In this document: positions 1-7,975 of the stretch, piece after piece
Position numbering within the stretch: position 1 is the stretch's first letter
Layout of the letters: the number at the start of each line of letters is the position of its first letter
From: Candidatus Woesearchaeota archaeon
GTDB taxonomy: Archaea > Nanobdellota > Nanobdellia > Pacearchaeales > GW2011-AR1
Direction: 5' to 3'
Assembly: GCA_964594495.1 (NCBI GenBank)
Contig: CAZQLX010000015.1
Span: forward strand, 1-7,975
DNA length: 7,975 nucleotides
Notes under the pieces: model-generated
Told to the model about the DNA's origin: nothing
Databases searched by the model: none
The model's input: the letters and a program-made list of their open reading frames with translations, nothing else
Program-made: the position numbers and the translations under genes

Positions 1-58
1 TTGTTTGAAATTAGTGATAGATTGAGAAGGATAAAGTAGTTAAAAGATTAGGAGATAT

Positions 59-244
59 TTATCCAAACTTTTCTATCTTAAGAATAATCTCTTTCTCTGA
101 GAAAGATTGGACTTTCCATATTCTTTTTGCGCCTGAAGAGGCATTAAGGGTAATTTTATCGAATTTTATTTCTCCATTATCTGGACCTTCTATTGTATAA
201 CTGCCTTCTTCTAGCAGGTTTTTTGGTGTTTCTTTTTTTTCCAT
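59..244 (-). CDS. hypothetical small protein (61 aa)
   Basis: ORF from the supplied track. It lies on the same strand as the carbamoyltransferase and 36 nt downstream of it. A TATA-like octamer (266-273) ends 21 nt before its ATG, the spacing seen at other genes here. No family motif recognised. Confidence 0.5.
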   Translation of the reverse strand: MEKKETPKNLLEEGSYTIEGPDNGEIKFDKITLNASSGAKRIWKVQSFSEKEIILKIEKFG

Positions 245-265
245 GTTTTTTTGAGAAAAAAGAGG

Positions 266-273
266 TTTAATAA
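266..273 (-). promoter_or_regulatory. TATA-box-like element upstream of the 61-aa ORF
   Basis: The + strand reads tttaataa (minus strand ttattaaa). There are 21 nt between the element and the ATG at 242-244, and no SD-like purine run. Confidence 0.4.
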
Positions 274-280
274 TGTTTCT

Positions 281-2014
281 TTAATTTTGTGAGCGTTGCA
301 TGAGATTTCTTTCAATGATAAAATTTTCTATTATAAGATAATCAATCTTGCTCCTTTTAAAAGTATTAATTGCATCCTGTGGAGAACAAACAATGGGTTC
401 TTGAATATTAAAAGAAGTATTTAGTACAAGAGGAATACCTGTTAAGTTCTTAAATTCTTTTATGACTTTGTAATATTTGAGGTCTATATTTTTTGATACT
501 AATTGTAGTCTTGCAGTGTTATCAACATGTGTAACTGCTGGAATTAATTTAATCTTTTCTGGTTTTACTTTGTAAGTGATTAACATATAATATGCTGGCG
601 AATCGAATTTTTTAACATTAAACCATTTTTTAGCATCTTCTTCAAGTACACTCGGACAAAAAGGTCTAAAAACTTCTCTAAATTTAACTTTTCTGTTTAG
701 TTCATCTCTTATTACGGGGCTTCTTGGATCTGCTAAAATACTTCTATGGCCTAATGCTCTCGGTCCCATTTCCATTTTTCCTTGAAAACGTGCAATAATG
801 TTTCCCTTGCTTAGCAATAAAGCAGTAAGTTTTTCTATATTTTTTACTTTTTTATAAGGAATTTTATTTTTATCTAAAGTTGTTTTAATATCTTTTTCAG
901 AATATTTAGGACCTAAATAGGCATCTTTTAACGATGTTTTGTGAGGTTTATTTAGAATTTGATTCCACATATAATAAACAGCTCCAATAGCCGTGCCTGC
1001 ATCATTTGCCGCGGGTTCTATGAATATGTTTTTGAATTGAGTAGAAGGAAGTATTTTACTATTTGCGACGCAATTAAGTGCTACTCCCCCAGCCATACTT
1101 ATATTTTCATTGTGGGTTTCTTTGTATAATCTTTTTACTAAATTTATTATGACTTTTTCCGTTATTTTTTGTAATGATGCAGCAATATTTTCATGAATTG
1201 CGAGTATATGTGAGTTTTGATCTCTTTTTTTAACATTGAATAATTTCTCTAGTTCCTTAAAATTATTTGTTCGAAATTGCATAATTTTATCATTTATTTT
1301 AAACGTGCCATTTTTATTTAGTTTTACAATTTTTTTCATTTGAGGCATCATTTTTTGAGCTTCTCCATAAGAAGATAATCCCATAACTTTTGCTGCATCA
1401 TATTCAGTAAATCCTAAAAATTCCGATATTTTTTCCCATAGAAACCCAAGGGAATCAGGGTATTCTATTTGCAATAATTTATGAATTTTATTTTTCTTTC
1501 CATATCCTAACCATGTACTTGCGGATTCTGCGATTCCGTCTATAATTAATATTGCAGAATCTTTAAATGGAGATAGAAAAAATGCGCTTGCTGCATGACA
1601 AATATGATGTGGTAAAAAATGAAACCTCGTACTTATATCTTCTCCGAAAAGCTTGCTTAGTTTCTTTGGGATATTCATTATTTTTCTATAAAAAATCTTC
1701 TCTCCTTGTTTTGTTCCCCAAGAACTTTTTTGCAAATTTTTCCAGCTGTCTTTGTTTGTACCATTTGCTAATCTAGATTTTGGAAAAAAAGAGTAGCAGA
1801 AATAATCTATGTCTTTAATTTTTATATTTGCCTGATTTGTACAATAATTAATTGCGTTAAGTGGGAGCTCGTCCGGATTATTCACTTGAGCGGTTTTTGC
1901 ATGCTTTTTTCTATTAAATCTTTCTTCTTCAACGAATCCTATAATTTTTCCATCCTTTAATAGACAAGCTGATGATTCATGATATGCCGAATTAATGCCC
2001 AATATATAAGTCAT
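281..2014 (-). CDS. carbamoyltransferase, NodU/CmcH/TobZ family (577 aa)
   Basis: Full-length ORF. The N-terminus MTYILGINSAYHESSACLLKDGKIIGFVEEERFNRKKH is typical of the family. Further family motifs are HHICHAASAF (metal-binding His cluster of the Kae1/ASKHA-like domain), GGVALNCVANSKI and C-terminal NTSFNIQEPIVCSPQDA. Confidence 0.93.
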   Translation of the reverse strand: MTYILGINSAYHESSACLLKDGKIIGFVEEERFNRKKHAKTAQVNNPDELPLNAINYCTNQANIKIKDIDYFCYSFFPKSRLANGTNKDSWKNLQKSSWGTKQGEKIFYRKIMNIPKKLSKLFGEDISTRFHFLPHHICHAASAFFLSPFKDSAILIIDGIAESASTWLGYGKKNKIHKLLQIEYPDSLGFLWEKISEFLGFTEYDAAKVMGLSSYGEAQKMMPQMKKIVKLNKNGTFKINDKIMQFRTNNFKELEKLFNVKKRDQNSHILAIHENIAASLQKITEKVIINLVKRLYKETHNENISMAGGVALNCVANSKILPSTQFKNIFIEPAANDAGTAIGAVYYMWNQILNKPHKTSLKDAYLGPKYSEKDIKTTLDKNKIPYKKVKNIEKLTALLLSKGNIIARFQGKMEMGPRALGHRSILADPRSPVIRDELNRKVKFREVFRPFCPSVLEEDAKKWFNVKKFDSPAYYMLITYKVKPEKIKLIPAVTHVDNTARLQLVSKNIDLKYYKVIKEFKNLTGIPLVLNTSFNIQEPIVCSPQDAINTFKRSKIDYLIIENFIIERNLMQRSQN

Positions 2015-2042
2015 CTTTCTCTAAGTTTTTAATATTGAATCC

Positions 2043-2050
2043 TTTATATA
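2043..2050 (-). promoter_or_regulatory. TATA-box-like element upstream of the carbamoyltransferase (possibly bidirectional)
   Basis: The + strand reads tttatata (minus strand tatataaa), preceded on the minus strand by an A-run. There are 28 nt to the ATG at 2012-2014. The near-palindromic octamer also sits 21 nt upstream of position 2072 on the + strand. Confidence 0.5.
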
Positions 2051-2090
2051 CTTTTTTTGATTTACTATAAAATGAAAAGGGCATTTGTCT

Positions 2091-2156
2091 CTAAAAAGTG
2101 GACCATGTAGGGGGAAGAAAATACGAGGGAGAAAAGTAAAGGATGTCACTTTTTAG
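2091..2156. repeat. inverted repeat / stem-loop with purine-rich 41-nt loop in a divergent intergenic region
   Basis: ctaaaaagtggac (2091-2103) pairs with gtcactttttag (2145-2156), giving 12 bp with one bulged G (2101). The loop (2104-2144) is catgtagggggaagaaaatacgagggagaaaagtaaaggat. The right arm ends in a T5 run. Confidence 0.6.
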
Positions 2157-2212
2157 TTATTTGATATATAAGTTTATGGTTATTGAAACAATTATTTTTT
2201 TATAACTGATTC

Positions 2213-2220
2213 TATATAAA
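2213..2220 (+). promoter_or_regulatory. TATA-box-like element upstream of the zinc-ribbon ORF
   Basis: tatataaa lies exactly 21 nt before the ATG at 2242. Confidence 0.5.
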
Positions 2221-2241
2221 GAGAAGTTGTTTGGAATGATT

Positions 2242-2433
2242 ATGATAAAAGGAGTTACCTGCTTGATGCCCGAACAATGCAGTAAATGTGGCGAACTCTT
2301 TGATCTGAGCTATGACCTTGAGAGAGAAGGATTTGTAAATAAGGAGGCTATTGTTGTTGAAATTGTTGGCAAAATGGCTAGACGTAGGGAAGAAAGGAGA
2401 AAACATCTTTGTTGGAGATGTAGAGGAAATTAA
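2242..2433 (+). CDS. small zinc-ribbon-like protein (CxxC...CxxC), 63 aa from ATG 2242
   Basis: The track ORF 2227-2433 begins at TTG. In-frame ATGs occur at 2236 and 2242, and the TATA spacing favours 2242 (MIKGVTCLMPEQCSKCGE...). Two CxxC pairs are present (CSKC and CWRC), and the basic C-terminal segment is RRREERRKH. The antisense ORF 2212-2406 is low-complexity. Confidence 0.6.
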   Translation: MIKGVTCLMPEQCSKCGELFDLSYDLEREGFVNKEAIVVEIVGKMARRREERRKHLCWRCRGN

Positions 2434-2531
2434 ATAGAGTGCGCAGCTACAAATATTGTTTATTGTTTTTGGATGAAGAGAAATAAAGAGGAAGAAGTGT
2501 GTGAAATTTGGAAGTTACTTCTTAATGGAAA

Positions 2532-2539
2532 TATATAAA
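2532..2539 (+). promoter_or_regulatory. TATA-box-like element upstream of the 54-aa ORF
   Basis: tatataaa lies within aaatatataaaaa, 23 nt before the ATG at 2563. Confidence 0.4.
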
Positions 2540-2562
2540 AACTTTAGATATCTTGATTTGTA

Positions 2563-2727
2563 ATGAATGGTGAAACAAAATTAAGAAGTGTTATCGTAAA
2601 AAACCCATGTGCATTAGCTATTTCGGGCACGGCTGTAGTTGCTGCTCCTATCTCTGGAGGAGTAATACTTTATGTTCCTCAGGGAGCAGAATTTTATTTG
2701 GTAGAAAAAAAAGACTTAATTCTCTAA
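2563..2727 (+). CDS. hypothetical small protein (54 aa), not in the supplied ORF track
   Basis: Hand translation gives MNGETKLRSVIVKNPCALAISGTAVVAAPISGGVILYVPQGAEFYLVEKKDLIL, ending at TAA 2725-2727. This segment is visibly more G+C-rich than the flanking spacer, and a TATA-like element sits at the standard distance. No family recognised. Confidence 0.45.
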   Translation: MNGETKLRSVIVKNPCALAISGTAVVAAPISGGVILYVPQGAEFYLVEKKDLIL

Positions 2728-2747
2728 GTTAATTCTACGTAATTAAG

Positions 2748-2755
2748 TTTATTAA
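2748..2755 (+). promoter_or_regulatory. TATA-box-like element upstream of uppP
   Basis: tttattaa lies 21 nt before the ATG at 2777. An in-frame stop at 2771-2773 excludes a longer N-terminus. Confidence 0.5.
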
Positions 2756-2776
2756 TTGAATGAAATGATGTAGACT

Positions 2777-3556
2777 ATGAATGAGATTGTAGCAACGATT
2801 GTACTGGCAATTATTCAAGGGATTGCTGAATGGTTTCCGGTATCGAGTTCGAGCCATTTAGTTATATTCTCTCATATTCTAGGATTTGAAAATAGTTTAG
2901 CTTTTGATGTTGCTTTGCATTTTGGTACGCTAATGGCCGTTTTTGTTTATTTTGGAAGAGATATAGTTGATATTGTTAGAGATTTGTTAACGGGAAAATG
3001 GAAGAGTGAACATGGGAAATTGGGAATTTTGTTAATTATTGCTGCAATTCCTGCAGCATTGTTTGGATATTTTATGAGTCCGATTATGGGGGGGAGTTTT
3101 GGTAACTTAGGATTGATTGCAATGGGCTTGGCAGTCACTTCTATGTTATTGTTTATTGCTTCTACTGGATTTCAATATAAGAAAAATGGTAAATTGGGAT
3201 ATGCAGCAGCAATAACAATTGGATTGGTGCAGATGTTAGCTATATTTAGAGGGGTATCAAGAACTGGAAGTACGGTTTCTGCGGGATTGTTATATGGATT
3301 AAATGAAAAGACGGCGGTGAAGTTTTCATTTTTGCTTTCTATTCCGATTGTGTTCGGGGCGAATATTATCTCAATTGGAAATAATGCGATTCCTACGCAT
3401 TACATTTGGGCCGCTTTAATTGCATTTGTTGTTGGGCTGTTAACGATCAATTTGTCTTATAAGTATGTACTATCTAATAGAAAGAATCTGAGATGGTTTG
3501 CTTTGTATACTTTGCTTTTGGCGATTGGATTGGGTGTTTATGTAATGATTATTTAG
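2777..3556 (+). CDS. uppP: undecaprenyl-diphosphate phosphatase (UppP/BacA family), 259 aa polytopic membrane protein
   Basis: Signature motifs are AEWFPVSSSSHL (canonical E-x-L/F-P-h-S-S-x-x-H) and FRGVSRTGSTV (canonical P-G-x-S-R-S-G-x-T). The sequence is hydrophobic throughout and of typical length. Confidence 0.94.
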   Translation: MNEIVATIVLAIIQGIAEWFPVSSSSHLVIFSHILGFENSLAFDVALHFGTLMAVFVYFGRDIVDIVRDLLTGKWKSEHGKLGILLIIAAIPAALFGYFMSPIMGGSFGNLGLIAMGLAVTSMLLFIASTGFQYKKNGKLGYAAAITIGLVQMLAIFRGVSRTGSTVSAGLLYGLNEKTAVKFSFLLSIPIVFGANIISIGNNAIPTHYIWAALIAFVVGLLTINLSYKYVLSNRKNLRWFALYTLLLAIGLGVYVMII

Positions 3557-3589
3557 TTATACATACATCTTAATAAGGGACGAAAGAGT

Positions 3590-3598
3590 GGTTTTTTT
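3590..3598 (+). terminator. oligo-T tract downstream of uppP
   Basis: ggttttttt contains a T7 run at 3592-3598, about 35 nt after the uppP stop. This fits archaeal oligo-T termination. No strong preceding hairpin was seen. Confidence 0.3.
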
Positions 3599-3648
3599 AT
3601 GAAGACAGAATGTAAAGTATGGTGTGACACTTGCTCCTTCAAAACCAA

Positions 3649-3746
3649 ATAGAAACAGAGTATCTATCCTTAGTTCTAGAGTTAATGTTGGAATTGGCAA
3701 ACCTGTTGTGAAAGGCTAGTTATTTACTTGTAGACTCTGTTTCTAT
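3649..3746. repeat. perfect 13-bp inverted repeat spanning the stop codon of the Cys-repeat gene
   Basis: atagaaacagagt (3649-3661) is the exact reverse complement of actctgtttctat (3734-3746), with a 72-nt spacer. On the minus-strand transcript the distal arm is followed by uuugguuuug. Confidence 0.6.
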
Positions 3747-4865
3747 GTTTTCGCATATGGAACTATCTTTTTTATAAAATGCTAGAGAATAGTAACAGTC
3801 ATCTTTAGCAATTGTATCTATAATTGATGCACACATTGATATAGTTACATTTCTATTCAGAATTAGATCAATTGTTGATTCATGATAACATTTTCTTTTT
3901 TTGCTTATGTCATCGTTATTTTCACATACTAGGGGATTTTCAGTTAGAAATGCAGTCTGTGTAAAGCAATTTTCTTTTAAGTAATCACTTATAATCTCTT
4001 TACATACAGCAGGGTTTTTTGATTCCGATATTACATTTTCGTAACAAGATTCGGTAGGACCTAAGAATCGCGTTTCCCCTGCATTTTCCGGAATATACTC
4101 TTTTTGTGCAACGATGTGACCATCTGAAAGCTTATTACATTCGGTAATACTTTTGGCAGATACAGCAACCCTTTCATAGCATTGCTCTTTTGTTGCTTGT
4201 TCCAAGATATTATTGCAAATAGAACTGTCTTTTTTAGCGCCCGCAATTAAAATATAACATTGAGAAAGGTACGATGTTGAATATTCTCCGCTAATTGATT
4301 TACATATAGTTTCGTCATTAATTGTTGTTGCAATTTTTGTATAACAGAAGTTTTTACGGTTATTTCCGAGTACTTTTTCACATAGCAAAGGATCATTTCG
4401 TTTTTCTGCTATTTTACTATAGCACTCGTCATAATTTGAGAACTCGCCTTTACCTATATCAGTAATTGCTCTGTTTTGAATTTTTTCACATAGCTCAGCA
4501 TTGTTTGTATTAAGAGCTACTTGAGTATAGCACGCATCTTTATGAGTCTCTTTTAATTTCTCGCATCCTGATGCATCTTTGTTCGCGATAGAGAATTCTG
4601 CATAGCAAGTTTCTTCTGCATTCAGCCATCTTTTTCCTATCTCTTCACATTTTGATAGATCTTGTTTTTGAATTGCAACTTGTATGTAACATGATGCTTT
4701 TAATTCTTCATTATTAAGATTTTCACACTCTGTTATTATTGATGAATTTTGTTTGTCTGAATTAAGAAAAAGAATCAAAAGGACAAGAATCACTAGTAAA
4801 ATAACACCTAAAATAATCCAGATGTATTTTTTAATCCCATTTTTTGAGGTTTCAGAATCATCCAT
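3720..4865 (-). CDS. membrane-anchored cysteine-rich tandem-repeat protein (381 aa), uncharacterised
   Basis: Long ORF. An N-terminal Lys-flanked TM helix (IWIILGVILLVILVLLILFL) predicts an N-in/C-out topology. It is followed by 11 units of C-[YF]-x3-[AIV]-x(8-9)-C-[EKN]-x-[IL]. A TATA-like element lies 22 nt upstream of the ATG. Confidence 0.85.
   Translation of the reverse strand: MDDSETSKNGIKKYIWIILGVILLVILVLLILFLNSDKQNSSIITECENLNNEELKASCYIQVAIQKQDLSKCEEIGKRWLNAEETCYAEFSIANKDASGCEKLKETHKDACYTQVALNTNNAELCEKIQNRAITDIGKGEFSNYDECYSKIAEKRNDPLLCEKVLGNNRKNFCYTKIATTINDETICKSISGEYSTSYLSQCYILIAGAKKDSSICNNILEQATKEQCYERVAVSAKSITECNKLSDGHIVAQKEYIPENAGETRFLGPTESCYENVISESKNPAVCKEIISDYLKENCFTQTAFLTENPLVCENNDDISKKRKCYHESTIDLILNRNVTISMCASIIDTIAKDDCYYSLAFYKKDSSICENIETESTSK
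3753..4727 (-). repeat. protein-level tandem repeat array (11 units, C-x13-C spacing)
   Basis: There are 23 Cys, at aa 47, 59, 73, 87, 101, 112, 126, 148, 162, 174, 188, 203, 217, 229, 243, 274, 288, 300, 314, 326, 345, 357 and 371. Ten of the 11 units have exactly 13 residues between their two Cys; one has 18. The repeats are diverged at the DNA level. Confidence 0.8.
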
Positions 4866-4887
4866 ACCACTGAAGAAGAGAACATAT

Positions 4888-4895
4888 TATATAAA
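4888..4895 (-). promoter_or_regulatory. TATA-box-like element upstream of the Cys-repeat gene
   Basis: The minus strand reads tttatata, 22 nt before the ATG at 4863-4865. It sits in the 40-nt spacer after the alaS stop. Confidence 0.5.
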
Positions 4896-4905
4896 TGTTA
4901 ATGAA

Positions 4906-7065
4906 TTATTCTACAATTGCTTTGATTCTTCTTATACCTGCAGCAACAGCTTCTTCTTTGATTATCTTGAAATGACCTAGTTCTGAGGTGTTGCTAACGT
5001 GTGGACCGGTACAAATTTCTTTTGAGAACCAACCGCGCTTTTTATCGTTTGGGTCGATAATTGTGTATACAGAAACGAGATCAGGGTATTTGGCTCCGAA
5101 TTCTGCTTGTGCACCTGAAGAGAGAGCAGAAGGAAGAGGAATCTCTTCTCTTTTTACAGATAGAGAGGCTTTTATTTTGTCGTTAACAATGGTTTCAACT
5201 TTTTTTATCTCGTCATCAGTGAGTTTGCGAGGGAAATTAAAATCGAAACGGAGGCGTTCGGATGTGATGTTAGAACCTTTTTGTTTTATGTCTTTTGAAA
5301 GAATTTGTCGAAGAGCTTCATTTAGAAGATGTGTTGCTGTATGTAATCTTCTAAATTCTATTGTATCTCCAGCAAGACCTGATTTGAATACTCCGGCAGA
5401 AGCAGTACGTGAAAGATCTTGATGTTTTTGGAATTCTTGGTTGTATTCTTCTAGATCGACTTTAATTGATTTTTCATCTGCTAACTCTTGTGTGAATTCG
5501 ATTGGAAATCCATAAGATTGGAAAAGAAGGAAAGCATCGATACCGGTAATAACTTTTTTATCTTGTGATATCTCTTTAAACTTTTTAATTCCAGCGTCTA
5601 ATGTTTTATTGAATCGTTCTTCTTCGAGGTTTAGTTCTTCAATGATGAATTTGTGATTTCTATGTAGTTCTTGATAGTCTGGATAAACTGAAAGAATAGA
5701 TTTAGATACTTTAGAAGTAAAATTATCTTTAATGCCGAGAAGCTTACCATACCTTATTGCGCGACGGATGAGACGTCTTAAAACGTAACCTTGTCCGATA
5801 TTTGATGGTTTAATTGCTCTTTCATCGCCTAGAATGAAGGTTGCTGCACGAATGTGATCGGCAATGATACGCATTGCTTTGGTATCGTTATCATTACTGC
5901 CATATTTCTTATGTGATATGGATTCTATTTCTTTTATAATTGGTTGAAATATTGTGGAGAGATAATTGTCATTTAGATTATTGAGAATCGTGAGGGTTCT
6001 TTCTACTCCCATTCCGGTGTCTACGTTCTTTTGGGAAAGAGGGACAAATTTAATGGCATTATCCTCTAGAAATTCTTTAATTTTTTCATCATCGTTTTTG
6101 TAAAGCAGAGTAGTTTTAATGCCTACTTTATGTGCTCCAGCTAAATTATCATCACTATGATCAAAATAAACTAATTGTTGTGGAACGAGATTATATTTTT
6201 CTAGAAGTTTATTGAAGAATTCAGGATTTTCCTTCTTTATTTCACCTTCAAAAGAAAATACTTCAAAACCTTTATTTTTTAATATCTTTTCTGCTTTTTC
6301 TTTATGTTTATTAATAACTAATATTTTCTTATTGTTAAAATTGTCTAATACGTTACTGAGTTCTGTATTAATTTCAAAGTTTTCATCGTATAAACAATCC
6401 ATTCCGTCAACTAAAAGCACAGTTTTACTTTTGTTATATTGCATAAAGACATCATTCCATATTTCTACCCAGTTTTTGTCTTTTGGATCGAATTTCTTTG
6501 GAGTTTTTTTACCGATGTAGTAAAACATTTCAGTATCTGGACCGCATGGGCCTGTTTCTCCAGCGGGACCCCACCAATTGTCCTTTTTTGGCAGAAAAGC
6601 AATGCGTTCTTTTGGAATTCCTAAGGAAAGCCAAATTTTAGCAGACTCTTCATCTTTTGGAGCATCTTTGTCTCCTTCAAAAACAGAAATTGCGAGTTTG
6701 TCTATGGGAAGTTTAAGGTTTTTTGTTAAGAATTCAAATGAAAACTTTATAGCATCTTCTTTAAAATAATCACCTAGAGACCAATTCCCTAACATTTCGA
6801 AGAAAGTGTGATGAGTTGTGTTACCTACTTCATCAATATCTCCTGTCCTGACACATTTTTGAACGTCAACAAGGCGTTTTCCTAGAGGATGTTTTTGACC
6901 GAGTAGAAAGGGAACGAGAGGATGCATGCCTGCAGTTGTGAAGAGAACAGTGGGATCGTTTTCGGGAATAAGGGAGGAAGAGGGGATATGTTTATGATGT
7001 TTTGATTTGAAGAATTCTACATATTCTTTAATTAGGTCTTGACGAGTTTTTATCTTTGTGTTCAT
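4906..7065 (-). CDS. alaS: alanine--tRNA ligase (bacterial-type AlaRS), 719 aa, with internal insertion and reduced C-terminal architecture
   Basis: Bacterial AlaRS motifs are present: DPTVLFTTAGM, QKCVRTGDIDEVG, HHTFFEMLGNWSLGDYFK, GPCGPDTEMFY, IWNDVFMQYN, DTGMGVER, ADHIRAATF and GYVLRRLIRRA. The editing-site zinc motifs are HTATH (aa 575-579) and CTGPH (aa 685-689). Confidence 0.95.
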   Translation of the reverse strand: MNTKIKTRQDLIKEYVEFFKSKHHKHIPSSSLIPENDPTVLFTTAGMHPLVPFLLGQKHPLGKRLVDVQKCVRTGDIDEVGNTTHHTFFEMLGNWSLGDYFKEDAIKFSFEFLTKNLKLPIDKLAISVFEGDKDAPKDEESAKIWLSLGIPKERIAFLPKKDNWWGPAGETGPCGPDTEMFYYIGKKTPKKFDPKDKNWVEIWNDVFMQYNKSKTVLLVDGMDCLYDENFEINTELSNVLDNFNNKKILVINKHKEKAEKILKNKGFEVFSFEGEIKKENPEFFNKLLEKYNLVPQQLVYFDHSDDNLAGAHKVGIKTTLLYKNDDEKIKEFLEDNAIKFVPLSQKNVDTGMGVERTLTILNNLNDNYLSTIFQPIIKEIESISHKKYGSNDNDTKAMRIIADHIRAATFILGDERAIKPSNIGQGYVLRRLIRRAIRYGKLLGIKDNFTSKVSKSILSVYPDYQELHRNHKFIIEELNLEEERFNKTLDAGIKKFKEISQDKKVITGIDAFLLFQSYGFPIEFTQELADEKSIKVDLEEYNQEFQKHQDLSRTASAGVFKSGLAGDTIEFRRLHTATHLLNEALRQILSKDIKQKGSNITSERLRFDFNFPRKLTDDEIKKVETIVNDKIKASLSVKREEIPLPSALSSGAQAEFGAKYPDLVSVYTIIDPNDKKRGWFSKEICTGPHVSNTSELGHFKIIKEEAVAAGIRRIKAIVE
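6049..6423 (-). other. HAD-phosphatase-like domain (about 125 aa) inserted in the AlaRS catalytic domain
   Basis: The insertion covers aa 215-339, between ...VFMQYNKSK and FVPLSQKNVDTGMGVER.... HAD-like elements are VLLVDGMDCL (motif I-like) and KILVINK (motif II position). They are followed by KKENPEFFNKLLEKYNLVPQQLVYFDHSDDNLAGAHKVGIKTTLL (motif III Lys plus the motif IV acidic cluster). Confidence 0.65.
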
Positions 7066-7086
7066 ATAGTGGTAGATTGAAAAGTG

Positions 7087-7094
7087 TATATAAA
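7087..7094 (-). promoter_or_regulatory. TATA-box-like element upstream of alaS
   Basis: The minus strand reads tttatata, 21 nt before the ATG at 7063-7065. There is no SD-like sequence. Confidence 0.5.
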
Positions 7095-7103
7095 ATTATT
7101 GAA

Positions 7104-7682
7104 TTATGCGGCTTTTAAAAGAAGCTTATTTTGCTGATAAAACTGTTCTACACTGTTGGGAATTCCCATTTTTGTCCACCACGGAGGGTTTTTCTCAAAG
7201 TCTCTTTCTCTTCCTTTATATTTAATTTTTCCGTGATAAATCATATAAGGCAAGTGAAAAGGAACTAAATGGGGACTAAGACGTTCTCCTTCTTGTTCAG
7301 GACGAATATGTAGTAATCTTTTTCCTTGAAACATTTCTCCAAGTCTAAGAACTGCTCTTCTCACAGCAACATCCTGAATGTGGTTGCTTGAAGTTTCTTG
7401 TAGATTATAGTCAAATCCTGCGTTTACATTGGATGGGGCAGTATCATATACATCGGAAGCTACACGTGTAAGCCAATTTAGAACCTCTCTTTCTTTTTTT
7501 AAGTGTTCGTAGTAAGCGTCTTCATATATTTGAAGTGCTTCTGGTTTGAAAATTATTCTGTCTCCCCATTGCCATCCAAGGCACCATTGATTTACACCAT
7601 ATTGATCATCAAATTTTTTATGAAGCTCTTCTCTACTAGCGCCGAAGTATCCAGGTCTATCAACAATCTCCCATCCAACCAT
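7104..7682 (-). CDS. hypothetical protein (192 aa), soluble, Trp/Arg/His-rich
   Basis: Long ORF with no TM segment or low-complexity stretch. A TATA-like element lies 21 nt upstream. Its composition differs from the Lys/Ile/Asn-rich neighbours. No family recognised. Confidence 0.75.
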   Translation of the reverse strand: MVGWEIVDRPGYFGASREELHKKFDDQYGVNQWCLGWQWGDRIIFKPEALQIYEDAYYEHLKKEREVLNWLTRVASDVYDTAPSNVNAGFDYNLQETSSNHIQDVAVRRAVLRLGEMFQGKRLLHIRPEQEGERLSPHLVPFHLPYMIYHGKIKYKGRERDFEKNPPWWTKMGIPNSVEQFYQQNKLLLKAA

Positions 7683-7703
7683 TTAAATTTATTAAGAAGT
7701 TGG

Positions 7704-7711
7704 TTAATAAA
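7704..7711 (-). promoter_or_regulatory. TATA-box-like element upstream of the 192-aa ORF
   Basis: The minus strand reads tttattaa, the same octamer as at uppP, 21 nt before the ATG at 7680-7682. A second tttatata-type element lies at 7714-7724. Confidence 0.45.
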
Positions 7712-7727
7712 GATTTATATAAAAGAT

Positions 7728-7975
7728 TTACGATCTCAATTTGGCTAACTTGTCTTTGATCATTGTGAGTTCGTCTTCTATCGTAAGATCTTTTGGATCA
7801 AAGTGATGTTCGATTTCGTGATGGATTGTTTCATGGAGAGTTTCTTTTTCATCATGGCGAGGATGATGAATCTTAGCATGGGGGAGAAGTTTATCTAGAA
7901 TTGTTAATTGTTCGTCTAAATCTTCAGGGATGATTGCTTTATAATTTGGGTTTTTGTCGTGCCATTCCTTAAGTT
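7728..7975 (-). CDS. 3'-terminal part of a His-rich hypothetical protein (gene continues beyond the window)
   Basis: Hand translation of the minus strand gives 82 stop-free codons: ...LKEWHDKNPNYKAIIPEDLDEQLTILDKLLPHAKIHHPRHDEKETLHETIHHEIEHHFDPKDLTIEDELTMIKDKLAKLRS, then TAA at 7728-7730. An open frame this long is unlikely by chance in such AT-rich DNA. It is absent from the ORF track because its start lies outside the window. Confidence 0.5.
   Translation of the reverse strand, partial: LKEWHDKNPNYKAIIPEDLDEQLTILDKLLPHAKIHHPRHDEKETLHETIHHEIEHHFDPKDLTIEDELTMIKDKLAKLRS

Follow-up and report, generated by a model that had tools for sequence, protein, structure and literature searches.

A single gene in this Woesearchaeota contig encodes a protein of 381 residues, 23 of which are cysteines, and it raises the question of what kind of protein this is, on which side of the membrane it would lie and how its cysteines are used. 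In the window, by which we mean the whole 7,975-nt stretch of DNA analysed here, the gene sits between those for AlaRS and UppP. The features discussed below are as follows.

3720..4865, reverse strand: predicted membrane-anchored Cys-repeat solenoid protein, a complete ORF of 381 aa plus stop codon
4888..4895, reverse strand: TTTATATA, an archaeal TATA-box-like octamer, read from the sequence
4827..4865, reverse strand: aa 1-13, a short N-terminal tail that contains K8, K12 and K13 and is predicted to be cytoplasmic, read from the sequence
4764..4826, reverse strand: single TM helix or signal anchor, aa 14-34, YIWIILGVILLVILVLLILFL, from the sequence
4692..4745, reverse strand: array-opening half-unit, aa 41-58, SSIITECENLNNEELKAS, carrying C47, from the unit HMM
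3723..4691, reverse strand: repeat array of 11 units, aa 59-381, from Cys positions, the unit HMM and AF2 helices
4437..4478, reverse strand: 21-residue linker insert between units, near aa 130-143, coil with low confidence in AF2
4059..4136, reverse strand: 30-residue linker insert between units, near aa 244-269, mostly coil with low confidence in AF2
3753..3755, reverse strand: codon of C371, the last Cys, which has no downstream partner, from Cys positions

The cysteines occupy residues 47, 59, 73, 87, 101, 112, 126, 148, 162, 174, 188, 203, 217, 229, 243, 274, 288, 300, 314, 326, 345, 357 and 371. Their successive gaps (11, 13, 13, 13, 10, 13, 21, 13, 11, 13, 14, 13, 11, 13, 30, 13, 11, 13, 11, 18, 11 and 13) switch back and forth between 13 and about 11 residues. 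A preliminary, sequence-only reading had described 11 cysteine-pair units, ten of them with exactly 13 residues between the cysteines, joined by linkers of 10-14 residues and two longer ones of 21 and 30. All 11 units are present in the translation, with their first-type cysteines at residues 59, 87, 112, 148, 174, 203, 229, 274, 300, 326 and 357, and the gap list bears out the linkers as well as the spacing, the one exception being C326-C345 with a gap of 18. Ten x13 gaps never arose when the ectodomain was shuffled 100,000 times; the best shuffle contained six. Each unit consists of a long helix with C-[YF] and a short helix with the second Cys.

A unit HMM built from the units of relatives recovered 10 full units (domain E-values of 3e-5 to 7e-10) and two partial ones. 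It also changes where the array begins. The earlier reading started the units at the first C-x13-C and left C47 out; aa 45-57 align to model columns 13-25 as a half-unit, SSIITECENL, in which C47 is a second-type (short-helix) Cys 11 residues upstream of the first Cys-Tyr. The array therefore opens with a second-type Cys. Identity between the units of this protein is only about 33% over an 18-aa core, and no tandem repeat was detectable at the DNA level, which suggests that the repeats are old and maintained by selection on the protein.

We then asked how widespread such proteins are. A single-sequence search found 13 relatives and a profile search 21, while an exhaustive HMMER profile search of cluster representatives returned 11,563 matches at E ≤1e-3, of which 5,723 reached E ≤1e-10 and 1,114 reached E ≤1e-30. 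The ORF was itself the top match in the window to the family profile (E-value of 1.5e-95; a second profile search scored the protein at 1.1e-86). All 169 relatives examined contain between 3 and 25 units. Across the family, 1,870 x13 gaps and 1,376 x11 gaps alternate strictly, and both cysteines stand exactly x13 apart in 1,696 of 1,830 units. Together with the two cysteines, gaps of 13 and 11 give a period of 26 aa. The consensus of 1,019 perfect units reads C-Y-x2-[VIL]-A-x4-[DN]-x-S-[IL]-C-[DE]-K-I-x-[DN]-x3-[KR]-[DN]-x, where the two cysteines are the sole invariant residues and their charged flanks, [IL]-C-[DE]-K and [KR]-[DN]-x-C, are conserved. The 381-aa protein has the tandem consensus units, alternating 13/11 gaps and N-terminal anchor that define the family.

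Matches named in their source databases were all called "hypothetical" or labelled only after a fused domain. Those cluster members that had names were "hypothetical protein" throughout, save one zinc ribbon domain-containing protein. The 11 matches with a specific taxon name all came from CPR bacteria or DPANN/Altiarchaeota. Searches of IMG/VR (with relative P0004 as the query), phage records and plasmid records for a mobile or viral origin gave no matches, and a single-protein scan of reference genome contigs found no relative. These proteins form a real, large and previously undescribed family of 26-residue helical repeats without a named counterpart.

The repeats had been likened to an alpha-hairpin solenoid, and structure prediction agrees. 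The AF2 model of the whole protein (pLDDT 88.9, pTM 0.75) shows alternating long and short helices, and a four-repeat fragment scored higher (pLDDT 94.4, pTM 0.85); each 26-aa repeat is modelled as one helix of about 15 residues and one of 6. An all-alpha solenoid is thus confidently predicted. AF2 confidence can look flattering on regular helical repeats. Confidence dropped at the two long linkers, with a block of pLDDT 65 at aa 131-140 (DSSP coil at 129-143) for the 21-residue linker and blocks of 84, 56 and 73 over aa 241-270 for the 30-residue one. Residues 10-48 were modelled as one continuous helix that covers the TM segment. The conserved Asp, Asn and Ser positions would fit helix N-caps.

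Like the first reading, which could name no matching cysteine repeat, we found no confident match to a characterised family in Pfam, NCBIfam, PDB sequence and profile searches or Foldseek. Pfam hmmscan at E ≤10 returned only two noise matches in the TM region, an NCBIfam scan at the same threshold gave no family match and none to the Myxococcus cysteine-rich repeat (TIGR02232 type), and the PDB yielded nothing to either the single sequence or the profile. The Sel1 profile (PF08238) was absent from the protein and from all 47 relatives searched (0/47 at E ≤1e-3), and neither the TPR-clan models nor LRV (PF01816) of Pfam matched the protein or these 47 relatives. Foldseek searches of the PDB with the whole protein and a 104-aa fragment gave no match at E <1e-3 and TM-scores of at most 0.5; the best, to TPR-like and designed DHR proteins, were weak (1w3b, 5cwm and 5cwl; E 0.013-2, TMq 0.1-0.5). 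Against BFVD nothing was significant, and the top matches were Sel1-repeat proteins.

Among known repeats, those of HcpB, HcpC and COA7 are disulfide-bridged alpha/alpha repeats (PMC8892353). Our protein resembles these Sel1-like proteins in its predicted alpha/alpha hairpin solenoid, with SLR and TPR proteins as the nearest, non-significant Foldseek matches, and in its probable placement in an oxidising or extracytoplasmic compartment. A Cys pair per repeat that tethers helices and a large exposed scaffold surface would be further likenesses (PMC8892353). However, Sel1-like repeats measure 30-36 aa, or about 30-44 aa on the broader range that we compared with, and have helices of similar length and cysteines 7-10 residues apart whose disulfide bridges the helices within a repeat, whereas the present repeat has 26 aa, a long and a short helix, spacings of 13 and 11 and a pair that probably spans the unit junction. 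Large cysteine-rich extracellular proteins, averaging 1,655 aa, have been reported from CPR genomes such as Peribacteria, with weak resemblance to Myxococcus cysteine-rich repeats, integrin FG-GAP repeats and pappalysin (PMC4736985). They share a signal peptide, the lack of annotation and an origin in ultra-small symbionts with our family, and a part in rigidity or attachment was proposed for them, but a 26-aa C-x13-C-x11 helical repeat is not described there (PMC4736985). TPR-like and designed DHR proteins have the same architecture of helix-turn-helix units stacked into a superhelix, yet they differ in repeat length (34 aa for TPR against 26 aa here) and helix-length ratio, lack the Cys staples and have no sequence similarity. 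LRV (PDB 1LRV) is a solenoid of 24-aa repeats with alternating alpha and 3-10 helices; its short period and its alternation of longer and shorter helices recall the 26-aa family, and we take this resemblance only as a lead. To our knowledge, LRV repeats have no conserved Cys pair, and 1LRV was absent from the top 50 Foldseek PDB matches of both AF2 models.

The ends of the arrays bear on how the cysteines pair. With units called by a Cys-masked PSSM, 25 first units had lost the first Cys and kept the second, against one of the opposite kind, and eight last units had the first Cys without the second. The residues replacing these lost boundary cysteines were mostly polar, which suggests that C1 looks towards the preceding unit and C15 towards the following one. 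Nearly all arrays have one more Cys downstream of the last unit (205 of 210, exactly x11 in 140) and one upstream of the first (185 of 190, x11 in 99). Arrays thus open with a second-type Cys and close with a first-type one, which argues for pairs of the form short-helix C(i)-x11-long-helix C(i+1). Rare first-to-second spacings of 10 and 17 point the same way, as a shift by one helical turn would break a bond within the unit; in relative P0005, which has x17, the preceding x11 is intact. DCA on 497 double units linked the short-helix columns 13, 16 and 18 with columns 23 and 24, which lie a turn ahead of the Cys of the next unit; the signal is weak, at about 2 SD. On these sequence statistics, we hold the inter-unit x11 register and disulfide chemistry with moderate confidence, and the C-x13-C pair of the sequence-only reading is probably in the wrong register. 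The boundary pattern could also mark the ends of fold units, where the cysteines would be buried in the core or bind metal.

Cysteine counts were even in 125 of 145 mature relatives; we dropped parity as proof of disulfides because two cysteines per unit yield even counts anyway. In the x11 register, C371 would be the sole unpaired thiol of our protein, at its membrane-distal tip. Just five of 210 family arrays, this one included, have no Cys beyond their last unit, and the DNA past the stop codon shows no trace of another unit. The odd count of 23 and the missing terminal partner weigh against the stapled x11 reading.

A disulfide within the unit, joining the long and short helix of one repeat through C-x13-C in the same fold and location, would draw on the most invariant spacing of the family (the 1,870 gaps and 1,696 units above) and on the precedent of Hcp and COA7, where the bond sits within one repeat (PMC8892353). 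We consider it unlikely, since it would leave a free Cys at both ends of about 97% of arrays, does not fit first units that shed the first Cys and keep the second (25 versus 1), and would have one partner displaced by a full helical turn in the x10 and x17 variants. The couplings 9-14, 6-18, 4-17 and 3-19, themselves a weak signal, further set column 15 opposite about column 8 and hence roughly 10 Å along the helix from column 1. No more probable, in our view, is a row of 2-Cys sites in which the cysteines are ligands or reactive thiols, binding metal or clusters or exchanging thiol-disulfide bonds, possibly supplemented by the conserved [DE] of column 16 and [DN] of column 25. It would account for two cysteines being the only invariant residues, for their conserved charged flanks and for the spare Cys at the distal tip. 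Most DPANN organisms are anaerobes, where disulfides outside the cell are less to be expected, and the window shows no disulfide-forming enzyme. Against this, His is absent from the units, as are CxxC and CxxCxxC motifs, each 26 aa supplies only two cysteines, so that two repeats would have to come together to build a 4-Cys site, metal-binding families in Pfam and NCBIfam are unmatched, and the conserved Asp, Asn and Ser would be explained as helix caps. As a long shot, the invariant pairs may form a spaced extracellular redox-active or metal-binding 2-Cys array on a rigid solenoid, used by CPR/DPANN episymbionts. If so, it might tie the cell covalently to proteins on the host surface through thiol-disulfide exchange or, alternatively, serve in metal or electron binding or relay at the cell-cell contact, with C371 as the reactive end.

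That the repeats are extracellular had been predicted from a single N-terminal TM helix with lysines on its N side. The helix is there (aa 14-34), preceded by K8, K12 and K13 and followed directly by D37 and K38, and by positive-inside reasoning aa 1-13 would be cytoplasmic; no lipobox or obvious cleavage motif lies downstream of it. Among 169 relatives, 65 have a lipobox, 80 a single TM helix or signal peptide and 12 several TM helices, so that 157 (about 93%) start with an anchor or signal. Fused domains are rare and mostly of extracellular types (TSP3_bac, Lcl_C, Fib_succ_major, fn3 and PG_binding_1). These N-termini and domains strongly suggest that the repeats are extracytoplasmic, very probably outside the cell. 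The opposite topology, N-out/C-in with cytoplasmic repeats, could appeal to the modest charge bias at the helix (three lysines before it, one Lys and one Asp after), but the lipoboxes and the 80 signal-anchor-like N-termini of relatives make it very improbable. We judge the same of an unexpressed ORF, given its full length, its family profile E-value and its confident fold.

An attachment or surface-array role, as initially suggested, was accompanied by neither a conserved neighbourhood nor a diagnostic fused domain, and any such role is one that we infer. AlaRS and UppP are adjacent in related DPANN genomes (Woese- and Pacearchaeota), and the window AlaRS shares 66% identity, in its best aligned segment, with the enzyme of a Pacearchaeota genome; both make a DPANN archaeon the probable source, and a small genome had been guessed before. 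A bacterial (CPR) origin, at first suggested to us by the bacterial type of this AlaRS, was set aside since the nearest AlaRS genes and the AlaRS-UppP synteny belong to Pacearchaeota and Woesearchaeota. No recurrent partner gene appeared across five homologue loci (L001-L003, L084-L086) and 80 AlaRS loci, and we rejected guilt by association as a route to function because homologue neighbourhoods are not conserved. Self-assembly into an envelope or surface layer, in place of a binding scaffold, would suit a very abundant family that is membrane- or lipid-anchored and has tandem paralogues in one Woesearchaeota locus. Repeat numbers that vary from 3 to 25, and a non-syntenic gene inserted between AlaRS and UppP, which are neighbours in relatives, look instead like an accessory, fast-evolving gene and not a core wall component, and we regard such a surface layer as quite unlikely.

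Our preferred explanation, towards which we lean with some reserve, is an anchored extracytoplasmic solenoid stapled through x11 bonds that serves as a scaffold or binding module. The gene product would be a type-II-anchored alpha-solenoid outside the cytoplasm. Each repeat would run from a long helix of about 15 aa, with the first Cys midway along it, through a turn of 2 residues to a short helix of 6 aa bearing the second Cys, and end in a variable linker; the constant x13 would simply be the length of this helix-turn-helix. The short-helix Cys(i) would pair with the long-helix Cys(i+1), most probably as a disulfide and not within the unit, and the x11 bond would close the variable linker and staple adjacent repeats. 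The result would be a rigid acidic rod or superhelix (ectodomain pI about 4.9) projecting from the membrane. Conservation of the core and helix caps, with a surface free to vary, suggests a scaffold or binding module, as in TPR and Sel1 proteins, and not an enzyme. With lower confidence, we infer a surface scaffold for interaction or attachment of an episymbiotic DPANN cell.

A large part of microbial diversity belongs to CPR and DPANN, which apparently live attached to other cells and whose surface molecules are almost all unannotated. With named matches confined to these groups, the family spans the bacterial-archaeal divide, and its definition provides a new domain model for annotators. It offers structural biology a compact 26-residue helical repeat with predicted built-in cross-links, and symbiosis research a concrete candidate, open to experiment, for a protein that scaffolds the surface or contacts the host. 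The immediate value lies in a defined family and a structural hypothesis that can be tested, not in a mechanism.

Scans of the window for RNA features gave no tRNA genes and no Rfam matches, and sigma-70 promoter and terminator scans scored at chance level. The octamer TTTATATA ends 22 nt ahead of the ATG, inside the 40 nt between the AlaRS stop codon and the gene; it is a weak candidate for the TATA box of the solenoid gene in a sequence of 68% A+T.

All eleven cysteine-pair units proposed in the sequence-only reading were found in the 381-aa protein encoded at 3720-4865, with a gap of exactly 13 residues in ten of them. The linkers also measure as described, at 10-14 residues save two of 21 and 30, the successive Cys gaps being 11, 13, 13, 13, 10, 13, 21, 13, 11, 13, 14, 13, 11, 13, 30, 13, 11, 13, 11, 18, 11 and 13. 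Ten gaps of 13 were reached in none of 100,000 shuffles of the ectodomain, where the maximum was six. The pattern as a whole is real and well above chance, and the repeat family to which it points is large and undescribed. The units share only about 33% mutual identity, and no DNA-level tandem repeat was detected in the gene; the repeat is an old one, kept up at the protein level. The features of the window are as follows.

281-2014, minus strand: NodU/CmcH-type carbamoyltransferase
2227-2433, plus strand: 68-aa ORF with two CxxC pairs (CSKCG ... CWRCRG), zinc-ribbon-like
2777-3556, plus strand: UppP/BacA
3720-4865, minus strand: Cys-repeat ORF, 381 aa, 23 Cys
4906-7065, minus strand: AlaRS
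~6040-6423 (aa 215-342), minus strand: in-frame insertion of ~128 aa within the AlaRS catalytic domain
7104-7682, minus strand: unannotated 192-aa ORF, upstream of AlaRS

The window protein retrieved 13 relatives in a single-sequence search, at E-values from 6e-28 to 6e-5; with a profile, 21 were retrieved. An exhaustive HMMER profile search of 1.84 billion cluster representatives matched 11,563 proteins at E<=1e-3, 5,723 at E<=1e-10 and 1,114 at E<=1e-30. Family statistics on gaps, units and N-termini were drawn from 169 sequences, every one of which contains 3-25 units. Gaps of 13 (n = 1,870) and 11 (n = 1,376) dominate and strictly alternate, and 1,019 perfect units yield the 26-residue consensus C-Y-x2-[VIL]-A-x4-[DN]-x-S-[IL]-C-[DE]-K-I-x-[DN]-x3-[KR]-[DN]-x. 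No Pfam repeat family matched the window protein or 47 relatives, an NCBIfam scan of the window protein gave only noise, and a PDB sequence search found no relative of it even with a profile at E<=10. Together with the Foldseek results below, this upholds the earlier view that the repeat belongs to no named family. Where relatives carry a source name it is 'hypothetical protein', the sole exception being named for a fused zinc ribbon. Specific taxon names accompany 11 matches: six CPR bacteria (Paceibacterota, three Parcubacteria, Gracilibacteria and Minisyncoccia) and five archaea (Woesearchaeota, two Nanoarchaeota and two Altiarchaeota). This small sample supports, but does not prove, confinement of the family to ultra-small organisms of the CPR/DPANN type. 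The family is thus large and phylogenetically striking, and comes with a clean structural hypothesis. Cys-stapled alpha-solenoid surface repeats are known as a kind; the large 26-residue repeat family is new.

One archaeal subgroup (P0011 and P0016-P0022, from DPANN; for example locus L085, 7001-8410) is conserved at about 465 aa. Its members have a lipobox and about six repeats, together with a short knot dense in Cys (CxxDSDCDxICEGD...) and, at the C-terminus, some 230 conserved aa for which no Pfam match was found.

AlphaFold2 modelled the window protein from a 27-sequence alignment with a mean pLDDT of 88.9 and a pTM of 0.75. In the model, a long transmembrane helix leads into helices of 13-16 and 6 residues that alternate regularly. 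The first Cys of each unit falls midway along its long helix, and the short helix carries the second; both long linkers (aa 130-143 and 244-269) come out as coil of low confidence. For a four-repeat fragment (aa 144-247), an alignment of 54 sequences gave a pLDDT of 94.4 and a pTM of 0.85. Both models bear out the alpha-hairpin solenoid suggested earlier. Foldseek searches against the PDB returned nothing significant for the whole protein (best E-value 1.3e-2, TM 0.1-0.3, the matches being TPR, designed helical repeats and armadillo-like proteins) or for the fragment (best E-value 0.2, TMq <=0.5). Against viral predicted structures, the whole protein likewise had no significant match, Sel1-repeat proteins scoring best (E-value 4e-3, TM <0.25). 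The alpha/alpha solenoid class is already known; the predicted 26-residue long-helix/short-helix geometry has no close solved counterpart.

Two registers can be considered for Cys pairing: within a unit, across x13, or between the second Cys of one unit and the first Cys of the next, across x11. A unit scan using a PSSM with masked Cys columns identified 1,830 units, of which 1,696 have both Cys, 94 lack only the first, 20 lack only the second and 20 lack both. At the start of arrays, 25 first units lack the first Cys and keep the second, versus one opposite case, while eight last units keep the first Cys and lack the second. Mostly polar residues replace the missing Cys, and these array-end losses indicate a first Cys directed towards the unit before it and a second Cys directed towards the unit after it. 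Moreover, an extra downstream Cys is present in 205 of the 210 arrays whose last unit has its second Cys (at exactly x11 in 140), and an extra upstream Cys in 185 of the 190 whose first unit has its first Cys (x11 in 99, x10 in 27). Arrays are thus bracketed second-type ... first-type, as predicted if the short-helix Cys of unit i pairs with the long-helix Cys of unit i+1.

Bonding within the unit, as implied by the C-x13-C pair of the sequence-only reading, would instead strand two Cys without a partner in almost all proteins. In rare variants the first and second Cys are x10 or x17 apart, and this shift of one helical turn would break such a bond. Mean-field DCA on 497 double units gave a signal of about 2 SD, in which couplings 9-14, 6-18, 4-17 and 3-19 weakly support an antiparallel hairpin of long and short helix. 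Such a hairpin would set column 15, the second Cys, about seven residues off column 1, the first Cys, within the unit. At the same weak signal (~2 SD), the short helix contacts columns 23 and 24, one turn ahead of the next unit's Cys. An even Cys count in 125 of 145 mature relatives (p ~1e-19) is not independent evidence, because it is largely a consequence of each unit having two Cys. The Cys may be disulfide-bonded, metal-bound or free thiols; if they do pair, we lean towards x11 as the bonded register, and we think that C-x13-C reflects an invariant hairpin length rather than a bonded pair. The spacing noted earlier stands; by the array-end statistics, the pairing implied there is probably half a unit out of register. 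In the x11 register the array of the window protein opens correctly, since C47 is part of a half-unit. Only five of 210 arrays are without a closing Cys, and it is one of them, with no remnant of a further unit found beyond the stop codon; in this register C371, at the distal tip, would be the single unpaired thiol.

The window protein starts with MDDSETSKNGIKK, ahead of a hydrophobic helix of 21 residues (aa 14-34). Three Lys precede this helix, predicting an N-in/C-out topology. Stronger evidence on location than this charge bias comes from the N-termini of the 169 relatives: 65 have a lipobox-like signal, 80 a single N-terminal hydrophobic helix and 12 a multi-TM block, with 11 lacking a hydrophobic N-terminus and one unclassified. 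Fused domains are rare and mostly of extracellular types (bacterial TSP3 repeats, Lcl_C, Fib_succ_major, fn3, DUF1565 and PG_binding_1); zinc ribbons are present in a few members. On these grounds the location outside the cell proposed earlier remains likely, and the ectodomain, which is acidic (pI ~4.9), is very probably extracytoplasmic. Three CPR homologues (P0004, P0008 and P0014) start with M-x2-4-QKG[FS] and a hydrophobic helix. Their N-termini resemble a class III signal of the type IV pilin kind, minus the Glu normally present at +5, and may be processed by a prepilin peptidase.

We propose that the protein would project from the membrane as a signal-anchored, acidic helical rod of about 11.5 repeats, in which one Cys pair across each variable linker would cross-link neighbouring repeats. 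Conserved unit positions comprise a hydrophobic core (Y2, V5, A6, I14, I18) and residues that probably cap helices (D11, S13, D20), and surface positions vary freely. Scaffolds and binding modules such as TPR/SLR show this pattern, whereas enzymes do not. In function, the disulfide-bridged Sel1-like proteins HcpB, HcpC and COA7 (PMC8892353) are the closest analogues, although the window protein does not match the Sel1-like profile and departs from that family in repeat length and in the spacing of its Cys. For CPR genomes, extracellular proteins rich in Cys have been described, with rigidity or attachment as their proposed purpose (PMC4736985), but the 26-residue repeat is not among them. An episymbiont could plausibly use such a protein in host contact or in organising its envelope; the attachment or surface-array role suggested earlier would be conjecture of this kind.

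AlaRS and UppP directly flank the repeat gene. These two genes are immediate neighbours in convergent orientation in a Woesearchaeota locus (L011, 7755-8534; gap 48 bp) and a Pacearchaeota locus (L017, 5806-6579; gap 36 bp), and no family member was found in 80 AlaRS loci. The repeat gene has thus been inserted, in a lineage-specific manner, into a conserved gene order, as fits a surface protein that is accessory and turns over fast. Across other homologue loci, no partner gene recurred. Two family genes lie in tandem at one Woesearchaeota locus; in L085 a second member is immediately upstream of 7001-8410. The closest homologue, P0002 (26% identity), adjoins a VIT1 iron-transporter gene on an archaeal-looking contig (L001) with Cdc6/Orc1 and VapBC pairs, which has no synteny with the window. 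The octamer TTTATATA (4888-4895, minus strand) ends 22 nt upstream of the repeat-gene ATG and is weak evidence for an archaeal TATA box, which would give a near-leaderless transcript, such an octamer occurring fairly frequently by chance in 68% A+T DNA. The only match of the 68-aa ORF was to PF23228, below threshold (E-value 5e-4), and a 64-aa ORF overlaps it on the opposite strand. The 192-aa ORF had no Pfam or NCBIfam match, nor a tblastn match in the 80 AlaRS loci.

The AlaRS insertion is absent from all 80 related loci, the closest of which (Pacearchaeota, L004) has six residues at the insertion point. It had no tblastn match, and it weakly matches HAD-IA hydrolases (TIGR01509, E-value 1e-6; PF00702, E-value 1e-3; both below cut-off). 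The enzyme is of the short bacterial type, scoring 800 bits against NF002436 versus only 204 against the archaeal TIGR03683. Its closest genomic relatives are from DPANN, namely Ca. Pacearchaeota (66% identity over the best aligned segment) and several Woesearchaeota (51-61%). Among the nearest AlaRS relatives, DPANN archaea are interleaved with CPR, Spirochaetes and Clostridia, which suggests inter-domain transfer of the short form.

Follow-up and report, generated by a model that had tools for sequence, protein, structure and literature searches.

A predicted cap-less HAD mini-domain, apparently an optional cassette, nested in the catalytic core of a short alanyl-tRNA synthetase from a Pacearchaeota-like archaeon

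Alanyl-tRNA synthetase (AlaRS) is among the most conserved enzymes known. In Pacearchaeota/Nanoarchaeota and CPR it occurs in a short form (NF002436 / PRK01584), which has the same catalytic, tRNA-recognition and editing domains as the protein described here, likewise has no C-Ala and is found in the same BacA neighbourhood. Globular domains that are nested inside a synthetase fold and leave the synthetic site intact have been described elsewhere, such as CP1 (LeuRS/IleRS/ValRS), the INS domain of ProRS and the GNAT domain of an IleRS type (NF040702), the last being a lineage-specific nesting already recognised by curators. CP1 and INS, both editing domains of known function, are ancient and present throughout their families. 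We found no description of an AlaRS or any other aminoacyl-tRNA synthetase (aaRS) with a HAD insertion in DPANN or CPR organisms in the literature searched, and to this extent the statement of the first-pass annotation that no such aaRS had been described holds; dozens of such sequences are, however, already deposited in public databases.

The window analysed here is a stretch of 7,975 nucleotides from a Pacearchaeota-like DPANN archaeon, in which the following parts of an AlaRS gene were delineated.

4906..7065, minus strand: complete AlaRS gene for a short (C-Ala-less), bacterial-type, insert-carrying protein of 719 aa (ORF, Pfam, NCBIfam, AF2)
6424..7065, minus strand: N-terminal part of the AlaRS catalytic domain (aa 1-214), ending in the active-site strand NWVEIWNDVFMQYNKS (1riq alignment)
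6049..6423, minus strand: nested cap-less HAD-like mini-domain, aa 215-339, G-type (DGMxCLYD) (TIGR01509, AF2, Foldseek)
5998..6048, minus strand: return strand of the AlaRS hairpin and motif-3 region, F340-VPLSQKNVDTGMGVER356 (alignment A4, AF2)
4909..5343, minus strand: AlaRS editing (second additional) domain, with the HxxxH (H575, H579) and CxxxH (C685, H689) zinc motifs intact

The 719-aa reading frame is matched by tRNA-synt_2c (PF01411; E 1e-131, 440 bits, cutoff 30.3) and tRNA_SAD (PF07973; E 6e-15) of Pfam, by TIGR00344 (564 bits, cutoff 457) and by NF002436, the equivalog model of the ~595-aa AlaRS (800 bits, cutoff 529), and its full-length AF2 model overlays AlaRS catalytic fragments with a TMt of 0.78-0.85. 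Outside the insert, the protein shares 75-81% identity with orthologues that lack it. Every column that is invariant in alignment A4 (82 sequences, window protein included) is present in the window AlaRS, among them D349, G351, G353, E355 and R356 of motif 3 and H575, H579, C685 and H689 of the editing domain, and the strands of the N211 region are conserved. Because all family-invariant catalytic and editing residues are kept, this AlaRS should still charge tRNA-Ala.

The window protein differs from the short AlaRS by 125 extra residues, which are in frame, and the frame is open across the whole gene. The first-pass annotation had placed this insertion at aa 215-339 (window 6049-6423), and its coordinates, its junctions and the peptide motifs it quoted are all confirmed by alignments and codon arithmetic. 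Alignment of the full protein to an AlaRS family model, as that annotation had recommended, maps the insertion point: NF002436 matches in two pieces with the break near model position 209; against the Aquifex AlaRS 1riq, query residues 13-215 pair with chain residues 10-206 and 340-553 with 209-426, leaving ~124 residues extra, and the alignment breaks at the same point with other solved AlaRS, those of E. coli and human included. Where orthologues without the insert have FMQYNKTKDGKYxPLKQKNVDTGMG in an alignment of 120 sequences, the window protein has FMQYNKSK-[T215...K339]-FVPLSQKNVDTGMG. The site is the tip of the beta-hairpin between the two active-site strands that bind the amino acid, FMQYN and DTGMG (motif 3). 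The structure comparison found a domain at this hairpin in none of the solved AlaRS. In the full-length AF2 model, host strand 199-214 continues directly into HAD strand 1, the last HAD helix (326-336) returns through one residue to host strand 338-351, and the insert has a pLDDT of 89-97. The mini-HAD is therefore predicted to be rigidly grafted onto the hairpin tip via one-residue linkers, which are 4-9 residues away from active-site Asn211 and Asp349. A search for terminal repeats or a target-site duplication around 6049 and 6423 gave only short A/T-rich chance matches.

The same annotation had read the insert as a cap-less, catalytically divergent HAD-like Rossmannoid nested in the AlaRS core, a reading on which profile search, structure prediction and fold comparison now agree. 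The isolated insert matches TIGR01509 (HAD-IA variant 3) above cutoff (32.4 bits against 29.4; 28.9 bits within the whole protein) and Sdt1/YihX-type models at E 1e-7 to 1e-6, while the Pfam HAD models stay just below their gathering thresholds (PF00702, 22.7 against 26.4; PF13419, 20.2 against 23.8). An AF2 model of the insert, made with 38 homologous inserts, is confident (pLDDT 94.8, pTM 0.89) and has an alpha/beta topology of five strands and five helices with no cap. Between strand 1 and helix 1, where a HAD would have its squiggle and flap, the model shows short bridge residues (insert positions 10, 14 and 20). The best 50 Foldseek matches in the PDB are all HAD cores (TMq 0.62-0.68), with HAD enzymes at the top, and the profile aligns motifs II-IV of the insert with solved HAD-IA variant 3 enzymes. 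Going by these models, we take the insert to be a genuine, autonomously folding, cap-less core of the HAD superfamily. Its motif equivalents were located with an alignment of 38 AlaRS inserts (A1) and one of the free-standing family members (A2).

6394..6408, minus strand: HAD motif I equivalent, D220-G-M-D-C224 (A1, residue map, end of model strand 1)
6310..6315, minus strand: HAD motif II equivalent, I251-N252 (alignments, coordinate map)
6232..6234, minus strand: HAD motif III Lys278 (A1, A2, coordinate map)
6145..6162, minus strand: HAD motif IV equivalent, D302-H303-S-D-D-N307 (profile alignment, A1)

The nucleophile position of motif I is occupied by Asp220, which is invariant in the 38 inserts, and the general acid position (Asp+2) by Met222, with Met, Ile or Val in all 38 inserts and a hydrophobic residue in free-standing members; of the canonical hhhhDxDx[TV], the nucleophile is thus present and Asp+2 absent. 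The +4 (Thr) position is Cys224 in the window and Cys or Thr among relatives. The 'DGMDC' sequence had rightly been called non-canonical, but its second Asp, D223, is a variable position and the true Asp+2 is Met222. Likewise, the Ser/Thr of motif II is indeed lost here, although its replacement is Ile251 and not Asn as had been supposed; Asn252 is the residue directly after it, invariant in the 38 inserts. Val or Ile is found at the motif II position in G-type inserts, and Thr/Ser is kept in A-type inserts and most free-standing members. Lys278 of motif III is invariant in A1 and forms the sole invariant column in A2. The register of motif IV, set by alignment to TM_1254 (F-E-D) and drimenol synthase (D-D), makes D302 the first acid (invariant in the 38 inserts, D or E in relatives) and places an invariant His303 where the second acid of DD/ED would stand, so that the two-acid Mg2+ motif is absent; Asn307 is almost invariant. 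In the AF2 model, D220, N252, K278 and D302-H303 are placed at the ends of strands 1, 2 and 4 and ahead of helix 3.

A survey of DPANN and CPR AlaRS, also recommended at the outset, found the insert at the identical position in at least 60 independent AlaRS genes, which come from MAGs of Pacearchaeota, Woesearchaeota and Nanoarchaeota and, in one case, from a CPR bacterium. A genome survey gave 22 GTDB genomes with the insert at this site, a number biased to G-type inserts as a G-type-only alignment was used. Of the 120 closest AlaRS (protein clusters), 39 contain the insert and the other 81 share the short architecture but lack it; insert-less short orthologues being the majority, the earlier idea that the insert compensates for the missing C-terminal domains (absent C-Ala) is contradicted. 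One such pair, P0011 with the insert and P0084 without, is 88% identical in protein and ~83% in DNA and differs by a clean 372-nt indel, at whose junction no repeats or duplication were seen. Neither the window nor the insert-less locus L002 contains a second mini-HAD copy.

Identity between inserts is uncorrelated with identity between their hosts (Spearman 0.005 over 1,770 pairs); for each 50-aa segment of the host against the rest of the host, the correlation is 0.29-0.78. The insert/host correlation is no higher near the junctions, that is, a gradient of co-transferred flanks was not seen, and hosts that are 80-81% identical can carry inserts of just 33-38% identity (G type versus A type). 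The tree of the 120 sequences requires no fewer than 18 switches between presence and absence (33 expected at random), a count to be read as an upper-bound estimate because the host tree is a neighbour-joining tree of proteins 60-80% identical; some phylogenetic signal for presence and absence persists. Taken together, these sequence comparisons indicate that the AlaRS insert is an optional cassette that keeps to one site, falls into two types of deep divergence and has a history not coupled to the host gene's.

In the same pairs, dN/dS is 0.07-0.14 for the insert and 0.15-0.25 for the host, and purifying selection on the insert is at least as strong as on AlaRS. Since dS is saturated (>1) in all pairs, no recent transfer of the insert is demonstrable, and the pairs in which the insert is more conserved than the host are explained by stronger constraint and not by recent transfer. 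The insert has a GC content of 25.9% and the rest of the gene 36.4%; its GC3 follows the host, and the low GC is a family-wide effect of amino-acid composition. It is acidic (pI 5.1), with a charge that is not conserved among relatives, which disfavours the RNA-binding module entertained in the first-pass annotation and led us to reject a basic RNA-binding module.

The mini-HAD is not confined to AlaRS. Insert-only searches gave 0 matches with a word index and 14 with the profile version, and an exhaustive phmmer search was required. The family of ~125-aa mini-HADs has 199 representatives at E<1e-3, many of them free-standing. In the same kinds of organisms, it is nested in or fused to LeuRS, ValRS, LysRS, GyrA and ribosomal protein L22, and it also occurs in membrane-anchored proteins and with many unassigned fusion partners, so that it is not exclusive to synthetases. 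Free-standing G-type genes share 59-61% identity with some AlaRS inserts, and one of them is translationally coupled to GlyRS, whose stop codon it overlaps (TAATG). In LeuRS, NUDIX and Ham1 are co-nested, and the neighbours of free-standing copies include NDK, NUDIX and amidohydrolase genes. One free-standing copy, L029, is decayed. As to phage, defence or viral links of the mini-HAD, the searches returned one weak phage match, no PADLOC match and only a generic HAD PHROG.

Several explanations of the nested domain have to be weighed against these data. The lower GC of the insert relative to the rest of the gene, together with the fact that the exact protein is known from one NCBI contig, could raise the suspicion that the assembly is chimeric, or that the segment is an intein or an intervening sequence which is cut out at the mRNA or protein level, but we consider this practically impossible. 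The same architecture recurs in those at least 60 AlaRS genes, assembled independently from many samples and sources, which excludes an assembly artefact; the frame is open, the junctions are conserved, the low GC is family-wide with a host-like GC3, and purifying selection acts at the protein level. An intein was rejected because the insert begins with Thr215-Val and ends with Ile-Lys339, without His-Asn at its end, is followed by Phe340 and not by Cys, Ser or Thr, has junction residues that vary among homologues and matches no Hint or intein family. It also seems quite unlikely that the insert is a mobile cassette of the selfish or neutral kind, an in-frame domain parasite with no role in AlaRS that persists in an intein-like manner since its imprecise loss from a conserved site of an essential gene would be lethal. 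The patchy distribution at a single site between two of the most conserved AlaRS strands, the decoupled histories of insert and host, the mostly essential, information-processing nature of the other hosts and the decay of L029 would all fit, yet nuclease, Hint and recombinase domains were not found, terminal repeats or target duplications were not seen, and free-standing genes of the family are common. Moreover, saturated dS and host-tracking GC3 point to a long-term resident, and the invariant pocket with a dN/dS below that of the host argues for a selected biochemical function.

A cis-acting phosphohydrolase for quality control or product clearing, the first functional idea of the first-pass annotation, would act beside the synthetic site on a phosphorylated or misactivated intermediate (Ser-AMP, Gly-AMP), on AMP or on PPi, or heal a phosphorylated tRNA 3' end. 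It draws support from the recurrence of the mini-HAD with five synthetases (AlaRS, LeuRS, ValRS, LysRS and GlyRS), from nucleotide or sugar-phosphate phosphatases as the best sequence and fold matches (Sdt1-type 5'-nucleotidase, YihX, XMP phosphatase), from NUDIX and Ham1 nested together in LeuRS and from strong purifying selection on pocket residues. We nevertheless hold it to be rather improbable, as no family member retains Asp+2 or the motif IV Asp that would ligate Mg, the motif II Thr is replaced here too, the insert is absent from two thirds of the closest AlaRS orthologues, which function without it, the AlaRS retains its own intact editing domain, and the family also resides in GyrA, L22 and membrane-anchored proteins as well as alone. 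In P-type ATPases, the loss of Asp+2 slows the hydrolysis of the aspartyl-phosphate. By this likeness, the insert might be a non-catalytic pseudo-HAD, either a long-lived aspartyl-phosphate switch (P-type ATPase/CheY-like) or a docking module for proteins that tunes or tethers AlaRS; rigid linkers near Asn211 and Asp349 could relay a conformational change, and the many unrelated host proteins would agree with such a role. Given that Asp+2, the second motif-IV Asp and here also the motif II Thr are missing, it could even be a pure pseudoenzyme. The invariant Asp/Lys/Asp-His/Asn set fits catalysis equally well, however, and insert-less orthologues indicate that regulation is not required, and we regard the pseudo-HAD as unlikely. 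A broader reading, which we put forward as doubtful, would make the mini-HAD a horizontally mobile DPANN/CPR module that repeatedly nests in essential enzymes, be it as a non-splicing parasite or as a synthetase-associated factor of Asp/His chemistry; if the latter (e.g., in tRNA-end or adenylate/nucleotide processing), it would add a new layer of aminoacylation in ultra-small cells.

We contend that the insert is probably a cap-less mini-HAD carried by AlaRS as an optional cassette, which is exchanged by recombination and whose pocket binds or slowly converts a phosphorylated or nucleotide-type ligand. The cassette would be gained, lost and swapped by recombination, either through the flanking strands, which hardly vary, or with paralogues that stand alone, and it would be tolerated since hairpin tips are permissive. 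Its pocket appears to retain the Asp nucleophile, the Lys, the Asn and one acid; the loss of Asp+2 and the His in place of the Mg-binding Asp make an ordinary, fast Mg-dependent phosphatase unlikely, and the binding or slow turnover of such a ligand may be the more plausible activity. A product or by-product of aminoacylation (AMP/NMP, PPi, acyl-phosphate) or a tRNA-end phosphate are candidate ligands, while the company of NUDIX, Ham1, NDK and amidohydrolase can, as guilt by association, give a weak hint at the substrate. The AlaRS body, for its part, would serve as the cap for the mini-HAD and provide its expression.

The insert breaks the coverage of family models, and automatic annotation consequently mislabels the AlaRS of such genomes: some database entries are named 'HAD-IA family hydrolase' or 'alanine--tRNA ligase-related protein', which would distort completeness and metabolic inferences for these MAGs. 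A folded, selected and yet dispensable enzyme-like module in the core of AlaRS would mean that essential catalytic cores tolerate much structural accretion. Its recurrence in five synthetase families, gyrase and a ribosomal protein may represent a general way in which DPANN and CPR organisms package small enzymes inside essential genes or, alternatively, a synthetase-linked activity so far undescribed, and natural pairs of 88% identity with and without the insert are a ready-made experiment.

Compared with known systems, the insert has the same core as the HAD-IA variant 3 enzymes ('third motif DD or ED'; YihX, Sdt1-type 5'-nucleotidases, the XMP phosphatase 7ef7, TM_1254 and the N-terminal phosphatase of sEH), and its motifs II-IV are ordered and spaced as in those enzymes (hhhh[T]N, K-x-x-x-P-x-x-F, hhhF-[DE]-x...N/A...A...GI). 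Unlike these, it has no cap and just ~20 residues from strand 1 to helix 1, and its Asp+2 is hydrophobic, its second DD/ED acid a His and, in the G type, its motif II Thr missing. In cap-less (C0) HADs, the macromolecular substrate or a neighbouring subunit serves as the cap. Three of these, MDP-1 (2wm8, 1u7p), the KDO8P phosphatase YrbI (1k1e) and the phosphatase domain of T4 Pnkp, match with a Foldseek TMq of 0.62-0.66; these enzymes have 150-180 aa with DxDxT and an acidic motif IV, whereas the mini-HADs have ~125 aa and lack both motifs. Inteins are likewise in-frame, optional and patchy, occupy one conserved site of an essential gene and have a host-independent history, but the AlaRS insert is devoid of a Hint fold, splicing junction residues and a homing endonuclease and is predicted to stay in the mature enzyme. 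In contrast to CP1 and INS, finally, it is optional and patchy by lineage, has a HAD fold and is situated in the hairpin of a class II AlaRS.

The 719-aa protein encoded on the minus strand at 4906-7065 of the window is unambiguously an alanyl-tRNA synthetase (AlaRS), and residues 215-339 form a folded, selected, cap-less HAD-like module (mini-HAD) nested in a permissive hairpin of this otherwise intact enzyme. The features of the window are as follows.

281-2014, minus: NodU/CmcH-type carbamoyltransferase (Carbam_trans_N/C)
2227-2433, plus: 68-aa CxxC...CxxC zinc-ribbon ORF
2777-3556, plus: BacA/UppP undecaprenyl-diphosphatase
3720-4865, minus: 381-aa protein, a hydrophobic helix at the N-terminus and then about a dozen tandem Cys-pair repeats (roughly C-x6-10-C-Y-x2-[VI]-A-x5-D-x3-C), with no Pfam match
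4906-7065, minus: AlaRS ORF, 719 aa
6049-6423, minus: insert, AlaRS residues 215-339
7104-7682, minus: 192-aa protein with no family match

The AlaRS-BacA neighbourhood is seen again in locus L002, beside an orthologue without the insert.

The window AlaRS matches Pfam tRNA-synt_2c (E 1e-131) and the tRNA_SAD editing domain, and it scores 800 bits against NCBIfam NF002436, the short (~595-aa) AlaRS equivalog, and 564 bits against TIGR00344. All catalytic and editing residues that are invariant in an alignment of 82 AlaRS sequences are kept. Every Pfam and NCBIfam AlaRS match is broken into two pieces; residues 13-215 align with chain positions 10-206 of Aquifex AlaRS (1riq) and residues 340-553 with positions 209-426, and the same break point is found against E. 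coli, human and other solved AlaRS, so the window protein carries about 124 extra residues at a single point. When the 120 best relatives from the database are aligned, proteins without the insert read FMQYNKTKDGKYxPLKQKNVDTGMG, and the window protein reads FMQYNKSK-[T215...K339]-FVPLSQKNVDTGMG. Mapped back to the DNA, these residues coincide exactly with the coordinates 6049-6423 proposed in the first-pass annotation. A sizeable part of the clade, including many proteins of this alignment as well as L001:6001-8178 and L002:118-1905, has NIDFGGG in place of NVDTGMG in the motif-3 strand, which holds the alanine-binding Asp; AlaRS with the insert and AlaRS lacking it both show this variant.

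The isolated insert scores 32.4 bits (cutoff 29.4) against TIGR01509 (HAD-IA "variant 3, third motif DD or ED") and also matches the models of the Sdt1-type pyrimidine 5'-nucleotidase (E 1e-7) and YihX (E 8e-7); PF00702 and PF13419 fall slightly under their thresholds. AlphaFold2, given an alignment of 38 homologous inserts, predicted a b1-a1-b2-a2-b3-a3-b4-a4-b5-a5 fold (pLDDT 94.8, pTM 0.89), in which only about 20 residues lie between strand 1 and helix 1, leaving no cap. The top 50 Foldseek matches in the PDB are all HAD cores (TMq 0.62-0.68), including XMP phosphatase (7ef7), the N-terminal phosphatase of sEH, MDP-1, YihX and KDO8P phosphatase. Within the full-length model the insert retains a pLDDT of 89-97; host strand E199-214 leads straight into HAD strand 1 (E216-220), and the final HAD helix (H326-336) leads straight into host strand E338-351, so the mini-HAD is grafted on the hairpin tip through one-residue linkers. 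Outside the insert, the model matches AlaRS catalytic fragments with TMt 0.78-0.85, about 125 columns remaining unaligned. The pLDDT is below 50 at residues 27-98 (window ~6772-6987), the motif 1/2 region, in spite of nearly invariant residues there; this is probably an effect of the shallow alignment rather than evidence of disorder.

Eight residues are invariant in the 38 inserts (D220, N252, K278, F284, Y300, D302, H303 and A311) and N307 is nearly so, and these invariant residues occupy canonical HAD positions. There are two subtypes, the G-type (DGMxCLYD) and the A-type (DAINxLID).

HAD motifs, canonical form and form in the insert family
Motif I: canonical hhhhDxDx[TV]; insert family hhhhD-[GA]-[MIV]-x-[CT]-L
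Motif II: canonical Ser/Thr at the end of strand 2; A-type Thr (VVTNA), G-type Val/Ile
Motif III: canonical Lys; invariant K278
Motif IV: canonical DD or ED; insert family YF-D-H-xxx-N

The nucleophile Asp of motif I is retained and the Asp+2 acid/base position is hydrophobic; D223, the second Asp of the DGMDC quoted at first reading, turned out to be a variable position among the inserts. Motif II of the window insert, a G-type, is LVINK. Profile alignment with TM_1254 (F-E-D) and with drimenol synthase (D-D) sets the register of motif IV, whose His takes the position of the second, Mg-binding Asp of variant-3 enzymes. The motifs of free-standing relatives follow this pattern too (DAxxT, TNA, K, F-[ED]-H). 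For insert pairs within the best-conserved subtype, dN/dS ranges from 0.07 to 0.14, versus 0.15-0.25 in the host portion of those genes, which indicates that the pocket is under selection. A standard Mg-dependent phosphatase mode is unlikely for such a pocket. A conserved RNA-binding surface is disfavored by the acidic pI of the insert (5.1, versus 8.9 for the host) and by a charge that varies between homologues.

A protein identical to the window AlaRS is present in NCBI (P0001). Among the 120 closest clusters, whose source names point to Pacearchaeota and Nanoarchaeota, 39 (699-769 aa) have the insert, always at this position, and the other 81 (587-627 aa) lack it; some of the insert-bearing proteins are automatically named "HAD-IA family hydrolase" or "alanine--tRNA ligase-related protein". 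Scanning the GTDB species genomes with a G-type profile added 22 full-length insert-bearing AlaRS genes from Pacearchaeota, Woesearchaeota and Nanoarchaeia MAGs. One insert-bearing AlaRS gene (L011:3353-5476), whose product shares 50% identity with the window protein, comes from a 487-kb contig of Komeilibacteria (CPR), where it stands between the bacterial neighbours SecA/MnmA and S13-S11-S4, so that insert-bearing AlaRS span the divide between archaea and bacteria. Recurrence at the same site in many AlaRS genes excludes an assembly chimera. Most orthologues have no insert and are equally short, which contradicts the suggestion that the insert compensates for a missing C-Ala; AlaRS as such does not need the module, which was gained, lost or replaced repeatedly. 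In a "Curtissbacteria" contig (L030:3344-4189) the AlaRS frame stops within the insert, and a Pacearchaeota contig (L029:3887-4291) holds a decayed free-standing mini-HAD broken by stop codons; either could be a pseudogene or a sequencing error.

For most insert-bearing proteins the closest relative by host part lacks the insert, with host identities of 88% for P0011/P0084, 87% for P0014/P0104 and 81% for the window protein and P0017. The genes of P0011 and P0084 share about 83% DNA identity over their whole length and differ by a single clean in-frame indel of 372 nt, at the junctions of which no repeats were seen. Across 60 insert-bearing genes (1,770 pairs), the identity of 50-aa host segments correlates with that of the remaining host (Spearman 0.29-0.78), insert and host identities give a Spearman coefficient of 0.005, and no correlation gradient appears towards the insert junctions. 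The G and A types are deeply separated (38% mutual identity on average) and both occur within tight host clusters: P0005 (G) groups with P0008 and P0009 (A) and P0022 (no insert) at 81-83% host identity, and P0012 (G) with P0023 and P0044 (A) at 80%. Presence and absence require 18 changes on the NJ host tree (random expectation 33, minimum 25); some vertical signal thus persists, yet many gains, losses or replacements are needed. The dS is saturated and the insert GC3 follows that of the host; the events are old and none was caught in the act. We infer that exchange occurred either by recombination within the flanking strands, which are nearly invariant, or by conversion from free-standing paralogues. 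The GC content of the insert is 25.9% versus 36.4% for the rest of the gene, and it is consistently below that of the host over 24 homologues (27% versus 35%); this looks like an effect of amino acid composition and not of recent foreign origin.

When 1.84 billion representatives were searched exhaustively with phmmer, 199 relatives were found at E<1e-3, many of them free-standing, about 125 aa long and beginning MKTILVDA.... Free-standing G-type copies (P0123, P0127, L019 and L027) are 59-61% identical to some G-type AlaRS inserts (G-type average 52%), and AlaRS inserts of the A-type resemble the copies in ValRS, LysRS, GyrA and L22 (39-43%) as closely as they do G-type AlaRS inserts (38%).

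Other proteins carrying the mini-HAD
Bacterial-type LeuRS: P0171 (also with NUDIX and Ham1), P0186, P0195
ValRS: P0173 and P0175 (both also with a GNAT domain), P0191
Class II LysRS: P0163 (C-terminal fusion)
GyrA: P0187
Ribosomal protein L22: P0129
Flavin reductase: P0140

Several fusion partners have no family match. The giant class I synthetases (P0171, P0186, P0173, P0175 and P0195; 1250-1350 aa) each contain several nested enzymes, either NUDIX, Ham1/ITPase and mini-HAD or GNAT, serine hydrolase and mini-HAD in LeuRS, and GNAT and mini-HAD in ValRS, at sites that differ among them. In a Nanoarchaeia MAG (L019:2352-4372) a free-standing G-type gene overlaps the GlyRS stop by one base (TAATG), which suggests translational coupling to yet another synthetase; elsewhere the free-standing gene adjoins two tandem nucleoside-diphosphate kinase (NDK) genes (L032:3521-5465) or amidohydrolase and NUDIX genes (L033:1133-5786). 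The family is not restricted to synthetases: in a membrane-anchored sub-group (P0138, P0157, P0158, P0167, P0214 and P0269), whose N-terminal parts are mutually homologous, the mini-HAD is C-terminal and is preceded, in order, by a signal peptide, a low-complexity region rich in S/T/P, a TM helix and a coiled coil.

The mini-HAD would keep ligand binding or slow phosphoryl/nucleotide chemistry via Asp220, Lys278 and Asp302-His303, and the AlaRS body may act as its cap. Its recurrent association with synthetases, together with the nucleotide-metabolism neighbours, hints at a nucleotide or a tRNA end as substrate. Among the rival explanations, each judged by itself, we consider a true cis-acting clearing or editing phosphatase very improbable. 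A regulatory pseudoenzyme is quite unlikely.

The patchy distribution also raises the question of a selfish in-frame cassette; no mobility gene was found, the insert evolves under constraint, and such an origin carries a very low probability. A more radical view, in which the insert is a mobile domain module or else brings a new activity linked to synthetases, is tentative and, on balance, unlikely.

HAD enzymes are ubiquitous, and nested domains are known in synthetases, among them CP1, the INS domain of ProRS and the curated "IleRS with GNAT" model NF040702. Literature searches turned up no description of a HAD-type insert in AlaRS or another synthetase of DPANN or CPR organisms. What is new here is the hairpin position, at which no solved AlaRS has an insertion; a distinctive mini-HAD family without Asp+2 and with Asp-His; its optional, exchanged distribution; and its recurrence, in DPANN and CPR organisms, across several enzymes that are essential.
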